Shown here in pieces: positions 1-64,000 of a stretch of 64,000 bases of DNA. The position numbers were made by a program, and so were the translations under genes. Each line of letters opens with the position of its first letter. Within the stretch, counting starts at the first letter, position 1. This DNA is from Candidatus Marinacidobacterales bacterium (GTDB taxonomy: Bacteria > Acidobacteriota > Vicinamibacteria > Marinacidobacterales > DATDRI01), in NCBI GenBank assembly GCA_965226495.1, contig OZ245365.1, forward strand, positions 1,632,001 through 1,696,000, read 5' to 3'. The notes under the pieces were generated by a model. That model ran no database searches. It saw nothing but the letters and a program-made list of their open reading frames with translations, and was not told the DNA's origin.

Positions 1-38
1 AACGGGGTGGGGGATAAAGACCAGTGGTCTCTAACGGG

Positions 39-878
39 ATGGCCATCCGCACGCGGGGGAGCCACGTCGTTTTCATCGCCCTCATCGTCGGTCACGGTCT
101 GCTCCTGTCTTCTCAGGTCACTACCCCCAAAGGCCATTCCGCCCTCCAAGGCGGGATCCTCACGGTTTTCGCTCCGCTGCAACGTGGGTGCGGGGCGGTC
201 GTGAACGGCCTTCGCTCGGCATGGTACGGATACGTCGACCTGAGAGCGGTTCGAGAGGAGAACCGCCAGCTTCGAGAGAAGGCGACGCGACTCGAACAAG
301 CCTTGTGGATGGAGAAAGAGGCAGTGGCTCGTTACGATCGATTGAGCGGCGTTCTGCAACTGGCCGAACGTATCCCCTTCGAGTCGGTGGTTGCCGAAGT
401 GACTGGCGTCGATGCGAGCTCTTGGTTCCGTAGCATCACTGTGAATCGAGGGGAAGATCGCGGTGTGGAGCTCAATGCGCCCGTCGTCGGTCCTGGTGGG
501 TTGGTCGGACGGGTTATCGCCGTGGGGCCGTATGTTGCGCAGGTCCAGTTGCTATCAGATAGCGATTGCTCGGTGGGGTCTCTCCTGGTCCGCACGAGGA
601 CCCGGGGAATCGTTTCCGGCCAAGGAGGTGCCGAGCTTCAGCTGAAGTACGTTAGCAATCTCGAAGACGTGGCGGTGGGGGACTTGGTCGTGACTTCGGG
701 GATCGACGGGTTTTATCCAAAGGGGATCGCCATAGGGCGCGTGGCTTCCGTCCAAAATGGGCCCCGCTTGTTCAAAGAAATCGCAATCGAGCCTGCAGCA
801 AGCCTCAATCGGCTAGAGGAGGTCTTCATCCTCGAGCCGGTCGGAGCAAACCTCGAATTGACCAAGAAGGTTGAGTGA
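39..878 (+). CDS. mreC: Rod shape-determining protein MreC
   Basis: N-terminal TM, coiled coil (REENRQLRE), ITVNRG...GLVGRV and GDLVVTSGIDGFYPKGI motifs; followed by mreD-mrdA-rodA. Start taken at ATG 39. Confidence 0.93.
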   Translation: MAIRTRGSHVVFIALIVGHGLLLSSQVTTPKGHSALQGGILTVFAPLQRGCGAVVNGLRSAWYGYVDLRAVREENRQLREKATRLEQALWMEKEAVARYDRLSGVLQLAERIPFESVVAEVTGVDASSWFRSITVNRGEDRGVELNAPVVGPGGLVGRVIAVGPYVAQVQLLSDSDCSVGSLLVRTRTRGIVSGQGGAELQLKYVSNLEDVAVGDLVVTSGIDGFYPKGIAIGRVASVQNGPRLFKEIAIEPAASLNRLEEVFILEPVGANLELTKKVE

Positions 879-1348
879 AGGCGCTCGCGGTCGTTCTCGC
901 CATCGTCGGCGCCTTCCTGGTTCAGACTCTAGGAGGACGATACTTCTCGCCCATTCAAAGCTACTTGGATCTGTTTCTCCTGACCGCCGCCGGATTCGGT
1001 TTGACCCAGGGGAGGCGGGTCGGGATGTTTTCCGGAACGGCCGCCGGTTTGGTCCAAGATGTGTTCTCGGGAGCACCTCCCGGCCTGAACGGCGTCTCCA
1101 AGACGACTATCGGCTACCTCGCCGGTATCGCGGGGCACCGATTGGTCGTGCGCGGCTGGGCGGGACGCTTCGTCTTTTTCGCCGTGGCCACGGCAGCCGA
1201 TCTAGCTATTGTGGGGGCCATCGGCCAGGTGCTGGAGCAGCCGACCGTCGTTGGAGGGCCGGCCGATCTGTTGTACCTTTGTGCCGCGAACGGCTTCACG
1301 GGCGCTCTAGTACTGAATTTGGTAGATCGGTTCACCGTGACTCGCTGA
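875..1348 (+). CDS. mreD: Rod shape-determining protein MreD
   Basis: 157-aa polytopic membrane protein with GLVQD motif, GTGA overlap with mreC. Confidence 0.85.
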   Translation: MKALAVVLAIVGAFLVQTLGGRYFSPIQSYLDLFLLTAAGFGLTQGRRVGMFSGTAAGLVQDVFSGAPPGLNGVSKTTIGYLAGIAGHRLVVRGWAGRFVFFAVATAADLAIVGAIGQVLEQPTVVGGPADLLYLCAANGFTGALVLNLVDRFTVTR

Positions 1349-1355
1349 AACTGTC

Positions 1356-3215
1356 GTGAATATCTACGAAGACCTGAGACCGCTGCAGTCGAGGTTGAAG
1401 TGGTGGCGCATCCTAGTGGTCACCCTCTTCGTGGGTCTTTGCGCTCGATTCTGGCAGCTTCAGATCGTTCGAGCCCCGCAGTATCAAGAGTTGGCACGCT
1501 CCAACCACGTGCGACAGATTCCGGAGAACGCTCCCCGGGGACTCATCCTCGACCGTTCCGGTCAGATCCTCGCCGAGAACCGCCCCTCATTTAATCTCAC
1601 GATGGAGAAGACGGATTGGGACGAGGCGGTAATGGGAGAGCTACTCGCGCTCTTGCCGTTCTCCGACTCGGAGCTCGAGGAGTTGGCGAAGCAACGCAAA
1701 CGGATGTCGGGTGCCGCACCCGCCTTGGTCAAAGAAGACATCCCGCTGGAAGAAGTGGCGCTGGTGGAGTCCCGCAAGCTCGAGCTCCCCGGGGCCATGA
1801 TTCAATTCGTTCCGCGGCGGTTCTATCCGCTGGGCAGCATCGGCGCCCACGCGCTCGGATACGTCGGCAGGATTACCGAGGACCAACTCGCGGAGGCTCG
1901 TTTCGATGGGGCGATCGCTAACGAATACGTGGGGCAATCGGGCATCGAATTTGGCTACAACCTAAAACTCATGGGACAAAACGGAGTCCAAGTCGTGGCG
2001 GTGAATAGCCACGGAAGGCGGGAAAGGATTCTCGAAGAGAGACCGCCGACTTGGGGCAACTCCGTTCAACTCTCTTTGGACCTAGAGCTCCAGCGCCTGA
2101 CCGAAAAGGAATTCGAAGACAAAGCGGGAGCGGTGGTGGTACTCGATCCGCGCAACGGTGAGGTGATGGCGCTCGCCAGCTCGCCTTCCTTTGACCCCAA
2201 CGTTTTTTCCGGGCGTTTCGACGCGGACGCGTGGCAGGCGTTGATGAACGACGAAGATCACCGTCTTCAAAACCGCGCTCTCCAGGGTCGCTATGCGCCG
2301 GGCTCGGTCTTCAAGTTGATCGTCGCGGCGTCGGCGCTGGAAGAGGAGAAAATCTCACCTGCAACGCGTCTTTACTGCGGCGGCGGGGTACGACTCTATC
2401 GTAATTGGTTTCCTTGTCATCGTGCTTCGGGGCACGGGTTCGTGAACCTCCATCAGGCTTTGGTGCAATCGTGCAATTCGTATTTCTACCAAGTTGGTGT
2501 GGAGCTGGAGATCGAGTCGATCGCCCGGTACGCTCGCGCTTTCGGCCTCGGGAGTCCAACCGGTATCGACTTGCCTTTCGAAGTCTCGGGCTTAGTGCCG
2601 GATCCGGAGTGGAAGCGGCGCGCGCGGAAGGAACCGTGGTACGCGGGGGAAACTGTCTCGGTCTCGGTGGGGCAGGGCGCGGTACTGGTGACCGTAATGC
2701 AGATGGCTCAGATAGCCGCCATCGTGGGGAGCTCGGGAGAAGTCTTCAGACCACACGTTTTTTTGCGACCCCTTCCGGCCGGGACGGTCGCCGAGCCGGC
2801 TCCCCCGACCCCGGTCGGAGAGCCTATCCGGCGAGTGGCGCTTAATGAATCGACTTGGCGTGCCCTACAGCAGGCGATGTGGGGCGTCGTCAACGAGAGT
2901 GGAACGGGATGGCGAGCCCGCGTGCAAGGCGTGGCCGTCTCCGGCAAGACGGGGACGGCGCAGGTTGCCTCGATGTCGAACCTGAGTGAGCGTGCGGACG
3001 AAGATCGTCCTGAGCACCTTAGAAATCACGCCTGGTTCGTCGGGTACGCTCCCCGCGAGAATCCGGAGCTCGCACTAGCGGTCTTGGTCGAACACGGGGG
3101 GCAAGGGGGGCGTGCCGCGGCTCCGATTGCCCAGAAGATCTTCCAAGCTTATTTCGAGGGACAAAAAAGGCGCGAAGCCGATGATGCTCGACAGGCGTTT
3201 TTGGTTCGGAATTGA
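1356..3215 (+). CDS. mrdA: Penicillin-binding protein 2
   Basis: APRGLILDR, PGSVFK (SxxK), SCN (SxN) and KTGTAQ motifs; context. Confidence 0.95.
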   Translation: MNIYEDLRPLQSRLKWWRILVVTLFVGLCARFWQLQIVRAPQYQELARSNHVRQIPENAPRGLILDRSGQILAENRPSFNLTMEKTDWDEAVMGELLALLPFSDSELEELAKQRKRMSGAAPALVKEDIPLEEVALVESRKLELPGAMIQFVPRRFYPLGSIGAHALGYVGRITEDQLAEARFDGAIANEYVGQSGIEFGYNLKLMGQNGVQVVAVNSHGRRERILEERPPTWGNSVQLSLDLELQRLTEKEFEDKAGAVVVLDPRNGEVMALASSPSFDPNVFSGRFDADAWQALMNDEDHRLQNRALQGRYAPGSVFKLIVAASALEEEKISPATRLYCGGGVRLYRNWFPCHRASGHGFVNLHQALVQSCNSYFYQVGVELEIESIARYARAFGLGSPTGIDLPFEVSGLVPDPEWKRRARKEPWYAGETVSVSVGQGAVLVTVMQMAQIAAIVGSSGEVFRPHVFLRPLPAGTVAEPAPPTPVGEPIRRVALNESTWRALQQAMWGVVNESGTGWRARVQGVAVSGKTGTAQVASMSNLSERADEDRPEHLRNHAWFVGYAPRENPELALAVLVEHGGQGGRAAAPIAQKIFQAYFEGQKRREADDARQAFLVRN

Positions 3216-4275
3216 TTGGCTGCTGGTTCTGGGGCTCCTTCTAGCCGCCGGACTGGGTGTGGCGATCATCTACAGCGCCACGCAGGGAGGGCCAACTCCG
3301 GACTACTACAAGAGGCAGATTCTTTGGATCGTGCTGGGGTTGGTTTTGATGTTGCTCGTCCTGGCCATCGATTACCATTCCCTTCTGGACCACGCGGAGC
3401 TTTTCTACGTCGCGGTGACCGGACTTCTGGTGTATTTGCTTTTCTTCGGGTCATTGCGTGCGGGAACGAATCGCTGGCTCGAGCTCGGCGCCTTTACAAT
3501 GCATTCCGGTGAGCTTGCGAAGCTCGCCGCGGTGGTTTTGCTGGCGAAGTACTTCGCGGCGGTGCGCAAGAACCGATTGGGTACGGCCGAGGTGGCGGTG
3601 ACCGGCGCGCTGGTCGGCGTTCCGACGCTTCTGGTTATTTTGCAACCGGACCTCGGTACGGCCGCAACGCTCGTCTTTGCGTACGCCGTCCTTTGTCTTC
3701 TCGCCGGACTGCGAGGCCGACTGGTGTTGGTCGCCTCAGTCATCTTCGCCCTGGCTCTTCCTCTCGGTTGGAGTTTCGTTCTCAAGGATTACCAGAAAGA
3801 GCGCGTGCTGGCGTTCCTGGATCCGAATCTCGATCCACGAGGAGCCGGCTATCAAAGCATCCAATCGACGATCTCGGTGGGTTCGGGCGGACTGACGGGC
3901 AAGGGGTGGCTGAAAGGCTCGCAGAGTCAGCTACAATTCTTGCCCGCTCCCCACACAGATTTCGTGTTCGCGGTCATCGGGGAGGAGTTCGGGTTCGTTG
4001 GAGTCGTTGCGGTGGTTCTTCTGTACTTAATGATCACGATACGGTGCCTCGACGCGGGACGCCGAGCACGGGACAGGTTGGGCATCTATCTGGTCGCCGG
4101 CATATTGGCCATGTTCGTTTTTCAGGCGATCTACAACATGGCGATGGTGGGAGGATTGGTACCCATAAAGGGATTTCCGTTGCCGTTGGTGAGCTATGGC
4201 GGGTCGTCGATGATGACCACGCTCGTCGGCTTCGGTTTGATTCTGAACGTGAGGATGCGTCGCTTCGTCAACTGA
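3181..4275 (+). CDS. rodA: SEDS peptidoglycan polymerase RodA
   Basis: QPDLGT, GYQSIQS, GSGG..GKG, HTDFVF and SYGGSS motifs. Confidence 0.95.
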   Translation: MMLDRRFWFGIDWLLVLGLLLAAGLGVAIIYSATQGGPTPDYYKRQILWIVLGLVLMLLVLAIDYHSLLDHAELFYVAVTGLLVYLLFFGSLRAGTNRWLELGAFTMHSGELAKLAAVVLLAKYFAAVRKNRLGTAEVAVTGALVGVPTLLVILQPDLGTAATLVFAYAVLCLLAGLRGRLVLVASVIFALALPLGWSFVLKDYQKERVLAFLDPNLDPRGAGYQSIQSTISVGSGGLTGKGWLKGSQSQLQFLPAPHTDFVFAVIGEEFGFVGVVAVVLLYLMITIRCLDAGRRARDRLGIYLVAGILAMFVFQAIYNMAMVGGLVPIKGFPLPLVSYGGSSMMTTLVGFGLILNVRMRRFVN

Positions 4276-4468
4276 CCGACAGACTTGCCAACGTCAACTT
4301 ATTCCCGCGCCTGTCGGTGGAAACCCATGCTCCTGGGGGTAAGGCCCCGCTCCTGGGGGGAACTTCCAACATCCAATACCCCACACTTGATTTGCTATAA
4401 GCTGCTGCAAACAAATATCTTATTAAAATAAACCTCGCGCGGATTGGTGAGGTCGAAATCCCTCGTTT

Positions 4469-4484
4469 TGGAACGGCAATTGCT
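4469..4484 (+). promoter_or_regulatory. sigma54 (-24/-12) promoter of the pilin-like gene
   Basis: TGGAACGGCAATTGCT: GG-N10-GC spacing, 58 nt before ATG 4543, preceded by an AT-rich tract at 4386-4432. Confidence 0.65.
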
Positions 4485-4542
4485 TCCTACGATAGGTGGC
4501 TGTCCCCCAGCAGTGCCAGAGTTTCAAACAGGAGCGTGCGCC

Positions 4543-5565
4543 ATGCGCAGGACAGCTCGTAGCAGGAAAACCTCAGCCCAGGGTTTTTCACTCATCGAGG
4601 TCCTAGTAGCCCTCACCATCACTTTGATCGTGATGAGCAGTGTCTTCAGTCTGCTGACGAAGGGGCAACGGAGCTTCGAACGTGAGCCCGAGATCGCCGA
4701 GCTGCAACAAAACGCACGAGCCGGCCTCGACGCGGTCGCCAGAGACTTGACCACGGCGGGCTACCGGACGCCTCCCAACATTGCGATCCAGTGGGCGGAC
4801 GGAGGCGGCACGACTCCGGATGAGATCACCATTATTTACGGCGATCCGCTACTTCCTACGGTTGAGTCGCTCCCATGCTCAGAACAAGGCGGTGGGCCCT
4901 GTAATACAATCGGTAACTCCTCGGTTCTTTTCGTCGATCACGATTCCTTCGAGCCAGCACAAGGCGATCCCGAGTTGGCCTATTCCGATGGGACGCCCCT
5001 CGTTATCCTGGAGACCAGCGATTGCAACGGCGACATGGAGATGGGTGTCGTTCCGTTCGAGTTGACTCAGGATCCTCAGATGGTTGGCGGCAAGCTCAAG
5101 CTTAAGCACAATCCAGGTCAGAGTAGCATGAACTTGCCACAAGGCTTCAACGACGCAGTAGAACCAAATTGCGCCATTGTAGGCTTCTTCAATATCATCC
5201 AGTATCGGGTCAACCCGCTGCCGCCAGCGGACAACCCCACCTTGGAACGCCGTGATCTAGGCGCGGGAGAGGACTGGACCCCCCTCGCCGCGAACATCGA
5301 AGACTTTCAGCTTCAATACGGCGTTGGGAGCGCGGCCAACTGGGTGGATTCGCCGGGCCCGACCGACCCCGACGACCCGGAGACCTGGATAACGAGGGTG
5401 AACCTGTCGATAAGGGCGAGGAGCGAGAGCACCGACCTCGAAGGAGGGACGACGGTGAACGCCGCGTCACCCGAGGATACTCACATTCGTAGGACCTACG
5501 CCACGACGATGAGCCTGCGCAATCTGCTCAACGCCACATCGCAGTACTACATTCTGAATCCCTGA
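4543..5565 (+). CDS. Prepilin-type N-terminal cleavage/methylation protein, PilW-like minor pilin
   Basis: Basic leader then G|FSLIEVLVAL hydrophobic helix, QQNARAGLD..RDL..AGY, C-terminal T..LRN; AGGAG RBS at 4530. Confidence 0.85.
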   Translation: MRRTARSRKTSAQGFSLIEVLVALTITLIVMSSVFSLLTKGQRSFEREPEIAELQQNARAGLDAVARDLTTAGYRTPPNIAIQWADGGGTTPDEITIIYGDPLLPTVESLPCSEQGGGPCNTIGNSSVLFVDHDSFEPAQGDPELAYSDGTPLVILETSDCNGDMEMGVVPFELTQDPQMVGGKLKLKHNPGQSSMNLPQGFNDAVEPNCAIVGFFNIIQYRVNPLPPADNPTLERRDLGAGEDWTPLAANIEDFQLQYGVGSAANWVDSPGPTDPDDPETWITRVNLSIRARSESTDLEGGTTVNAASPEDTHIRRTYATTMSLRNLLNATSQYYILNP

Positions 5566-6260
5566 GGCGACACCCCTTAGGTCGGTCCTCAGCAGCAGCC
5601 TCCAGACGCCCCACCCAGTCGCCCTACTTGTGGGGGTGGAGCTACTCGTGGTAAATTCAATGACTTGGAGCGGAACATGGATTCCGCGCCATTAAGATCT
5701 TGCGAGCCAAGGAGGCGAGCCAGGTGTTGGAGGGCGGAAAGCCCCGATACAGCGCCGGCCGTGACAGCACAGTCAGGTGCGACCGCCTCGAGAGCAAGCA
5801 GACGGATCAGCAAACAAGATTGCATGAAGTCGTTCGAGATGGTCTTCGTTTTCTTGACCACCAGCGGTGGCGATACCTGCCGCGCCGATCGTCGGTGCGG
5901 TGTGATGAGATTATTGCCGCGGGTGCTCACCGGAAGATCGCCTCGAACCTGAAGCGGATCAGGTACCGGTTCCGTCTCTGCTTCAGAACATTGGGAGAAT
6001 CGAAGTCAAAGTGATGTTGGCCAACCAAAGACCGGGGGCGCCATCGCCCCGCGGTGAGGTTGTGGCGCCGCCGTCACCTCCTGTGGTTGGGAGTTCTATC
6101 CCGACCCCGGTCACTTCCCCGGCTGCTCTTGGCCGGTGCTTAACTCTTCTTCCGGCCTCCGGCCGCATTGCGAGATGCTACGCCGCCGCGGCCCGACTAC
6201 GAGAAGGGCTCTCCCCAAACAACCGGCTTTTCTCCCCATTTGCGGGTACTGGTGTCACAA

Positions 6261-8060
6261 ATGTCCAAGGAGTTGATCGTCAGTCACCACCCCCAGGAAA
6301 CCAAAGTCGCCCTCGTCGAGGATGGCGTCGTTACAGAAGTCTCAGTCGAGAGAGAGAGTAGTCGAAGCGTTGTAGGGAACCTGTATAAGGGCCGTGTCAA
6401 CCGCGTCCTCCCCGGGATGCAGTCGGCCTTCGTCGATGCTGGCTTGGAGCGCGACGCCTTCCTGTATGTCTCCGACGTATTGGAGGAGGAGTTCGACGCC
6501 TTCCAAACCGTGGAAGAGGAGAAGATAGCTGAGACGGAGCGAGAGATCGTCCGCGCCAAGGCCAAGAACCACTCCATCGATGAGCTTCTCACCGAAGGGC
6601 AGGAAGTTTTAGTCCAGGTCGCCAAGGAGCCCATCGGAACGAAAGGCGCTCGCATCACCTCCTACGTCAGTCTTCCGGGGCGACTGCTAGTTTTCATGCC
6701 GACTGTCGACCACATCGGGGTCTCCAGGAAGATTGAAACCTCGGAGGAAAGGGCCCGGCTTCGACAGTTGATTCAGCAGAACCGCACGGTTGGAGGCGGG
6801 TACATTGTCCGGACCGCGGTGATTGGCAAAGACGACGAGGCGATTTTGGCCGACATGCGTTTTCTCGAAAGCCAATGGACCGAGATTCGGCGCAAGGCCG
6901 AGTCTGCCAAGGCCCCCGCAGTCATCCATCGTGATCTCGGTCTGGTGTTCAAGCTCATTCGGGACATGCTTTCACTGGATTTCAGTGCTATCCGCATCGA
7001 TTCCGAAAAGTTATACGACGAAGTCGTGGAGTTCGTGAAGCAGATTCAGCCCCAGATGTTGCATCGCGTCAAGCTCTACTCCAAGAACTACCCGATTTTC
7101 GACGAGTACGGAGTGCAGGCCGAGATCGATCGTGCCCTCAAGAGCAAAGTTTGGCTCAAGTCGGGCGGATACATCGTGATCAATCAGACCGAGGCTTTGG
7201 TCGCGATCGACGTCAATACCGGTCGCTACACGGGCAGCAAGCGCCTTGAGGATACGATCACACGAATCAATCTAGAAGCCATCAAAGAGATCGCGCATCA
7301 AATTCGGCTCAGGGATCTGGGGGGCATCATCGTCATCGATTTCATCGACATGGAGGAGAGGCGCAATCAACAGAAAGTCTTCACCGACCTCGAAGAAGAG
7401 CTCGCGAACGATCGGTCTCCCACGAAAGCGATTCAGATTAACGAGTTCGGCCTGATGATCCTCACTCGCAAACGGGTGAAGAAATCCCTCGAGCGTACGC
7501 TGAGCCAAGCCTGTCCTTATTGTCAGGGGAGTGCCCGCGTCAAGTCGGCGACAACGATCGGCTATGAGATTCTCGACCATGTTCGAAGGAAGGCGTCGGA
7601 GCTTCCCCAAGACGGGGCGATGATAAAAGTCCATCCGGATGTGGGCCGTGCCCTTCAGAAGGGCGAGGCGCCCGTGCTCGACGAGATCAGGTCCATCCTA
7701 GGCGCAAGAACCGAGATCAAGCCGATGACCGGTTTCCACCACGAGCAGTTCGAGGTCCTGGCTCGAAAGGAATCGGGAAGACAGCGGAGACCCGAACGAC
7801 CGTCGAGGGGCTCCAACCGGCGGGTCTCCCCCGCCAGATCTGCCAAGCAAGGCAATCAGGAAAGACGCGGGGGGCGAGGGGCTTCCCCGAGGCAAGAAAA
7901 GGCGCACACGCCTGAAAGCGTGAATAGGGCTGAACAGACTAAGCCGCCTGAAGAGGCTGAAGAGGCTGAAGAGGCTGAACAGAGTCAACAGCCTGGACCG
8001 CCCGAACGAGTCGACGAAGGTAGTAGCGAAGGGCAAGCCCCGTCATCAGCGGGCTCCTAA
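6261..8060 (+). CDS. Rne/Rng family ribonuclease with disordered Arg/Glu-rich C-terminal tail
   Basis: GNLYKGRV..VLPGMQSAFVD S1 region, AIDVNTG, RLRDLGGIIVIDFIDM, CPYCQGSA Zn-link. Confidence 0.92.
   Translation: MSKELIVSHHPQETKVALVEDGVVTEVSVERESSRSVVGNLYKGRVNRVLPGMQSAFVDAGLERDAFLYVSDVLEEEFDAFQTVEEEKIAETEREIVRAKAKNHSIDELLTEGQEVLVQVAKEPIGTKGARITSYVSLPGRLLVFMPTVDHIGVSRKIETSEERARLRQLIQQNRTVGGGYIVRTAVIGKDDEAILADMRFLESQWTEIRRKAESAKAPAVIHRDLGLVFKLIRDMLSLDFSAIRIDSEKLYDEVVEFVKQIQPQMLHRVKLYSKNYPIFDEYGVQAEIDRALKSKVWLKSGGYIVINQTEALVAIDVNTGRYTGSKRLEDTITRINLEAIKEIAHQIRLRDLGGIIVIDFIDMEERRNQQKVFTDLEEELANDRSPTKAIQINEFGLMILTRKRVKKSLERTLSQACPYCQGSARVKSATTIGYEILDHVRRKASELPQDGAMIKVHPDVGRALQKGEAPVLDEIRSILGARTEIKPMTGFHHEQFEVLARKESGRQRRPERPSRGSNRRVSPARSAKQGNQERRGGRGASPRQEKAHTPESVNRAEQTKPPEEAEEAEEAEQSQQPGPPERVDEGSSEGQAPSSAGS
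7950..7980 (+). repeat. 9-bp tandem repeat (GAAGAGGCT) encoding EEA x3
   Basis: gaagaggct gaagaggct gaagaggct gaac read directly. Confidence 0.8.
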
Positions 8061-8122
8061 ACCCTCGGCCGTAGACGTTGAACTCCCCGGCATTCCCCCG
8101 GGGGAGGGGGCCTACTGGCTTG

Positions 8123-8623
8123 CTACGGACCTTCCGGACGATATCGTGCCTGATAGATTCCGCGCGGGTCGAAATCCGGGTCCACTTCGAAGGTCCGGCG
8201 GAACGCGTCCAGCGAGTCCTCGAAGTGCTTTAGGACGTAGTGGCAGTATCCCATCAAGTAAAAGACGTCGGCCCGGTCGGGTTCCGTCTGCGAGACATGG
8301 CCGAGTTCCTGAAGGGCTTCGGTGAAGTTGCGATTCCGGTAGTGCCGCAGTCCCCGTGCGTAGGCTTCCGTTGATGCCGTGTCGGTGTTTTGCGAGAGTG
8401 GCTCGGGCGGCGGTGGCGCCTCGGCTGGCATCGATGCGGTCGGGGGTTCTTGGCGCGTTTCTTCCTGTCCGAGTGTCAACGGCGCACCGAGCAGAGTGGC
8501 AACCGAAAAGGCAGTGAGCAAGCGTATCGTTTTTAGTGGGTTTAGTGGGTTTAGCGGGTTTAGCAGGTTTAGCAAGTTGGCCAGGTTGGCCGGCATCCTC
8601 GACAGAGCGCTCAAGGGCTTCAT
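8123..8623 (-). CDS. Exported tetratricopeptide-repeat protein
   Basis: AYARGL..Y..RNF..AL and FYLMGYCHY...F..S..AF TPR pattern; hydrophobic signal-like segment; AGGAG RBS before ATG 8623. Confidence 0.75.
   Translation of the reverse strand: MKPLSALSRMPANLANLLNLLNPLNPLNPLKTIRLLTAFSVATLLGAPLTLGQEETRQEPPTASMPAEAPPPPEPLSQNTDTASTEAYARGLRHYRNRNFTEALQELGHVSQTEPDRADVFYLMGYCHYVLKHFEDSLDAFRRTFEVDPDFDPRGIYQARYRPEGP
8530..8592 (-). repeat. Degenerate 9-bp tandem repeat encoding PANLANLLNLLNPLNPLNPLK
   Basis: + strand units tttagtggg tttagtggg tttagcggg tttagcagg tttagcaag ttggccagg ttggccgg. Confidence 0.8.
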
Positions 8624-8690
8624 GGGGCTATCTCCTGTATTCAGTTGTGGCGCGCTGGAAATCTCGGTTCCCATAGTAGCATGAAACGAA

Positions 8691-9632
8691 TCACTGGGAT
8701 TTGGCCTGGATGATCTCGGCTTCGGCCTTCTGCTGGAACTCGATGAAATCCGGATGGTCCGGAAGCCTAGAAGAGAGTGGGACCAAGCGATAAAAGAAAC
8801 GGGTGGCCCGCGACTCGGCGTCGAAGAAAAGCCTCAACTCGCCGAGCGTCATTCCCTGGGGGTACGGGTAAGAAATGAGAGTGTCTCCTTCGAACGCCGG
8901 ATGATCGAGATGTGTGTCATTCGCGGCGCCCACCAGTATGTCGATCCCTGGGACTGCCCTGGCGAGCTCCTTGGCCGCTGGCAGAGGCAATTGTGCTAGG
9001 ACCACGACAACGTCACATTTCCCGCGAAGCTCGCCGACGAGTGCCCGCGCTCTTTCTACCGGGTCGGCGAAGTCGATGGCGAGTGAATCGGAGGCCGGGT
9101 CGGTGAGGCCCATGAAACCAAAACGAATCGTGCGTCCCTCAGCGGTCTCGACTTCTTGGATCACGTACGGGGGGATCTCTAGGCTCGACTCGGATCCGAG
9201 GATGGCATTGGCGGAGACGAAGGGCAACTTCGTATTTCCCAGCTCGGTCCAGCGGTCGGTCTCTGGTATGACTTCCAGCTCCCCGATGTTGATAGCGGAG
9301 TAGTTCATGCGGAGCATCCCTTCCAGGACCCACCGGTTTCTAACCTCCGCCTCGAGGGCTACATCGGCCGAGAAGTCGCCCGCATCGACCAATATCCATG
9401 GTGTGCGGGAGAAGATCTTCTCGAACTGTTCTAGGTACCTCGCCCGCCGGGCAAAGCCCCCGAGGGGGTTGCGGCTTCAGCCACAGGGCTCAACGTAGCC
9501 GCGGAGCTCTCCGGTGAAGAAAACGGCTATGTCGGCATCCTCTAGCTCATCGGCCTCCGCCCAACGTTCGGAACCTCGAGCGACCGAGAGGAGTAACAGG
9601 AACGCGGCAAACGACAGAAATAGTCTGGACAT
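8691..9632 (-). CDS. Secreted UshA/5'-nucleotidase-like selenoprotein (C-G-U motif, Sec at TGA 9479-9477)
   Basis: ORFs 9477..9716 and 8691..9392 are in one frame separated only by TGA: ...FTGELRGYVEPCG-U-SRNPLGGFARRARY...LVDAGDF; hairpin directly after TGA; signal peptide MSRLFLSFAAFLLLLSVARG. Confidence 0.85.
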
Positions 9633-10584
9633 TTTTTCGAGAAATTCTAGCACAGGGGCACGGCGAGTAAAAGGCGGACGCATCCTGGTTATCCGAGCCG
9701 GAGCACTTGGAGACACGATTCTCGCCTTGCCGGCCCTTCGGGCTCTCCATGAGTGGAACCAGGGAGGTCCACTTGATCTAGCCGGCTACCCCTCGGTGCT
9801 GCAGGTGGCCCGCCTCGCTATTCCAGTTCACGCGATCCACTCCGTTGACCGTGCTCTTTTCACCGGCCTATTCTCCGATGGGCTCCCCGCCGAACTCCAA
9901 GGCTTTCTCCGCTCGTTCGACCTAATCGTTGCGTGGGTCCGTGAAGAATCCGTGGATCTCCGGCAGAAGCTCGACCGGGCTGAGATGCCCTGTATTCAGA
10001 CGAATCCGTACCCTCCACCGGGAGCGGGAGTACACGCGAGTCTTCATTTGTTGCAGAGCCTTTCACCTTTGGGTATCCGAGACCCGCTGTCGCCTCCCAA
10101 GCTGGAGTTTCCGATCGATGCGTCACGAGCCGCTCAGGAGTTTCTCACCCAAGCCGGTCTCAAGCAGGGCTGTTTTCTCGCCATTCACTCTGGCAGCGGA
10201 AGCGCCCTCAAGAACTGGGAGCCCAAGAGGTTCGGCAGTCTCGCGACCCGGGCGCGAGCCGCCGGTCAACAAGTCTTGATCATCGAAGGGGAGGCGGACC
10301 GGGAAGCCGCGGTGGCTCTTAGGGGAACGCTTTCTTGGCGTCCCCCAACTGCGGCGGGGCTAAGTCTCCCGGTTCTTGGCGCCGTCCTGTTCCAAGCTGG
10401 TGTTTTCGTGGGAAACGATTCGGGAGTCTCGCACCTCGCCGCCGCCTCGGGGGCCCCAACGATCGCCCTTTTTGGTCCCACCGATCCCGCGGTGTGGGCT
10501 CCTCTCGGTCCATCCGTCGAGATTCTGCCCCAGACCTCCTCTGACGAGGCGGTCTGGGAGGCGGCCCAGCGGTTAGCCAGGTAG
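9514..10584 (+). CDS. Glycosyltransferase family 9 (heptosyltransferase-like); start uncertain
   Basis: ILVIRAGALGD, HSGSGSALKNW, FVGNDSGVSHLAAA and LFGPTDP motifs. Confidence 0.88.
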   Translation: MKKTAMSASSSSSASAQRSEPRATERSNRNAANDRNSLDIFSRNSSTGARRVKGGRILVIRAGALGDTILALPALRALHEWNQGGPLDLAGYPSVLQVARLAIPVHAIHSVDRALFTGLFSDGLPAELQGFLRSFDLIVAWVREESVDLRQKLDRAEMPCIQTNPYPPPGAGVHASLHLLQSLSPLGIRDPLSPPKLEFPIDASRAAQEFLTQAGLKQGCFLAIHSGSGSALKNWEPKRFGSLATRARAAGQQVLIIEGEADREAAVALRGTLSWRPPTAAGLSLPVLGAVLFQAGVFVGNDSGVSHLAAASGAPTIALFGPTDPAVWAPLGPSVEILPQTSSDEAVWEAAQRLAR

Positions 10585-10841
10585 CAGAGTGCTCAAGAAT
10601 TCAGCTGCACCCTGCGCGAGGAGCCCTCAGCTGTCCCGAAGCCGGTAGCCGGCGAAGGGACGGCGGTGGGGGTGAAACCCCACCGCATTGATGAAAGAGC
10701 GAGCGCGGCCCGAGTGGGCCGACGACGGATGCGCCGAGCACGCGAACGCAGCCATGAGCCCATCGGAGTCGCCAGTCGACGGAGCATGAGGCGTGGGGGT
10801 GGGGCCCCGCGCCACTTTCTGGAAGAGTGAGCGTGCACTGA
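10582..10841 (+). repeat. Composite intergenic repeat (backbone plus two double-hairpin modules at 10621-10696 and 10756-10825)
   Basis: Backbone aligns with the reverse complement of 61172-61299; modules align with 25291-25365 and 30140-30217. Confidence 0.8.
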
Positions 10842-11031
10842 CCGCAGAATGTAGGCTCCACCCCGCTACCAAAAAGGGGGAAACCCCTACACAGTAACGT
10901 AGGGAATTGCCTACGTTTCGTGCGAAAACATGATATAGTACTTGAGGTCTTAGGGCTCCGGAAGGGCACCATCACACCACTGATAGTGTCTGTCTGGGCG
11001 CTAGGTAGAAGATGAAGTAACGGCCGCTGTT

Positions 11032-11047
11032 AGGCATGCAACTTGCT
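11032..11047 (+). promoter_or_regulatory. sigma54 (-24/-12) promoter
   Basis: AGGCATGCAACTTGCT, GG-N10-GC, 75 nt before ATG 11123. Confidence 0.65.
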
Positions 11048-11122
11048 AAAAGGGCTCGCATCAGAGCCAATTGGCCCCCGGGGGCACCAAATTTCCTGGG
11101 GCTTAGCAAGGAGTGAAATTCG

Positions 11123-11458
11123 ATGCTTCAATCTGTTGACACGCAACAGTTCGCTATCGGGATCTACCAAGGTTCCGTAAGAGTTGGCAAGGTCCGTTTT
11201 CAAATCGGCATTCGGGCCATCGAAGGCGAGGTGGGCTACACCGCCGAGGAGCCCGAGCTTCGCCGGTCGCTTCGCCGGATCGTCGGGAAGCAGCGCTGGT
11301 GGAGTTGGAAGGAGCTGACCCGCAAGCTTATCGACTCCCTTTCTTTGTCCACTGGGGGCCGGTTCGTCCTGCGGTTCGGAACCACTCCCTCAGATGAGGG
11401 TCGTGGCACCGGTGACGATCGCTTGCGCAGGGCGATCGATCGGGCAGTCAACGAATAA
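11123..11458 (+). CDS. Hypothetical protein (111 aa), monocistronic
   Basis: AAGGAG RBS at 11108, upstream sigma54 motif and downstream terminator. Confidence 0.7.
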   Translation: MLQSVDTQQFAIGIYQGSVRVGKVRFQIGIRAIEGEVGYTAEEPELRRSLRRIVGKQRWWSWKELTRKLIDSLSLSTGGRFVLRFGTTPSDEGRGTGDDRLRRAIDRAVNE

Positions 11459-11537
11459 GCTGGGAATAGTCGAGTAGCTTTAGTCACCCGACTCAGTCCC
11501 ACTAGGCCCGACTAAAACTAAGTATCGAAGGAAGAGC

Positions 11538-11568
11538 GAGGCGCGGACCACCGCGCCTCCATTTTTTT
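11538..11568 (+). terminator. Rho-independent terminator
   Basis: GAGGCGCGG-ACCA-CCGCGCCTC followed by a T7 run. Confidence 0.8.
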
Positions 11569-11589
11569 CTCTCTAAGTTAAGAGAGCTA

Positions 11590-12330
11590 CTACCTGCCTA
11601 ACGCCAGCCGATCCGCGAGGGGAGGCGGCAAGCCAGCGGCACGTATTTTTCTCTGCGTACGGTCGTATCGGTATTCCACGCGGTGGATGGTCATGGTCAT
11701 CTTGGTGGAGTCGAAAATTCCGAAGCTGGCACGTTTGTCTCCATCCCGCGGCTGACCGATCGAGCCCGGATTGATGAGGTAAAAGGCATCCTTTCGGAGC
11801 TGCAGCCGGAACGTGGGGCTGGTGGGGACATAAGTTGTCAACGATTCCGAGTCCAGGCAGAAAGCGACCGGGAAATGACTGTGCCCAAAGAAACATATCG
11901 GGAACTTGAGGAAGCGGAACATGTTGAGTGCTTCGATCTCTCCGAAGATGTAGGCGTCTTCATCGAGTGGGGTGCCATGAGAGATCGAAAACGTCTCGTC
12001 CACGTGGACCGGCCCCTGCGGGAGACCAGCAAGCCACTTGCGGTTGCCGGGAAGGAGTTTTTTCTGGGTCCACTTGGCGGAGACGAGGGCGATGCGGTTG
12101 AACATCTCACCCGATTCCAGCCCGCTACATACCTTATCGTGGTTCCCCCGGATGATGACCGCGCGCTTGAGGGAGCGGACCATGTCGACGATGGGGTTGG
12201 GCTCTGCCCCGTAGCCGACAAGGTCTCCCAAAATCACGGTTCGGTCAAACCGTTTTCTCCGGACGAAACGGAGGACGGCGGTAAGCGCCTCACGGTTCGA
12301 GTGGATGTCGCTCAGTATCAGGTATCTCAT
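11590..12330 (-). CDS. Metallophosphoesterase family protein
   Basis: SDIHSN, GDLVGYG, RGNHD, HG, GHSH and NPGSIGQPRD motifs. Confidence 0.9.
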   Translation of the reverse strand: MRYLILSDIHSNREALTAVLRFVRRKRFDRTVILGDLVGYGAEPNPIVDMVRSLKRAVIIRGNHDKVCSGLESGEMFNRIALVSAKWTQKKLLPGNRKWLAGLPQGPVHVDETFSISHGTPLDEDAYIFGEIEALNMFRFLKFPICFFGHSHFPVAFCLDSESLTTYVPTSPTFRLQLRKDAFYLINPGSIGQPRDGDKRASFGIFDSTKMTMTIHRVEYRYDRTQRKIRAAGLPPPLADRLALGR

Positions 12331-12857
12331 CAGCTCTCGCAGTACGTTTGCAGCACGATGGCGAGTCGTGCGGTGACTTTCGCCAACGGCAACGCATTCA
12401 TGTTGAAGCGAATATCGGCTTTACTATAGTCGAGCAAGCGCTCATCTAGAAGCGCCCTGACTTGCTCCGTGCTGTGCCACAAGGGTCGATGCCGTCCTCT
12501 CGCGCCGCGCTCGATCACGAGTTCGGTCGGCGCATCCAGCCAAACGCTTACGCCACTAGAACCAATAATCTCCCGGTTCTCGGCTCGAGTGAAGGTCCCC
12601 CCACCGGTGGCGATGACTCCTGGCTCTCGTTTCACAATTTCACGAAGGCGCTCGGTCTCGATCGCGCGGAACGAGCCTTCTCCAACCGCGGCGAAGATTT
12701 CGTGGATCTTCTTCCCAATGTCTTGCTCGATCTCTTCATCCAAATCATAAAACGGCACACCGAGACGCTTGGCAACTCCCCGCCCTACCGTGCTTTTGCC
12801 GACCCCCATGAAACCGACGATGAAGAACCGTGTCCCGTCGACAACGTTCTTTGTCAT
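12330..12857 (-). CDS. aroK: Shikimate kinase
   Basis: GFMGVGKST P-loop, DLD, FRAIE, ATGGG, RPL; ATGA overlap with aroA. Confidence 0.93.
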   Translation of the reverse strand: MTKNVVDGTRFFIVGFMGVGKSTVGRGVAKRLGVPFYDLDEEIEQDIGKKIHEIFAAVGEGSFRAIETERLREIVKREPGVIATGGGTFTRAENREIIGSSGVSVWLDAPTELVIERGARGRHRPLWHSTEQVRALLDERLLDYSKADIRFNMNALPLAKVTARLAIVLQTYCES

Positions 12858-14128
12858 GCAACTGCTTGGTCCAAAGTCTCCCAGAACTCCGGGAAGGAAA
12901 CGCTCGCTGCACTTTTTCCTTTGATCTGGCATGTTCCGTCGACACCGAGTGCTGCCACTCCCCACGCCATCGCGATGCGGTGATCACCGAAGCTGTCGAG
13001 ACTGGCCGCGCGCATCGGCCTTCCCCCTCTTACCCGTAGCCCGTCCGTCAGTTCTTCCACGTCGACGTTCAAGGCACGCAGTCCCGTCACCAAAGCATGT
13101 ATCCGGTCGGACTCTTTCACCCGGAGCTCGGAGGCCCCGCGAATGGTTGTTTCCCCATGTGCGAACGAGGCGGCCACCGCGAGGGCGGGGATCTCGTCGA
13201 TGAGTCCGGGCACGCGTTCGGCGGGCACCTCCACGCCGGCTAGCTCCGCGCCCTCGACGCGCACGCTACCGATGACCTCCCCGTCTTGCTCGTGCTCTTC
13301 CTCGATGATTATCCGAGCACCCATGGACTGGAGGACTTCGATGAAGGCAGTGCGGGTCGGGTTCAATCCAACGTCGGTTACGAGGAGACTGGATCCAGGA
13401 AGAACCGCGGCCCCCACAATGAAAAAAGCTGCGGAGGAGATATCGCCCGGAATCCTTATCCTTGTCGATTGCAGCTTGCTTCCGCCGGTGATGCGGACGC
13501 CGTCCTCATCGAGGGAAACCGGCACTCCGAACCGCATGAGAGCGAGCTCGGTATGGTTGCGGGAGGGAAGCGGCTCCTGAACACAGGTGTCGCCCTCGGC
13601 GTGGAGTCCCGCAAGCAAGACGGCGGTTTTTACTTGAGCACTCGCGACCGGAGACCGATAGAGTATGCCTTTGAGGCTCCTGCCACCGCGAATGTGAAGT
13701 GGTGCTCGCCCCTCGGTCGATTCGATGCGCGCGCCCATCCGCTCCAACGGATCGATGACTCGTCGCATCGGTCTGCGCTCCAAGCTTTCGTCGCCGGTCA
13801 AGTGGCTGTCGAACGCTTGGGGCGCAAGGAGACCACAAGCCATGCGGAGCGTGGTCCCCGAATTTCCCGCATAGAGAGTCGAAGAGGGTGCACGAAAGCC
13901 GAGATAGCCCTTGCCCGAGACGGAGACTCGATCGTGCTGGCGCTCCACGCGGACGCCGATGGCCTCGAGAAGGTCTAGCGTGCGTTGGCAGTCTCCGCCC
14001 GCGGGATAGCGCTCGATAACGGAGGTGCCTTGCGCGATAGACGCGAAAAGCGCCGCCCGATGCGCAATCGACTTATCGCCGGGTAGCGCCACGGTCCCGC
14101 GCAGGTGTATCCCGGCTGCTTGCTTCAT
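12854..14128 (-). CDS. aroA: 3-phosphoshikimate 1-carboxyvinyltransferase
   Basis: PGDKSIAHR, GNSGTT, SAQVK, RNHTE, LRVKESDRI and DHRIAM motifs. Confidence 0.96.
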   Translation of the reverse strand: MKQAAGIHLRGTVALPGDKSIAHRAALFASIAQGTSVIERYPAGGDCQRTLDLLEAIGVRVERQHDRVSVSGKGYLGFRAPSSTLYAGNSGTTLRMACGLLAPQAFDSHLTGDESLERRPMRRVIDPLERMGARIESTEGRAPLHIRGGRSLKGILYRSPVASAQVKTAVLLAGLHAEGDTCVQEPLPSRNHTELALMRFGVPVSLDEDGVRITGGSKLQSTRIRIPGDISSAAFFIVGAAVLPGSSLLVTDVGLNPTRTAFIEVLQSMGARIIIEEEHEQDGEVIGSVRVEGAELAGVEVPAERVPGLIDEIPALAVAASFAHGETTIRGASELRVKESDRIHALVTGLRALNVDVEELTDGLRVRGGRPMRAASLDSFGDHRIAMAWGVAALGVDGTCQIKGKSAASVSFPEFWETLDQAVA

Positions 14129-14268
14129 TTTGAAATGGTACCATGCCCCGGTCCAAGGGGGCGAGTCCTGGGGCCGCCTTGATTGCGGCGGCGGCTTTGT
14201 GTTACTAAGCCTCAATCTGCCGAGGCATTAGCGGTAAGCGATTCATCGAGACGCGAGGAAGACACTGA

Positions 14269-14706
14269 ATGGGATCCGCTAGTAAGGTCGTTCAAATCGA
14301 CATTCAGAGTAGTTTCGAGATGGTGGATTTGGTTCAGACCGTCTTCGAGTCCATCTCGACTCAGATCGGCTTCGATCAGGATTCCTCCCATTGGATGAGC
14401 GTAGCCATCCGCGAGTCGGTGACCAACGCGGTGCGTCACGGGAACAAGATGGACTCCACGAAGCGCGTCGTGGTGCGTTTCGAGCTGCACGGTCAGGAGT
14501 TCCGGATCTACGTCGAGGACGAAGGAGAGGGTTTCGATCTGGAGAAGCTCCGTGACCCCTTGGCAGAGGAAAACTTGCTGCGCGCCAACGGGAGGGGCAT
14601 CTTCTTCATGAAGAACTTTATGGACGAAGTGGTGTACCGCTTCCCGCCCAATTGCGGTACACAAGTCAAGATGGTGAAGAAGGTCTCGACGGCGAAGCCA
14701 GACTAG
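14269..14706 (+). CDS. RsbW/SpoIIAB-like anti-sigma factor (HATPase_c)
   Basis: ESVTNAVRHGN, VEDEGEGFD and GRGIFFMKNFMD motifs. Confidence 0.88.
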   Translation: MGSASKVVQIDIQSSFEMVDLVQTVFESISTQIGFDQDSSHWMSVAIRESVTNAVRHGNKMDSTKRVVVRFELHGQEFRIYVEDEGEGFDLEKLRDPLAEENLLRANGRGIFFMKNFMDEVVYRFPPNCGTQVKMVKKVSTAKPD

Positions 14707-15049
14707 TCCCGCCCCGCGCAGCGAGAAAACTCAGCGACCCGGTCAAGGAAAAGAAGCCGAAGCTGAGGCCGGTCACGGCCCGAAGGCCATTGCTCCCCTC
14801 ATACGCTTCCAAAGCCTGCAGTACTATGTCCAGCCCAAGGGGGGCAGCACCGAGGAGGCAGACCTCTGTCCGAGGGATGGGGCGGCGAGTCAGGATGTAC
14901 GCCGCGGCCAGCAGAACTCCCAACGTGATCGCCGTACACCGGACACACAGCGGCAGTTGTGTGTCGTAAACGAACCAACTTCGCTCCGGCATTTGGTGGC
15001 AGAAGATGCCCATGAATTGGAACAGCGTCGCGTAGGCCGAGCCCGCCAT
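14666..15049 (-). CDS. DUF2085-like membrane protein
   Basis: CHQ..ERS....QLPLCVRC and SNGLRAVTG patterns. Confidence 0.75.
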   Translation of the reverse strand: MAGSAYATLFQFMGIFCHQMPERSWFVYDTQLPLCVRCTAITLGVLLAAAYILTRRPIPRTEVCLLGAAPLGLDIVLQALEAYEGSNGLRAVTGLSFGFFSLTGSLSFLAARGGTSLASPSRPSSPS

Positions 15050-15053
15050 CCTT

Positions 15054-15566
15054 TCAATCCTTGAAAATGCGGAAGCCTTTTTGGAAAAGCAGAGGCGTTC
15101 CGCCCTGCTCCAGCGTGGCTTCGTCGAACGAATGAATCCCTGCCGCGACGTTCAGCAAAGGGAGAGGTAACCAACAACAGACGCCAACGATGAGAAAGGT
15201 CAGCACGAAAGCTATGGCAATGTACGAGAACCAAACGCCGAAGATTAGAAGCGCATCTTTCACGTGATCTCTATTCTTCAGCAGCAAGAGTCCGAGACCA
15301 GGCGCGAGCAGACTAACGACCATTGGAACCGCCGGATGTAGCTCGGTGGATTTCCCTGGATCGGGAGTTGTCGGCGATGGGCTTGGCAACGTCGGAGCCG
15401 GCGGCGTGGACGGCGGAGAAGGTGCGGGTGGGGAGGGGAGTTTTTTTGGGGCTACGGTCTTGGCCTTGGGTTTCAGCGGAGGCGAACCGCTCGCTTGCGG
15501 CTTCTGTTTGCTGGGGTCTTTGCGAGGGGGCTTCCGTGAGGTTGTTGCCTTTTTCTTCTTCGCCAT
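15054..15566 (-). CDS. Hypothetical membrane protein with Lys/Pro-rich N-terminus
   Basis: SLLAPGLG plus TM helices; 4 nt upstream of the DUF2085 gene. Confidence 0.65.
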   Translation of the reverse strand: MAKKKKATTSRKPPRKDPSKQKPQASGSPPLKPKAKTVAPKKLPSPPAPSPPSTPPAPTLPSPSPTTPDPGKSTELHPAVPMVVSLLAPGLGLLLLKNRDHVKDALLIFGVWFSYIAIAFVLTFLIVGVCCWLPLPLLNVAAGIHSFDEATLEQGGTPLLFQKGFRIFKD

Positions 15567-15624
15567 GGCGTCAGGACTATAGTCAAGGTGCTTAGGTCAG
15601 TCAAGAACTCATGCACACCGCGCG

Positions 15625-17205
15625 CTACGGTCTCGCGGCATCTCGAGACGTAGGGGCGGGGCTGGCCTCAGCAAGGATCTTTCCCCCGGACTCCGCCATG
15701 ACACGGGTACGCAGAGAGGGTTCGTCTACCAGCTCCTGGAAACGATGAGGTTCGGTCAGAGTTACGATACGGCCCCACTCGAGCACGCGGATTCGAAACT
15801 CCTCGAGAGTCCAGATTTCTCCCAAATGGTCTTGTGTGTAGAAGTGAGCTTGGGGATAGAAATTCTTGTAGCAGATCACCTTTTCATGGGGAGCGAGCTC
15901 AGCGAATCCTATCGATGCGAGCGTCTTGAGCGATTTGTAGGGTTCGATCAACGGCGCCAGATAAAGAACGAGTGTAAGGGTCAATGTCACCGAGCTCGCC
16001 ACCAGGCTCTGGAACGCCACCCGAGGGTGCCTTCGCCCAAGCAGGTAAGTTGCGACGCTGAGAACGATCACCAAAGACCCCAAAACCCAGCCGCCTTCGA
16101 CGATGGCGGGGAGTCGACTGGAGAAGCCATAGACGGCGGCGGCTCCAAGGACGATCGAAAGGCCGAGCTGAATTGCCAGAGGCCGGCTCACCCAGCGAGC
16201 TCCCGGTTCTTCGGTTCTGGACTCGTCGGTCCAGAACGTTCCGACGAGAAGGGAAAGGGGGGGCAGGATCGGCAAGATGTATCCGGGCAGCTTTGAGCCC
16301 GCGAGCGAGAAGAAGACTAGAGGAATACCGATCCACAAGAACAAAAACAGTCGACGTGGATCCCTTTTCCGAAACGCGCTCCAGACTGCTCCGGGAATGA
16401 AGGCGGTCCACGGGACGAGAGCTACGACGAGAATCGGAAGATAGTAGTAGAAAGGACCATCGTGGCGGTGGACCGTGGTTAGGAATCGATCGAGGTTATG
16501 TTGGAACACGAAGGACTCCACGTATTCCCAACCTTGCGCGTTGAGGATCGCTACGTGCCAGGGGGCGACCACCGCCAGAAACGAAACGGTAGATGTCAGC
16601 AAGCTCGCCGGTTTTGGCAGGACGCGGCGATGACTCACGACCTCGAAGAAAACTATGATGACGAGGGGGAGCACAATGCCGACTGGGCCTTTGGTGAGGA
16701 CGGAGGCTCCAAACGCCGCGAAGGCGACGGCAAGCCATTTCTGCGACGGCCGTACCGTCGCGTAGAACAGGTAGGCTCCTAACCCCAGCGTAAGGAAAAA
16801 GGTTAGAACCGAGTCCATGATCGCCGCGCGCCCGTAGAGGACCATGCCAAGGGAGCTCGCTAGCACCACCGCGGATCGTAGGCCGCTAGCGGAACCGAAG
16901 AGCCGAGCCCCCAGGAAGCCAATCGATAGGCAGGTAGCGAGTGCGGCGACTGCCGACGGTAGCCGCACCGCAGCCTCCGTCTCCCCCAACGCCCACATGC
17001 TCGTGGCGGCGACCCAATAGAAAAACGGGGGCTTGTGAAGCCAGGGCTGACCGCGAAGCTCTGGAGTTACCCAATCGCCTCGTTCCAACATCCCTCGCGA
17101 CACTTCGGCGTAGCGAGACTCATCCGGGCCGACTAGACCCACGCCCCCCAGGCGATAAAAGAAAGAAATGGCTCCAAGGACGATAAGAGCCACGGTAAGG
17201 CGCAT
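15625..17205 (-). CDS. ArnT/PMT-like glycosyltransferase family 39
   Basis: DESRYAE, GDWVTP, KPP, RLPS, LTKGP and SKLPGYILP motifs; many TMs. Confidence 0.9.
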   Translation of the reverse strand: MRLTVALIVLGAISFFYRLGGVGLVGPDESRYAEVSRGMLERGDWVTPELRGQPWLHKPPFFYWVAATSMWALGETEAAVRLPSAVAALATCLSIGFLGARLFGSASGLRSAVVLASSLGMVLYGRAAIMDSVLTFFLTLGLGAYLFYATVRPSQKWLAVAFAAFGASVLTKGPVGIVLPLVIIVFFEVVSHRRVLPKPASLLTSTVSFLAVVAPWHVAILNAQGWEYVESFVFQHNLDRFLTTVHRHDGPFYYYLPILVVALVPWTAFIPGAVWSAFRKRDPRRLFLFLWIGIPLVFFSLAGSKLPGYILPILPPLSLLVGTFWTDESRTEEPGARWVSRPLAIQLGLSIVLGAAAVYGFSSRLPAIVEGGWVLGSLVIVLSVATYLLGRRHPRVAFQSLVASSVTLTLTLVLYLAPLIEPYKSLKTLASIGFAELAPHEKVICYKNFYPQAHFYTQDHLGEIWTLEEFRIRVLEWGRIVTLTEPHRFQELVDEPSLRTRVMAESGGKILAEASPAPTSRDAARP

Positions 17206-17285
17206 CGGAACGCATTATAATGATAATCCATGGCAACCAACTTGCCCGTTATCGCCCGCAGACCCAGCAGGGAACAAGCCTCGTC

Positions 17286-18065
17286 ATGAGAGCGGTCGCC
17301 GCCGCTATCGAGGCCGCGCTCGCCGGGGGCGATGTGATCCGTGGCTTCTATGGGGGCACGTTCGAAGTCTCGTTCAAAGGTGACGTCAACCTCGTTACCG
17401 AGGCGGACACCCAATCGGAGCGAACCATCGTTTCCCTTCTTAGGAAGCGCGTGCCAGGAGTTGCGATCCTCGCTGAAGAGAGCGGCGAGAGCGGAGGGAC
17501 GAGTGACCGGCGGTTCATCGTAGATCCCTTGGACGGGACGACGAACTTCGCTCACGGCTATCCTGTCTTCGCGGTATCGATTGGCTACGAAGAGGGCGGT
17601 GAGATACAAGCCGGCGTCGTTTACGACCCCATGCGGGAAGAGCTGTTCGTCGCCGAGAAGGGTGTTGGCGCGTTCCTGAACGGAAGAAGGCTCCAGGTTT
17701 CTCGGACGGGCGAGCTTCGCAACGCGTTAGTGGTCACCGGTTTCCCCTACGATTTGCTCCAGGACCTCACCGGCAATTTGCGACTGTTCACTCGCCTCAT
17801 GGCGGAAGTGCGAGCCATTCGTCGGGATGGCTCGGCGGCTTTGGACATGTGCTATGTGGCGGCTGGTCGCTACGATGGGTTTTGGGAAGAGAAGCTTGGG
17901 CCGTGGGATACTGCGGCGGGCTTGATCATCGTCGCAGAGGCGGGAGGTCAAGTGAGCGACTTTTCGGGAGAAGCCTTCAGTTGTCATGGGAAACAAGTGC
18001 TTGCTTCGAACGGCGTCCTACACGGAGAGATGTTGGCCGTCCTCAAGGACCCTGCGCCTCAGTGA
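17286..18065 (+). CDS. suhB: Inositol monophosphatase family protein
   Basis: VTEAD, AEES, DPLDGTTNF, GSAALD and PWDTAAG motifs; start uncertain. Confidence 0.88.
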   Translation: MRAVAAAIEAALAGGDVIRGFYGGTFEVSFKGDVNLVTEADTQSERTIVSLLRKRVPGVAILAEESGESGGTSDRRFIVDPLDGTTNFAHGYPVFAVSIGYEEGGEIQAGVVYDPMREELFVAEKGVGAFLNGRRLQVSRTGELRNALVVTGFPYDLLQDLTGNLRLFTRLMAEVRAIRRDGSAALDMCYVAAGRYDGFWEEKLGPWDTAAGLIIVAEAGGQVSDFSGEAFSCHGKQVLASNGVLHGEMLAVLKDPAPQ

Positions 18066-18169
18066 CACCTATCCGGTTTTGAGGACACCGGTGTTTGCCC
18101 CCTCGCTCGTCGCACGCTCTAATCGACACACGCTCAAGAGCTAACCTGCCTGGCGGTCTTTGGCGCGGT

Positions 18170-18185
18170 TGGCACACGATCTGCA
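18170..18185 (+). promoter_or_regulatory. sigma54 (-24/-12) promoter
   Basis: TGGCACACGATCTGCA, near-consensus TGGCAC-N5-TTGC. Confidence 0.65.
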
Positions 18186-18271
18186 CTTACTCCAAGAAGC
18201 AACGTTCGAGCCCCCTCCGGAACGCAAAGAATGCAAGACGAGGGAGACGCCTGGCGAGTTCCGCTAGTGAA

Positions 18272-18303
18272 CCCTCACCCTACCCTCTCCCAGGGGGAGA
18301 GGG
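18272..18303 (+). repeat. REP-like palindrome (CCCTCACCC...CCCTCTCCC-N-GGGAGAGGG)
   Basis: Direct reading; related copy on the minus strand at 43716-43771. Confidence 0.7.
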
Positions 18304-18369
18304 ATAAAGGACGGTAGCCAGCATCGAATAGCGCGTGTTTTGGCGTCCGGCACGAGACGAGGGGGCTTC

Positions 18370-19063
18370 ATGAGAACCGCAGCGTTGATCCTTGGGACCT
18401 TGTTGGTGACTGTTCCCACCGAGGCGAACTCCTTTTCTATCCGGCTCGGCTTGTTCTCCCCGCGGGGCGATAGTCGACTCTGGGCGGAGAACGTAGAGAC
18501 TTTCGATTACGCAGTCGACGATTTCAACTCGCTCTTCGCTGGAGTTGAGTTCCATGTCGAGCTAAACGAGTACGTGGACGTTGCGATGGGCGTGGACGGC
18601 TACAGCCGCACACTGGCCACTCGCGGAGAATCGGGACGATTTCGTGTTCCGGGACGTGGACGTTGCGATGGGCGTGGACGGCACCGAGATCCTCCAGGAT
18701 GTACGGTTACGGGTGGCGCCGATTATTGTCGGAACTCGCTTCTTTCCAGCCGGGAAGTTCCATGTATTACTGCCTTACGTCTCGGGGGGGCTGGGCCTGT
18801 ACGTATATGAGTACCGAGAGGAGGGTGAGTTCATCGACTTCTCGACTTCCGAGATCTTCGGGGCGGCCTTCTACGACCGCGGTGTAGCCGTTGGCCTATA
18901 CGCAGCCGCGGGTCTTGAGGCGTCGCTCACCCCGGGCTTTCTCGTCTTCGGGGAGCTACGGCGCCACTTTGTCCGTGCCGAGCATGGCCGCGACTTCGCG
19001 AGTTTCGGCGACCTCGATCTGGATGCAACTCAACTGAGCTTCGGGATTACGTTTCGATTCTGA
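18370..19063 (+). pseudogene. Outer-membrane beta-barrel protein, frameshifted, with internal duplication
   Basis: Signal peptide in frame 18340, barrel strands and C-terminal ...GITFRF in frame 18581; frame change near 18620; 29-bp direct repeat at 18572-18600 and 18654-18682. Confidence 0.75.
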
Positions 19064-19159
19064 AGGTCCAGCGTGCGAGGCCCCGCGAGCTCCACCTTGC
19101 TATAATGGTATGATTCGTCTGGCTCGGCGGTCCGGGCACAAGATTCTTAATTTAGGAGT

Positions 19160-20782
19160 GTGATTGAAATGAATCCCGAACCAGACGGGCCTATCGTTCG
19201 TCGGGCCCCTGGGTGGGGTCGGTTCTTCGTGCTGTCGGCCGGTGCCGCGGCGGTCGCTTTGGGTCTGTCGATGGCTCTAGGAGTCTCCGGACCGTTGACG
19301 AAGGGCCCAGCGGCCCAACTTCCGATCCCTGCGGCTTCTCTCGAGTCCGAGAGCGAGAGGGAGCCGAGACCGGCACCTTCCGTACCGGCCATACCAGAAC
19401 GAAACTCGACGGCCCCCGTTCGCGACGATGATGAGAAACTTCCAGATCCCGAAGCGCTGTCGCGCGTCTTTGTCGGTGTCGCCGCCAAAGTAAAGCCGGC
19501 GGTGGTGAATATCTCGACGGAGAAGGTCTCGTCGGATTCACCCTTTCGGCAACCGGAGCCGGGAGGACCGTTCGACGACTTCTTCGAGCGTTTCTTCGGC
19601 GGTCCCCAGGGTGAGCAGCGGCGCCGCAGCCTAGGGTCTGGAGTGATCGTGGATTCTCGTGGCTACATATTGACCAACAACCACGTGGTCGAGCAAGCTG
19701 ACGAGATCGAAGTGCAGCTCTCCGATGAAAGCAGTTTTGCGGCGGAGGTCGTGGGGACCGACCCAGAGACGGATCTTGCGGTCATTCGGATTGAATCGGA
19801 TGAAGAATTTCCGTTTGCCTTGTTGGGCGATTCGAACGATCTCGTGGTCGGGGAGTGGGTGCTGGCGATCGGAAATCCCTTTGGTTTCGGGCACACGGTC
19901 ACGGCCGGCATCGTGAGCGCCAAAGGAAGGATCATCCAACAGGGTCCCTACGATGACTTCATCCAGACCGATGCCGCGATCAACCCAGGTAACTCGGGAG
20001 GACCTCTCGTCAACATGAAGGGGCAGGTGGTCGGGATCAACTCCAACATCATTTCCGCGAGCGGTGGCAGCATGGGGATCGGTTTCGCCATTCCTTCGAA
20101 CCTGGGCCGAAAGATCTACGACCAGCTCGTGGAGTATGGCTCGGTCACTCGCGGCTGGCTGGGGGTAGGTATCCAGAAGTTGACGCCCGAGTTGGCACGG
20201 AGCTTTAAGTTGGAGAACGAGAAGGGAGCCGTGGTCAGTGAAATTCTCGGTGACGACTCGCCAGCGGCTGAGGGAGGTCTTCAGGCGGGGGACGTTATCG
20301 TCGAACTGGACGGGAAAGAAGTGGACTCGGATACAGCGCTTGTGCAGAGGGTGGCCGATGTACGCCCCGGGGAGACGGTCGAGATCAAGTTCTTTCGTGA
20401 TGGCAAGCTGAAAGCCACGAGCATCACGCTTGGGACGCGCGCCAAGAACCTCGCTGCACGCGCGGAACGAAGTGAAGAGACCGAGCGCGGTCGACTCGGG
20501 GTCTCGGTTCAGAATCTCACTCCTCAGCTAGCCTCACAGCTAGGTACTGCCACACGCGCCGGCGTCGTGATTCTCGGGATCGATGCGGCGGGGCCGGCGG
20601 CCGATGTCGGACTCCGGCGTGGAGACATTATCCTCGAGGCGAACCGCGAGCCGGTCGCTACCGTTGATGACTTGGAACGGGAGATAACAAAGGTCGACGC
20701 AGGCGGCGACCTGCTGCTTCGGGTAGAGCGCGTCGTGCGCGGGCAGTCGAGCTTCCTCTGGATTCCGGTGGAGCTCGATTAG
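19160..20782 (+). CDS. HtrA/DegQ (Do) serine endoprotease with two PDZ domains
   Basis: LGSGVI, TNNHVV, DLAV and TDAAINPGNSGG motifs; RGWLGV and GRLGV PDZ starts. Confidence 0.95.
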   Translation: MIEMNPEPDGPIVRRAPGWGRFFVLSAGAAAVALGLSMALGVSGPLTKGPAAQLPIPAASLESESEREPRPAPSVPAIPERNSTAPVRDDDEKLPDPEALSRVFVGVAAKVKPAVVNISTEKVSSDSPFRQPEPGGPFDDFFERFFGGPQGEQRRRSLGSGVIVDSRGYILTNNHVVEQADEIEVQLSDESSFAAEVVGTDPETDLAVIRIESDEEFPFALLGDSNDLVVGEWVLAIGNPFGFGHTVTAGIVSAKGRIIQQGPYDDFIQTDAAINPGNSGGPLVNMKGQVVGINSNIISASGGSMGIGFAIPSNLGRKIYDQLVEYGSVTRGWLGVGIQKLTPELARSFKLENEKGAVVSEILGDDSPAAEGGLQAGDVIVELDGKEVDSDTALVQRVADVRPGETVEIKFFRDGKLKATSITLGTRAKNLAARAERSEETERGRLGVSVQNLTPQLASQLGTATRAGVVILGIDAAGPAADVGLRRGDIILEANREPVATVDDLEREITKVDAGGDLLLRVERVVRGQSSFLWIPVELD

Positions 20783-20810
20783 GGACGGGCTGCCTCCTCA
20801 TTCCGTGGAT

Positions 20811-20900
20811 AGTAATCCTTAGACAGCAAAAGTAATCAATTCACAGTAATCAGTACAACAGCAATGTACTGATTACTACTCGCTGATTACTGATAACTAT
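20811..20900. repeat. AT-rich heptamer array in inverted arrangement (AGTAATC / GATTACT)
   Basis: Three AGTAATC then GATTACT, GATTACT, GATAACT; perfect 13-bp stem at 20845-20877. Confidence 0.8.
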
Positions 20901-20904
20901 CATC

Positions 20905-21546
20905 ATGCAAAGTTTCGCAGATTACCTACGTGCATCGATCATCGGTCTCGGTAGCATTGGCGGGGGAGTCGGTCTCTTTTTCATAGCGTTTTTCGACTCT
21001 TCGTTCATCTCGCTACCCGAGATCAATGACCTCCTCGTTATCTATTTTTGCATGCGCTTCAAAGGCCATGCGTTCTATTACGCGGTCATGGCTGCGCTCG
21101 GTTCGGCGGCTGGTTGCACGGTGCTTTATTGGCTCGGGAGATCGAAAGGCTATGGATTCCTAGAGAAGCGCTACTCGGAAGAGAGGCTCAAATCGGCTCT
21201 TGGTTTTTTTCGGCGCTACGGAATGTTTGCGCTCATCGGCCCGGCTTTGCTACCGCCGCCCTTCCCGTTCAAGATCTTCGTTTTGTCCGCCGGAGTCTTT
21301 AAGATCCCGTTCGGTAGGTTTCTAGTCGCCATCCTATTGGGACGCGGTTTCCGATACTCTTGCGAAGCGTGGCTCGCGGTGCGATATGGGGAGCGAGCCA
21401 TGGCCTATTTGCACGCGAACTATATGCAATTGGCAATGGTCGCTTGTGCCCTGACCCTGACTTCCATTGTGATCTACCTCGTGGTCACGGCGCTCAAGAA
21501 GAGACATCGAGCGACTTCCGACGAGGCTCCCGAGCCCAACCTTTAG
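20905..21546 (+). CDS. YqaA/DedA (VTT) family membrane protein
   Basis: FFDSSFISLP, LGS..G, LLPPPFPFKIF and GRGFRY motifs. Confidence 0.85.
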   Translation: MQSFADYLRASIIGLGSIGGGVGLFFIAFFDSSFISLPEINDLLVIYFCMRFKGHAFYYAVMAALGSAAGCTVLYWLGRSKGYGFLEKRYSEERLKSALGFFRRYGMFALIGPALLPPPFPFKIFVLSAGVFKIPFGRFLVAILLGRGFRYSCEAWLAVRYGERAMAYLHANYMQLAMVACALTLTSIVIYLVVTALKKRHRATSDEAPEPNL

Positions 21547-21651
21547 AGCGCTCCCCCCGGAGTTGCATGCTCCCGGAGGAGGGTTTTGACAAACAGGCCT
21601 CCGCAGGGCACTAATGAGTTAGTTTGAATCCCAGAGTTTCGGTGCACCACA

Positions 21652-22530
21652 ATGGAGGATAGCAAGCTCTCCGGCTCCCGGATTCGAGCCTCACCGATCG
21701 CCGGTACCTGGTATCCCGGCCAGCCGGACACTCTAGAGCGCGCGGTGCTCGATCTCTTGGAGGCGGTCGAGCCGGTCGATATTAACGGAGAGCTCGTAGC
21801 ACTCCTTTGTCCCCATGCGGGTCTGCGGTACTCGGGCGGAGTGGCCGCTGCCGGTTATCGCCTCTTGGAGCAGAGACCCTTCGATACCGCATTGGTGTTG
21901 GGGCCTTCCCACCACGTCTACTTTCAGGGAGCTTCTGTCTATGATCGCGGCGCCTTCGAGACGCCTCTGGGGCGCATCCAGATAGATGAAGAGCTTGCCA
22001 GGGCTGTTCACGACAGCAGCCCCTGTATGCGCGTTTTTTTCGAGGCTCATGATCAAGAACACTGTCTCGAGATGCAGCTACCCTTTCTGCAGGTTCTGAA
22101 CCCCGAGATGAAAATCGTCCCGATCATCATGGGAGACCAGAGTCGTCAGAACGTCGAGGCGGTGGCCGATGCCATCGCCTCGACTCTGATCCGCAACGGC
22201 AGACGGGTCCTCTTGATCGCAAGTTCAGATCTATCCCACTACAAGTCCGCAGAGGTTGCTCAGGCTATGGATGGAAAGGTCTCCGCACTCGTCGATCGGT
22301 TCGATCCGGACGGTCTCATGGAGCTTCTGGAGACGAATCATGAACATGCCTGCGGCGGCGGGCCGCTGGTAGCCGTGATGCGAGCGGCTCGGGCCCTCGG
22401 TGGTCGATCGGCACAGATTCTGAGGTCTGGGGATTCGGGCGACATCAGCGGGGACAAATCGGAGGTGGTTGGTTATTTGTCGGCGGCGGTTTACAGTTCG
22501 GAGCCACAGCGGTGCCACACGAGGACGTAG
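21652..22530 (+). CDS. amrB: AmmeMemoRadiSam system protein B (MEMO1 family)
   Basis: AGTWYP, PHAGLRYSG, GPSHH, EHCLEMQLPFLQ, SSDLSHY, ACG and VVGY motifs. Confidence 0.9.
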   Translation: MEDSKLSGSRIRASPIAGTWYPGQPDTLERAVLDLLEAVEPVDINGELVALLCPHAGLRYSGGVAAAGYRLLEQRPFDTALVLGPSHHVYFQGASVYDRGAFETPLGRIQIDEELARAVHDSSPCMRVFFEAHDQEHCLEMQLPFLQVLNPEMKIVPIIMGDQSRQNVEAVADAIASTLIRNGRRVLLIASSDLSHYKSAEVAQAMDGKVSALVDRFDPDGLMELLETNHEHACGGGPLVAVMRAARALGGRSAQILRSGDSGDISGDKSEVVGYLSAAVYSSEPQRCHTRT

Positions 22531-23120
22531 ATTCGAGTTTGAGCCCCGTTCAGCGCCAAGCACTTTTGAACATAGCGCGCTGGGCTCTCGAGACGTTCGT
22601 CAACGATGGGTCCGAGGCGTCCTACCGACTGAGAGATCCTGAGCTCGAAAAACCGGCCGCCGCCTTCGTTACTCTCACCCGCAAGGGAGACCTCCGCGGG
22701 TGCGTGGGATACAGCGATCCACTCTATCCGCTCCACCAAATGATCTCCCGTTGCGCGAGATCGGCTGCCAGCGAGGATTATCGCTTCCCGCCGGTTCAAC
22801 GCGACCAGTTATCGGAACTGAGAGTATCGATTTCCGTCCTCTCGCCGTTGGAGAAAGTCGACAACCTCGAGAACATCATCGTCGGGCGGGACGGCCTGCT
22901 CGTCGTCGATTCGGAATGCCGGGGGCTTCTACTTCCCCAGGTTGCTCCTGAGCAGGGGTGGGACCGAGAAGGTTTTCTAGATGGTGTCTGTCGGAAAGCC
23001 GGATTGCCGGACTCCGCCTGGCGGACGGGACGACTCGAGATATTCGGTTTCCAGACCGAGAATTTTTCTGAAGGTGAAAACGAGGTCGCGGTTGGGATGC
23101 AGGCCGTAACGAAAACGTAG
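22512..23120 (+). CDS. amrA: AmmeMemoRadiSam system protein A (AMMECR1 family)
   Basis: FVTL..KGDLRGCVG, DYRF, GLLLPQV and CRKAGL motifs. Confidence 0.9.
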   Translation: MPHEDVDSSLSPVQRQALLNIARWALETFVNDGSEASYRLRDPELEKPAAAFVTLTRKGDLRGCVGYSDPLYPLHQMISRCARSAASEDYRFPPVQRDQLSELRVSISVLSPLEKVDNLENIIVGRDGLLVVDSECRGLLLPQVAPEQGWDREGFLDGVCRKAGLPDSAWRTGRLEIFGFQTENFSEGENEVAVGMQAVTKT

Positions 23121-23174
23121 TCCCAACCGCTTTTGGCGAGGGCTAGAATGAGGACGAGGAGGAGGCCAACGTCT

Positions 23175-23215
23175 ATTAACCTGACGTCAACAAATTGTTC
23201 ACACCAAATTAACCC
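23175..23215 (+). promoter_or_regulatory. Pho-box-like array of four 11-bp-period direct repeats
   Basis: TTAAC 23176, TCAAC 23187, TTCAC 23198, TTAAC 23209; upstream of the Na/Pi symporter and PhoU genes. Confidence 0.7.
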
Positions 23216-23269
23216 TCACGGGTTGACCCGCCGCGGTGAATCAAGATAATAGAACTTCCGACTAGCTGA

Positions 23270-24439
23270 ATGAACCCGTCCTGCCGAGAAACCGCTCCTA
23301 GCCCGGCATCGCCGGGGCACCTTCTGCTGCGCCTCGCTTCGATCCTATTGTTGCTTTTCGTTTTCCTGATTGGAGTGAAGGGGCTCGGGGACGGCTTCAA
23401 GATGCTGGGCCGAGATCTTCTGGCGGGCTTCTTTACCGCCACCGAAAATCCCTTTATCGGCCTGATGGTAGGGATTCTGACAACGACGCTCGTCCAGAGC
23501 TCCTCGGTGACGACCTCCATGATTGTCGGTCTGGTCGCGGCACCGGAAAACCCATTGCCTCTCGCCAACGCGGTGCCCATGGTGATGGGTGCGAATATCG
23601 GCACGACGGTTACCAACACCATCGTGGCGTTGGCCCACATGGGGCGTCCAGAGGAGTTCCGTCGAGCCTTTGCGGTCGCCACCTGCCATGACTTCTTCAA
23701 CTACATGAGTGTCGCGATCCTGATTCCGTTGGAGCTGACGACGGGCTTCCTGCAAAGGGCGGCCGCCTTCCTGGTTGCCCCGCTCGAGGGAGTCGGGGGT
23801 ATCAAATACGAGAGTCCGCTCAAAGATGCGCTCAAGGCTGGTCTCGCCCCGGTCAAAAATTTCGCCAAGCTGCTGTTTGAAAGCGAGCGGGGCCAAGCAG
23901 TTGTGGTCATCTTTGTGAGCGCCTTATTGATCTTCACCGCCTTGGCGTTATTGGTGAAGGTGATGAGGTTGGTCATGCAGACCAGGGTGGAGAGTTACGT
24001 GGGCAGTGTCCTCGGTTCGAGCACACTTTTGTCGATGTTGATCGGCGTCATCGTGACGGTCATGGTCCAGTCGAGCTCCATCACCACGTCGTTGCTGGTG
24101 CCGTTGGCGGGAGCGGGGTTGTTGACCCTCAAGCAGGCGTTTCCAATCACTCTGGGGGCGAACATCGGCACCACCGTCACCGCGCTTCTGGCGTCGCTGG
24201 CGGTGTCAGGACCCAACGCCGCGGCCGGTGTCGAGATCGGTTTGGTTCACCTGCTATTCAACCTCACTGGGACACTGCTCATTTATCCCGTGCCCGCGAT
24301 CCGCAATATTCCCTTGAGGGTGGCCCGCGGTCTGGCCGATCGCGCGGTGCAGTCCCGCAAAGTGGCTCTAGCCTATGTGGTCGGGCTGTTTTACGGCGTC
24401 CCGGCTCTCTTGATAGTCTTGAATAAGATCCTTAGGTGA
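23270..24439 (+). CDS. Na+/Pi symporter (NptA/SLC34 family)
   Basis: Two repeats of VQSSS...GANIGTT. Confidence 0.92.
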   Translation: MNPSCRETAPSPASPGHLLLRLASILLLLFVFLIGVKGLGDGFKMLGRDLLAGFFTATENPFIGLMVGILTTTLVQSSSVTTSMIVGLVAAPENPLPLANAVPMVMGANIGTTVTNTIVALAHMGRPEEFRRAFAVATCHDFFNYMSVAILIPLELTTGFLQRAAAFLVAPLEGVGGIKYESPLKDALKAGLAPVKNFAKLLFESERGQAVVVIFVSALLIFTALALLVKVMRLVMQTRVESYVGSVLGSSTLLSMLIGVIVTVMVQSSSITTSLLVPLAGAGLLTLKQAFPITLGANIGTTVTALLASLAVSGPNAAAGVEIGLVHLLFNLTGTLLIYPVPAIRNIPLRVARGLADRAVQSRKVALAYVVGLFYGVPALLIVLNKILR

Positions 24440-24457
24440 TAATTAGGGGAGACACCC

Positions 24458-25162
24458 ATGCTTCGTGAATTGCTCACCATATTTCGTTCCGAGAATCCGC
24501 TCAATGCGATGGGCAAAAAGTTCGCCAAGATGCTGCAGCTGACCCTCGAAATGACGACCCGCGCCGGCGACATCTTTTTCGATAACCAAAACTCTCCCGA
24601 AGAGCGGACCCGGATCTACGAACAGGATGTACGGGTCAATCAGCTGGAGCGTTCGATTCGTAAGAGGGTCGTAGCCCATTTGTCGATTCCGGGGAACACT
24701 CAAGACGTTCCATACTCACTGCTTTTGATGAGTCTGGTGAAAGACGTGGAGCGGATCGGGGACTACGCCAAGAATCTTGCGGAGCTCGTCGACTTTCGCC
24801 CCGGGTCGCTACCGGAAGATGAGATTGTCAACGAGCTCAAGGAGATCCGCCGGGGTGTCGAAGACGCCTTCCAGTCCACCCTGGACATCTTTGCGACGTC
24901 CGACACTGAGCGCGCCATGCAATACATTCACCAGGGCCGAGACCTTGCCCACCGGTGTGATTCACTGATTCAACGTGTTGCCAGCGCAAGCCACGATGCT
25001 GCTACGACCACGGTATTGGTTCTTTGCTCGCGCTATTACAAGCGCATCGGTGGCCACGCGCTCAATATTTTGTCCGCCGTGGTGATGCCGCTCCACAAGA
25101 TCGACTACTACGACGAGAATGAGATTCCCAAGAAGCAGCAAGAGACGGCTGCCTCGAGCTAA
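24458..25162 (+). CDS. PhoU-domain protein
   Basis: D..VNQLE, KDVERIGDYAKN and YKRIGGH..NI helical repeats; adjacent to the Pi symporter. Confidence 0.88.
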   Translation: MLRELLTIFRSENPLNAMGKKFAKMLQLTLEMTTRAGDIFFDNQNSPEERTRIYEQDVRVNQLERSIRKRVVAHLSIPGNTQDVPYSLLLMSLVKDVERIGDYAKNLAELVDFRPGSLPEDEIVNELKEIRRGVEDAFQSTLDIFATSDTERAMQYIHQGRDLAHRCDSLIQRVASASHDAATTTVLVLCSRYYKRIGGHALNILSAVVMPLHKIDYYDENEIPKKQQETAASS

Positions 25163-25164
25163 GC

Positions 25165-25365
25165 CCTGAGCCCACGCGGAGCGGCGCTGGCGGCCGCAGC
25201 GAAGCCAGTCGAGCGTAGGCCGCGCCCGAGCGAGGAGCGAGGGTGCAGTTGAACCAAGACGCGAGTCGCGGAGCGAGCAGCGAACGGGGGGAGCCTTCAG
25301 CCGTCGCGCAGGCACCGGTTGACGAAGCGACGAGCACGGGGGTGGGGCCCCGTGAAACTGAAAGA
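25165..25365 (+). repeat. Composite intergenic repeat with a double-hairpin module (25291-25365)
   Basis: GAGCCTTCAGCCGTC...CACGGGG-GTGGGG-CCCCGTG...TGAAAG; also AGGGTGCAGTT shared with 61268. Confidence 0.75.
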
Positions 25366-25393
25366 CTGCGTCCCCGCGCGTATTAATAAAACC

Positions 25394-27184
25394 TTAATAC
25401 GGCGTAACTCTGAGGACCTCAGAAACCGTCGACACTCCCCGCACCAGTTTTTCTATGGCGGACTCACGTAGAGACCGCATCCCTTCCTCGCGGGCGGTGC
25501 GGACGATTGCCGGCGCTTCGGCCTTCCCGACGATCAGCTTACGGATCTTGGAAGAGACCGGCATGACTTCGTACACGCCGCTGCGGCCTACGTAGCCGGT
25601 CTGCCGGCAGTGGATGCAGCCCTTACCGCGTCGGAAATGCAGCCCGGAGATTTTCTCGTAGGGGACCTGGAGAGCCAAAGCTTCCTCCTCGGTGGGTTTG
25701 CACTCCTCGATGCACTTCGAGCAGATGGTTCGCACTAACCGCTGCGCCAAGACCCCGACCAGCGTAGATGTGATGAGGAAGGGCTGTATCTTGAGGTCCA
25801 AAAGGCGCGTGATAGCCGAAGGGGCGTCGTTAGTGTGTAGCGTGGAAAGTACAAGGTGACCGGTGAGTGCGGCCTGCACGGCCATGTCCGCTGTTTCATG
25901 GTCTCGAATCTCCCCCACCATCACCACATCAGGGTCCTGGCGAAGCACGGTGCGGATGGCGTTGGCGAAGGTGACCCCGATCTGAGGCATGATCTGCACT
26001 TGGTTGAAGTCCTCATGGATCAACTCGACCGGGTCTTCGACGTTGACGATATTGATCTCGGGTCGTGAAAGATGGCGGAGTGCGGAGTAAAGCGTCGTGG
26101 TTTTTCCGCTTCCGGTGGGACCGGTAACGAGGATGATGCCTTCCTTGTGAGAGAGAAATGATTGGAATTTCGGGAAGTCCTTTTCCGAGAAGCCGAGCTC
26201 GTCCAGCGACTGGAGCAAAATGTCGGGATCGAATATGCGGAGCACGCATTTCTCGCCAAAGACGGTAGGCATCGTCGACACCCGAATCTCTATCTCCTTG
26301 CCACCTCGATCCCGCTTGATTCGTCCATCCTGCGGGCGCCGTTTCTCGGCGATGTTGAGCCCGCTCAGCATCTTGATACGACTCGCCACCGCTTGATAAA
26401 CGATCTTGGGAATGACGTGCACGTCGTGGAGCACGCCGTCGATGCGCAAGCGCACCAGTGCGATGTTCCGCTTGGGCTCCAGGTGTATGTCGGAGGCTCG
26501 CTGCTCAAACGCGTGATCCAGCAGGCTGTCCAAAGCGGTGACGACCGGCTGCATCGAGGGGTCCATCTCCTCCGAGGGACCGGACAGGAACTCTTGGTTG
26601 GTTACGTCGATGGAGGAGATGCGCCCTTCGGTAAGCTGGCTTTCCGCGGCTTGGAGGGAGGTCTTGAGGTCGTAGAAGCCTTTGTTGACGGTTTCGATAT
26701 CGGTGCGAGTGGCGACCACCAGCTTGACCTCGAGCCCCGCGAATTGCTGAAGATCCCGTAACGGAGCGAGGTTGAAAGGATTGGCTATCGCCACGGTGAT
26801 GCCGTTCTGGTGCTTCGAGATCGCACACATGGTGTGCTTGCGCGCGAAAGGGGCGGGCAGAGCGCTAGTGACGACATCGAGGTCGAGGTCCAGAGGATTG
26901 ATCTTCAAGAACGGGAGCTTTGCGTGTTGCGCAACGGCCTGAGCGATTTCGATTTCGCTCAGAACACCCAGCTGTAAGATGATATCGGCTTCGGGGCCAG
27001 GGTTCAGCTTGCGCGCGCGCCTGACCTTCTCGACCTGCTCCGCGGTCAGGAGCCCCTGTGTGGACAGAATATCCAGAAGTTCGGGGATGTTCGTCGAAGC
27101 AGCGGTCGCTGCGGGGCGTCGCGTGGAGGCCATTCGAATTCCTAGCGGAACATTCATTATCCCGTCCTCCTGATATGAAGTCAA
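25394..27184 (-). CDS. GspE/PulE/PilB family secretion or pilus ATPase
   Basis: RASDIHLEP, RRPQDGR, GPTGSGKTTT, RQDPDVVMVGEIRD, GHLVLSTLH and Cys4 motif. Confidence 0.95.
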   Translation of the reverse strand: MTSYQEDGIMNVPLGIRMASTRRPAATAASTNIPELLDILSTQGLLTAEQVEKVRRARKLNPGPEADIILQLGVLSEIEIAQAVAQHAKLPFLKINPLDLDLDVVTSALPAPFARKHTMCAISKHQNGITVAIANPFNLAPLRDLQQFAGLEVKLVVATRTDIETVNKGFYDLKTSLQAAESQLTEGRISSIDVTNQEFLSGPSEEMDPSMQPVVTALDSLLDHAFEQRASDIHLEPKRNIALVRLRIDGVLHDVHVIPKIVYQAVASRIKMLSGLNIAEKRRPQDGRIKRDRGGKEIEIRVSTMPTVFGEKCVLRIFDPDILLQSLDELGFSEKDFPKFQSFLSHKEGIILVTGPTGSGKTTTLYSALRHLSRPEINIVNVEDPVELIHEDFNQVQIMPQIGVTFANAIRTVLRQDPDVVMVGEIRDHETADMAVQAALTGHLVLSTLHTNDAPSAITRLLDLKIQPFLITSTLVGVLAQRLVRTICSKCIEECKPTEEEALALQVPYEKISGLHFRRGKGCIHCRQTGYVGRSGVYEVMPVSSKIRKLIVGKAEAPAIVRTAREEGMRSLRESAIEKLVRGVSTVSEVLRVTPY

Positions 27185-27251
27185 TGACGAGATCGGCCCT
27201 TCGAATCCGCCCTTTCGCGGCTATCTTCCTGTAAAAAAAAGGCTTGAGGGG

Positions 27252-27280
27252 TTGACACGGTTCTTGCGTCTTGCTATACT
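27252..27280 (+). promoter_or_regulatory. sigma70 promoter for tRNA-Val/thrS
   Basis: TTGACA-17 nt-TATACT with extended -10 TG and GC-rich discriminator. Confidence 0.85.
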
Positions 27281-27303
27281 CCCGGGCCACGTTGGTGTTT
27301 TGT

Positions 27304-27378
27304 AGGCGCGTAGCTCAGTGGGAGAGCGCTACCTTGACGTGGTAGATGTCGGGGGTTCAAATCCCTCCGCGCCTACCA
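27304..27378 (+). tRNA. tRNA-Val(GAC)
   Basis: Acceptor AGGCGCG/CGCGCCT, D arm, anticodon stem CTACC/GGTAG with loop TTGACGT, GTTCAAAT T loop, encoded CCA. Confidence 0.97.
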
Positions 27379-27457
27379 TTTGCTGGATATCTTGCCATCT
27401 GCGAGGATCCTAGCGATCCGCCGCGGATTTTTTTGTGGGCCAAGCCATCTTCGAACT

Positions 27458-29395
27458 ATGAGTGATCAAGGCGTCATCTCGATAACGTTGCCCGACGGGA
27501 ACAGGAGGGAGGTTTCCGCCGGCACGACGGTGAAGGAGATCGCGGATGAGATCTCGCGCGGTCTGTCTAAGCGTGCGCTCGCCGCCAAGGTTGACGGCTT
27601 GCAAGTTGATCTGTCTCATCCAATGAAGTCCGACGCAAAGCTCGAAATTCTGACGGCCAAAGATCCCGAGGTGCTCGAAATCTACCGGCACAGTTCGGCT
27701 CATTTGTTAGCGGCGGCGGTCCTAGAGCTCTTCCCGGAGGCCAAGTGCGGCGTGGGCCCGCCCACCGAGGAGGGATTCTTTTACGATTTCCAGATGCCGC
27801 GGCCCTTCACGCCCGAAGATCTCGAGGCCATCGAAAAAAGAATGAAGGAGATCGTCGGTCGGAATGTTCCTTATCGGCGCGTGGAGATGCCGAAAGCGGA
27901 AGCCATCGAAAAATTCCGTGAGCTGGGGCAAGACTTAAAGTTGGAGCTGGTCGAGGAAAAAGGCGAACCCGTCGTTTCCTGCTATTGGTTGGGGGAGTTT
28001 TTCGATTTTTGCCGAGGACCCCATATTCCTTCGAGCAGCCAGGTCAAGGCGCTAAAAGTCCTCGGTTGCTCCGGGGCCTATTGGAAGGGCGATGAGAGTA
28101 ATGCGCCGATGCAGCGGATCCATGCGACTAGCTTCTTCAATCAAAAAGAGCTAGACGAGCATCTTCATCGGGTCGAAGAAGCCAAGCGCCGCGATCATCG
28201 GAAGCTCGGGCGCGAGTTGGGGCTCTTCACCATCGTGAGCGAGGCACCCGGGCAAGTGTTCTGGCTACCCAACGGATGGCGCATCGTGAATTTGCTAATG
28301 GACTACATGCGAGAGAAGCTCGAGCGGCGCGACTACCTCGAGATCCGTACCCCCCTCATCTTGGATGAAGAACTTTGGCGCCGGACCGGCCACCTGGATC
28401 ACTACCAGGACAATATGTACTTTGTCGAGAATGAAGAGAATGAATCGACTCGATTCGGCATCAAGCCGATGAATTGCCCGGGCGCAGCCATCGTTTACGA
28501 AAGCGAGTTGCGATCGTACCGAGATCTGCCCCTGCGGCTCGCAGAGTTCGGACATTGCCATCGGCTCGAGCGCTCCGGCGTGCTTTCCGGCCTCACCCGG
28601 GTACGCGCCTTCCTTATGGACGATGCCCATATTTACTGCACCATGGCGCAGGTCCAGTCGGAGGTCGAGGACCTCATCGATTTGGTCTTCGAGGTCTACC
28701 GCGAATTGGGGTTCGAAGGGACTCGAGTCGAGCTTTCGAGCCGGCCCGAAAGCTCCATCGGAACGGCAGAGCAGTGGGAAGAGGCGGAGGCCGCTCTCCA
28801 GAAGGCACTCGAGGGAAAGGGTTGCGAGTTCGGGATGAATCCGGGTGATGGGGCGTTTTACGGGCCCAAGATAGATTTTCACGTCAAAGACGCCCTGGGC
28901 CGCTCGCACCAGTGTGCAACCATCCAACTGGATTTCTTTCAGGCCGAGAGGTTCGATCTGCATTACGCGGCTGAAGACGGTACCAGGCAGCGTCCGGTCG
29001 TCATTCATAGGGCCATATTCGGCTCGTTCGAGCGATTCGTCGCCATTCTGATCGAGCACACGGGCGGAGCCTTTCCGTATTGGCTGGCACCGGTCCAGGC
29101 GGTAGTGCTCCCGATTGCCGAACGCCATACCGAATATGCCCAGCAAGTGACGGAAGCCCTTCGTAGAGAGGGCATTAGGGTCAAACTCGACGCCCGCAGC
29201 GAGAAGACCGGCTACAAAATCCGGGATGCCCAGTTGAAGAAAATTCCCTTCATGCTGGTGCTCGGGGATCGCGAAGTGGAGGCTCAGAACCTATCGGTCC
29301 GGAATCGGACTGAGGGTGACAAGGGGGCGATGAGCCTCCAGGAGTTCGTCCACCAGGGGAAAGACCTCGTCGAGCGCCGGGCTCTTACCCTCTAG
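27458..29395 (+). CDS. thrS: Threonine--tRNA ligase
   Basis: ITLPDG TGS start, HSSAHL, GAYWKGD, RDHRKLG, KPMNCP, GAFYGPKID and IHRAIFGSFER motifs. Confidence 0.97.
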   Translation: MSDQGVISITLPDGNRREVSAGTTVKEIADEISRGLSKRALAAKVDGLQVDLSHPMKSDAKLEILTAKDPEVLEIYRHSSAHLLAAAVLELFPEAKCGVGPPTEEGFFYDFQMPRPFTPEDLEAIEKRMKEIVGRNVPYRRVEMPKAEAIEKFRELGQDLKLELVEEKGEPVVSCYWLGEFFDFCRGPHIPSSSQVKALKVLGCSGAYWKGDESNAPMQRIHATSFFNQKELDEHLHRVEEAKRRDHRKLGRELGLFTIVSEAPGQVFWLPNGWRIVNLLMDYMREKLERRDYLEIRTPLILDEELWRRTGHLDHYQDNMYFVENEENESTRFGIKPMNCPGAAIVYESELRSYRDLPLRLAEFGHCHRLERSGVLSGLTRVRAFLMDDAHIYCTMAQVQSEVEDLIDLVFEVYRELGFEGTRVELSSRPESSIGTAEQWEEAEAALQKALEGKGCEFGMNPGDGAFYGPKIDFHVKDALGRSHQCATIQLDFFQAERFDLHYAAEDGTRQRPVVIHRAIFGSFERFVAILIEHTGGAFPYWLAPVQAVVLPIAERHTEYAQQVTEALRREGIRVKLDARSEKTGYKIRDAQLKKIPFMLVLGDREVEAQNLSVRNRTEGDKGAMSLQEFVHQGKDLVERRALTL

Positions 29396-29546
29396 GCACT
29401 AACTAGTCCGTGACAGGAGTCGATTTAGGCAGTAGAATTGCCTGGCTATGAAAGGCATAATAAGGTTAAGTCCATGGACTACCTTCCCGTTTCAAGGGGA
29501 GCCCTGTAGTCGCGAGTCATATTTTTCATTCAGGCGGAGGTGAGCC

Positions 29547-30119
29547 ATCGAAAAATCGGTCCGGGTTAACGAACGGATCCGGGTACGTGAGATTCGGTTA
29601 ATCGACGAGGACGGAACACAAATTGGCATCATGCCTCCCGAGGAAGCTCTCAAGATGGCTCGGGAGAAGGATTTGGATTTGGTTGAGATCGTGGCGACAG
29701 CCCGCCCGCCCGTTTGCCGGATCATGAACTTCGGCAAGTTCCTCTACCAAAGAAACAAGCGCGCGCACGAGGCCAAGAAGCACCAGCGGCAGATACAAGT
29801 CAAGGAGGTAAAGTTCAGGGTGAAGATCGATCACCACGATTATGAGTTTAAGAAAAATCATATCATCCGCTTCCTCCAAGAGGGTAACAAGGTCAAAGCG
29901 ACGGTCATGTTTCGCGGGCGCGAGCGCTCACACGGTGAGCTCGGGGACAAAATCCTGAATCGGCTCATCGGGGAGTTACAAGAAATGGCTACGGTCGAAA
30001 TGAGGTCCAGGATGGAAGGCAATCAGAAATACCTCATTTTGGCACCGAGCAAAGCCGTCATGGAAAAGCTCAAGACTCAGAAGGAGGAGGTCGCGCCAGC
30101 CGCGGAAGCCGAAGCCTGA
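29547..30119 (+). CDS. infC: Translation initiation factor IF-3 (non-canonical ATC start)
   Basis: GGAGGTGA SD then ATC GAA AAA...RVNERIR..EIRLIDEDG in frame with ORF 29631; in-frame TGA at 29541 bars an earlier start. Confidence 0.92.
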   Translation: MEKSVRVNERIRVREIRLIDEDGTQIGIMPPEEALKMAREKDLDLVEIVATARPPVCRIMNFGKFLYQRNKRAHEAKKHQRQIQVKEVKFRVKIDHHDYEFKKNHIIRFLQEGNKVKATVMFRGRERSHGELGDKILNRLIGELQEMATVEMRSRMEGNQKYLILAPSKAVMEKLKTQKEEVAPAAEAEA

Positions 30120-30139
30120 GCAGGACGACAGCGGGGCGA

Positions 30140-30245
30140 GAGCCCTCAGCCGTCACGCAGGTGCTTGCCACCGGAGTGACTCGCCTGGGGGTGGGGCCCC
30201 AGGCGAATAAATGGAAGCCGCGAGCGAGCGAAGAGCGAGCGAGCA
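30140..30245 (+). repeat. Double-hairpin repeat module between infC and rpmI
   Basis: GAGCCCTCAGCCGTCAC...GTGAC, GCCTGGGG-GTGGGG-CCCCAGGC, TGGAAG, GCGAGC runs. Confidence 0.78.
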
Positions 30246-30266
30246 TTAAATAATGGAGAAGCACTC

Positions 30267-30458
30267 TTGAAGATGAAATCACATCGCGGAGCCGCAAAGC
30301 GGTTCCGCAAGACAGCTAGCGGCAAGATTAAGCGTGGACACGCTTATCGCAGCCACATCCTTACCAAGAAGACCACGGGGCGAAAGCGCAAGCTTCGCAA
30401 GGGAGGGTTGGTCTTCAAGGGTGATGCGCGACGCCTGATCCACCGCTTGCCTCGCTAA
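30267..30458 (+). CDS. rpmI: 50S ribosomal protein L35
   Basis: [19 protein letters not shown]...HILTKK; between infC and rplT. Confidence 0.95.
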
Positions 30459-30557
30459 GCTCCGTACTAGGAGAGTCAACACCAAAACGTTCGAGATCAC
30501 GCCTGCTTTTCTCTGGACAGGGTAAGCGGCCGAGAACAACATCGGAGTCATAAGTAA

Positions 30558-30917
30558 ATGCCTAGAGTCAAACGTGGAAACAATCGCCGACAACGTCGGA
30601 AAAAGGTCCTGAAACTAGCCAAGGGCTATCGCGGTACCAAGAGCAAGTTGTACCGCTCTGCGAAGGAGTCGGTGGACAAGGCGCTCAGCTACGCGTATCG
30701 AGACCGGCGCGCACGGAAACGCGATTTCCGGAGACTTTGGATCATTCGGATCGGTGCTGCCGCCCGCTCGTGTGATTTGTCCTACAGCACGTTCATGAAT
30801 GGGCTGGCTAAAGCGGATGTCGGGCTCAACCGAAAGCAGTTGGCCGAGCTCGCGGTGCGGGACGAAGCCGCTTTTCGCGAGCTGGCCAATGTCGCGCGCC
30901 AGGCGCTCGCCGCCTGA
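30558..30917 (+). CDS. rplT: 50S ribosomal protein L20
   Basis: MPRVKRG, LAKGYRG and [16 protein letters not shown] motifs. Confidence 0.97.
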
Positions 30918-30969
30918 GGCATTTTCGAGGGTTGTTTTCATCGCCACCCCGATCCTTGGCACTGACGTC

Positions 30970-31284
30970 ATGGCAAACAACGCCGACCCACCGCGGGAGC
31001 TGGAGCTCCTCGGCGAAAAGGTTCGCCAGGCCAAGGAGTTCATCGGTCGGTTAAAGGAGAGCAACCGGGCCCTTACTGCCGAGGTGGCCGAGCTAAAAAG
31101 CCGCCTCGATGGTGAGGAGGCGGGGGAAGGCCAAAAGAAGACCAGCCCACCTCGCCGACAATCCAAGTCGGCTCAATCGGCACAGCTAGAGCTGCTGCGG
31201 CGCGAGCGCAAGGAGATCCGCGAAAAGATCTCTCACCTCCTTCAGAAGTTGGGAGGGGACTCGACCTCCAGTTCGGCGGGCTGA
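30970..31284 (+). CDS. ZapB-like coiled-coil cell division protein
   Basis: LELLGEKV..A...I.RLKE.N..L and ER..IR.KI..LL coiled coil, upstream of zapA. Confidence 0.7.
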   Translation: MANNADPPRELELLGEKVRQAKEFIGRLKESNRALTAEVAELKSRLDGEEAGEGQKKTSPPRRQSKSAQSAQLELLRRERKEIREKISHLLQKLGGDSTSSSAG

Positions 31285-31325
31285 TTAACACCAAGCGCGT
31301 CAGATTCAAACCCCCGCTGTCCATC

Positions 31326-31354
31326 TTGAATTGCCGCGCCTACTCGCCTAGAAT
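31326..31354 (+). promoter_or_regulatory. sigma70-like promoter of zapA
   Basis: TTGAAT-17 nt-TAGAAT. Confidence 0.55.
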
Positions 31355-31393
31355 GAGCCTTGAGTCGGTCGGCCAAACCGACCGCTAACTGCT

Positions 31394-31714
31394 ATGCAAG
31401 AAAAGACGGACTCCAAGTTGATCTCGGTTGAGATTTTTGGTGAAACCTACAAAGTCCGAGGTGACGAAGACCGAGGTTACATCGCGGATCTGGCCCGCTA
31501 CGTGGACTCCAAGATGAAGAGCATCACCGAGTCGAGTGTTACCGGCGACTCGCTGAGAGTCGCGATCTTGGCGGCCCTGAATATCGCCGATGAGTACTTC
31601 AAACTGCAAGGCAAACACGAGGATTCGCGGGCACTTGTGGCCGAGCAGGCAAATGAGTTAACCGAGGTTCTGGACGAGGTTCTCCGGGAAGACCAATCGG
31701 GTGTTGTTTCTTGA
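31394..31714 (+). CDS. zapA: Cell division protein ZapA
   Basis: VEIFGETYKV, LARYVDSKM and VAILAALNIADE motifs. Confidence 0.93.
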   Translation: MQEKTDSKLISVEIFGETYKVRGDEDRGYIADLARYVDSKMKSITESSVTGDSLRVAILAALNIADEYFKLQGKHEDSRALVAEQANELTEVLDEVLREDQSGVVS

Positions 31715-31739
31715 AACTTTCTGGGGAGAGGCATAGAAT
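31711..31739 (+). promoter_or_regulatory. sigma70-like promoter of 6S RNA
   Basis: TTGAAA-17 nt-TAGAAT ending 6 nt before the predicted RNA. Confidence 0.65.
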
Positions 31740-31744
31740 CGAGT

Positions 31745-31917
31745 TGGCCCTGCTTTGTTCGTGATGGGAACATATATTTTGAGCCAACATCTATTTGAAC
31801 GGGTTGTCGAACTCTCACCATGCGCAAGCCTCCTCGCGAGGAAGCCTTAAGTGAGGGGGAGATGACCCACCTAGAAACGAGGTTCAAATAGGATTTCCAC
31901 ACGGCAAAGCGGGGCTA
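31745..31917 (+). ncRNA. ssrS: 6S RNA
   Basis: About 170-nt rod: ends GCCCTGCTTTG / CAAAGCGGGGC pair, TTTGAGCC / GGTTCAAA pair, central bubble; canonical position after zapA. Confidence 0.85.
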
Positions 31918-32114
31918 CTTCAAAACCCGTCTCCCTCCAAGACATACGTTTTTTGAAGCCGCTCCATTCGGATCAAGCCGGGTCGTGAATACTTGAGAAG
32001 CGCGTCTTCACCCGGGACGGAGCAAGCTCACCGTCATCGGTGAAACCCGCTCGGTCGACTTCGCGAAGTGACGCAACTCCTCCTTGAATCTCGCCATCGA
32101 GCCCCCTTCGTCCT

Positions 32115-33185
32115 ATGAAGCTCTCCGACCTTGGTGAAGACCGTTTCTTGGAGCGCGTCCGCGCACGAATGCCGAGGCCCGGGCCGCAGGTGAAGCTCGG
32201 AATCGGCGATGACGCGGCGGCGCTCGTGATCCCCAGCGGCGAACAGGCCTTGGTCTCTACCGACGTGATGGTCGAGGGGGTGCACTTTACACGTCGCACC
32301 CTGCCCCCTCGATTCGTTGGTCGAAAGGCCGTCGCCATCAATGCCAGCGACATCGCTGCCATGGGAGGGCAACCGGTGGCGGTGCTGCTGTCTCTGGCGA
32401 CTCCGCTGGACACCGGGGTCGGGGAGCTCTTGGAGCTCTTCGATGGTCTGATTGCGCGGGCCGGTGAACTCGGTCTCGATCTGGTAGGAGGAAACCTCTC
32501 CTCCTCACTTGGTCCCATCGTGCTCGACGTGACGGTTGTCGGCGCGACACGCAAGGGGAGGCTATTGCCCCGAACCGGCGCTCGAGCCGGTGACGCGATC
32601 TATGTATCCGGAAAGCTGGGCGCTTCGGCTGCCGGCCTCAGCCTTCTCAATGACGGAATGGTCTTTTCGGCATCGGGTGGGCTGGTTGTTCCCAGCGCGC
32701 TACGAGGGGGGCCGCTCCCGTTGGCGGAACAGTGTTTGAACGCGCACATGGAACCGGAACCACGCGTGGAGCTTGGCAAGTTTCTTTGCGAGCGAGGAAT
32801 CGCGAGTGCCTGCATCGATCTCTCGGATGGCTTGGCCCGGGATCTAAATCGCCTTTGCGCGGCCAGCGATGTGGGCTCGCGGATCAACGAGGCGGCCCTG
32901 CCAATCCACCCCGGCGTTCTAGCCTGGGAACGGTTGAGAAAGAAATCGCCGCTGGAAGTAGCCTTGTCGGGCGGGGAAGACTACGAGCTCTTATTCACTA
33001 CGCGAAAGGAGGAGCGGCTCGAGAAATGGAGGGCGGAGTTCGAAACTCCCCTGACACGGATCGGCGAGGTCACGAAGGCTAGCGAGGGCGTCCTGCTGGT
33101 CACGTTGGACGGAGAAAGACGTGCCCTCGAGCCCGCCGGGTGGGACCACTTCCGTACGCGTCGGGCCGGTGGCCGCGTCACATGA
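32115..33185 (+). CDS. thiL: Thiamine-monophosphate kinase
   Basis: GIGDDAA, EGVHF, NASDIAAMGG, IDLSDGL and GGEDYEL motifs. Confidence 0.95.
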   Translation: MKLSDLGEDRFLERVRARMPRPGPQVKLGIGDDAAALVIPSGEQALVSTDVMVEGVHFTRRTLPPRFVGRKAVAINASDIAAMGGQPVAVLLSLATPLDTGVGELLELFDGLIARAGELGLDLVGGNLSSSLGPIVLDVTVVGATRKGRLLPRTGARAGDAIYVSGKLGASAAGLSLLNDGMVFSASGGLVVPSALRGGPLPLAEQCLNAHMEPEPRVELGKFLCERGIASACIDLSDGLARDLNRLCAASDVGSRINEAALPIHPGVLAWERLRKKSPLEVALSGGEDYELLFTTRKEERLEKWRAEFETPLTRIGEVTKASEGVLLVTLDGERRALEPAGWDHFRTRRAGGRVT

Positions 33186-33688
33186 GTGACTCGAAGCTAG
33201 GCCGGCTGCGCGCATTCCTGGGCCAACTACTTCATCTCGGGGATAGCCCCGAGCGCACTGCGTTGGCGTTCTCGATCGGGGTCTTTTTCAGTTTCTCGCC
33301 GTTCGTCGGACTGCACACCGTTATGGGATTGGCCACCGCTTTCCTGTTCAAGCTCAACCGGCTGGCTTTATTGATCGGCGTCTATGTCAATAACCCCTGG
33401 ACTATGGCCCCGGTGGCGTCGCTCGGTACGGCCCTTGGCTTCTACATCCTAGGTACGGAAAACAAGTTTGCCGATGTCTCGTGGAATACGATGCTGACTG
33501 GGTCGTTTTGGAAGGAGATGTTCTCAGATGTCAACAACTTGCTCTTGCCGTTCTTCGTCGGAAATCTAATTCTTTCCGTGGGCGCCGCAGTGCTCGCCTA
33601 CTGGGTTTTGAGGGGGATCCTGATCCGCCATGGAGTCCAGCGTGAGGCTCTTAGTCCAGCGGAGGACGCTTCTTCGCGAAATCGGTAG
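33182..33688 (+). CDS. DUF2062 family membrane protein
   Basis: DSPERTALAFSIGVF...P..GLH and NNPWT motifs; ATGA overlap with thiL. Confidence 0.8.
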   Translation: MSDSKLGRLRAFLGQLLHLGDSPERTALAFSIGVFFSFSPFVGLHTVMGLATAFLFKLNRLALLIGVYVNNPWTMAPVASLGTALGFYILGTENKFADVSWNTMLTGSFWKEMFSDVNNLLLPFFVGNLILSVGAAVLAYWVLRGILIRHGVQREALSPAEDASSRNR

Positions 33689-35114
33689 CCTGCTCGAATG
33701 CGTGGGCGATGCGGAGGATCGTCCCTTCCGCGAAGTGCTTCCCCAGAAGCTGCAGGCCGATGGGTAGCCCGCCTCCACTGAACCCGGCGGGAACGCTGAT
33801 CGCCGGAATGCCGACCAAGTTTGCGGTGATTGTAAAAACGTCGGACAGATACATCTGTAATGGGTCTTCGAGTTTCTCTCCCAACTTGAAGGCTGGCGTC
33901 GGCGTGGTGGGGAGTGCAACCGCGTCCACTTTCTCGAATGCTTGTTGAAAATCACGGGCAATCAGCGTCCGCACCTTCTGGGCCTTGACGTAGTACGCAT
34001 CGTAGTATCCCGCCGAGAGAACATAAGTTCCCAGCATGATACGGCGTTTCACTTCGGCGCCGAAGCCTTCTTCCCTCGTCTGCCGGTACATTTGTTGAAG
34101 GTCTTGCGCGTCGCTGGCTTGCAGGCCGTATCGAACCCCATCGTACCGAGCCAAGTTGGAGCTCGCCTCGGAGGTCGAGATCAAGTAGTAGCAGGCGACC
34201 GCATGCGCGGAAGCGGGCAGATCGATTTCTACTGCCTCGACCCCCATCTCTTCGAGAGTCACGATCGCCGAGCGGTAGCAATCCAGCACGTCGGAATCGA
34301 GGCCCTCGGTAGGAAGCTCACGCGGGACGCCGATCCGAAGTTTAGAGACGCCTCGGTTCAGTTGCTCGAGATAGTCTTCGGTGGGCTCCGCGGCGCTAGT
34401 GGCATCGAGTGGGTCGTGACCGGCCATGACCCCGAGGAGCAATGCGGCGTCTTCGACCGAGCGGGTCAGGGGGCCGATTTGATCGAGCGAGGATGCGAAG
34501 GCCACCAGCCCATAACGAGACACACGTCCGTACGTTGGCTTGAGTCCGGTAACGCCGCAGAGCGCCGCTGGTTGCCGGACCGATCCGCCGGTATCCGTTC
34601 CCAAGGCGGCGGGTACTTCACTTGCCGCGACGGCGGCTGCCGATCCGCCACTCGACCCGCCGGGGACGCGTCCCAGGTCCCAGGGATTGCTGGTGGGATG
34701 GAACGCGGAATTCTCCGTCGACGACCCCATCGCGAATTCGTCAAGGTTGCACTTGCCGACGAGAACCGCTCCCTCCGCCAAAAGCCGATCGATGGCCGTG
34801 GCGTTATAGGGTGGGACGTAGCCTTCGAGGATGCGTGACCCGCAGGTGCACGGAGTTCCCCTCATCGAGATGATGTCTTTGATGGCCAGGGGTACGCCGT
34901 GGAGTTTGCCAGCCGATTCACCTCGTGCTTGACGCTCGTCGAGCTCCTTGGCACGCGTCAGGGCCTTTTCGGAAGTCCGACTCAAGAACGCGCGCACCTT
35001 TGGCTCGAGCCGATCGGTGCGTTCCACGAAAGCGCGGGTCACGTCGTGAGACGATAACGAGCCACTGGCAATCTGCTCGCGAATCTCGGCGGCTGTGAGG
35101 TCCGTCGGATTCAC
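33651..35114 (-). CDS. gatA: Asp/Glu-tRNA amidotransferase subunit A
   Basis: DEFAMGSS, PGGSSGGS, GTDTGGSVRQPA and EVKRRIMLGT motifs. Confidence 0.97.
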   Translation of the reverse strand: MNPTDLTAAEIREQIASGSLSSHDVTRAFVERTDRLEPKVRAFLSRTSEKALTRAKELDERQARGESAGKLHGVPLAIKDIISMRGTPCTCGSRILEGYVPPYNATAIDRLLAEGAVLVGKCNLDEFAMGSSTENSAFHPTSNPWDLGRVPGGSSGGSAAAVAASEVPAALGTDTGGSVRQPAALCGVTGLKPTYGRVSRYGLVAFASSLDQIGPLTRSVEDAALLLGVMAGHDPLDATSAAEPTEDYLEQLNRGVSKLRIGVPRELPTEGLDSDVLDCYRSAIVTLEEMGVEAVEIDLPASAHAVACYYLISTSEASSNLARYDGVRYGLQASDAQDLQQMYRQTREEGFGAEVKRRIMLGTYVLSAGYYDAYYVKAQKVRTLIARDFQQAFEKVDAVALPTTPTPAFKLGEKLEDPLQMYLSDVFTITANLVGIPAISVPAGFSGGGLPIGLQLLGKHFAEGTILRIAHAFEQATDFAKKRPPLD

Positions 35115-35428
35115 GGAATCACTCTAGGGACTTTGATTAGCCCGTCGTTTTTGGCGGGTTTGGCGGGCTGTTTAGATGAGCTGGGTGCGAGGCGGAGCAC
35201 CTCGTCCTGAGGTAGGCACGGCGTTTCTTCGTCCTCACGGAAGGCGTCGTCTCGAAGCAGCGCATGAGACGTGGGCTCGACGCCGTCGGTGTCGAGGGTG
35301 TCGATACCCTCCGCGTAGGCCAGAATCGCTTCCAGCTGCGTGGCGAACTTCTGCTTCTCCTCCACTGTTAGCTCGAGATGCGCGAGCGCCGCGATGTTCT
35401 CGACGTCCTTCTGGGTGATTCTTGCCAT
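35111..35428 (-). CDS. gatC: Asp/Glu-tRNA amidotransferase subunit C
   Basis: IA.LAHL, LDTDGVEPT, FRED and KVPRVI motifs; overlaps the gatA start. Confidence 0.93.
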   Translation of the reverse strand: MARITQKDVENIAALAHLELTVEEKQKFATQLEAILAYAEGIDTLDTDGVEPTSHALLRDDAFREDEETPCLPQDEVLRLAPSSSKQPAKPAKNDGLIKVPRVIP

Positions 35429-35466
35429 GGTCTAGGTCTCGATCCGGTAGTATATACTGTCCGTCT

Positions 35467-36495
35467 ATGGGCACAGAGATGACCCGAGATACCGAAGCTG
35501 CTACCGCTTCGGCCGCTACTAAAGGTTCCGCGACGTCCTCGAAGGACCCGGAAATCTCCGTCGTCGTCCCAGTCTTTAACGAAGAAGGGAACCTGTCTCC
35601 GCTCTTCCGAGAGCTCACGGATGTGCTCGAATCCTACGGCCGTTCTTACGAGATGCTTTTCGTGGACGACGGTAGCACCGATGCTAGTTTCGCCATCTTG
35701 AGCTCGCTGCACAGCAATGATCCCCGTGTTCGGGTGATCCGCTTTCGGCGAAACTTCGGCCAGACTGCCGCTCTGGCGGCCGGATTCGATCATGCCAAGG
35801 GATCGATCGTGGTTACGCTCGACGGCGACCGGCAGAACGATCCGTCGGACATTCCCGCCATGATAGAGAGGCTGGAAAAGGGCTTCGATATGGTCTGCGG
35901 CTGGCGGAAGCAGCGGCAAGACCCGTTACTCTCGCGTCGAATTCCGTCGCAGATCGCAAACCGCCTCATATCGTTCACCACCGGCGTCCACCTCCATGAC
36001 TACGGTTGTACTCTGAAAGTCATGAGGTCGGAGGTGGCAAAGAACATTCAGCTTTATGGAGAGATGCACCGTTTCATCCCCGCCGTCGCGAGTTGGATGG
36101 GGGTAGACATCGACGAGGTCGTCGTTTCTCATCGTCCTCGCCAAGCAGGGCAATCTAAGTACGGCATCACGCGCACATTTCGTGTCCTGCTAGATCTGCT
36201 CACGGTCAAGTTCCTCCTGAACTACTCCAGCCGACCCTTGCAAATCTTCGGCTCGGTGGGTTTCTTATTGGGAGGAACGGGCTTCGTTCTAGGCTGCTAC
36301 TTGACCTGGGTGAAGTACGGGCTCGGCCAGGCGATCTCGGGCCGGCCCCTGCTTTTGCTGGCGATCTTGCTGATGTTCAGCGGACTTCAGCTGGTGAGTT
36401 TGGGATTGCTAGGCGAGCTACTAGCGCGCCTCTATCACGAGACGCGCTCGCGCCCCCCCTATGCGATTCGAGAGATGCTGTCGGCTCAGGACTGA
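35467..36495 (+). CDS. GT2 polyprenol-phosphate glycosyltransferase (ArnC/GtrB-like)
   Basis: VVPVFNEE, VDDGSTD, RNFGQTAA and DGDRQNDP motifs; two C-terminal TMs. Confidence 0.92.
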   Translation: MGTEMTRDTEAATASAATKGSATSSKDPEISVVVPVFNEEGNLSPLFRELTDVLESYGRSYEMLFVDDGSTDASFAILSSLHSNDPRVRVIRFRRNFGQTAALAAGFDHAKGSIVVTLDGDRQNDPSDIPAMIERLEKGFDMVCGWRKQRQDPLLSRRIPSQIANRLISFTTGVHLHDYGCTLKVMRSEVAKNIQLYGEMHRFIPAVASWMGVDIDEVVVSHRPRQAGQSKYGITRTFRVLLDLLTVKFLLNYSSRPLQIFGSVGFLLGGTGFVLGCYLTWVKYGLGQAISGRPLLLLAILLMFSGLQLVSLGLLGELLARLYHETRSRPPYAIREMLSAQD

Positions 36496-36506
36496 GCTCC
36501 CGCCGA

Positions 36507-37538
36507 TTACTCCGTCACTCCGATTTCCACGTTCGAATAGATCGCCCCCTCGGGTGTTTCGAAGCGCATGCTGGCTCCTAGCTCGATGCGATGGACCTGT
36601 GGCGTATAAGGCTGGCGGTACTCGAAGAAGATACGCTCGACGTCATCGATGAACAGCCGAACAAAGGTACGGTTCTCTGATCCTTCCGGTCCCCATTGCC
36701 AACGGAAGTGATGGATTTGGTCGGCCTTCCACCCGAGAAACGCACTGAACCCGTCGATCTGTTTCCCGTTCGAGATCCAGCGGATGCGTAGGTATCTCAG
36801 AGTGCTGGTCGAAGTTCGATCTTGCTTCTGAATGCTGGCGCGAAAGGGATTCGTGGTGAAGTCGCTGCCAGCGCTGGGGTCCCACATGACCACGAGATGA
36901 CGGGCTCCGGAACCGATATTGCCGATAGCCAAACCCGTCATGTCCCACTCTATGTAACCAGCCGCGAGCGTGTCCAGGTTGTAGATAATGTGATTGGAGC
37001 GCGCCTGCACCAACCAGCCTTGGTCGGTGAAGACCCCACCGCGACGTGTCCCAACCGTCGATCCGTTGGTAAGTGGATCGAAGACCAGGACGCCGCCTCG
37101 GGGCTCATTGGATTTGAAGGCGGTGAGTACATCGAAATCCGCCACTGCAGAAAAGGGCCCATCGATACCCGAGGCTCTGGCTCGCGCACGCCAGAAGTGT
37201 TCCCCGTTGCCGAGGTTTACCGTGACCTTCCACGAAGTCTGACCGCTAGCATCCTGCCCTACGCCATCGATCTGGGCGACGATATTGGTGAACCCGGAAT
37301 CGGTGGCCACTTGGAACGTGTATGAGGCCGAGCCACCGTCACTCACCGTTACGTTGGTGACAGTCAGTGTGGGTTTTGTCTCGCTGGTTTCGCTACCCGC
37401 TGCTGGACTTACGATGCCCGGGGCGCCAAGCGTGGTGCTAGGCCCGGAAGGTGAATCATCGCCGCAGCCGTTGAAAAATCCCGCGGCAAGAGTCAGCGCT
37501 GTTAGAAAGAAAAGTCTGTTGTTTGCCAGTTGATTCAT
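36507..37538 (-). CDS. Lipoprotein with Ig/FN3-like and beta-sandwich domains (paralog 1)
   Basis: Lipobox-like FFNG-C; YTFQVATDSGF...HFWRARA...GPFS; similar along its length to 37602-38624. Confidence 0.75.
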   Translation of the reverse strand: MNQLANNRLFFLTALTLAAGFFNGCGDDSPSGPSTTLGAPGIVSPAAGSETSETKPTLTVTNVTVSDGGSASYTFQVATDSGFTNIVAQIDGVGQDASGQTSWKVTVNLGNGEHFWRARARASGIDGPFSAVADFDVLTAFKSNEPRGGVLVFDPLTNGSTVGTRRGGVFTDQGWLVQARSNHIIYNLDTLAAGYIEWDMTGLAIGNIGSGARHLVVMWDPSAGSDFTTNPFRASIQKQDRTSTSTLRYLRIRWISNGKQIDGFSAFLGWKADQIHHFRWQWGPEGSENRTFVRLFIDDVERIFFEYRQPYTPQVHRIELGASMRFETPEGAIYSNVEIGVTE

Positions 37539-37558
37539 CCGTCCCTCTAATAGCAAGT

Positions 37559-37591
37559 GGGCTGAGCTCCCGCATGGAGGGAGCCCAGCCC
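37559..37591. terminator. Intergenic hairpin (terminator or stabiliser) between the paralogs
   Basis: GGGCTGAGCTCCC-GCATGGA-GGGAGCCCAGCCC. Confidence 0.5.
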
Positions 37592-37601
37592 TGTTTGTAT
37601 T

Positions 37602-38624
37602 CTACTTCTCAAAAATTCTGACGTTCGAATAGACGGCGTCGGTGATAGATTCCGCTCGCGCCGCGACCCCCATCTCTACAGTGTGATTACTCGGATTATA
37701 AGGCGGATCGTACTCGATCTCGAGCATCAAGCGGCCGTCGAGGTACAAGAATGCGAAATTCGAGTCGTCGCTGACTGGACCCCACTCCAGAAGCCAGGTG
37801 TAGATCTGGTTCGGATCCCATCGTAGAAAGTTGGTTCCTTCCTCGCCCAAGTCCCCCTGCGAGATCCACCGCATTCGGAGAAATGGAGGGTTGTGCTGTG
37901 GAGGGTGGATCTTCAAGACGTGAACGCGGTAAGCGTTTTCTCGGAAGGCACCGTCTCTGGGGTCCCACATCCCCATCACCATGAACTCGTTGGACCGGTT
38001 GTTCTCCACCTTGAGCCCGGTCATCTGCCACTCAACGGAACCGGCTACCAGCGTTCGAATTTCGTAGCGGAGGAAATCGAAGCGGGTCGTGACCAGCCAA
38101 CCTTCCGGAGTGAGCCTTCCTCCACCTCGCCGGGTGGCTTCGGTCCTGCCGTTGGTGAGCGGGTCGAAGAGGATCTCTCGTCCTTCGGGGTCCTTCACAT
38201 TGACGTTGACCTGGAAGTCCGCCACCGAGGAAAACGGCCCTTCCGTACCACTCGCCACCGCGCGAGCTCGCCAGAAGTGGTCACCCCCGCTCAGTGCCGA
38301 CCTCACTCGCCAGGACGTCTCACCGCTGCCATCCTCTTCCACACCGCCACTCTCGGCTACAATATCGGCGAAGTTGGAATCGGTGGCCACTTGAAATGTG
38401 TAGGTTGCGCCACTTCCGTCGCTTACCGTCACGTTCGCGACGACCAAAGTGGGTCGATCTCCGACGCTGGCGCCATCCGGGCCTACAACCGTTGGCGCGC
38501 TGATCGTAACGCTGACTGATGTCGTACCAGTGTTGCTTTCGTCGCTCCCGCACGCGGCGAGCAAAGCAGCTCCCGCGAGCAGAACGGACGAAGCGACGCC
38601 CCAGCTTGATCGTTCGGCTTTCAT
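37602..38624 (-). CDS. Lipoprotein with Ig/FN3-like and beta-sandwich domains (paralog 2)
   Basis: Lipobox LAA-C; YTFQVATDSNF...HFWRARA...GPFS, FDPLTNG, MWDP; GGAGG RBS. Confidence 0.75.
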   Translation of the reverse strand: MKAERSSWGVASSVLLAGAALLAACGSDESNTGTTSVSVTISAPTVVGPDGASVGDRPTLVVANVTVSDGSGATYTFQVATDSNFADIVAESGGVEEDGSGETSWRVRSALSGGDHFWRARAVASGTEGPFSSVADFQVNVNVKDPEGREILFDPLTNGRTEATRRGGGRLTPEGWLVTTRFDFLRYEIRTLVAGSVEWQMTGLKVENNRSNEFMVMGMWDPRDGAFRENAYRVHVLKIHPPQHNPPFLRMRWISQGDLGEEGTNFLRWDPNQIYTWLLEWGPVSDDSNFAFLYLDGRLMLEIEYDPPYNPSNHTVEMGVAARAESITDAVYSNVRIFEK

Positions 38625-38835
38625 TCTGGTGCTTCCTCCTAAATGGTTGGTAATTCGGCGCGCCGACGGGGTGGTAGTTGGGAATCCCAATAGGGAGCCC
38701 CAGGCGGCCACAAAAGAAGGTAGACTACCACGTGGCAAGGGAGAAGTCCAGAGCTCTCAAAACACAGGGCCCTAAGGGGTTCCGGGGGTGGTCGACACCC
38801 CAAAAGGGCGCGATGACGCCCTGGAGGATGAGGCG

Positions 38836-39816
38836 GTGAAGGTCCTGGTTACGGGAGCAAGCGGGTTTACGGGTAGTCACCTCGTCAGGCTCTTGACCGA
38901 GGCCGGCCACCAGGTTCGTGTACTCGTTCGTCCTTCGAGTCGGCTGGACTTGTTGGAGGGGCTCGCGACGGAGCAGATTCAGGGGGATCTTACCGATGCA
39001 GAAGGCATCCGCCGCGCCGTCGCGGGCACCGAGCGCATCTTTCACCTCGCCGCGTTGTACCGTGAGGCCAAGCTCCCGGATCGGGTTTACTACAACGTCA
39101 ACGTCGAAGGGACGCGGCGTCTAGCCGAGGCGGCTCTCTTGGAAGGCGGCGTGCCGCTCATCTATTGCAGCACTTGCGGAGTGCACGGGGAAGTGGCCGA
39201 GCCTCCCGCAGACGAGGAAGCCCCTTACAATCCTGGGGATATCTATCAAGAAACCAAGGTGGAGGCGGAAAAGCTGCTCCTTTCGATGAATCGGGAGCGG
39301 GGACTTCACGTCGTCATCCTGCGACCGGTTGGAATCTATGGACCGGGAGACCGGCGCTTGCTAAAACTGTTTCGCGGGATCGCCCGCGGCCACTTTCCCA
39401 TGATTGGAAAGGGTGACGTCTTCTACCACCTCACGCATGTCGAGGACGTGGCCCGGGGTTTCATGCGTGCCGCCGAAGTCTCATCCGCGAATGGGAAGGC
39501 CTTTATCATCGCGGGTGCGCGCTACACGACCATCAACGAGTTGATCGAGATCATCGCTGGTGCCGCCAATGTCTCTCCGCCCAGATTGCGGCTTCCCGCC
39601 GGACCGATGTATGCCGCCGCGGTCGTCTGCGAAGGCATTTGCCGCCCTCTCGGTATTGAGCCACCGCTTTACCGTCGCCGCCTGGATTTTTTCCTGAAGC
39701 ATCGGGCCTTCAAGATCGACAAGGCTCGGGACGAGCTAGGGTGGAATCCGGAGGTCGACTTGGAGCAGGGGGTTCGCCAGACGCTTGACACCTACCGCTC
39801 GCAGGGCTGGCTTTAG
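38836..39816 (+). CDS. NAD-dependent epimerase/dehydratase
   Basis: VTGASGFTGS, FHLAA, YQETK (YxxxK) and IYGPGD motifs. Confidence 0.9.
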   Translation: MKVLVTGASGFTGSHLVRLLTEAGHQVRVLVRPSSRLDLLEGLATEQIQGDLTDAEGIRRAVAGTERIFHLAALYREAKLPDRVYYNVNVEGTRRLAEAALLEGGVPLIYCSTCGVHGEVAEPPADEEAPYNPGDIYQETKVEAEKLLLSMNRERGLHVVILRPVGIYGPGDRRLLKLFRGIARGHFPMIGKGDVFYHLTHVEDVARGFMRAAEVSSANGKAFIIAGARYTTINELIEIIAGAANVSPPRLRLPAGPMYAAAVVCEGICRPLGIEPPLYRRRLDFFLKHRAFKIDKARDELGWNPEVDLEQGVRQTLDTYRSQGWL

Positions 39817-39825
39817 ACCGTTAGA

Positions 39826-40623
39826 ATGAGTGTCATGGCGTCGCCTGCGAGCTCCGATCGGAAGAACGATCCACGGATCGGCGTTGCGCAGCAAGAGCTG
39901 TTCGACGAGAACAAGAGCAAAGTCACGAAATACAGCGAGTTCGTCGTCGGAAGGAGCGGTGTTCTGCCCCTCCTGGGCTACGAATTCGTGACGATGATGT
40001 CGTCGTGGGTTCCGGGAGCCTTAGGGTTGTTCTTGAGAAGCAAACTCTACCCGCTGCTACTCGGGTCGTGCGGGCGCAACGTGACTTTCGGGCAAAACGT
40101 CGTCCTGCGCCATCCTCACAAGATCCGCATCGGCTCGAACGTCGTGGTGGACGACAATTGTCTGCTGGATGCGAAAGGGCTCGATAATCGCGGCATCGAC
40201 CTGGAAGATGGTGTCTGGGTCGGTCGCAATACGATCCTTTCCTGCAAGAACGGCAACATTCGCCTCGGGGAGAAGGCCAACGTCGGTTTCAATTGCGAAA
40301 TCGCCGCCGCGGGCGACGTTCGCATCGGGAAACAGGTGCTCCTGGCGGCCTATGTCTATATCGTCGGTGGCGACCACCTGCACGAGAGAACGGATGTCCC
40401 GGTAGCCGAGCAAGGCCGAACCGCACAGGGACTGGCAATTGAGGATGGCGCCTGGGTCGGGGCCCACGTTGTCGTTGCCGACGGGGTTCGAATTGGTAAA
40501 CATGCTATTATTGGGGCCGGCGGTGTAGTTCTCGAGGACGTTCCCGATTACCACATTGCAGGTGGAGTACCGACGCGGCTCCTTCGGGATCGCCGGGACG
40601 CCTCTGCGGACGACGCCAGTTAA
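39826..40623 (+). CDS. Hexapeptide-repeat (LbH) acyltransferase
   Basis: I-G-x-N-V type repeats, IEDGAWVG and AGGVP motifs. Confidence 0.88.
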   Translation: MSVMASPASSDRKNDPRIGVAQQELFDENKSKVTKYSEFVVGRSGVLPLLGYEFVTMMSSWVPGALGLFLRSKLYPLLLGSCGRNVTFGQNVVLRHPHKIRIGSNVVVDDNCLLDAKGLDNRGIDLEDGVWVGRNTILSCKNGNIRLGEKANVGFNCEIAAAGDVRIGKQVLLAAYVYIVGGDHLHERTDVPVAEQGRTAQGLAIEDGAWVGAHVVVADGVRIGKHAIIGAGGVVLEDVPDYHIAGGVPTRLLRDRRDASADDAS

Positions 40624-40634
40624 TCGCTAATCAA

Positions 40635-41795
40635 ATGTTCGGAACCAAGAATTACGTCGGCAAGCTTCTGAGGCGCAGTGTGCCCTCGGTGCCCATGGAC
40701 TTCGTGAAGACGCAAGTGGTGGGGCGTTTCAAGCCGATCCCTCCCGTGGTCTTGATCCTAAACGTGTCCTACAAGTGTGACTCCAAGTGCGTGATGTGCA
40801 ATTCTTGGAAAATGCCGTATCACGACGACCTGACTACCGACGACTACCGCAAGGCCTTCGCGAGCGACCTCTTTCGTTCCATCGAGTACGTAGGTATCAC
40901 CGGTGGCGAACCGACCCTTCGGCGAGACATGGTGGATCTGGTTCGCATCATGAGCGACAACATGCCTCGGCTCCGCAAGATGACCCTCAATACGAACGGC
41001 TTCGTCACCGAGAGAGTCGTCCCCGTTCTCGAGGGAATCATCGACGTTGCTAACGAGCGCGACTTCCTGTTCGGCACCCGGGTCAGCCTCGATGGTGTGG
41101 GTGATGCCCACGAGAACATTCGCCGGGTCTGGAACGCCTTCGATCGCTCGATGAAGACGGTTCGAGCGATGCAAGAGCTTCAGAAGAAGAAGTTTTTCAA
41201 CTTCGGCATCTCGTACACGTTCACCTCCCAGAACATGGACGAAGGGGACAAGATCTACGATTTTTGCAAGAAGGAAGACCTGGACGTCGTTTTCTCAATC
41301 GCCCGTTACTCGGAGCTGGCCTTCGGCAACATGGATCTCGTGGAGTCCACCGAGCTCAAGCCAGGGGACTTCCCGCGGCTCACCAAGTTTTTCCGGGAGC
41401 GGGTTCGAGAGTCGGGGCCGCTGGATGGAGATGCGCTGCTCTACCAGGCCTACGCCAAGATGTTCAGCAACGGAATGCGCCGCACGATGCCCTGCCCGTC
41501 CATGGATCAAGGCGTTCTTCTCAATCCGAACGGGGACCTCCACTACTGCGAGAACAGCTCCAAGATCGGTAACGTGCGCACCGACGATCCGGCCAAGTCC
41601 TACTACGATGCCTCCAACCTTGCTCAGAGGCAGATGGTCATCGACAAGATCTGCCCGTCTTGTGCTAGCCCGTGCTTCGTGAACGCCGCGGCGATGAAGC
41701 AAGTCTTCCCCTACCTCAAGTTCCTGGTGGAGTTGGGGGGAGAGAAGATTGCCTCTCGTTTCAGCAATCCCGCCAAGTCCAGCGCTTCTCCATAG
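40635..41795 (+). CDS. Radical SAM protein with SPASM/twitch domain
   Basis: CDSKCVMC (CxxxCxxC), ITGGEP, NTNG, SLDG; C-terminal C..C..GN..CxxCxxxC. Confidence 0.9.
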   Translation: MFGTKNYVGKLLRRSVPSVPMDFVKTQVVGRFKPIPPVVLILNVSYKCDSKCVMCNSWKMPYHDDLTTDDYRKAFASDLFRSIEYVGITGGEPTLRRDMVDLVRIMSDNMPRLRKMTLNTNGFVTERVVPVLEGIIDVANERDFLFGTRVSLDGVGDAHENIRRVWNAFDRSMKTVRAMQELQKKKFFNFGISYTFTSQNMDEGDKIYDFCKKEDLDVVFSIARYSELAFGNMDLVESTELKPGDFPRLTKFFRERVRESGPLDGDALLYQAYAKMFSNGMRRTMPCPSMDQGVLLNPNGDLHYCENSSKIGNVRTDDPAKSYYDASNLAQRQMVIDKICPSCASPCFVNAAAMKQVFPYLKFLVELGGEKIASRFSNPAKSSASP

Positions 41796-41799
41796 CTAA

Positions 41800-43683
41800 A
41801 TGTGTGGCATCGCCGGGGTCATCCCACGCGACCCGGCCAAACTTCCCGATCGTCAGGAGATCGACCGTATGGTCGAGCGACTCCACCACCGCGGACCGGA
41901 CGACGTGGGCGTCGTCACTTTGCCGGGGGTGGGTCTCGGGCTGAAACGACTGTCCATCATTGACGTCGCGGGTGGACGTCAACCCCTCAAGAACGAAGAC
42001 GGCTCCGTTGCCTTCGTCGGCAACGGCGAGATTTATAACTACCGTTCTCTTCGCGAAGAGCTCATCGCCCAGGGCCATCGCTTTGCCACTGGCTCCGACA
42101 TGGAAGTCATCGTGCACGGCTACGAGTTGTGGGGTGACGGCGTGGTCAACCGTCTCAACGGCCAGTTTGCCTTCGCCCTTTGGGACGGACCCCGGCAGCG
42201 ACTGCTGGCGGCACGGGACCGCGCGGGTGAGAAACCCCTTTACTACTTCGAAGGTGTCGATGACATCGTCTTTGCGTCCGAGATCAAGGCGATTCTCACC
42301 AGGACCGACATTCCCCGGCAGTTGGATCTCGAGGGCCTGGATACGTTCCTTACTTACGAGTTCATCGTCGCTCCTCACACGATTTTCCAAGGAATCAAGA
42401 AGCTTCCCGCCGCACATCTACTGACGGTTGAGAGAGGAAAGGTCGCAATCGAACCGTACTGGGATGTGCCCACGGCAACCAAGGATGATCAGACCGAGGC
42501 AGAATGGGCGGAAGAGCTCCGGGCAACGCTCGGGCGGGCGGTCGAGTCTCAAATGATGAGCGACGTGCCGCTCGGTGCGTTCTTGTCGGGTGGAATCGAT
42601 AGCAGCGCTGTCGTGGCGTTCATGGCGCAGGCTTCCGAGCGACCGGTCAAGACGTTCTCGATCGGTTTCGCGGAAGGAAGCTACGACGAGACAAGATATT
42701 CGAGGGAGATTGCACGACTTTTCAAGACCGAGCATCGTGAAGAGCGGATCGAGCCACGCGTGGAAGATCTCTTCGACAAGCTCGTGGTGCATCTGGACGA
42801 GCCGTTCGCTGATGTATCGCTCTTTCCGACTTTCCTAGTCAGCGAAGTTGCTACCCAAGACGTGAAGGTCGTATTGTCCGGCGACGGCGGCGATGAGCTC
42901 TTCGCCGGTTACGACTGGTATCAAGCCGATCGTATCGCTCGAACGCTGGAGCGTTACTCTGGCCAGGCCGGTCTCCGCGCGTTGGCGGCGGTCAGCGAGC
43001 TCCTTCCTCCGACCGAGAAGAAGAAGGGCTTCATCAACAAGGCAAAACGTTTCCTTGCTGGCGCGACGGCGCCCGCGAGCCTTGAACATTATCGCTGGAT
43101 GACGCACCTCGGTGCCGATGAGAAGCAAGAGATTTATACCGATGAGTTCATCGCCGGCTTGGCGTCATTCGATCCCGCTGCTCCCGTTCTTCGCAGCCTC
43201 GGCTCCCCGCGGGAAGACTTGCTCAATCGGCAGCTCTATGCCGACTTCAAGATTTTTCTGGCCGACGACATTTTGGTGAAGGTCGATCGCATGAGCATGG
43301 CCACCTCGCTCGAGGCGAGGGCTCCTTTCTTGGATCGGGACGTCATCGAGCTGGCCTTTCGAATGCCGGGCAGCTTGAAGCTTCGTGGCAATACGAGAAA
43401 GCACATTCTCAAGGAAGCCATGAAGGGTATCTTGCCCGAATCCATTCTTCATCGCCGCAAGGAAGGCTTCAGCATCCCGATGAAGAACTGGCTGCGGCGA
43501 GAGCTTCGCCCACTGATGCAGGAGCTACTCTCCGAAGAAAGAGTTCGTCGTCGCGGTCTCTTCCGCTGGCCCGCCATCGAACGCCGCATCGCGGAGCATC
43601 TAGCGGGTCGAGCCAATCACGCCCACCAGCTATTCCCGTTGATGGTCTTCGAGCGTTGGGCCGGAGAGTTCCTCGACCAGTAA
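41800..43683 (+). CDS. asnB: Asparagine synthase (glutamine-hydrolysing) family amidotransferase
   Basis: MCGIAG, HRGPD, RLSIID, NGEIYN, LSGGIDSS, SGDGGDE and KVDRMSM motifs. Confidence 0.93.
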   Translation: MCGIAGVIPRDPAKLPDRQEIDRMVERLHHRGPDDVGVVTLPGVGLGLKRLSIIDVAGGRQPLKNEDGSVAFVGNGEIYNYRSLREELIAQGHRFATGSDMEVIVHGYELWGDGVVNRLNGQFAFALWDGPRQRLLAARDRAGEKPLYYFEGVDDIVFASEIKAILTRTDIPRQLDLEGLDTFLTYEFIVAPHTIFQGIKKLPAAHLLTVERGKVAIEPYWDVPTATKDDQTEAEWAEELRATLGRAVESQMMSDVPLGAFLSGGIDSSAVVAFMAQASERPVKTFSIGFAEGSYDETRYSREIARLFKTEHREERIEPRVEDLFDKLVVHLDEPFADVSLFPTFLVSEVATQDVKVVLSGDGGDELFAGYDWYQADRIARTLERYSGQAGLRALAAVSELLPPTEKKKGFINKAKRFLAGATAPASLEHYRWMTHLGADEKQEIYTDEFIAGLASFDPAAPVLRSLGSPREDLLNRQLYADFKIFLADDILVKVDRMSMATSLEARAPFLDRDVIELAFRMPGSLKLRGNTRKHILKEAMKGILPESILHRRKEGFSIPMKNWLRRELRPLMQELLSEERVRRRGLFRWPAIERRIAEHLAGRANHAHQLFPLMVFERWAGEFLDQ

Positions 43684-43715
43684 GCTGTACCAACGAAGTT
43701 GGTACCACCTCTGTT

Positions 43716-43771
43716 ACCTCTCCCCCGACCGCGGGGGAGAGGTCGTCCGCCGAAGGCGGGCGGGTGAGGGG
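43716..43771 (-). repeat. REP-like double palindrome (CCCCTCACCC...CTCTCCC family)
   Basis: Minus strand CCCCTCACCCGCCCGCC-TTCG-GCGGACG ACCTCTCCCCCG..CGGGGGAGAGGT; related to 18272-18303. Confidence 0.7.
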
Positions 43772-43870
43772 CTCGTGGATAGCGGCGATGAGGTTCAGTA
43801 TCGACTTCATTGTTACAGTCCACCGGTCGTCTAACTCAACTGCTCGAACACCTCCTGCCCGTTGTTCCTG

Positions 43871-43899
43871 GGAACTTCTGCGCTCGTGCGGTGTCCATA
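43871..43899 (+). promoter_or_regulatory. Possible ECF (RpoE-type) promoter of the tonB-like gene
   Basis: GGAACTT-16 nt-TCCAT. Confidence 0.4.
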
Positions 43900-44014
43900 G
43901 AATAGAGCGGAGTTGAAGGATTCGCTCACCGCCAAACTGGCCGCGGCCTCTTGATTTTCGGGCGAGCCACACTCGCTCGAGCTCGTAACTCCTTCGGAGA
44001 GGACAGGAGAGTCC

Positions 44015-44734
44015 ATGGCCGTAACATTTTGTCTGTCAGCGGAAACCCTTCGCCCCAATCGCTCCCGCGGAGCGTCCCTGGCCAGCCTCTTGACGGCCGG
44101 CTTACTTCAAACCGTTGCCGGCGCGTTGCTCGTCGTTCTGCCCTTGCTAGGTGCACCTGCGCTTCCCGAGCCCCATCGGTCTCCTCCCCCGTTCATACTC
44201 TTCGTGAAGCCGGCACCGCCTCCGGCGGCTCGGGAGTCGGCACCACGAGAACGAGAGAAGATCCCCACGATTTCGGCGCACGGAAGCCGGCGATTCTTGG
44301 CACCGGCCGACATCCCGCTCGGCATCCCCGACGAGATCGGCGGCGAACCAGAAGGACTGGGTGTCGAGGGTGGTCTTCCCGTCGGTCTGGGAGCCGAGAT
44401 CGTGTTTCGCCTACCACCGGGAAGACAGGAACCCAGCAAGCCGGTGAGACCGGGCGGGGACATCAAACCGCCGAGGAGAATCAAATACGTCGTGCCGATC
44501 TATCCTGAGCTAGCCAAGAAGGCCCGCGTCGAAGGCATCGTCATCTTGGAAGCCATCATCGATCCAAGCGGCCAGGTCAGTAACCTTAGGGTGTTGCGAT
44601 CCGTACCGCTGCTCGACGATGCCGCTTTGAGCGCGGTCCAGCAATGGCACTATGAGCCGACCCTGCTAAACGGCGTGTCCGTTCCAATCGTGATGACCGT
44701 GACCGTGCAATTCGAGCTCGCCCGCGGCAGGTGA
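44015..44734 (+). CDS. Energy transducer TonB family protein
   Basis: TM, Pro-rich linker, P.YPELAKKARVEG.V.L.A.I...G.V and LD.AA..AV.QW.Y.P motifs. Confidence 0.88.
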   Translation: MAVTFCLSAETLRPNRSRGASLASLLTAGLLQTVAGALLVVLPLLGAPALPEPHRSPPPFILFVKPAPPPAARESAPREREKIPTISAHGSRRFLAPADIPLGIPDEIGGEPEGLGVEGGLPVGLGAEIVFRLPPGRQEPSKPVRPGGDIKPPRRIKYVVPIYPELAKKARVEGIVILEAIIDPSGQVSNLRVLRSVPLLDDAALSAVQQWHYEPTLLNGVSVPIVMTVTVQFELARGR

Positions 44735-44741
44735 ATCGACC

Positions 44742-47267
44742 TCACCGAAAGTACACGGTGGGCCCGGGCGTGCCGTAAGTGCGTGCGCGGACGTGCAAGT
44801 GCCGGTTGAAGAGTTCCGTATCGAGATCCAAGTACTGGGTTTGTCGCCAAATACGTAGCTTCATATCGTGAACCCGTCGGCGAAACGCCCGGATCGCGTC
44901 GTATTGCTCCATCGACCGCACGCGCCAGCCATCGAGCCCGACAATCACGTCGCCGCCACGCAGGCCGGCTTTGTCGATCGCCGAGCTCTTCCCGTCGAGC
45001 AGTAGTCCGCCTCGAGGAGGCTCGGCGTCATGCTCCTCCGGGAGCGGCTCGAGACCCGTCGGGAAGACTTTTCCTGCCAGTCGCTCGAGTTTCTCTCGAT
45101 AGGCTTCACGACCTTCCCCATGGGTCATCCGATAGTAGAACCCGAGAAGTGGATAGGACGCCGGGTCCTCGGAGTCGTATCGCTCTCCGTTTTTCCTGTA
45201 CCAGGATTCCGCTTGGGCGGGTCGACCCAGGCGTTCGTACAAACTCGCCAGCGTCGTCAACCCGCCCGAGCAGTAGGTCTCGGCGACCATCTCCGCGGTC
45301 TTCATCGCCTCGGTTCGGCGACCTTGGTCGAAGTAATAATGGACCAGCCATTCGCAGCTGTTGCACAGATAGATGCGGTCGGGGGCTTCGCGTACGGCCT
45401 GTTCGAACGCGGCTGCAGCCTCGTCATCCCGCCCGGCCCGCACGAGTGACCATCCGAAGCCGATGCACTCGTTAGCATCGAGAGTGCACATTTTCTCGTA
45501 AAGCAGTGTCTCGTCTTCGGCCTCGTCGCCGAGGGCATCGCGCATCCAATAGAGAGCGCCGAGATCGAAATCGACCCGGTCACCGAGCTCTCCCTCGATC
45601 TGTTCGGCCGTCGGTTTCTTCCGCTCCAGCCGTTGCATCAACACGTAGAGGAAGGAACGGTGACGCGGCGCAACCTCGCGGAGAGCCTCGAGGGCCTGGT
45701 CTTGCTTGACGGACGGTCCGATGGCACGCAAACGCGCCCACGTATCGAAAACCGTCGTCACTAGGATGCCTCGGGAAAACCAGGCATCCCCTCGCGGCAT
45801 GCTCAACCTTCTCACCATGAGGGAAGTGGTGTCGGCCATGTACTGCCAGTTGTTGGCGTTGACGAGCTCGGGCTTTCTGCGCGTGAGATTAATCGTGCCG
45901 TCCATCCCCTCGATGTCTTCGACATAGGCACCGGTCCGACGGGTTCGGTGTACCCGCACGATGGGGTAAAGCGTTAGTCCTTCGAAGAGGTTATCCGCCT
46001 GCGCCCCGTGACCCTCCGCCCAGTCCGGGCGCCCCACCACACTTCGCATATGCTCGTCCGAGAGCGCCAACAGCCCACAGATGTGCCGTTGGAAGAAAGC
46101 GGCCCAGGTACCCCATCCTATGACCCGCGGTCCCTCCGAGGTGACGCAGCGTTCCGCCGGCTCGTTCAATCCATCGATGATGGCGCCGGGTGTCATGGGG
46201 CGCTCACGCGAAAGAGTCCACACCTCCTCGAACTCTGCGAGCTCCCGTTCCAGTTGAGAGCTGATGAAGCGGTTATCGCTGGCTGCACCGCTGTACCTCC
46301 AGCTCACGATCCGGCTCCAATCCGCCTGGCCCCCGCGAACCTCGGCGCCCATTCTCTTGGCAGCCGTGGTGGAGTCGACGGTGACGGTCAATGCGCGAAA
46401 CCGTTTCATGCTCTCGAATAGAGTGTCCGGCTCGTCGGTGGACCGCCGCCAATCGTACGTGGAATGCATGTACAGCCCATTGACCCATGATGCGGATACT
46501 GGCGTTGCGTTTTCGGAGAGCCGACCGAGCGCTGCAAGCGCTTCCTCCTGGCGACCGAGAATCACGAGGTGCGTCGCCTCAGCGAACTCTCCGGTGAGGC
46601 TGCGGGGCACCGGACCCGACAGAGCGCGCGCCATGGCGAGATGGGCCGTGATCCGGCAACGCACCTGCCGCAAGTCCCCGAACCGATACGAAGCCTCCCG
46701 TAGTGCGAAGGCACCGAGAAGAAGAGCCGCCTCTTCGTGGGCCTCGGCATCTAGCATGTTCGACGCGAGTCGCGACGAGACCCGCTGGTTCTCGGTCTCG
46801 ATGACGCTCGGAAGGGGCTCGAGGAGTCTTTCGAGCAGCGAGGAGTCCTCGACACTCGTGGAGGCTGAAGGGCTCTGTGCATTCGATCCCAGTAGGGCGC
46901 GGGCCAGCTCCGCGTAGTTCTGCGGATTCCAGAGAGAGCCCTCGAGGACAAGCTCTCGCGAAACCGAATCAGAGCTGCCTCGAACAGAAACCTCAACGCG
47001 CACGAGCGGGAGCGGTTCGTTGTCTACCGCGACACGCTCGACAGAAATCGAGACATCATTAATATTGCCCTGCTGCGAATACGCAGCCATCTCGACGATG
47101 TCGCGCACGATCTCATCGAGGAGCCAATCCTCTTCGGTCGCAAAACGAGACTTGAGCGAGGCGGGCGTACCCCCCATGCGCGAGCCGACGCGATCGTAGA
47201 CGTAGAATCCGAGCACGCCCCCGAGGACGAGCAAGAGGATTATCCCGACGAGACTTCTCTTCGTCAT
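44742..47267 (-). CDS. Large membrane-anchored hypothetical protein with TPR-like repeats and a C-terminal PDZ-like domain
   Basis: N-terminal TM; helical AAAAFEQAV and LASLYERLG..AE.WY segments; KAGLRGGDVIVGLDGWRV PDZ motif. Confidence 0.75.
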   Translation of the reverse strand: MTKRSLVGIILLLVLGGVLGFYVYDRVGSRMGGTPASLKSRFATEEDWLLDEIVRDIVEMAAYSQQGNINDVSISVERVAVDNEPLPLVRVEVSVRGSSDSVSRELVLEGSLWNPQNYAELARALLGSNAQSPSASTSVEDSSLLERLLEPLPSVIETENQRVSSRLASNMLDAEAHEEAALLLGAFALREASYRFGDLRQVRCRITAHLAMARALSGPVPRSLTGEFAEATHLVILGRQEEALAALGRLSENATPVSASWVNGLYMHSTYDWRRSTDEPDTLFESMKRFRALTVTVDSTTAAKRMGAEVRGGQADWSRIVSWRYSGAASDNRFISSQLERELAEFEEVWTLSRERPMTPGAIIDGLNEPAERCVTSEGPRVIGWGTWAAFFQRHICGLLALSDEHMRSVVGRPDWAEGHGAQADNLFEGLTLYPIVRVHRTRRTGAYVEDIEGMDGTINLTRRKPELVNANNWQYMADTTSLMVRRLSMPRGDAWFSRGILVTTVFDTWARLRAIGPSVKQDQALEALREVAPRHRSFLYVLMQRLERKKPTAEQIEGELGDRVDFDLGALYWMRDALGDEAEDETLLYEKMCTLDANECIGFGWSLVRAGRDDEAAAAFEQAVREAPDRIYLCNSCEWLVHYYFDQGRRTEAMKTAEMVAETYCSGGLTTLASLYERLGRPAQAESWYRKNGERYDSEDPASYPLLGFYYRMTHGEGREAYREKLERLAGKVFPTGLEPLPEEHDAEPPRGGLLLDGKSSAIDKAGLRGGDVIVGLDGWRVRSMEQYDAIRAFRRRVHDMKLRIWRQTQYLDLDTELFNRHLHVRARTYGTPGPTVYFR

Positions 47268-47279
47268 GTCGGGGTCTCT

Positions 47280-48080
47280 CTACTTGAGGGCGATCTCTTT
47301 TCGCTGGAAGACGAGAGTACCCGCGATCACCGCAGCGAGCGCATAGAGTGTGTTCTCCAAGAACACTGCACCGTACAGGCCGTAGTTCGGTGAAAGGATC
47401 CCGGTGACCAGGCCTCCTTCCAAGAGACCATCCGGAATACGAGCGGGTGCCAGGAAATACCCAGCGTCAGCGATGATCTTCCAGGCCCCGCGAGAATACT
47501 CCGTGAATACCCAGGTAAAGCTTCGTAGGTAAAACAAGACGAGTGCAAAACCGCCCGCCAACACGGGATTGAAAACGCTCGAAAGGGCCATGCAGACGGC
47601 GCTCACGATAGCTAGTCGCAGCAAGAGCTCCGCGATACCGATTGCGAAGACGGTCGAGGGATAAAGCTCCCAGTACCAGCACAGCCCGATCCCCACCAAG
47701 GTGCCTGCGCCGAGGAACATGGCTAGGAACCCGAGGGTCCCCAGCCACTTCGCCAAGAAGAAGTGCCACCGCTCGACCGGTCGACTGAGCACGGAGACGA
47801 TGGTGCGGTTCTTGATTTCCGAAGAAATCGCGACCGAGCCCAGGAATACGGCGAGCACTGTGCTCCAGAATTCCATGATTCCGAAGAGCCCGAGGATCAA
47901 CTGACTGTGAAACTGAGCGCGTGCCTCGATCTCCCCGGGCGCGTCCGCCATGTCCATATAAACCATGCCGTAAAGGGCCTGGGCCCCGAAGAGCAAAGCG
48001 ACGAAGAGAAGGATGTAGGTGATCTTGCGGCGGAGCGCCTCTTCCCACGTATTGAGGGCGATCGTCCAAACGCTAGCCAT
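47280..48080 (-). CDS. ABC transporter permease
   Basis: IALNTW.EALR and EIKNRTI..VLSRPV.R..F.L.K.LG motifs; six TMs. Confidence 0.88.
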   Translation of the reverse strand: MASVWTIALNTWEEALRRKITYILLFVALLFGAQALYGMVYMDMADAPGEIEARAQFHSQLILGLFGIMEFWSTVLAVFLGSVAISSEIKNRTIVSVLSRPVERWHFFLAKWLGTLGFLAMFLGAGTLVGIGLCWYWELYPSTVFAIGIAELLLRLAIVSAVCMALSSVFNPVLAGGFALVLFYLRSFTWVFTEYSRGAWKIIADAGYFLAPARIPDGLLEGGLVTGILSPNYGLYGAVFLENTLYALAAVIAGTLVFQRKEIALK

Positions 48081-49005
48081 CGGAGGAACCTCCTACGTGC
48101 TTCATGTAAAGATCCTCGAGCGATTGGGAGCGCCGTTTCAACGTGCCCACTTCCAACCCCGCTTCGGTCATCTGCTGCAAGAGCCTCCGCTTCTCGTCCA
48201 ACGAACAAACAAACGTGGCTTTACCCGGTTGCCGGTTCACCCGATTGAATCCGGCAGCGACCAGGGAATCCGACGAGGCGTCTTCGCCCAGCACTTCGAC
48301 TTCCCACAGCTCTTGATCCCCGGTGAGCCGTTCGATGTCCTCCGCAAGAACGACCTCGCCATTGCGGATCATCACCACCCGATCGCAGGTCCTTTCAACG
48401 TCGGAGAGAATGTGACTACTCAAGAAAACGGTTCGTTCTTGTGCTTTTTCCTCCAAGATGATCTCGGCGACCAGCTTCCGGCCCTCGGGATCGAGCCCGG
48501 TGGTCGGCTCGTCTAGGACTAGGAACTCGGGCTCGTGCAAGAGCGCCTGCGCGAGCCCCAATCGCTGCATCATCCCTTTGGAGAACGTTCCGACCTTTCG
48601 GTCCGCCGCTTCCATAAGCCCCAACCGGGCGAGCTGTTGATCGATGCGAGTCGCCCGCTCGCCGTCCGGTATGCCCGAGAGCTTCGCGTAGAAGGCCAAC
48701 GAGCGCCGAGCGGTATGGAACGGGTAAGTATGGAAGATTTCGGATTGGAACCCGAGTCTCCCCCGGGCTGCCTTGGACCCCGCGGGCTCCCCGAAGACCG
48801 CAATACGGCCCTCATCCGGTTTCAGGAAACCGAGGATGGAAAGAATGGTTGTCGTCTTGCCGGCTCCGTTGGGCCCGACGAATGCCACCACCGAGCCTCG
48901 ATGCACTTGAAGCGAGAGCTCATTGACGGCGCGCACCACCGGTCTTCGAAAACCCGAACGGTAGCTCTTGGTGAGCCCCTCGATTTCCAGGACCGGAGAG
49001 CTCAA
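48073..49005 (-). CDS. ABC transporter ATP-binding protein
   Basis: GPNGAGKTT, FSKGMMQR, LDEPTTGLDP and SSHIL motifs. Confidence 0.95.
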   Translation of the reverse strand: MSSPVLEIEGLTKSYRSGFRRPVVRAVNELSLQVHRGSVVAFVGPNGAGKTTTILSILGFLKPDEGRIAVFGEPAGSKAARGRLGFQSEIFHTYPFHTARRSLAFYAKLSGIPDGERATRIDQQLARLGLMEAADRKVGTFSKGMMQRLGLAQALLHEPEFLVLDEPTTGLDPEGRKLVAEIILEEKAQERTVFLSSHILSDVERTCDRVVMIRNGEVVLAEDIERLTGDQELWEVEVLGEDASSDSLVAAGFNRVNRQPGKATFVCSLDEKRRLLQQMTEAGLEVGTLKRRSQSLEDLYMKHVGGSSDG

Positions 49006-49571
49006 TACTCGACCATCCCGGTCTCGAACTCTTCGTCCAGAAGCGATTCGACGCGATAGGCGAGATAGGGGTCGATGCCTTCGAGCACCGCGGTCACCAC
49101 CCCATCGGCGTTGAGGAGGATCGTAGTGGGGACGACGTGCACACGATGGCGCGCCGCAACGACACCGTCGGGGTCGAGGAGGACCGGAAACGACACCGGT
49201 CTTTCGTTAAGAAAATCCCGGATGGTATCTTCGGTGTCTCCCACGTTGACCGCGAGAATCTGGACCCCCTCGTCCTGATATTCCTCATAGAGTCTTTGAA
49301 GCTGCAGCAGCTCCATACGGCAGGGCGTAAACCAGGTTGCCCAGTAGTTGACGACGATGACCACATGATCGGAGACCTCTTTCGCAAGCGCGACCTCGCC
49401 GCCATCGAGCTCCGGCAGCGCGAAATCAGGAGGAGCCTCTCCACGAGGGAGGGAGTCTTGGAAGCCTTGAAGTGCTTCGACCTGCCTCACGTCGGTCTTT
49501 ACCTTGAAACTGAACGCAGCCACAGCGGCAAAGAAGACGAATACGAAGGCGCCGATCGCGTAAGGCTTCAT
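49002..49571 (-). CDS. TlpA/ResA-like thioredoxin with atypical F-T-P-C active site
   Basis: APDFAL, VNYWATW-F-TPCR.E, FPVLLD and VPTTILL motifs. Confidence 0.85.
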   Translation of the reverse strand: MKPYAIGAFVFVFFAAVAAFSFKVKTDVRQVEALQGFQDSLPRGEAPPDFALPELDGGEVALAKEVSDHVVIVVNYWATWFTPCRMELLQLQRLYEEYQDEGVQILAVNVGDTEDTIRDFLNERPVSFPVLLDPDGVVAARHRVHVVPTTILLNADGVVTAVLEGIDPYLAYRVESLLDEEFETGMVEY

Positions 49572-49859
49572 GTGCTGGCCTCTGCTAAAGGGAAAACGGT
49601 GCTGTCGTCATCCTAGGGCAGGCGAATCGGCCTGTCAAAACACCGGGAAGAGATGTGTTCTCAGTGGAAGCGGCTTGGTCGTCCGAAGTCTCTTCGACCT
49701 GACGATTTGAAAAGCCGACGCCCGCGCCCTACAATCGCCCAAAGGGGTCTCGCGGCGATATCCACATATCCAGACCCACCGGACGCGGAGTATCCCGGAC
49801 GGGAGACAACGCATCATGTCCAACACGAATGGGGTCAGCTACATGAACAACGACACCCA

Positions 49860-49934
49860 CGCTGCATTATCCAATACACGAGCCGGCTTGGATGTGCTAT
49901 CGAATAATCCAGATCTAGATACTTACTGTTGGGC
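49860..49934 (+). other. Probable attI-like integron site (core GTTGGGC at 49928)
   Basis: GTTGGGC is the exact complement of the R'' GCCCAAC of the first attC; upstream DNA is AT-rich and lacks an attC hairpin. Confidence 0.55.
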
Positions 49935-49952
49935 GGATTCGTGAGGTCTTAG

Positions 49953-50504
49953 GTGGTAGGCCCTGACAGCCGTGTTGCGATTTGGAACACCTACTTCAAG
50001 CTCGCCTGGGAGCAGGCCAAGGCGGTGCACGAGTTATCGACCGGTCACTCAAGTAAGGACACCTTCAGGCCCTGGGGTGGCACGCTTCCCGATGGCGAGC
50101 CGGAAGTATTGGCGGTGGTCGTGTTCTGTACCCTAGCGATCGAAGCGCGCGCCAATCACCTGATCGAGGAACTAATCGAGGCTGGTAAGATATCCAAAGA
50201 TACTGGGCGGGCAGCGCGTTGGTTGCCACCAAGAGAGAGGTGGTTCCTCCTCCCAGCGCTCGCGGGTTCCAGCGCTCAACTTGACTCGACCGCTGGTCCT
50301 CACCAAGCTGTGGCTCAAGTTTGCGAGTTACGTAACGATTTCCTGCACGTCAACTACGCAGCTCTTTCTGCAAAGCTGCCGACCGCCACCACAGTGCTGA
50401 GCTACTTTCAACGTGTCGTGGAGGCGTTTGAGGATATGAACGTGTTGCTGGGACGTATCGAGTCGCCGCGCGCGGAAGTTCTTCGGCTCGGGCGGTTCAA
50501 ATGA
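49953..50504 (+). CDS. Gene cassette 1: HEPN-like protein
   Basis: Helical protein with LAIEA and RNDFLH (Rx4H); bounded by GTTGGGC and attC. Confidence 0.7.
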   Translation: MVGPDSRVAIWNTYFKLAWEQAKAVHELSTGHSSKDTFRPWGGTLPDGEPEVLAVVVFCTLAIEARANHLIEELIEAGKISKDTGRAARWLPPRERWFLLPALAGSSAQLDSTAGPHQAVAQVCELRNDFLHVNYAALSAKLPTATTVLSYFQRVVEAFEDMNVLLGRIESPRAEVLRLGRFK

Positions 50505-50511
50505 GGCCACC

Positions 50512-50646
50512 GCCCAACACGCCGTTGGAGCGGACGATCGGCGCCAGCGCTGCTTGGCTGGTGCGCTTCGGCAGGTATTGTCGTAGCATGTTATTAAAGG
50601 AAGGGCTAAGGGTGGCACCGCTCGCCGCTCAACGGCCCTGTTGAGT
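50512..50646 (+). other. attC site (MITE inserted at its R' GTT)
   Basis: R'' GCCCAAC; L'' GTTG[G]AGCGG[A]CGA pairs with L' TCGCCGCTCAAC leaving two extrahelical bases; R' GTT at 50640. Confidence 0.88.
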
Positions 50647-50761
50647 CTGTAGGAAAACCTCAAAGGGGGTGAATAGATGACCCTATTTCGTCACGAGAGG
50701 CCGCCTTCGAGTGCGAGATCAGGCCATCTAGAGCAGGGCTTCAGGGTTTTCCTACAGACTC
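50643..50761. mobile_element. 119-bp MITE with perfect 17-bp TIRs and GTT target duplication
   Basis: GAGTCTGTAGGAAAACC ... GGTTTTCCTACAGACTC flanked by GTT (50640-42) and GTT (50762-64); no ORF. Confidence 0.88.
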
Positions 50762-50848
50762 GTTAGGCCGACGGAAATCTGCAGACTTGTTGTTTGGCGA
50801 GGACGGTCGTTGCGCAAGCTGTCGCTCTAGCTCTAATCTTAGGGAACG

Positions 50849-51780
50849 ATGACAACATACAAGCGCCAGCACACCGTTCCGGTTAGCTATCAGCGCAGCT
50901 TCTCGACCGATCGTGCAAAGAGGAATCGCAGCTCGAAGGTCTACAAGTTCTCCAAGGCTGATGCCTGTTGGACCGGACCGGTTCGTGCGGAGAAGCAGTG
51001 CTGGGCCTCCGACTTCTACTCAGCGGCTGATCGCGAAAAGAGCGAGAAGGAGCTCCAAGTCATCGAAGACGACTACGCGAAGTGGAGCGAGAAGGTCTAC
51101 CAGCAAGGCTTCGCTTCTCTTACCGAAGAAGAGGTCTACAACCTTGCGCTCACCGTGCTGGCGCTCTTCGCACGCAACCCGGTTCACCGACACACGGGTG
51201 TCCTCCCGGAGGAGCGGAATCGCGTAGCAGCCCGATACGAGGCAGTCAGCGTTCTGGTAGCCGCAGAGTACGCGGAAGCAATTAAGGAGGGTGTTTCCGA
51301 GGAAATCCGCCGCGAGCGTCAGGACGAGATTCAGCGTCGCTGGTCACTGCATGAAGTTCGCGCCGCTGCCGGCAGCTCCTTCATCTACACGGACTCACCG
51401 GTGGTCCCCTGTTTTATTGGCACGACCGGCGCTCGCACTCTTGCGTTTATCATGCCGTTCGACGCAGAAGCGGTGTGGATTTACGCGGACGAGGGCGTTC
51501 ATGTCGGCGCCACCACAGCGACCGAGGATGATGTCGATAAGATCAACAGCTCTTGGCCGCCCACGCGATCGACGTAGTGTTTGCGAGCAGCGAAATCGAT
51601 CCAGGTCCAATCCGAGCGGGATTTGCTTCGCCCTTCGACATCAAGAGCGAGATCAACACGGAGGGATGGAGTTTTGAACCCTATCGCCTCACTGACATCC
51701 CTTGGCTTTCTGTTGCGCCAGGTACACCGGGCTCACCTCAGTCGAGAGTTCGCGTTAAGGCGCGTTCTAAGCTTGTGTGA
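50849..51780 (+). pseudogene. Gene cassette 2: DUF4238-like protein, apparently frameshifted near 51551
   Basis: KRQHTVP.SYQRSF N-terminus and FIYTDSPV; DVDKINS continues as LAAHAIDVVFAS in frame 51553. Confidence 0.65.
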
Positions 51781-51796
51781 CGCGGAAGTCTGGCGC

Positions 51797-52811
51797 TGTA
51801 GTGTCCTGAGTCTTTGGTTACACACTGAGTCCTGTTTTCTGTCTAAGGCGTTCATACGGGGTCTGGCCGTCTAAGCCTCCATGAGGTCGATGGTAGTTAT
51901 AGTACTTCTCCCACTCGCTCAGTTTTGCATTGAATAGGTGAATGTCGTCGCTGACCCCGTCCTTGTCTAGAAGCTGGTAAAACTCTTGGTCGTCGGTGCG
52001 ATGAGAGCGTTCGACCTTGCCGTTCAATCGAGGGGTCCGGGGCGTGATGTATACGTGGGATATGTCTTTGTCCTGAAGGTGCCAGTGAAACCTCGACTGG
52101 AATTCAGCACCGTTGTCGGTTTGTATGACGTGAATTCTGAAGGGTAATCGGTGGATGACTTCATCGATGAACTGAATGGCCGTCTTTTGACTGCAGGCAT
52201 CGAATATCTTCAAGACCCGTATCCTTGTACAGTCGTCTACGGCCGTGAACTGATAGAGCCTTCTCCGGGTGCCTGGTATTCTCTCCAGGAACTTTACATC
52301 GACCTGCAGCCTATGGCCAGGCTGGCGTTTCTCGTACCGCTTCCAGCGCTTGGTGTGAGCGCGATGCTTCTGGTTTGCGGGCAATCGACTTAGGCCATTG
52401 CGTTCCAGGACTCGGTGAACCGTGGAGCCGGCGATTTTTATCTGATGATATCGATGCAGATAGGAAGCGATTCTCGCCGGCCCAAAGTGGTAGTTCTGCC
52501 GCAAGTAGAGAATCTTGCTGACCGTCTCTTTGGGAGTCTCGTGGGGGCAATTCTTGGGCCTTCTTGGTCTATCACAGAGGCTTGCTTCACCATGGGCCGC
52601 GTACCGAGAAAGCCATTTGTAGAAAGTCGTCCGCGAGATCCCGAAATATCTACAAGTTTTTGAGACATTGTGAGTTGTTTCGCCTGCGTGACGAATGACC
52701 TTCATCCGCCAATTTACCAGTCGCTGTCGTTCCGTCTTCTTCATAGTTGCACTGCCTCTCTGTAGCGCTTAAAAGAAGACTAGTGTGTCACCTATGTCCT
52801 TGGGTTTTACA
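51797..52811 (-). mobile_element. IS481-family insertion sequence (1015 bp)
   Basis: TGT...ACA ends with imperfect IRs TGTAGTGTCCTGAGTCTTTGGTTACAC / TGTAAAACCCAAGGACATAGGTGACAC; single transposase ORF. Confidence 0.9.
51818..52744 (-). CDS. IS481-family transposase
   Basis: CRYFGISRTTFYKW HTH; QVDVK, AVDDCTR, TDNGAEF, NGKVER and YNYHRPH DDE core. Confidence 0.93.
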   Translation of the reverse strand: MKKTERQRLVNWRMKVIRHAGETTHNVSKTCRYFGISRTTFYKWLSRYAAHGEASLCDRPRRPKNCPHETPKETVSKILYLRQNYHFGPARIASYLHRYHQIKIAGSTVHRVLERNGLSRLPANQKHRAHTKRWKRYEKRQPGHRLQVDVKFLERIPGTRRRLYQFTAVDDCTRIRVLKIFDACSQKTAIQFIDEVIHRLPFRIHVIQTDNGAEFQSRFHWHLQDKDISHVYITPRTPRLNGKVERSHRTDDQEFYQLLDKDGVSDDIHLFNAKLSEWEKYYNYHRPHGGLDGQTPYERLRQKTGLSV

Positions 52812-52818
52812 CAGGGCC

Positions 52819-52936
52819 GTCTAACGACTACATGCAGCAGACGGCCGGGTTTATGGAATCAGCAGTTCGCTTCGCGGTCATGCTTGGTGCTCGGGCCGCA
52901 GCTGATGCGCGCTGCTCGCCGGCTTAGGTCTTAGAC
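52819..52936 (+). other. Degenerate attC site
   Basis: GTCTAAC, ATGCAGCAGACGGCC ... GGCCGCAGCTGATG; R' eroded (CTTAGAC at 52930). Confidence 0.7.
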
Positions 52937-52951
52937 ACCGAGGAGACGATT

Positions 52952-53464
52952 GTGGACCATGGGCGCACGTTGAGAGTTCAGCGACGATGTTCTTTGGATT
53001 GGGACGATCTTCCAGGAGACGAAGGCGCTCGTTACTGCGATCGGTGTAAAACAGTCGTCCACGATCTTGACGCAATGTCTGTCTCAGAGGTTCAGGTCCT
53101 TTTGAAGGAGCATCCGGACGGTTTCTGCGGAACGTTCGTGAGGCCTCGAGGCGAAGGTTTCGTCGTACCCGGTTCGTCGGGTCGCCGATTGGCCTCAGTC
53201 CCCAAGGGAGGAATGGCAGCAGTCGTCCTAGCGTCTGTGCTGTCAGGTTGCTCGGATGAGACCAAAGAGTTGCAAGCGCCAGCCCAGATTGTTGCACCTG
53301 ATTCACTGCCGGCCAGCGGAGCTGGGCAGGACGCCAGCGAACCGGGATCAGGTTCTCAAGATGAGGTGCGGCGACGCTCGTCACGGCCGGTCGGGTGGTC
53401 GGAGGAAGAATGGAAGAATAAAATGGAGTTGCTTCGGTCTCTTGGGTACGTGGCACCGGAGTGA
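52952..53464 (+). CDS. Cassette-like hypothetical protein with N-terminal C..W..L.G....R.C..C...VHD domain
   Basis: Cys/Trp pattern read directly; follows attC. Confidence 0.65.
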   Translation: MDHGRTLRVQRRCSLDWDDLPGDEGARYCDRCKTVVHDLDAMSVSEVQVLLKEHPDGFCGTFVRPRGEGFVVPGSSGRRLASVPKGGMAAVVLASVLSGCSDETKELQAPAQIVAPDSLPASGAGQDASEPGSGSQDEVRRRSSRPVGWSEEEWKNKMELLRSLGYVAPE

Positions 53465-53517
53465 GTCGGCTTGCCGGCTAATTACGGTTGAACGGACGCA
53501 AAGGCTAGCGTGATTTT

Positions 53518-53841
53518 TTGAAGGAGGAACAGGAGTTCGAAGGCGTCTACGTGGCGCATTGGGAGGTATCGCGGTTCATTGTGCAAGCTGGGAAAGGCCT
53601 ATTTGGGTTATGGCAGCGGATCGAAAAATGGTGCCCGTCGTTCCCAGAAACGTTCGTCTTGCCCGAGAAAGCAGGCGAAGTCGTGGAACCCCGAGGCCCG
53701 GCGCGGTACTTCCGGATGCGTGTTCGTGGCCGACTCGGTCCAAAGGGGTCATTTGGCCACAGGGGAATATGCAATCGAGAACTCGTTATCTCCGAGGTCC
53801 TCGACTGTGAGGAAACATCCACGCCCGGGAAGACGTGGTGA
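53518..53841 (+). CDS. Cassette-like hypothetical protein
   Basis: 107 aa; followed by attC left-arm remnant GTCCAAC-AACACGCTGAAGCTGA at 53866. Confidence 0.6.
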   Translation: MKEEQEFEGVYVAHWEVSRFIVQAGKGLFGLWQRIEKWCPSFPETFVLPEKAGEVVEPRGPARYFRMRVRGRLGPKGSFGHRGICNRELVISEVLDCEETSTPGKTW

Positions 53842-53922
53842 CGTCGGTCTTGTGGCAATCGAGCCGTCCAACAACACGCTGAAGCTGAGTCGCGGCGCAT
53901 GGCTGAGGTTTAACGGCTAGAC

Positions 53923-54246
53923 ATGAGTTTCCGGGAAATTTTGAGTAGGCCACCCGCTTGGGTGGTTATCTCGGTGGCGGCCTTTCTTGGCACGAGTGCC
54001 CATTGGTTGCGAGACTTCGAACGGATCGACTCGTGTCTAGACTCGGGTCACGTTTACAACTACGTGAACGAGGTTTGCGACACGGAGGGACTGACGTACC
54101 CGGTCATCCCATACGGGGAGCGGCACCCCAAAATCATTTCACTAGGTATGGCGGCCGGCCTGTTGGGCGTTGTCGGGGCGGCCATCGCTAGCATCGGCGC
54201 CCGGCGGTTTTCCGACGCCCTCGTTGGGCAACGGCATCGGAGATGA
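53923..54246 (+). CDS. Hypothetical membrane protein
   Basis: Two TMs flanking D.CLDSG....Y....C; ATGA overlap with the next gene. Confidence 0.6.
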   Translation: MSFREILSRPPAWVVISVAAFLGTSAHWLRDFERIDSCLDSGHVYNYVNEVCDTEGLTYPVIPYGERHPKIISLGMAAGLLGVVGAAIASIGARRFSDALVGQRHRR

Positions 54247-55085
54247 AATTAGCAACACGGATCGTTGCATTCCTAATGCTGGCGTCGCTCGGACTGGGCT
54301 CGTGGGCGTTCTGGCTCGAGCCTTCCAGTCTTCGCAACGAAGACCACGAGATCGGTCTCCCGGCATGGCCGGAACAATGTGATGATTTTCGCATCGCCAT
54401 CCTCGCCGACCTCCACGTCGGGTCTCCCTACAACGGGCTCGTTAAGCTTGCTGAGATCGTAGAGCTGACTCAGCGCGCGGACCCGGATCTCGTTCTCCTT
54501 TTGGGGGACTTCGTCATTCACGGGGTCATTGGGGGCAGCTTCGTCTCGCCGGAAGACTCGGCTCGCGAATTGGCGCGGTTGGCGGCTCCGGCTGGCGTGT
54601 TCGCGGTCCTTGGCAATCATGACTGGTGGTTCGATGCGGCGCGGGTTCGTAATGCGCTTGAAGCCGAGGGAATTCCTGTTCTCGAAGACGCGTCTCGAGA
54701 GATCGGCGTAGCTGGCTGTCGTTTCTGGCTCGCCGGCGTCGGCGATCTATGGGAAGGGGCCCACGACATCGGTGCGGCGCTGTCCGGGATTCCCGCGGGC
54801 GATCCGACGATCCTTTTCACTCACAACCCCGACCTCTTCCCGGACGTGCCATCCAGAGTTTCGCTCACGGTCGCGGGGCATACCCATGGCGGGCAGGTCT
54901 ACATCCCCGGAATTGGACGGCCGATCGTCCCTTCCAAGTTTGGGGAGCGTTTTGCGAGCGGCCACATCGTCGAAAACAGTCGGCACCTCTTTGTCAGCTC
55001 GGGGGTCGGCACGAGTATTCTTCCGGTTAGGTTTCTGGTGCCGCCCGAGGTCTCGGTCGTTAGACTCCGCGCAGGCGGCAGCTAG
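54243..55085 (+). CDS. Membrane-anchored metallophosphoesterase (YkuE-like)
   Basis: ADLH, GDF, LGNHD, HNPD, AGHTHGGQ and SSGVG motifs. Confidence 0.9.
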   Translation: MKLATRIVAFLMLASLGLGSWAFWLEPSSLRNEDHEIGLPAWPEQCDDFRIAILADLHVGSPYNGLVKLAEIVELTQRADPDLVLLLGDFVIHGVIGGSFVSPEDSARELARLAAPAGVFAVLGNHDWWFDAARVRNALEAEGIPVLEDASREIGVAGCRFWLAGVGDLWEGAHDIGAALSGIPAGDPTILFTHNPDLFPDVPSRVSLTVAGHTHGGQVYIPGIGRPIVPSKFGERFASGHIVENSRHLFVSSGVGTSILPVRFLVPPEVSVVRLRAGGS

Positions 55086-55117
55086 CCGATGGCAGACAGA
55101 GGGCGGAGACCACAATC

Positions 55118-55417
55118 ATGAAGGCGTTGTTGCGCATCGCGACTGCGTTCACTCCGTTGGCCCTGGCACCGGTATTCGGGTATCTCATTGCCGAAGGCTT
55201 CGTAAACCTTGGAGGAGGGGAGAAGGATCTGCTCTGGATGTTCCCGTGGCTTCTCTGGTCATTGGTGTTCGCGGTGAGCGCCTTGGTTCTCTGGCGTCGA
55301 GGTTGGTCGCTCCGGCAGGCGCTCGTTCGCTCGGCGATGGTGGGCTTTTCGGTAATTCTTCTTGCGGCGGGGCTTCTGGCTATTTTCAGCCAGTTGGGAG
55401 TTGCGGGCCGATTTTGA
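55118..55417 (+). CDS. Hypothetical membrane protein
   Basis: Three TMs, GGGEKD loop, GGAG RBS. Confidence 0.65.
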   Translation: MKALLRIATAFTPLALAPVFGYLIAEGFVNLGGGEKDLLWMFPWLLWSLVFAVSALVLWRRGWSLRQALVRSAMVGFSVILLAAGLLAIFSQLGVAGRF

Positions 55418-55507
55418 GCCCATGATAAACGCGGAGGGACGGCATACTCAATAGAGCACTAGAGCACTATCTGCGAGAATACGAAGAATCGTTGAACCCC
55501 TGACCCG

Positions 55508-56035
55508 TTGGTGAAGACGGCTAGGCAAGCAAGGGGGCGGTACGTTCAGATGACTCACGAGAATCAGCGGAAGCCAGTGCCGCCTGTTTTCGCAGGCCGC
55601 GTGGATCATGGATGTGGCTGTCCGCTGGGATTCATACTAGGGATGGGTTGCGTATTGTTGGGAATGCGTCACTACGGATGGCCGCCTTGGGTGGCCTTGC
55701 TTCTTTTTCTACCTGCGGGCGCTTTGAGCGGGGCGATTGTCTCGTTGGTGTTCGACGGGCTCGGCTACCCAATTCGGTATGTGATGTACCGGAACAAGTT
55801 GTCCTCGTTCCAACGCAGCCAGGAAAAGAAGAAGCGGCAATCGGGTTTTTCTCCCATCGAACTTCCAGTCGCGTTGGTGTTGTTCGGTCTGGTGGCGGCG
55901 GGCCTTCTCTATATCTTCACGAACGGATTCCCTTGGTACTACTACCTATTTGTCGTGGTCGGGCCAATCCTTTTGATCTTTGGCTCGCTTTTCGTCATGG
56001 GAATCATCGCTGCGCTTTTTCGGAGTGAAGACTAG
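55508..56035 (+). CDS. Hypothetical membrane protein (start may be ATG 55550)
   Basis: Four hydrophobic segments; ends 5 nt before the ATP-grasp gene. Confidence 0.55.
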   Translation: MVKTARQARGRYVQMTHENQRKPVPPVFAGRVDHGCGCPLGFILGMGCVLLGMRHYGWPPWVALLLFLPAGALSGAIVSLVFDGLGYPIRYVMYRNKLSSFQRSQEKKKRQSGFSPIELPVALVLFGLVAAGLLYIFTNGFPWYYYLFVVVGPILLIFGSLFVMGIIAALFRSED

Positions 56036-56040
56036 AGTCG

Positions 56041-57450
56041 ATGACCGTTCGCTGGGCTCATGCACGCGCCGCCATTCGGCCGATCGGGGAGAGGCTCGGC
56101 CTAGAAGAGAAGCTCGCGCCCTACTGGGATCGCACCTGGACCGGGGAGTTAGAGAATCGACCCACGCTTTACCTCGATGACGTATCCGAAATTCCGTTCT
56201 TAGATGAGATTTCAGGAGTTGAAGAATACCAGCACCGTGCTCGGGCACGGGCCGGGGAAGGCGACCTATTTGCGACCGTCAGTCAGCCGGTCGCCGGCTA
56301 TGAGGAGTATTGCCGTGAGCGGCTTCAGCTTGGCGCTCCAGAGGGGATCGTGGCCGATGTCGTGACGAGTCCCATCGCCGTGACCCGGGCGTGCAGCGAG
56401 GGTGCGGCCTTTCAACGTCTCGTCGAATCTGCTCGTTCGGCCGGGCTTGTCATCCATCCGTACATGAGCATCGAGCCGGTCTGGGAATTAGCCGGCCGCA
56501 TTCGAGATGAAACGGGAAATGCCGTGACCGTTATCGGGCCGCCCCCACCGATAACAGAACTGGCTAATGACAAGGCGCTCTTCAGCGAAGTCGTCGTCGC
56601 CGTGCTCGGCGAGCAGTGGTTAGTCGATACGCGCATGACGACGAACCCCACCAAGCTTGCGAACCATCTCCTCGAACTCGCGGAAACTCATCGGCTCGTC
56701 GCTCTCAAACGTGCCCGGTGCGCTTCCGGAATGGGGAACTTGGTTTTGGAGGCGCGCGCCCTTACCGGGAGGAGCGCCTCCGCCGTGGAGAAGGACGTGC
56801 GTTCTTTCCTAGAGCGCACGCAATGGGATGGCGAGGAAACGGTGCTCGCAGTCGGTTGGGAACAAACGAACGTCACGCCCTCGACGCAGTTGTGGCTTCC
56901 GCCGGTTGGCGATGGCGCGCCGCAGCTAGATGGAATCTACGAACAAATTCTGGCACCCGGGACGAGTGTATTCATGGGCAGTCGGCCGTCGACCCTTTCG
57001 ACGGCGCTCAATCGCCGCATCGGGAATGCGTCGCTCGAGATCGCGACAGCCTTCCAAGACCTGGGGTATGTGGGAAGGTGCTCCTTCGATCTACTAGTTG
57101 TGGGTGATCCCGAGGGCGATTGCCGAGTGCGGTTTGTCGAGTGTAACGGCCGCTGGGGGGGCACGAGCATCCCCATGCACCTCGTGGACCGCCTGGTGGG
57201 GACTCCTCGGCCGCCGTACCGCGCGCAGGATTTCGTCCACTCGGATTTGGTCGGCAGCGCTTTCCAGGATGTCCTCGATCGCGTCGGCGACTCGCTCTAT
57301 GATGCGGAAACTCGTCGCGGCCGGTTTATCGTCTATAATGTGGGCCCGTTGGCCGGCTCGGGCAAAATCGACGTCATCGCCATCGGTGAAACGCCGCAAC
57401 AGGCGGAGAGTGCTTTGGAGGATGAGCTTCCGGAACTTCTCGGCTTTTGA
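56041..57450 (+). CDS. ATP-grasp protein with pre-ATP-grasp domain (PGM1-like peptide ligase family)
   Basis: ANDKALF, LKRARCASGMGN, EQIL...FMG, YVGRCSFD and ECNGRWGG (ExNxR) motifs. Confidence 0.75.
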   Translation: MTVRWAHARAAIRPIGERLGLEEKLAPYWDRTWTGELENRPTLYLDDVSEIPFLDEISGVEEYQHRARARAGEGDLFATVSQPVAGYEEYCRERLQLGAPEGIVADVVTSPIAVTRACSEGAAFQRLVESARSAGLVIHPYMSIEPVWELAGRIRDETGNAVTVIGPPPPITELANDKALFSEVVVAVLGEQWLVDTRMTTNPTKLANHLLELAETHRLVALKRARCASGMGNLVLEARALTGRSASAVEKDVRSFLERTQWDGEETVLAVGWEQTNVTPSTQLWLPPVGDGAPQLDGIYEQILAPGTSVFMGSRPSTLSTALNRRIGNASLEIATAFQDLGYVGRCSFDLLVVGDPEGDCRVRFVECNGRWGGTSIPMHLVDRLVGTPRPPYRAQDFVHSDLVGSAFQDVLDRVGDSLYDAETRRGRFIVYNVGPLAGSGKIDVIAIGETPQQAESALEDELPELLGF

Positions 57451-57481
57451 GCTCGGCGGCGTTTGAAGGAGGAGCATCTTC

Positions 57482-58072
57482 GTGCGACACGAGAGTAGGT
57501 TTTCATACGTCATTTCAGTACTGGCAATTCTGATTTGTTCGGTAGCCGTAAACGCGACGGCAGAAGATCAGAGGGAGGAGTACAGCGGCTTCGTGATCAA
57601 TAAGAGCCGCAGCGCCATAAACAACTCCGCCACGGTTAGAATCGCCATCGAGCGGTGGTCGACCGATGAAGAGAGGTCCGCGCTAATCAATGCGCTGGTC
57701 GAGAACGGCCACGAAGGGTTCGTGAAAGTTCTACAGGGCCAAAAAGAAACAGGATTCGTGCGCTCACAAGCAGCGACCGACACCGTTGGCGGATTGCCGC
57801 GCATCGTCACGCGCTACGCGCGCAAGGTTACCGAGAACGGCACAACGACTATTACCTTGGTTACCGATCGACCGATGCGTGGCAAGGAAGATCCGGAGTA
57901 CAAGAAATACAACGTCTCCGCGCTTCGACTCGAGCTTAGCGAGGAAGGGAAGGGGACCGGTATCGTTTACGTGGCACTCAAGGTCGGTTATGACAAAGAG
58001 AAACAACGGCTACTCCTACAAAGTGCGACGATAGAGCCAGTCCATTTGACCAATGTGCATTTGAACAAGTAA
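57482..58072 (+). CDS. Secreted hypothetical protein
   Basis: Signal peptide, AAGGAGGAG RBS, IERWSTDEER and LVTDRP motifs. Confidence 0.75.
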   Translation: MRHESRFSYVISVLAILICSVAVNATAEDQREEYSGFVINKSRSAINNSATVRIAIERWSTDEERSALINALVENGHEGFVKVLQGQKETGFVRSQAATDTVGGLPRIVTRYARKVTENGTTTITLVTDRPMRGKEDPEYKKYNVSALRLELSEEGKGTGIVYVALKVGYDKEKQRLLLQSATIEPVHLTNVHLNK

Positions 58073-58301
58073 CCGAGGTCGGGCTACTGTCGGTCCTCCT
58101 TACGCCTTCGAATTTAACCTAAGCGACTCATTTTACAGGGGTTTATTGTGTTCTTGTGGAATGGTGTCGCCACGGCTTACGGATTTTTTCCGTTTCCATC
58201 ACTGTTCTGCGCCCGACCGGTGCGGAACGCTGAACCGTAAACGCTTGTTAAATAAGATCGTTACGGGATAGGTCTTTTTTGGGTGGCTGCGTGTTTTCAT
58301 T

Positions 58302-58317
58302 TGGCACATTTTTCGCT
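58302..58317 (+). promoter_or_regulatory. sigma54 (-24/-12) promoter-like site
   Basis: TGGCACATTTTTCGCT, GG-N10-GC, preceded by AT-rich tracts. Confidence 0.55.
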
Positions 58318-58554
58318 ATACCCAACTTGGGGTTCGCCTACATGTGCCGAGTAGTCGAAAACACCAAGTTCCGAGTCTGCCGGGGAGCGCCGACGGCGGG
58401 ATTCCTAGCCGGTTTTTCGCAAGACAACCTACCTACCTCATTGCCTGGGGCCTAGCTTCTCCATGAGTTCGTAGAGCGGCGAGAAGGGCGCATCGCCTCG
58501 AGTGGTTTCCACAACGATTTTCGTCGTGGTAGCCTTGCCGGTCGAGCAACAACC

Positions 58555-59013
58555 ATGGCAGAACGCAGTCACCGCCAGGAGACGATCCTCGAGCTCATCG
58601 GGCGGAAACCCGTGCGTACCCAACACGAGTTCCTCAAAGAACTACGCCGACACGGCGTGGAATTGACTCAAGCAACTCTCTCCCGCGAGCTCAAGTCGCT
58701 CGGGGTAGCGAAGGGACCGGACGGACGGGGAGGCTATCGCTATGTTGCGGGTGCCCCCGGTTCGGGGCTTTCCGGGCAGGGGCCGGTGCCCGCGGTCGCC
58801 GCGTTCGTCAGAAGCGTCGAGCGAAGCAACAACCTTCTAGTCGTTAAGACGCCCCCCGGGAACGCCCAGGGTGTGGCGCGCGGGATCGATCAAGCGGAGT
58901 GGTCCGAGGTCTTGGGGACCATCGCCGGCGACGACACCATCCTCCTTATCTGCCGGAACCAGCCACAGGCGACGCGCGTGGAGCGGCGGCTGAAGCTCAT
59001 CGCGCGTTCGTAG
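58555..59013 (+). CDS. argR: Arginine repressor
   Basis: RQETILELI, TQATLSREL, VVKTPPGNA and GTIAGDDT motifs. Confidence 0.95.
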   Translation: MAERSHRQETILELIGRKPVRTQHEFLKELRRHGVELTQATLSRELKSLGVAKGPDGRGGYRYVAGAPGSGLSGQGPVPAVAAFVRSVERSNNLLVVKTPPGNAQGVARGIDQAEWSEVLGTIAGDDTILLICRNQPQATRVERRLKLIARS

Positions 59014-59045
59014 ACTCCCCACCATCATCTTTTTTACTAATTTAC

Positions 59046-59103
59046 TTGACCCAGGCCCGCCCGGTGTAGATAATTATACTATGGAGATGCATAATTATGC
59101 AGC
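59046..59103 (+). promoter_or_regulatory. Promoter overlapped by tandem ARG boxes
   Basis: TTGACC-17 nt-GATAAT; cores TAGATAATTATACT (59067) and TGCATAATTATGCA (59088) 21 bp apart. Confidence 0.85.
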
Positions 59104-59125
59104 CGCAACGGTGAGGGCTGGGGCC

Positions 59126-60154
59126 GTGATCCGCTGGGACTACGTGTCGTCGGCGGCAAGTCGCCTGCCGCTTGCCCAGCGAACCGACGGTCTCGGGCCA
59201 GGTCGAGTGCAGGCCGGTGAGGCCTTGCTGGTCCGGGTCCTGGAGCCCAACCATGCCTACGACAATCTCGAGCTGGCGAGCGGTGACACCGTGGGTCTTC
59301 GAAGCGGCGACCAATTCGTAGCCGTCGCCGGGAGCCGACAGGCACTCCGCGGCTTCGTAGGGAGTCCCCCAGAGAGTGCGCGACCGGGCGACCGGCTTTC
59401 AATCCTTAGCTTGGGTGGCATCGTTGGGCGCTTCACGGGAGGTCTTTTGGATCTCGGCGTCCCGACGTCGGTCGAGGTCGTCGATCGACTCGGGCAACAC
59501 GGGCGGCCGCTTTGTATGACCGACAACGCGATTCCTCGGCGGGGGGAGCTGGGCTCGATCTGTCCGGTGGTCGCCGTCGTGGGTACGTCGATGAGCGCCG
59601 GTAAGACCCGGGCCGCCACCGAGCTCGTTGCCGGCGCCGCCGCCGCTGGCTTCCGTGTCGCGGCGGTGAAGCTCACTGGAGTCGCGTGTCTGAGAGACGT
59701 TCTCCGCATGCGGGAACGAGGAGCGTTCGAAGCCGTCTCGTTCCTCGACTCTGGCTTGCCGTCTACGGTGGATGCACTTGAGCTTACTTCCGTTGCCAAA
59801 GGGCTTTTGCATCATCTCAACGAGATGAGCCCCGACCTTATCGTTGCCGAGCTGGGCGACGGCATCCTGGGGCCCTACGGCGTGGATCGACTTCTTCAAG
59901 AACCGTCTCTAAATCGTGCGATCCGGGTCCTGGTTCTCAGCGCATCGGACCATGTGGGCGCGTGGGGCGGGGTTGAGCTCCTGCGACGCTGGGGCCTTTC
60001 CACCGACGTCATCACCGGCCCGGTGACGGATAGCACCGCCTCGAGCCAATTCCTCGAGCAAACCTTGGGTGTGCCGGCGGTCAACGCGTGCACCAACGGC
60101 CATCAACTCTTCGATGTCATCCAGTCGAGGCTGTCGGCGCTGAAGCGACTATGA
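59126..60154 (+). CDS. DUF1611/DgcN-like P-loop protein, first gene of the arg operon
   Basis: VVGTSMSAGKT, AAVKLTGVA..RD, F.D.G.PST and IVAELGDGILG motifs; ATGA overlap with argC; GTG 59126 preferred because ATG 59081 and 59087 lie in the operators. Confidence 0.75.
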   Translation: MIRWDYVSSAASRLPLAQRTDGLGPGRVQAGEALLVRVLEPNHAYDNLELASGDTVGLRSGDQFVAVAGSRQALRGFVGSPPESARPGDRLSILSLGGIVGRFTGGLLDLGVPTSVEVVDRLGQHGRPLCMTDNAIPRRGELGSICPVVAVVGTSMSAGKTRAATELVAGAAAAGFRVAAVKLTGVACLRDVLRMRERGAFEAVSFLDSGLPSTVDALELTSVAKGLLHHLNEMSPDLIVAELGDGILGPYGVDRLLQEPSLNRAIRVLVLSASDHVGAWGGVELLRRWGLSTDVITGPVTDSTASSQFLEQTLGVPAVNACTNGHQLFDVIQSRLSALKRL

Positions 60155-61164
60155 TCCGTGTCGCGGTCGAAGGCGCATCGGGCTACGTCGGTGGCGAGCT
60201 CTTGAGCCTATTGTTTCATCACCCCGAAGTGGAGGTCGTGGCCGCTACCGCGGGACAAGCGGGCGGCGAGGAGCTATCCGAGCTTCGGCCGCGTTTCGGA
60301 GCCAGCTCGTTGCGATTGCTGAAAGAGCTCGAGCCAGACCAACTCGAAGACCTCGATCTCCTTTTCCTTGCTCTTCCTCACGGCGAGTCGTCGAAACGCA
60401 TCGCGTCGATCTCCAAAGAGCTCCGCGTCATTGACTTGTCCGCAGACTTTCGGATCGACGATCGGGAACGCGCCGAGGCGACCTACGGGCCGCACGTGGC
60501 CTGGGATTTTCAACAAGAGTTTGTTTACGGACTTCCGGAGTTGAATCGTTCCCGCATCCGGGAAGCCCACCGCATCGCGGTGCCAGGTTGCTTTGCCACC
60601 GCGGCCTCGGTCGGTCTCATCCCGGCGTTGGAAGCCAATGCGTTGCTCGGACCTCCTTGGATCTCCGCGGTCACCGGCTCTTCGGGCTCCGGTCATCGGG
60701 CGACGGCGAAGACGCATCATCCGGACCGTGCACTCAATTTCTACGCCTACCAACCGAACGGCCACCGCCATCAGCCGGAGATCGAATCGGCGCTGGCGCG
60801 GTTGAACTCGAATAAGTTTCCGATCGAGCTGCAAGTTCATTCCGCACCGCTGGTACGCGGTATCTACGCAACCATTTTCTTTACAACCGAGCCGTCGGTC
60901 GACCTTCCCGAGATCTATCGCCGCCGTTATTGTCAGGAAGAATCGTTCGTTCGAGTCCAAGAGCAACCGCCACAGCTCACCGACGTCATAGGGACACCGC
61001 GGGCGGCGGTTTCCGTGTCGGTGCGTTCGGGGCAGGCGACAGTCTTCGTGGCCATCGATAATTTGCTCAAGGGCGCAGCCTCGCAGGCCATCCAGTGCAT
61101 GAATCTCGTTTTCGACATACCCGAAGAGACGGGGCTCGCGTGGCCCGTCGGAGTGCTTCCTTGA
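60151..61164 (+). CDS. argC: N-acetyl-gamma-glutamyl-phosphate reductase
   Basis: GASGYVGGEL, LALPHG, DLSADFR, YGLPE, PGCFAT, HRHQPEI and DNLLKGAA motifs. Confidence 0.93.
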   Translation: MIRVAVEGASGYVGGELLSLLFHHPEVEVVAATAGQAGGEELSELRPRFGASSLRLLKELEPDQLEDLDLLFLALPHGESSKRIASISKELRVIDLSADFRIDDRERAEATYGPHVAWDFQQEFVYGLPELNRSRIREAHRIAVPGCFATAASVGLIPALEANALLGPPWISAVTGSSGSGHRATAKTHHPDRALNFYAYQPNGHRHQPEIESALARLNSNKFPIELQVHSAPLVRGIYATIFFTTEPSVDLPEIYRRRYCQEESFVRVQEQPPQLTDVIGTPRAAVSVSVRSGQATVFVAIDNLLKGAASQAIQCMNLVFDIPEETGLAWPVGVLP

Positions 61165-61171
61165 GTGCCTC

Positions 61172-61299
61172 AATGCGCGCTCACTCCTCGTTCGCGCGCT
61201 CGGCGCCTCGCTCCCCGCTCGGCGACCTGTCGTCGGCCCATGCGGGCCGGGCTCGCTCCGCTCGCGCAGGGTGCAGTTTAGTCGTCAGCACCCTGCTAG
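61172..61299 (-). repeat. Intergenic repeat backbone (module-free form of 10582-10841)
   Basis: Minus strand TAGCAGGGTGCT...TGCACCCTGCGCGAG..GAGCGAGC.CGGCCCG..TGGGCCGACGAC...GCGCCGAGC.CGCGAACG...GTGAGCG.GCA.TGA. Confidence 0.8.
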
Positions 61300-61306
61300 G
61301 AAACCG

Positions 61307-62107
61307 ATGCAATCACTACAGGTGATCAAGCTAGGCGGGGCGTCGCTCGAAGAGAATCTGCCGCAGATCGCATCGGTGCTTGCCGCTACCGACTCGCCTC
61401 GCGTCATCGTGCACGGCGGAGGACCGCAGGTGTCGGCCATGGCTTCTCGTCTCGGTATCCCCACTCAGAAGGTCGCGGGCCGGCGCGTCACGGATGAAGC
61501 AACTCTGGACGTCGTGTTGATGGTTCTGGCCGGCCTGGTTCACAACCGCGTGGTCGGCACTCTCGTCGCCTCCGGGGTGCCGGCAGTCGGAATCGCCGGA
61601 CCGTCCGTGTTCCGGGCACGACGCCGACCGCCCATCGAGATCGACGGCGAGACCGTCGACTTCGGGCTGGTGGGTGAAATCGAGCACGTCGAGGTGGGAC
61701 CGATCCGCGCGGTACTGGAGAGAGGAGACATCCCCATCCTTCCGTCGATTGCGGGTGGAAAAGATGGAGCGCTTTTCAACGTTAACGCGGATACCGTCGC
61801 CGCCTGGGTAGCGGCCGAGCTCGGTGCCCACGAGTTGATTCAGGTCACGGACAGTGGCGGGGTGAGGGAAGTGAACGACTCCGTCATTCAGGACCTCGAC
61901 CTCGCCGGGACCCGGCGTCTGATCTCGGAGGGAATCGCCACCGATGGGATGCGGCCCAAGCTCGAGACCGCCATTTGGGCACTGCGGTCGGGTGTGTCGC
62001 GGGTCCGCATCGTGGGGGCAGGCGGCATCGGCGTCCCGGATGGCGGGACCGTTTTGACCGCTTCCGGCGTGGCCCGACCCGTCTTGAACCAGTCCGGGTT
62101 GACTTAG
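61307..62107 (+). CDS. argB: Acetylglutamate kinase
   Basis: VIKLGG, VHGGGPQ, GRRVTD, DFGLVGE, NVNAD and GMRPK motifs. Confidence 0.93.
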   Translation: MQSLQVIKLGGASLEENLPQIASVLAATDSPRVIVHGGGPQVSAMASRLGIPTQKVAGRRVTDEATLDVVLMVLAGLVHNRVVGTLVASGVPAVGIAGPSVFRARRRPPIEIDGETVDFGLVGEIEHVEVGPIRAVLERGDIPILPSIAGGKDGALFNVNADTVAAWVAAELGAHELIQVTDSGGVREVNDSVIQDLDLAGTRRLISEGIATDGMRPKLETAIWALRSGVSRVRIVGAGGIGVPDGGTVLTASGVARPVLNQSGLT

Positions 62108-62109
62108 GG

Positions 62110-62148
62110 TGTGCGACTTTATACACTTGGCATGCATATATATTCACG
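62110..62148 (+). promoter_or_regulatory. Tandem ARG boxes upstream of argG
   Basis: Cores TGCGACTTTATACA (62112) and TGCATATATATTCA (62133), 21 bp apart. Confidence 0.78.
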
Positions 62149-62221
62149 GACCGGTAATCGACGCTCTGTGGCACTTGGGATTACTTGGGATGACCGGCCC
62201 GGCTAACTGGAGGCGCTGACC

Positions 62222-63535
62222 ATGAAACCAACGAAGGTCGTTCTAGCCTACTCGGGAGGGCTCGACACCTCGGTGGCGGTCCCCTGGCTCAAGGAGAACT
62301 ACGATTGCGAGGTCATCGCCATGTTGGCGGACGTCGGTCAAGGCGAGGACCTCGAAGCGGCGGCGGAAAAAGCCCTCGCCATCGGTGCTTGTCAGGCCTT
62401 CATCGAAGACCTGCGGACCGAGTTCGTCCGCGACTACTTTTTTCGATCGCTCCGCGCCGGAGCCCGCTACGAAGGGAAGTACCTCCTCGGTACTTCGCTA
62501 GCGCGTCCGGTCATCGCTCGTCGCCAAGTCGAGATCGCCGAGCGGGAGGGTGCCACGGCGTTGGCCCATGGTTGCACCGGCAAAGGTAACGACCAGGTTC
62601 GCTTCGAGCTGACCTATTTGGCGCTTGCACCTGATCTGAAAGTAATCGCTCCTTGGCGTGAGTGGAAGATCCGCTCCCGTGAGGACGCGCTGGCGTACGC
62701 CGAGGCACGCGGGATTCCCGTTGCTCAAACTACTGAGAATCTGTACAGCCGCGACGGGAACTTGCTGCACCTGAGTCACGAGGGGGGCATCCTAGAGGAC
62801 CCGTGGGCGGCTCCCGATGACGACATGTACCTGATGACGAAACACCCCGTCGATGCACCTGCCACGCCGGAGTCCGTCGAGGTCGAGTTTCGCCGCGGCT
62901 ATCCGATCGCGGTGGACGGCCAACCGCTCGAGCCGGTCCAGCTTCTCGAACGGCTCAACGAGATCGGGGCTCGGCACGGGGTGGGTCGAATCGACATCAT
63001 CGAGAACCGGTTAGTGGGGATGAAATCACGCGGCGTCTATGAGACTCCCGGAGGAACCATCCTTCGCGAGGCTCACGAGGCTCTCGAGAGCATTTGTCTC
63101 GACCGGGACACCTCTCACTTCAAGGCGGGCGTCGCGCTTCGCTATTCGGAGCTGGTCTACAATGGACAATGGTTCTCACCACTCCGTGAAGCGCTCGACG
63201 CCTTCGTGGAGTCGACTCAGGAGACCGTGAGCGGTCGAGTCCGGCTGGAGCTTTACAAAGGGTCGGTGCGAGTAACCGGCCGGAGCTCCGCCTTCAGTCT
63301 GTATCGCGAAGAGTTTGCGACGTTCGGTCACGACGAAGTATATAGTCAGGCGGACGCCGAAGGGTTCATTCATCTGTTCGGCCTGCCACAGAAGATCCGT
63401 CGTATAGCTTTGAAGTCGGCCTTGCCGTCTCCGTCAGCATCGATCCGACGATGGGAAGAGAAAGAAAAAAACAACGGAACTCCCGTCCGGCGCGCTCCGG
63501 AGATGGCCACATCCCGGGAGGGGAAGAAGGGATGA
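62222..63535 (+). CDS. argG: Argininosuccinate synthase
   Basis: [22 protein letters not shown] and [17 protein letters not shown] motifs. Confidence 0.97.
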
Positions 63536-64000
63536 AGGCCCCGGCGGGTCGTCCGCCGTCGAAGCTCTGGGGAGGCCGCTTCCGAAAACCGACCGCAAAG
63601 TCCTTAGAGGATCTCGGTCGCTCCATCGAATTCGATCGCCGTCTTTGGGCGGAAGAAATCCGCATCAACCGAGTCTACGCACGAGCACTCCAGCGGACCG
63701 GCATACTCTCCGGTTCCGAGTGCCGCTCTATCGAGCAGGGATTGGATCGCGTCGGCCGCTGGTTGCAACAAGAGCCCGCCGCTTTCGTCGAAACCGATGA
63801 GGATATTCATACCGCCGCCGAGCGATTGCTAGGCGAAGTCGTTGGACAGGAGCTGGCCGGAAAACTCCCGGCGGGAAGAAGTCGGAACGATTTGGCGGTG
63901 ACCGGATTCCGTCTCCACTTGGGAGCCGTCATTCCAACGCTGCGGGACGACATCCGAAGCCTTCAAGAAACGCTCGTCGTCCGCGCCGAAGAGACGCGCG
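63532..64000 (+). CDS. argH: Argininosuccinate lyase (partial, runs off the window)
   Basis: ATG overlapping the argG stop; [20 protein letters not shown] and GRSRND motifs. Confidence 0.92.

Follow-up and report, generated by a model that had tools for sequence, protein, structure and literature searches.

A probable MITE of the IS1182 clade in the GTT core of an integron attC site, and related transposons that share its apparent target

A 119-bp element that interrupts an attC recombination site in the genome of a Candidatus Marinacidobacterales bacterium is, judging from sequence comparisons, very probably a MITE of a clade within the IS1182 family, whose DDE transposase would insert in a fixed orientation into the R′ core of attC and duplicate the GTT triplet. 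The same ends, the 3-bp duplication, the attC context and the fixed orientation form a pattern that recurs across the family. Integrons are one of the principal means by which bacteria acquire and rearrange genes. Positions given below without a genome name refer to the window, i.e., the whole 64,000-nucleotide stretch of DNA that was analysed.

The 119-bp element and its attC

The element is bounded by inverted-repeat arms that are complementary at 17 of 17 nt and lie 85 nt apart (repeat finder), and GTT triplets bracket it on the left (50640–50642) and on the right (50762–50764; Table 1). Excising it together with one GTT restores a consensus core, ...ggccctGTTAGGC, with which three of this genome's five array attCs also end, and the restored GTTAGGC is complementary to R″ GCCCAAC at 6/7 positions (six Watson–Crick pairs, hand count). 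With the insertion in place, the hybrid core GTTGAGT fits GTTRRRY and pairs with R″ through five Watson–Crick pairs and one G–T pair (hand count). The preliminary description of this DNA had reported an ORF-less element with perfect 17-bp TIRs between GTT triplets at the R′ end of an attC, together with the restored and the hybrid core, and was confirmed on all of these points by the repeat finder and the sequence itself.

Without mismatch, the TIR 17-mer occurs at two places in the window only, namely the two arms of the element, and with ≤3 mismatches it has three matches, against 0.10 expected from shuffled sequences (0/100 shuffles reach 3). The ORF list holds no ORF of ≥50 aa inside the element (an 18-codon ATG frame is present), and the element folds into a near-perfect hairpin. 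Its terminal inverted repeats, GTT/GTT duplication, small size and lack of a transposase gene are those of a MITE, as is the match of 14 of its first 15 bases to the end of an autonomous IS in G001, the genome of a sister genus; the family consensus of these ends is GAGNCTGTAGNAAAA. Since only ~17 bp at each end are common to the window MITE and the IS copies, with no likeness further inward, no parent IS was found for it. No Rfam family was found at the site of the element, which thus shows neither the ribozyme nor, for want of an ORF, the reverse transcriptase of a group IIC-attC intron.

The arms of the interrupted attC are 93–96% identical to array attCs beside intI in the same genome (1726471–1726565 and 1733200–1733288 of G000, to the right of intI at 1724731–1725672). 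As single-stranded DNA, the interval 50505–50775 folds with z = −4.06 (0/200 shuffles fold equally well), and an imperfect inner L″/L′ hairpin is indicated both by this fold and by a match to R1, one of the attC covariance models that we made ourselves from 19 hand-picked junction flanks. The sole R1 match in the 64-kb window lies at 50510–50648 (22.6 bits, E 0.0068); the stricter model R2, which contains no IS bases, did not detect the window attC, probably because of its enlarged loop. The site is solitary: the 64-kb window yielded no second attC, and this one lies 42 kb from intI, outside the array. As a separate observation, overlooked in the preliminary description, the attC loop carries an IS30-family patch of 39–43 bp, and public contigs from runs X1, X15 and X17 hold the same attC without 39 patch bases (joint 50545>50585). 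A scan of 49800–51000 returned no sigma-70-like promoter and no terminator, so the earlier suggestion that the element supplies a promoter found no backing in this interval.

Table 1 Features of the window around the interrupted attC
Feature	Position	Strand	Basis
Cassette-like ORF, 183 aa, ending 8 bases before the attC; 0 Pfam families	49953..50504	+	ORF list, Pfam scan
attC: R″ GCCCAAC (50512–50518), L″, loop, L′, left GTT 50640–50642 (left target duplicate)	50512..50642	+	Likeness to array attCs, fold, model R1
Loop patch, 43 bp, matching part of the interior of a multi-copy IS30-family element at 100% identity	50546..50588	+	Sequence comparison
119-bp element, putative MITE, with TIRs 50643–50659 and 50745–50761	50643..50761	+	Repeat finder; ends match the G001 IS1182-family IS
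Right GTT duplicate (50762–50764) plus original R′ tail = GTTAGGC	50762..50768	+	Sequence; compared with array attC endings
Downstream ORF, 242 aa, DUF4238; no attC found after it (R1, R2)	50849..51577	+	ORF list, Pfam
Transposase gene nearby, with HTH and rve integrase core and an IS481/IS3-like match; no relation to the MITE	51818..52744	−	Pfam

Copies of the window MITE

The window MITE has one copy in its genome, where a search for TIR partners within 3.5 kb returned the MITE itself only. The cognate transposase is absent from this genome, whose only IS1182-like genes are 25–26% identical to the G001 transposase, and the window copy is an orphan. A single copy, no cognate transposase and a solitary attC 42 kb from intI therefore suggest past mobilisation of the element or its arrival together with the attC. 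Copies of the same MITE type are 95% identical in locus L141, 82% in G001 and 72–75% in L154, and every one of them faces the GTT/attC side in the same sense. In public contigs, a second MITE copy was found in runs X15 and X17, and an identical MITE stands behind a different attC end in contigs of two studies; none of the public contigs skips the MITE, a count that cannot show the absence of an empty site. The MITE is rare in relatives, with matches in 1/7 other genomes of the family, 2/54 of the order (one a mere 19-nt match at E 0.007) and, among 400 other genomes sampled from the phylum, only a 31-nt match at E 8.5e-4. Used as a DNA query it gave no match among plasmids, and its conserved core gave none in a metagenome scan.

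Autonomous IS1182-family relatives

The autonomous transposase with the same ends that the preliminary description proposed to look for is present in G001, where a 1764-bp IS with ends GAGTCTGTAGAAAAACC encodes a transposase of 507 aa. This IS lies in an integron array, 2.3 kb from intI, in the arrangement attC...GTT/IS/GTTATAC. A second copy in G001 begins at another attC-GTT but is cut short on the right; on contig C9, an isolated exact 15-nt end with neither partner nor GTT is taken as a remnant. A family-model test, run on the G001 protein only, placed the transposase in IS1182 (NF033551, 284.8 bits against a cut-off of 270), with Pfam matches to DUF772, DDE_Tnp_1 and DDE_Tnp_1_6, which bears out the earlier reading of the ends as those of a DDE-type IS resembling IS1182. 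With this transposase, terminal repeats and a 3-bp duplication, the clade lacks the DEDD transposase, subterminal repeats and duplication-free insertion of the IS1111-attC group.

We examined the best 80 of 587 relatives. The resulting 79 IS loci, with transposases 50–70% identical, span at least six phyla, from Acidobacteriota to Bacillota, and both ends were found in 75 of them, 1726–1871 bp apart; one intact copy, L053, comes from Sedimenticola hydrogenitrophicus. Members of the IS1182 family typically measure about 1.3–1.95 kb and have inverted repeats, and the 75 loci agree with this in length and in their inverted ends. The flanks of these complete IS are GTT/GTT in 72 cases and CAT/CAT, TTT/TTT and GTT/GTC in one case each; GTT/GTT flanks also occur around a 42%-identical relative on a Pseudoalteromonas chromid. 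Rare CAT, TTT and CAA duplications in relatives show the triplet to be a true target duplication. Where an attC is present at an IS locus it lies upstream in the direction of the transposase, i.e., in constant orientation. The first three bases of the element are purines in 75/75 IS, which is why GTTRRR is rebuilt at the left junction; the seventh core base is Y in only 20/75. An intI above the cut-off was found in 7/10 genomes checked.

These relatives bear on an alternative without any transposon, in which the window element would be a tiny ORF-less hairpin cassette placed by the integron integrase at G/TT. IntI recombination at this position would give the same GTT...GTT picture, and a near-perfect hairpin would suit such a cassette. 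However, the same ends bound elements of 1.7–1.9 kb that encode a DDE transposase, CAT, TTT and CAA are duplicated at non-attC sites, at least 11 copies sit in a genome without intI, and a reading of the sequence found no RYYYAAC...GTTRRRY pair of the element's own at its ends. We consider this alternative extremely unlikely and retain the reading of the window element as a MITE of the IS1182 clade.

Association of the clade with attC sites

A metagenome scan yielded an independent set of 82 MITE-sized elements (107–133 bp) with these ends, flanked by GTT/GTT in 24 cases, by AAC/AAC (the reading of the other strand) in 22 and by CAA/CAA in one. A GTT duplication is thus present at 46/82 MITE-sized elements and 72/75 complete IS, in line with the earlier claim that an IS family and its MITEs target the attC GTT with a 3-bp duplication. 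Copies at random non-attC sites or without the GTT duplication were not seen, apart from a few instructive exceptions. An R2 match ends exactly at the element in 30/46 of the GTT-duplicated MITE-sized elements (in 20 of them at E ≤ 0.01) and in each case on the side expected; R2 found no attC abutting 16 elements of another type (0/16). Pairs of related MITEs have the same sense relative to attC in 64 cases vs 8, these pairs not being mutually independent.

If the copies reflected one ancient insertion, inherited or shuffled together with its cassette, repeated targeting would not be needed. The single window copy in a genome without the cognate transposase would fit such a history, as would four metagenome locus pairs that proved to be the same locus assembled twice. 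Against it, 106 distinct GTT-flanked sites with unrelated flanks remain after removal of these duplicates, and the four copies of the window MITE type have differing attCs and differing downstream DNA. A single ancient insertion is accordingly hardly credible at all.

Across the 106 distinct sites, the target logo shows C at −1 in 95 and A at +1 in 92, plus a weaker signal, GCCGSTTA (the L′ box), at −16 to −9, i.e., at a fixed distance from GTT. R2 matched the IS loci 79 times; 78 matches share the strand of the transposase, no match falls within an IS, and 41/79 are non-junction matches, including 23 at E ≤ 0.01 in 18 loci. At the junctions of non-seed loci it matched 19/56 at E ≤ 1 and 10/56 at E ≤ 0.01, missing 37/56 at E ≤ 1. 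Since R2 misses the window attC and these 37/56 junctions, it only roughly gauges the share of true attCs among the targets. It also detects the array attCs beside intI in G000 and G001 and a class 1 integron attC. The target at locus L127 is ~95% identical to an attC that occurs in at least 5000 plasmids, and because this is a class 1 integron attC common on clinical plasmids, such arrays would fall within the sequence range of the clade.

Other structural scores gave mixed results. Energy-based attC scoring, which favours long segments, separated the restored targets poorly: of 285 control GTTR sites it took the 5th percentile as threshold, and only 15/62 targets scored lower. A hand-made R-box/L-box score was weak as well, calling 11/70 targets vs 12/423 controls in its strict form and 25/70 vs 44/423 in its lax form, and RNAalifold predicted no pairs for the 19 seed flanks. 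Our own fixed-column structure for these seed flanks gave 65.5% paired cells vs 56.8% in shuffles (0/500 as high) and 28–49% with slid partners.

These observations allow a simpler account to be weighed, in which an ordinary IS or MITE has a short C-GTT-A preference, and its link with attC is a by-product of every attC ending in GTTR. In its favour, C-GTT-A alone makes up the strongly conserved target positions, the strict model calls an attC at no more than the 19/56 non-seed junctions given above, and a Nitrospirota MAG without intI has 11 IS loci in non-attC hairpin loops, at ACGTTA in repeats; locus L102, in a genome without intI, has a CAT duplication. Yet G000 offers 5044 CGTTA and 34015 YGTTR sites, and its MITE copy occupies one of some ten attCs. 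All readable left junctions in G001 (3/3) are at attC ends, an IS copy lies 0.6–16 kb from intI in 6/10 genomes, IS and MITE flanks hold same-strand attC arrays, the orientation to attC is constant, and the L′-box signal keeps its distance from GTT. Taken together, this makes a short preference very unlikely as the whole explanation, and argues for attC targeting by the IS1182 clade.

Discussion

The junctions suggest how such targeting might work. The transposase would cut the motif C-GTT-A with a 3-base stagger around GTT, and may locate this motif through the attC context, whether by the constant spacing of the L′ box, by the ability of the site to form a hairpin, or by both; other IS1182 members reportedly act in a similar way on stem-loops. 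Since the element starts with three purines, GTTRRR would stand to the left of each insertion and C-GTT-R to its right, so that the core motif would be kept and open to renewed insertion. The mode of target recognition proposed here is our inference, as is any choice between an orientation fixed by the mechanism itself and one fixed by later selection.

A broader proposal, to which we give slightly less than even credence, is that this IS1182 clade and its MITEs constitute a third, DDE-type class of integron parasites in at least six phyla, reading attC through C-GTT-A and shape, landing on the triplet that IntI cuts, and always doing so in cassette orientation. Since a GTTRRR core is restored every time, IntI may still be able to use the hybrid site, and the IS or MITE would then head the next cassette and could be carried by this recombinase from one integron to another. 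The preliminary description had likewise suggested that the site survives the insertion and that the element hitchhikes with the next cassette. Six copy pairs are alike downstream only, all in the repeat family of one Nitrospirota MAG, which lends this idea no support and is not evidence against it.

A DDE transposon family with abundant MITEs aiming at attC would be a new player able to break up arrays, to give rise to solitary or clustered attCs, and to change how cassettes are expressed. It would also offer a natural experiment on how a DDE transposase finds a recombination site whose working form is folded single-stranded DNA, and would make it testable whether an attC bearing the insertion can still recombine. 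In practice, GTT directly followed by GAGNCTGTAG could serve as a marker for locating attC sites missed by current models.

Relation to known systems

We could not find an earlier description of attC targeting by IS1182-type elements or their MITEs in the full-text literature searched. The original papers on the IS1111-attC group are reportedly those of Tetu & Holmes (2008) and Post & Hall (2009). In the literature found, as far as the portions consulted of PMC11187229, PMC11089894, PMC3001079 and PMC7923331 extend, only IS1111-attC elements and group II introns are described as attC hunters. The IS1111-attC group (ISKpn4, ISPst6, ISPa21 and relatives, of the IS110/IS1111 superfamily) resembles the present clade in that its members are ISs that hunt attC, entering it at a single exact position and with a single orientation (partial text of PMC11187229 and PMC11089894). 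Unlike the elements described here, with their DDE IS1182 transposase, true terminal inverted repeats, 3-bp GTT duplication and MITE derivatives, these have a DEDD transposase with a seekRNA, subterminal inverted repeats and a circle intermediate (partial text of PMC11187229).

Group IIC-attC (and IIB) introns are also mobile elements that enter attC in a fixed orientation (excerpts of PMC3001079 and PMC7923331); one group II intron sits in the class 1 array of NC_021180.1. Such group IIC-attC introns differ in being retroelements that carry a ribozyme and encode a reverse transcriptase, and they have neither inverted repeats nor target duplication.

Within the IS1182 family itself, IS1272 is reported to choose inverted-repeat (stem-loop) targets by shape rather than by sequence, and some IS1182 members target palindromes according to Siguier et al., as cited there (PMC5678879, in part). 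IS1272 replaces its target stem-loop, makes no duplication and has targets without a common sequence (same portion of PMC5678879), whereas the present clade keeps the attC, cuts at one defined triplet, duplicates 3 bp and enters targets with a conserved C-GTT-A core. A further parallel is the IS1202 family (ISAjo2 type) at pdif/dif, likewise DDE ISs with terminal inverted repeats, a short duplication, one orientation and a fixed distance from a tyrosine-recombinase site (PMC10132070, partial text). Those elements have a TnsB-like transposase, use a XerC/D site, make a 5-bp duplication and, in the same partial text, insert beside the crossover, whereas the clade described here inserts in it.

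An IS1182-type MITE in the core of a genuine attC

Read directly, the junctions of the 119-bp element (...ggccct GTT, GAGTCTGTAGGAAAACC ... GGTTTTCCTACAGACTC, GTT aggccg) place it between two GTT triplets of the attC R' core. Its 17-mer end matched the window three times at ≤3 mismatches, against 0.10 expected, and the fold of the whole attC and element stretch gave z = −4.06. Sequence reading, a repeat finder, and folding thus confirmed the preliminary description of the element and its attC as written. On the 64-kb window, which spans 1632001-1696000 of the source genome (G000), this attC was the sole match (22.6 bits, E = 0.0068) of R1, one of two home-made covariance models, and was missed by the stricter model R2. 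Both of its arms are 93–96% identical to the array repeats of G000, and removing the element restores exactly ggccctGTTAGGC, the ending of three of the five array attCs. Judged from these arms and this ending, the window site is a real attC and a member of G000's own attC family. It is solitary, standing 42 kb left of intI and apart from the array. In the G000 integron, intI and cassettes point the same way, with same-strand attCs downstream rather than in the usual divergent layout.

Features of the window, the source genome, and related loci (distances to intI in multi-contig genomes assume that contig numbers in the search equal the record names)
Feature	Location	Strand	Remarks
Terminal arms of the element	window 50643-50659 / 50745-50761		17 nt, 100% complementary (repeat finder)
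GCCCAAC of the window attC	window 50512-50518		upstream of the element, then imperfect hairpin
183-aa ORF	5' of window attC		no Pfam family
DUF4238 ORF and unrelated transposase gene	3' of window attC
IS30-matching patch	window 50546-50588		attC loop
6S RNA gene	window 31744-31919		107.6 bits; unrelated to the element
tRNA gene	window 27304-27375		unrelated to the element
G000 integron	1724731-1744764		outside the window
G000 intI	1724731-1725672	+	463 bits, curated cut-off 265; sole gene over cut-off on one 6.34 Mb contig
G000 attC-pattern repeats	1726471-565, 1733200-288, 1735740-763, 1739012-096, 1742736-801	same strand	right of intI
IS30-family copy, example	1133818-1134895		outside the window
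IS30-family copy in G000 array	1736815-1737892
Lone element end, L049	10226
Second element end, L073	~2449-2470
IS target, L127	1323-1380
IS copy, L072	~0.6 kb from intI
IS copy, L076	~0.7 kb from intI
IS copy, L051	~4.1 kb from intI
IS copy, L079	~4.8 kb from intI
IS copy, L120	~11.6 kb from intI
IS copy, L065	~15.8 kb from intI

Over 43 bp, the loop of the window attC matches the interior of a multi-copy IS30-family element at 100% identity; the matching segment lies antisense in the 3' part of that element's transposase gene. Contigs from three public sequencing runs (X1, X15, and X17) link 50545 to 50585, skipping 39 bases with 3 shared, and thus show the same attC with the MITE and without this patch. 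Since the loop without the patch agrees with the G000 attC family consensus, these bases represent either a templated insertion of 39 bp in the G000 strain or an assembly artefact. The IS30-family element itself is 1078 bp long, with 9–10 copies in G000 contig C1; its 7/7 complete copies have a 3-bp duplication and TGT[TC][AT] two bases 5' of the duplicated triplet, and their flanks suggest a target preference of its own.

Autonomous relatives duplicate GTT in a fixed orientation

When the genome of a sister genus (G001) was searched with the element's first 15 bases, three near-exact ends appeared no more than 6 kb from its intI. The IS found there spans 1764 bp, has ends GAGTCTGTAGAAAAACC... 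and ...GGTTTTTCTACAGACTC, and contains a 507-aa ORF. Its insertion site reads attC...aactGTT on the left and GTTATACG on the right, with the next cassette ORF directly downstream. A second copy, truncated at its right end, begins at another attC...cgctGTT. The 15 bases also occur as an isolated exact match (L049, G001 contig C9) with neither partner end nor preceding GTT, probably a remnant. The transposase, which contains DUF772, DDE_Tnp_1, and DDE_Tnp_1_6 domains, scored 284.8 bits against the NCBIfam model of IS1182 transposases (cut-off 270). The earlier guess at the family of the element's ends was thus right, and the 1764-bp IS at attC-GTT is an autonomous relative with the same ends.

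Relatives of the G001 protein number in the thousands (7916 at E ≤ 1e-30 among 8000 candidates scored), the best 120 being 59–99% identical. Scanning a single genome from each species gave 587 coding places, the best 80 of which yielded 79 loci with transposases 50–70% identical and with record titles from Acidobacteriota, Gammaproteobacteria, delta-proteobacterial groups, Nitrospirota, Omnitrophota, Bacillota, and others. Metagenome bins are the source of many loci. Both ends (GA[GA]NCTGT.G.A.AA and its complement, 1726–1871 bp apart) were present in 75 of the 79 loci, and the remaining four had one end cut off. When loci were oriented by the transposase gene, 72 of the 75 complete IS were flanked by GTT/GTT; the others had CAT/CAT (L102), TTT/TTT (L123), and GTT/GTC (L108). 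As the triplet in this orientation was GTT and never AAC, the IS always lies in the same direction relative to its target, and the odd triplets CAT and TTT show that the duplicated bases come from the target, not from the element. A 42% identical relative on a Pseudoalteromonas piscicida chromid also has GTT on both sides.

In ten genomes behind these loci, intI was over the cut-off in seven, a fragment in one, and absent from two, and an IS copy lay near intI in six (see table). Further copies in the same genomes (L070, L071, L074, and L075) are far from intI, like the window copy.

IS targets resemble attC sites

An attC pattern is visible by eye in many flanks, e.g., L127 (GCCTAAC ... GCGGCTTAACTCAAGC GTT). 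R1 and R2 were built from 19 flanks picked by eye, R1 with six IS bases and R2 ending at GTT; these are our own models of limited sensitivity, and long sites are missed, the window attC among them. Under a fixed-column structure, 65.5% of cells in the seed alignment were paired, vs 56.8% in shuffles and 28–49% when slid. Across the 79 IS loci, R2 gave 79 matches. No match fell within an IS, and 78 shared the strand of the transposase; 41 were off-junction at cassette-like spacing (23 at E ≤ 0.01, in 18 loci). The junction itself was matched by R2 in 19 of the 56 non-seed loci at E ≤ 1 (10 at E ≤ 0.01), and by R1, aided by its IS bases, in 34 at E ≤ 1. As positive controls, R2 recovered the array attCs beside intI of G000 and G001, neither used as seed, and, on plasmid NC_021180.1, the attC that closes the cassette array of a class 1 integron ~100 bp before qacE. 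The L127 target, on a Hydrosulfovibrio ferrireducens contig, is ~95% identical to this plasmid attC, which we take to be of the aadA type and whose sequence occurs in at least 5000 plasmid records.

Distribution of the MITE family

G000 holds a single copy of the window element, and across that genome no inverted partner of its end was found within 3.5 kb except in the MITE itself. Because the IS1182-like genes of G000 are at best 25–26% identical to the G001 transposase, the window MITE is an orphan. The G001 copy (82% identical) has GTT on both sides and an upstream flank resembling the attCs of G001's own array; another copy, on a metagenome contig (L141, 95% identical), lies 3' of a G000-type attC, and a third (L154, 72–75%) is at a contig edge. 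These copies and the window element all face the same way with respect to the GTT/attC side, whereas the flanks of the copies are mutually unrelated. Contigs of X15 and X17, from different studies, carry the identical element between another attC end and other downstream DNA. No public-run contig was seen to skip the element, although such contigs cannot show absence of an empty site. The preliminary description had further proposed that the element would hitch-hike with the next cassette and may supply it with a promoter. Comparison of the flanks of the copies gave no sign of joint movement, and a scan limited to sigma-70-like promoters detected none within the element or close to it.

Scanning metagenomes for two family ends 75–105 bases apart returned at least 119 stretches, 80 of which were examined and contained 82 elements of 107–133 bp, in size classes near 108, 119, and 128 bp. 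Flanks were GTT/GTT in 24, AAC/AAC (the other strand) in 22, CAA/CAA in one, and a contig edge in one; 34 elements had no exact duplication, and in 19 of these GTT or AAC stood on one side only. Sixteen MITE-sized elements were of a different, AT-rich GAGA...TCTC type in AT-rich DNA (L132, L138, L140, L146, L165, L174, L180, L193, L198, L206, L208, and others). They have the inner part of the end motif in common, mostly start with GAGA and end with TCTC, lack both GTT duplications and attC matches, and probably form a family of their own.

R2 was built without element bases and without any of the MITE loci. Even so, an R2 match stopped right at the element boundary in 30 of the 46 GTT/AAC-duplicated MITEs (20 at E ≤ 0.01), always on the triplet-predicted side, as well as in 7 of 19 one-sided elements and 0 of 16 AT-rich ones. 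Plain cassette arrays were seen as runs of same-strand R2 matches in L167 (10), L190 (8), and L164 (7). Four pairs of loci represented the same place assembled twice, and removal of duplicates left 43 MITE and 63 IS distinct GTT-flanked sites.

Target recognition and effect on the site

Across these 106 sites, C precedes GTT in 95 and A follows it in 92; after the A come weaker G/T, G, and C, the usual R' tail, and a weaker GCCGSTTA at −16 to −9 corresponds to an L' box at fixed distance. C-GTT-A alone is insufficient for target choice, since G000 holds 5044 such sites (and 34015 YGTTR sites). In a Nitrospirota MAG (L080-L091, L111) in which no intI was found, the IS of 11 loci occupies the loop, ACGTTA, of a 7-bp hairpin whose stem covaries between copies, within ~190-bp repeats with long covarying terminal stems. 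These repeats are a structured family, used by the IS like attC. Targeting in this clade may rely on a short core sequence together with surroundings prone to form hairpins. Related MITE pairs, which are not independent, had the same sense relative to attC in 64 cases vs 8 opposite, suggesting that the act of insertion, not selection on a gene, sets the orientation.

All 75 IS start with three purines, so that GTTRRR is formed at the left junction; C or T follows in only 20/75. At the right, ...CTC followed by GTT recreates C-GTT-R. In L073, a second element end (GAGGCTGTAGAAAAATCC) directly follows the right-hand GTT of the IS, an arrangement we read as a tandem insertion into the rebuilt core, and the junction can thus apparently be hit again.

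Comparison with known elements

Cassette-associated proteins include IS5, IS3, and IS110 transposases, and the available excerpt of that work makes no targeting claim for IS5 or IS3 (PMC11089894). IS occur in 23% of complete integrons according to Cury et al. 2016, whose excerpt does not name the families (PMC4889954). In the literature searched, neither IS1182 elements nor MITEs are mentioned at the attC core; ISfinder, TnPedia, and subscription journals lay outside that search, so a prior description may exist. For IS1272, an IS1182 member, stem-loops are reportedly chosen by shape, and Siguier et al. are cited for palindromic targets in the IS1182 family (both from an excerpt of PMC5678879). 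The attC-targeting elements in the literature searched are IS1111-attC elements and group II introns.

Follow-up and report, generated by a model that had tools for sequence, protein, structure and literature searches.

A gene of the arginine cluster of a Candidatus Marinacidobacterales bacterium probably encodes an N-acyl-L-glutamate synthase, the first enzyme of arginine biosynthesis, in place of the unrelated ArgA and ArgJ. This assignment comes from comparative sequence analysis. A first-step role for the family is not new as an idea, as it has already been published as a prediction by Price et al. ('GapMind 2026', PLoS Genet, 12 Nov 2026, PMC13759103), who list Steroidobacter ACG33_RS14135 as a predicted "alternative N-succinylglutamate synthase". 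New here are the mutual exclusion with ArgJ, a fusion with a kinase, the domain anatomy of the protein and a lineage linked to ordinary OTC.

The window analyzed is a stretch of 64,000 nt, positions 1,632,001 to 1,696,000 of the forward strand of contig OZ245365.1 (assembly GCA_965226495.1). The genome comprises 6.34 Mb on one contig and is 94.8% complete. The gene of interest, at 59081..60154 on the + strand, is called X in the following. Pfam and NCBIfam searches showed that it belongs to an arginine cluster on the + strand that fills the last 6 kb of the window, in the order argR-X-argC-argB-argG-argH that the first-pass annotation had given. As also stated there, argC is coupled to X, with its start overlapping the X stop in an ATGA at 60151-60154. 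The genes are as follows:

58555..59013, + strand: argR, arginine repressor (PF01316, 61.6 bits; PF02863, 89.4 bits)
59081..60154, + strand: X, predicted N-acyl-L-glutamate synthase of the ACG33_RS14135 type (357 or 342 aa)
60151..61164, + strand: argC (TIGR01850, 310.7 bits for a cut-off of 233.6)
61271..62107, + strand: argB (TIGR00761, 187.2 bits for a cut-off of 151.3)
62222..63535, + strand: argG (PF00764, PF20979)
63451..63999, + strand: 5' part of argH; the ORF leaves the window, and translation probably begins at the Met near 63532

The identity of argH is based on tblastn conservation next to arg genes and on reading of the sequence rather than on a family scan; in locus L083 its ORF extends to 495 aa.

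The region upstream of X and that upstream of argG both carry promoter-like and operator-like sequences:

59046..59074, + strand: promoter-like TTGACC-17-GATAAT before X (10/12 matches)
59067..59101, + strand: pair of ARG boxes, one degenerate (59067-59080) and one a perfect palindrome (59088-59101)
62099..62146, + strand: promoter-like TTGACT-17-TACACT with an ARG-box-like sequence before argG, found by pattern search

Three promoter-like sites are present in 58400-62300, compared with 0.4 expected. The tandem ARG boxes reported before X hold for one member of the pair, TGCATAATTATGCA at 59088-59101, which is a perfect 14-bp palindrome, whereas the other, located 21 bp 5' of it, is degenerate, with four mismatches by eye. 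The pair extends over the -10 hexamer and into the 5' end of the longer X ORF. The box reported ahead of argG was found as TGCATATATATTCA at 62133-62146, a copy with three mismatches. These two sites are the only matches to the ARG-box pattern in the whole 64 kb, a number that 8 of 100 shuffled sequences also reach.

Translation of X may start at ATG 59081, yielding 357 aa, or at GTG 59126, yielding the 342 aa of the database representative P0001. The position of the promoter makes GTG 59126 the likelier start. Residues 1-13 of the longer form are not conserved among 23 homologs, and their pLDDT is below 50. The first-pass annotation had the gene begin at 59046, which cannot be a coding start, since it corresponds to the -35 hexamer and that frame is shut by a TAG at 59067-59069.

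The predicted protein consists of two domains, and its most conserved motifs lie in the second:

59120..59524, + strand: beta-rich N-terminal domain (residues 14-148) with no counterpart seen in DUF1611 or BioD
59543..60145, + strand: C-terminal P-loop domain (SIMIBI, BioD/DUF1611_C-like), residues about 155-355
59582..59608, + strand: extended Walker A GTSMSAGKT, residues 168-176, with G168, M171, G174, K175 and T176 invariant in 23 sequences
59849..59863, + strand: ELGDG, residues 257-261, with E257, G259, D260 and G261 invariant in 23 sequences

The motifs GTSMSAGKT, KLTG, PST and ELGDG listed in the first-pass annotation are all present in the translation, the second and third as parts of KLTGVACLRD and GLPSTV, and they are invariant or nearly so in the 23 homologs. 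The mean column identity of these 23 aligned members is 63%, and invariant among them are GT-x-M-xx-GKT, KL-x-GVACL-x-D, SFLD-x-GL-x-STV, E-x-GDG, A-x-D-x-V-x-AWG and TD. In the family at large, the C-terminal domain is characterized by GT[SC]MxxGKT, K-[LA]-[ST]-G and E-x-GDG. A word-indexed search yielded 487 proteins at E <=0.001, those with names being nearly all 'hypothetical', and an exhaustive search yielded 441 clusters at 50% identity with E <=1e-30. A structure search detected no look-alike of the N-terminal beta domain among solved structures. Searching the PDB by sequence with X and the family profile gave chance matches only (designed TIM barrels, response regulators), the NCBIfam scan of X gave a single 17-bit match to MobB, and Pfam detected neither a GNAT nor an ArgJ domain in X.

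X had been described as DUF1611-related, by eye. The relationship was confirmed as a remote one for the C-terminal half of the protein, but the match lies under the Pfam threshold and the N-terminal domain is a different one. DUF1611_C (PF07755) scores 23.6 bits on X against a cut-off of 25, over the 37 residues 161-197 (profile positions 12-48 of 201), whereas full-length true DUF1611 members score 151-240 bits. No DgcN-type NCBIfam model matched X at E <=0.01. Profile-profile comparison of X with nine true DUF1611 proteins gave a probability of 91.6% over 216 columns, in the C-terminal domain only. The same genome also harbors a genuine DUF1611 gene, at C1:895149, which scores 236 bits. The sub-threshold score of X and the presence of this gene elsewhere indicate that X represents a distinct family, whose P-loop domain shares remote ancestry with that of DUF1611/DgcN (PDB 7XRJ, 2G0T, 2OBN) and nothing further. 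The N-terminal domain of DUF1611 is unrelated to that of X, and the DUF1611 signatures TGQT, HPAY and H-x-P-x-R are absent from X. The ELGDG of X aligns with the EGQG motif of DUF1611, at a position that we take to be that of the acidic Walker-B-like motif of BioD. The contexts differ as well, DgcN belonging to D-glutamate catabolism and X to arginine synthesis.

DUF1611 and DgcN, to which the first-pass annotation had pointed, did come out at the top of a structure search, tied with BioD and followed by HypB, ApbC, CTP synthase and SRP GTPases, and Foldseek gave a concordant ranking. Nevertheless, DgcN, BioD, HypB and other P-loop proteins lie within about 1-2 Z of each other, and with such a tie the match to DgcN alone is no indication of acyl transfer. 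As for BioD, it lacks the additional 150-residue N-terminal domain of X and is found in a different genomic context, and its profile TIGR00347 gave no match to X at E <=0.01 in the NCBIfam scan; the only match of that profile in this genome at E <=1e-10 is located away from X, at C1:4413223.

By analogy with DgcN, described as a D-glutamate N-acetyltransferase (PDB title; PMC13759103), the most economical mechanism would be that of an acyl-CoA:L-glutamate N-acyltransferase. The reaction, its donor and the group transferred are all inferred from this analogy: L-glutamate would be acylated at its amino group, with succinyl-CoA or acetyl-CoA as the donor, the P-loop would bind CoA through its phosphates, and the N-terminal beta domain would presumably bind the substrate or mediate assembly. 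The resulting N-acyl-glutamate would be taken up by ArgB and ArgC, encoded directly downstream, and ArgR would repress the whole unit through the ARG boxes that cover the promoter.

The fold also lends itself to another chemistry. BioD, CobQ, CTP synthase and formyl-THF synthetase work via an acyl phosphate. X might similarly be an ATP-dependent, CoA-independent ligase that activates a carboxylate (acetate or succinate) to the acyl phosphate and releases N-acyl-glutamate, ADP and phosphate, which by this analogy we consider possible but rather unlikely. Its Walker A motif is a canonical GKT, whereas nine aligned DUF1611 proteins have GK-[RM]-T, the R or M being aligned with the Thr of X, a hint that the P-loop may bind Mg-NTP and not CoA. 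The tie with BioD in the fold search and the label 'dethiobiotin synthetase' given by JGI to three homologs go in the same direction, as does the invariant K197-L-[ST]-G that follows the second strand and presumably resembles the K-P-V-x-S-G of BioD. However, succinate or acetate as the free substrate is a guess, the BioD profile misses X, and the only characterized relative, DgcN, is described as an N-acetyltransferase. In its most elaborate form the proposal is of an ATP-driven, BioD-like glutamate N-acyl ligase whose beta domain, of a fold without precedent among solved structures, binds the substrate, and whose acyl group is switched between lineages, succinyl going with ArgF' and acetyl or another group with OTC; we regard this version, too, as rather unlikely.

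The favored assignment, an N-acyltransferase for the first step, agrees with the affiliation of X to the family of ACG33_RS14135. Price et al. call the latter "a very distant homolog of a D-glutamate acetyltransferase", with a weak match to 7XRJ, and report that nearly all of its homologs lie in arg operons and that the family never co-occurs with the Pseudomonas-type ArgA (109 against 970 genera) (PMC13759103). In that paper its function is tabled as a prediction only, and the supplement includes a plasmid carrying the Steroidobacter gene. The insert of this plasmid, of 1074 bp, places ACG33_RS14135 in the same length class as X, and by eye it encodes DKIGS, GTCMEAGKT, KATGVSLRRD, ELGDG, AAWGG and GPATDN, all corresponding to motifs of the X family; the arg-operon context and the remote match to 7XRJ are also common to both. 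The database protein P0158 connects the two. It shares its motifs with the Steroidobacter insert, to which it is about 70% identical as judged by eye, and it is 38% identical to X over 311 residues (167 bits, E 2e-53), scoring 287.7 bits on the X profile. Because of this likeness to both, X appears to be a divergent member of the ACG33_RS14135-type predicted family. The two differ in that X falls in a separate clade (100/100) and in that ACG33_RS14135 is partnered by ArgF', whereas the operon of X contains neither argF' nor argD.

The linkage to arginine genes, which the first-pass annotation had suggested checking for argCB, is conserved. In 80 loci from GTDB species genomes of Acidobacteriota (Marinacidobacterales, Blastocatellia/Pyrinomonadaceae), argC is located directly 3' of X in 74, the remaining six ending no more than about 660 bases past X. 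The association of X with argC is kept across several acidobacterial clades at 35-88% identity, within different gene orders: argR-X-argC-argB-argG-argH in Marinacidobacterales, argR-argG-X-argC-argD-argF'-argB in Blastocatellia, and X-argC-argD-argB in all five loci fetched from three further families. Weak paralogs of about 130-170 bits were found away from arg genes in three loci out of three, with neighbors that have no common theme. Phylogenetic analysis grouped the arg-linked proteins in one clade and left the paralogs outside (support 96/94).

In one homolog, P0156 (626 aa, with its N terminus cut), X is joined to an amino-acid kinase domain that resembles ArgB (PF00696, 115 bits; TIGR00761, 127 bits, under the cut-off of 151). 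It is the sole fusion among the 150 matches listed. A search of representative proteins retrieved it; its length falls exactly where the searches for near and for longer homologs meet, and the search for longer homologs yielded no fused form. The architecture mirrors that of ArgA, in which a kinase-like domain is joined to a GNAT domain. X has in common with ArgA and ArgJ the proposed reaction and the place in arg clusters, but no relation of sequence or fold. Open frames of 750-867 aa that suggested a fusion of X with argC were rejected, as in G134 the two genes lie in different frames.

Apart from X, the genome is devoid of a recognizable enzyme for the first step. The absence of ArgA and ArgJ noted for the window extends to the whole one-contig genome: there is no match to ArgJ (PF01960), and the search for the classical ArgA (TIGR01890) retrieved just two proteins, both below the cut-off, namely ArgB itself and a generic GNAT at C1:2340125. 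The genome has argB, argC, argG and argH in the window and OTC elsewhere. It may be that a short GNAT-type synthase exists among the many GNATs of this 6.3-Mb genome. The LysW/ArgX carrier route is excluded, since ArgB and ArgC score above the cut-offs of the argB and argC equivalog models and below those of the LysW-type models, and since a LysW carrier gene would not fit between the genes, where the gaps measure 106 and 114 bases.

The distribution of X was determined in 251 Acidobacteriota genomes, a count that includes three flagged as unpublished (G023, G048 and G146) and whose pattern is the same without them. X was matched in 76 genomes, with a strong score (>=280 bits) in 67. None of these 67 has ArgJ, compared with 69 of the other 184, although as related genomes are not independent, the 0 of 67 represents a few evolutionary events only. 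X and ArgJ overlap in three genomes, in all of which the X match is a weak paralog (132-171 bits). The classical ArgA occurs in a single genome of the 251, one without X. The anti-correlation with argA and argJ that the first-pass annotation had suggested looking for is thus seen in this sample. In the window's class, all 22 sampled genomes have ArgJ and no X, and in the three of them examined argJ is part of an argC-argB-argD-argJ-argF cluster next to argR, argG and argH. Such similar clusters make X and ArgJ appear as alternatives to each other.

Mutual exclusion is not decisive on its own. ArgJ or the classical ArgA account together for only 70 of the 251 genomes, and 109 have neither X nor ArgJ, meaning that other first-step enzymes must exist in the phylum. 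In the window's taxonomic order, 13 of 31 genomes have X (including G257, flagged as unpublished), none has ArgJ and 18 have neither; three of these 18 harbor an argR-argC-argD-argF'-argB cluster lacking X. ArgF' occurs without X in three genomes. In arg operons devoid of X, no stand-in for it was found in G173, where the upstream genes are those of an Mla transporter, nor in G259, where seven neighboring + strand ORFs have no Pfam match.

The exclusion of ArgJ fits equally well with a late step, since deacetylation of acetylornithine is another activity of ArgJ. X might then act in the manner of ArgJ or ArgE, as a deacylase of N-acyl-ornithine or N-acyl-citrulline or as a transacylase that returns the acyl group to glutamate. 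No ArgE was found over the cut-off in this genome, its best M20 protein scoring 173.7 bits against 297.7, and Steroidobacter is likewise reported to have no recognizable ArgE (PMC13759103). We nevertheless judge a late step improbable. A P-loop fold with an invariant Walker A Lys-Thr is no scaffold for a hydrolase, any of the 17 M20 homologs of the genome could act as ArgE, and a plausible argE is found beside some homologs of the family (PMC13759103, S1B Text). Moreover, with both ArgA and ArgJ absent, the first step would still be missing, and X is fused to the kinase that acts at step 2 rather than to an enzyme acting late. Very unlikely, finally, is an accessory P-loop NTPase, that is, a HypB/UreG/MeaB-like metallochaperone for a metal-dependent arginine enzyme or a regulator, since it would leave both the strict exclusion of ArgJ and the missing first step unexplained, DUF1611 and BioD-type enzymes outscore such proteins in the structure search, X has no NKxD guanine motif (by eye), and C203, the sole invariant Cys of the 23 sequences, is replaced by Ser in the Steroidobacter-like branch (GVSL in P0158), so that there is no conserved metal-binding Cys motif.

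With X as the N-acyl-glutamate synthase, the nature of the acyl group may vary within the family. The first-pass annotation had proposed N-acetyl-L-glutamate, or another N-acylated glutamate, as the product. Comparative evidence supports an N-acyl-glutamate as the first intermediate, but for most of the family the acyl group is probably succinyl rather than acetyl. According to Price et al., succinyl specificity is determined by one position of ArgF', which is A, P, S or V in 90% of 70 neighboring ArgF' proteins (PMC13759103). In our sample, ArgF' is present in 52 of the 67 genomes with a strong X. The ArgF' of one Blastocatellia locus (L015) has Thr at the position of Glu92 of AOTC, which is consistent with the view taken in that paper. 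ArgF' is absent from the other 15 genomes, which belong to at least two separate clades and include the one under study. The feature at residue 92 of ArgF' is a mark of the acyl group, not of membership in the family.

The genome under study gave no match to ArgF' (NF003384), and its sole ornithine-type carbamoyltransferase is an ordinary OTC (421.7 bits). As the published inference of a succinyl group rests on residue 92 of ArgF', it is not transferable to this genome. With OTC and no ArgF', acylated ornithine must lose its acyl group before carbamoylation; N-acyl-ornithine would thus be deacylated and the ornithine then carbamoylated by OTC. No clear ArgD ortholog was found in the genome, the best candidate being 32% identical.

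Annotation of many bacteria leaves a gap at step 1 of arginine biosynthesis, and the family would fill it for about a quarter of the 251 Acidobacteriota and for Steroidobacter-like Proteobacteria. If the assignment is true, it would represent a third, structurally unrelated route to N-acylglutamate, using a P-loop fold whose usual ligands are nucleotides, and it would correct the labels 'hypothetical protein', 'dethiobiotin synthetase' and 'MobB', as well as spurious calls of auxotrophy, in genomes from soil and marine habitats. The OTC-linked lineage to which X belongs would offer a natural contrast for what determines the acyl group.

The sole ornithine carbamoyltransferase (OTC) gene of the genome lies directly downstream of a P-loop protein gene, with which it shares a stop/start overlap. 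The genes of interest outside the window, all in this genome's one contig (C1), are as follows.
C1:3472771-3473739 (2412-3383 of the fetched locus L084; also in locus L131), minus strand: P-loop protein gene with the motifs RTGAGKS ... NKMD.
Upstream of C1:3473739 (L131 2470-2820), minus strand: apparently split 5′ part of the same P-loop gene.
C1:895149-895733 (L105 1441-2640), minus strand: genuine DUF1611/DgcN-type gene (236 bits).

Homologs of the P-loop protein were present in 81 of the 121 sampled Acidobacteriota, and an OTC-family gene was found on the same strand as the homolog at 20/24 loci. L132 is the one same-strand locus examined in this respect; there the two are separated by a gene of the amino-acid-kinase (carbamate-kinase-like) type, and a spacing of approximately 1 kb is repeated in most of the other same-strand loci. 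A Pfam search with the P-loop protein returned a faint CobW/HypB/UreG match and nothing else.

Relatives of this protein have open frames of 440 to 470 aa that include the N-terminal ~120 codons. In the present genome an in-frame TAG and a frame shift come between those codons and the remainder of the gene, which looks interrupted and is either a pseudogene or the product of an assembly error.

The context of the DUF1611/DgcN-type gene is unrelated to the arg cluster. In the window, the following two genes come just before argR.
56041-57450, plus strand: 469-aa protein with sub-threshold pre-ATP-grasp and PGM1_C domain matches (Pfam).
57482-58072, plus strand: 196-aa ORF with a hydrophobic N-terminus.
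The domain matches of the former, two genes upstream of argR, are of the peptide-ligase-like ATP-grasp kind, and no connection of this protein to the arg genes of the window was seen. The 196-aa ORF had no match in Pfam or NCBIfam, and ~480 bases of non-coding DNA separate it from argR.

Second argC-like genes occur in three genomes of the same taxonomic order as the window (G276, G268 and G275; loci L125-L127), in clusters arranged as argC, a gap, a weak argB and argD, which we take to be putative LysW-type (lysine) clusters.

Plasmid pALF12, which carries the Steroidobacter gene, is labelled 'A0A127FTC3' in supplementary file 4 of Price et al. (GapMind 2026; PMC13759103); the paper's text has A0A127FCT3, and the label in the file is probably a typing slip.

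An N-terminal 'MHN[YK]' (region 59081-59101 of the window) is conserved in close homologs of the predicted N-acyl-L-glutamate synthase and coincides with the ARG-box palindrome. Its conservation may reflect the operator DNA rather than the protein.
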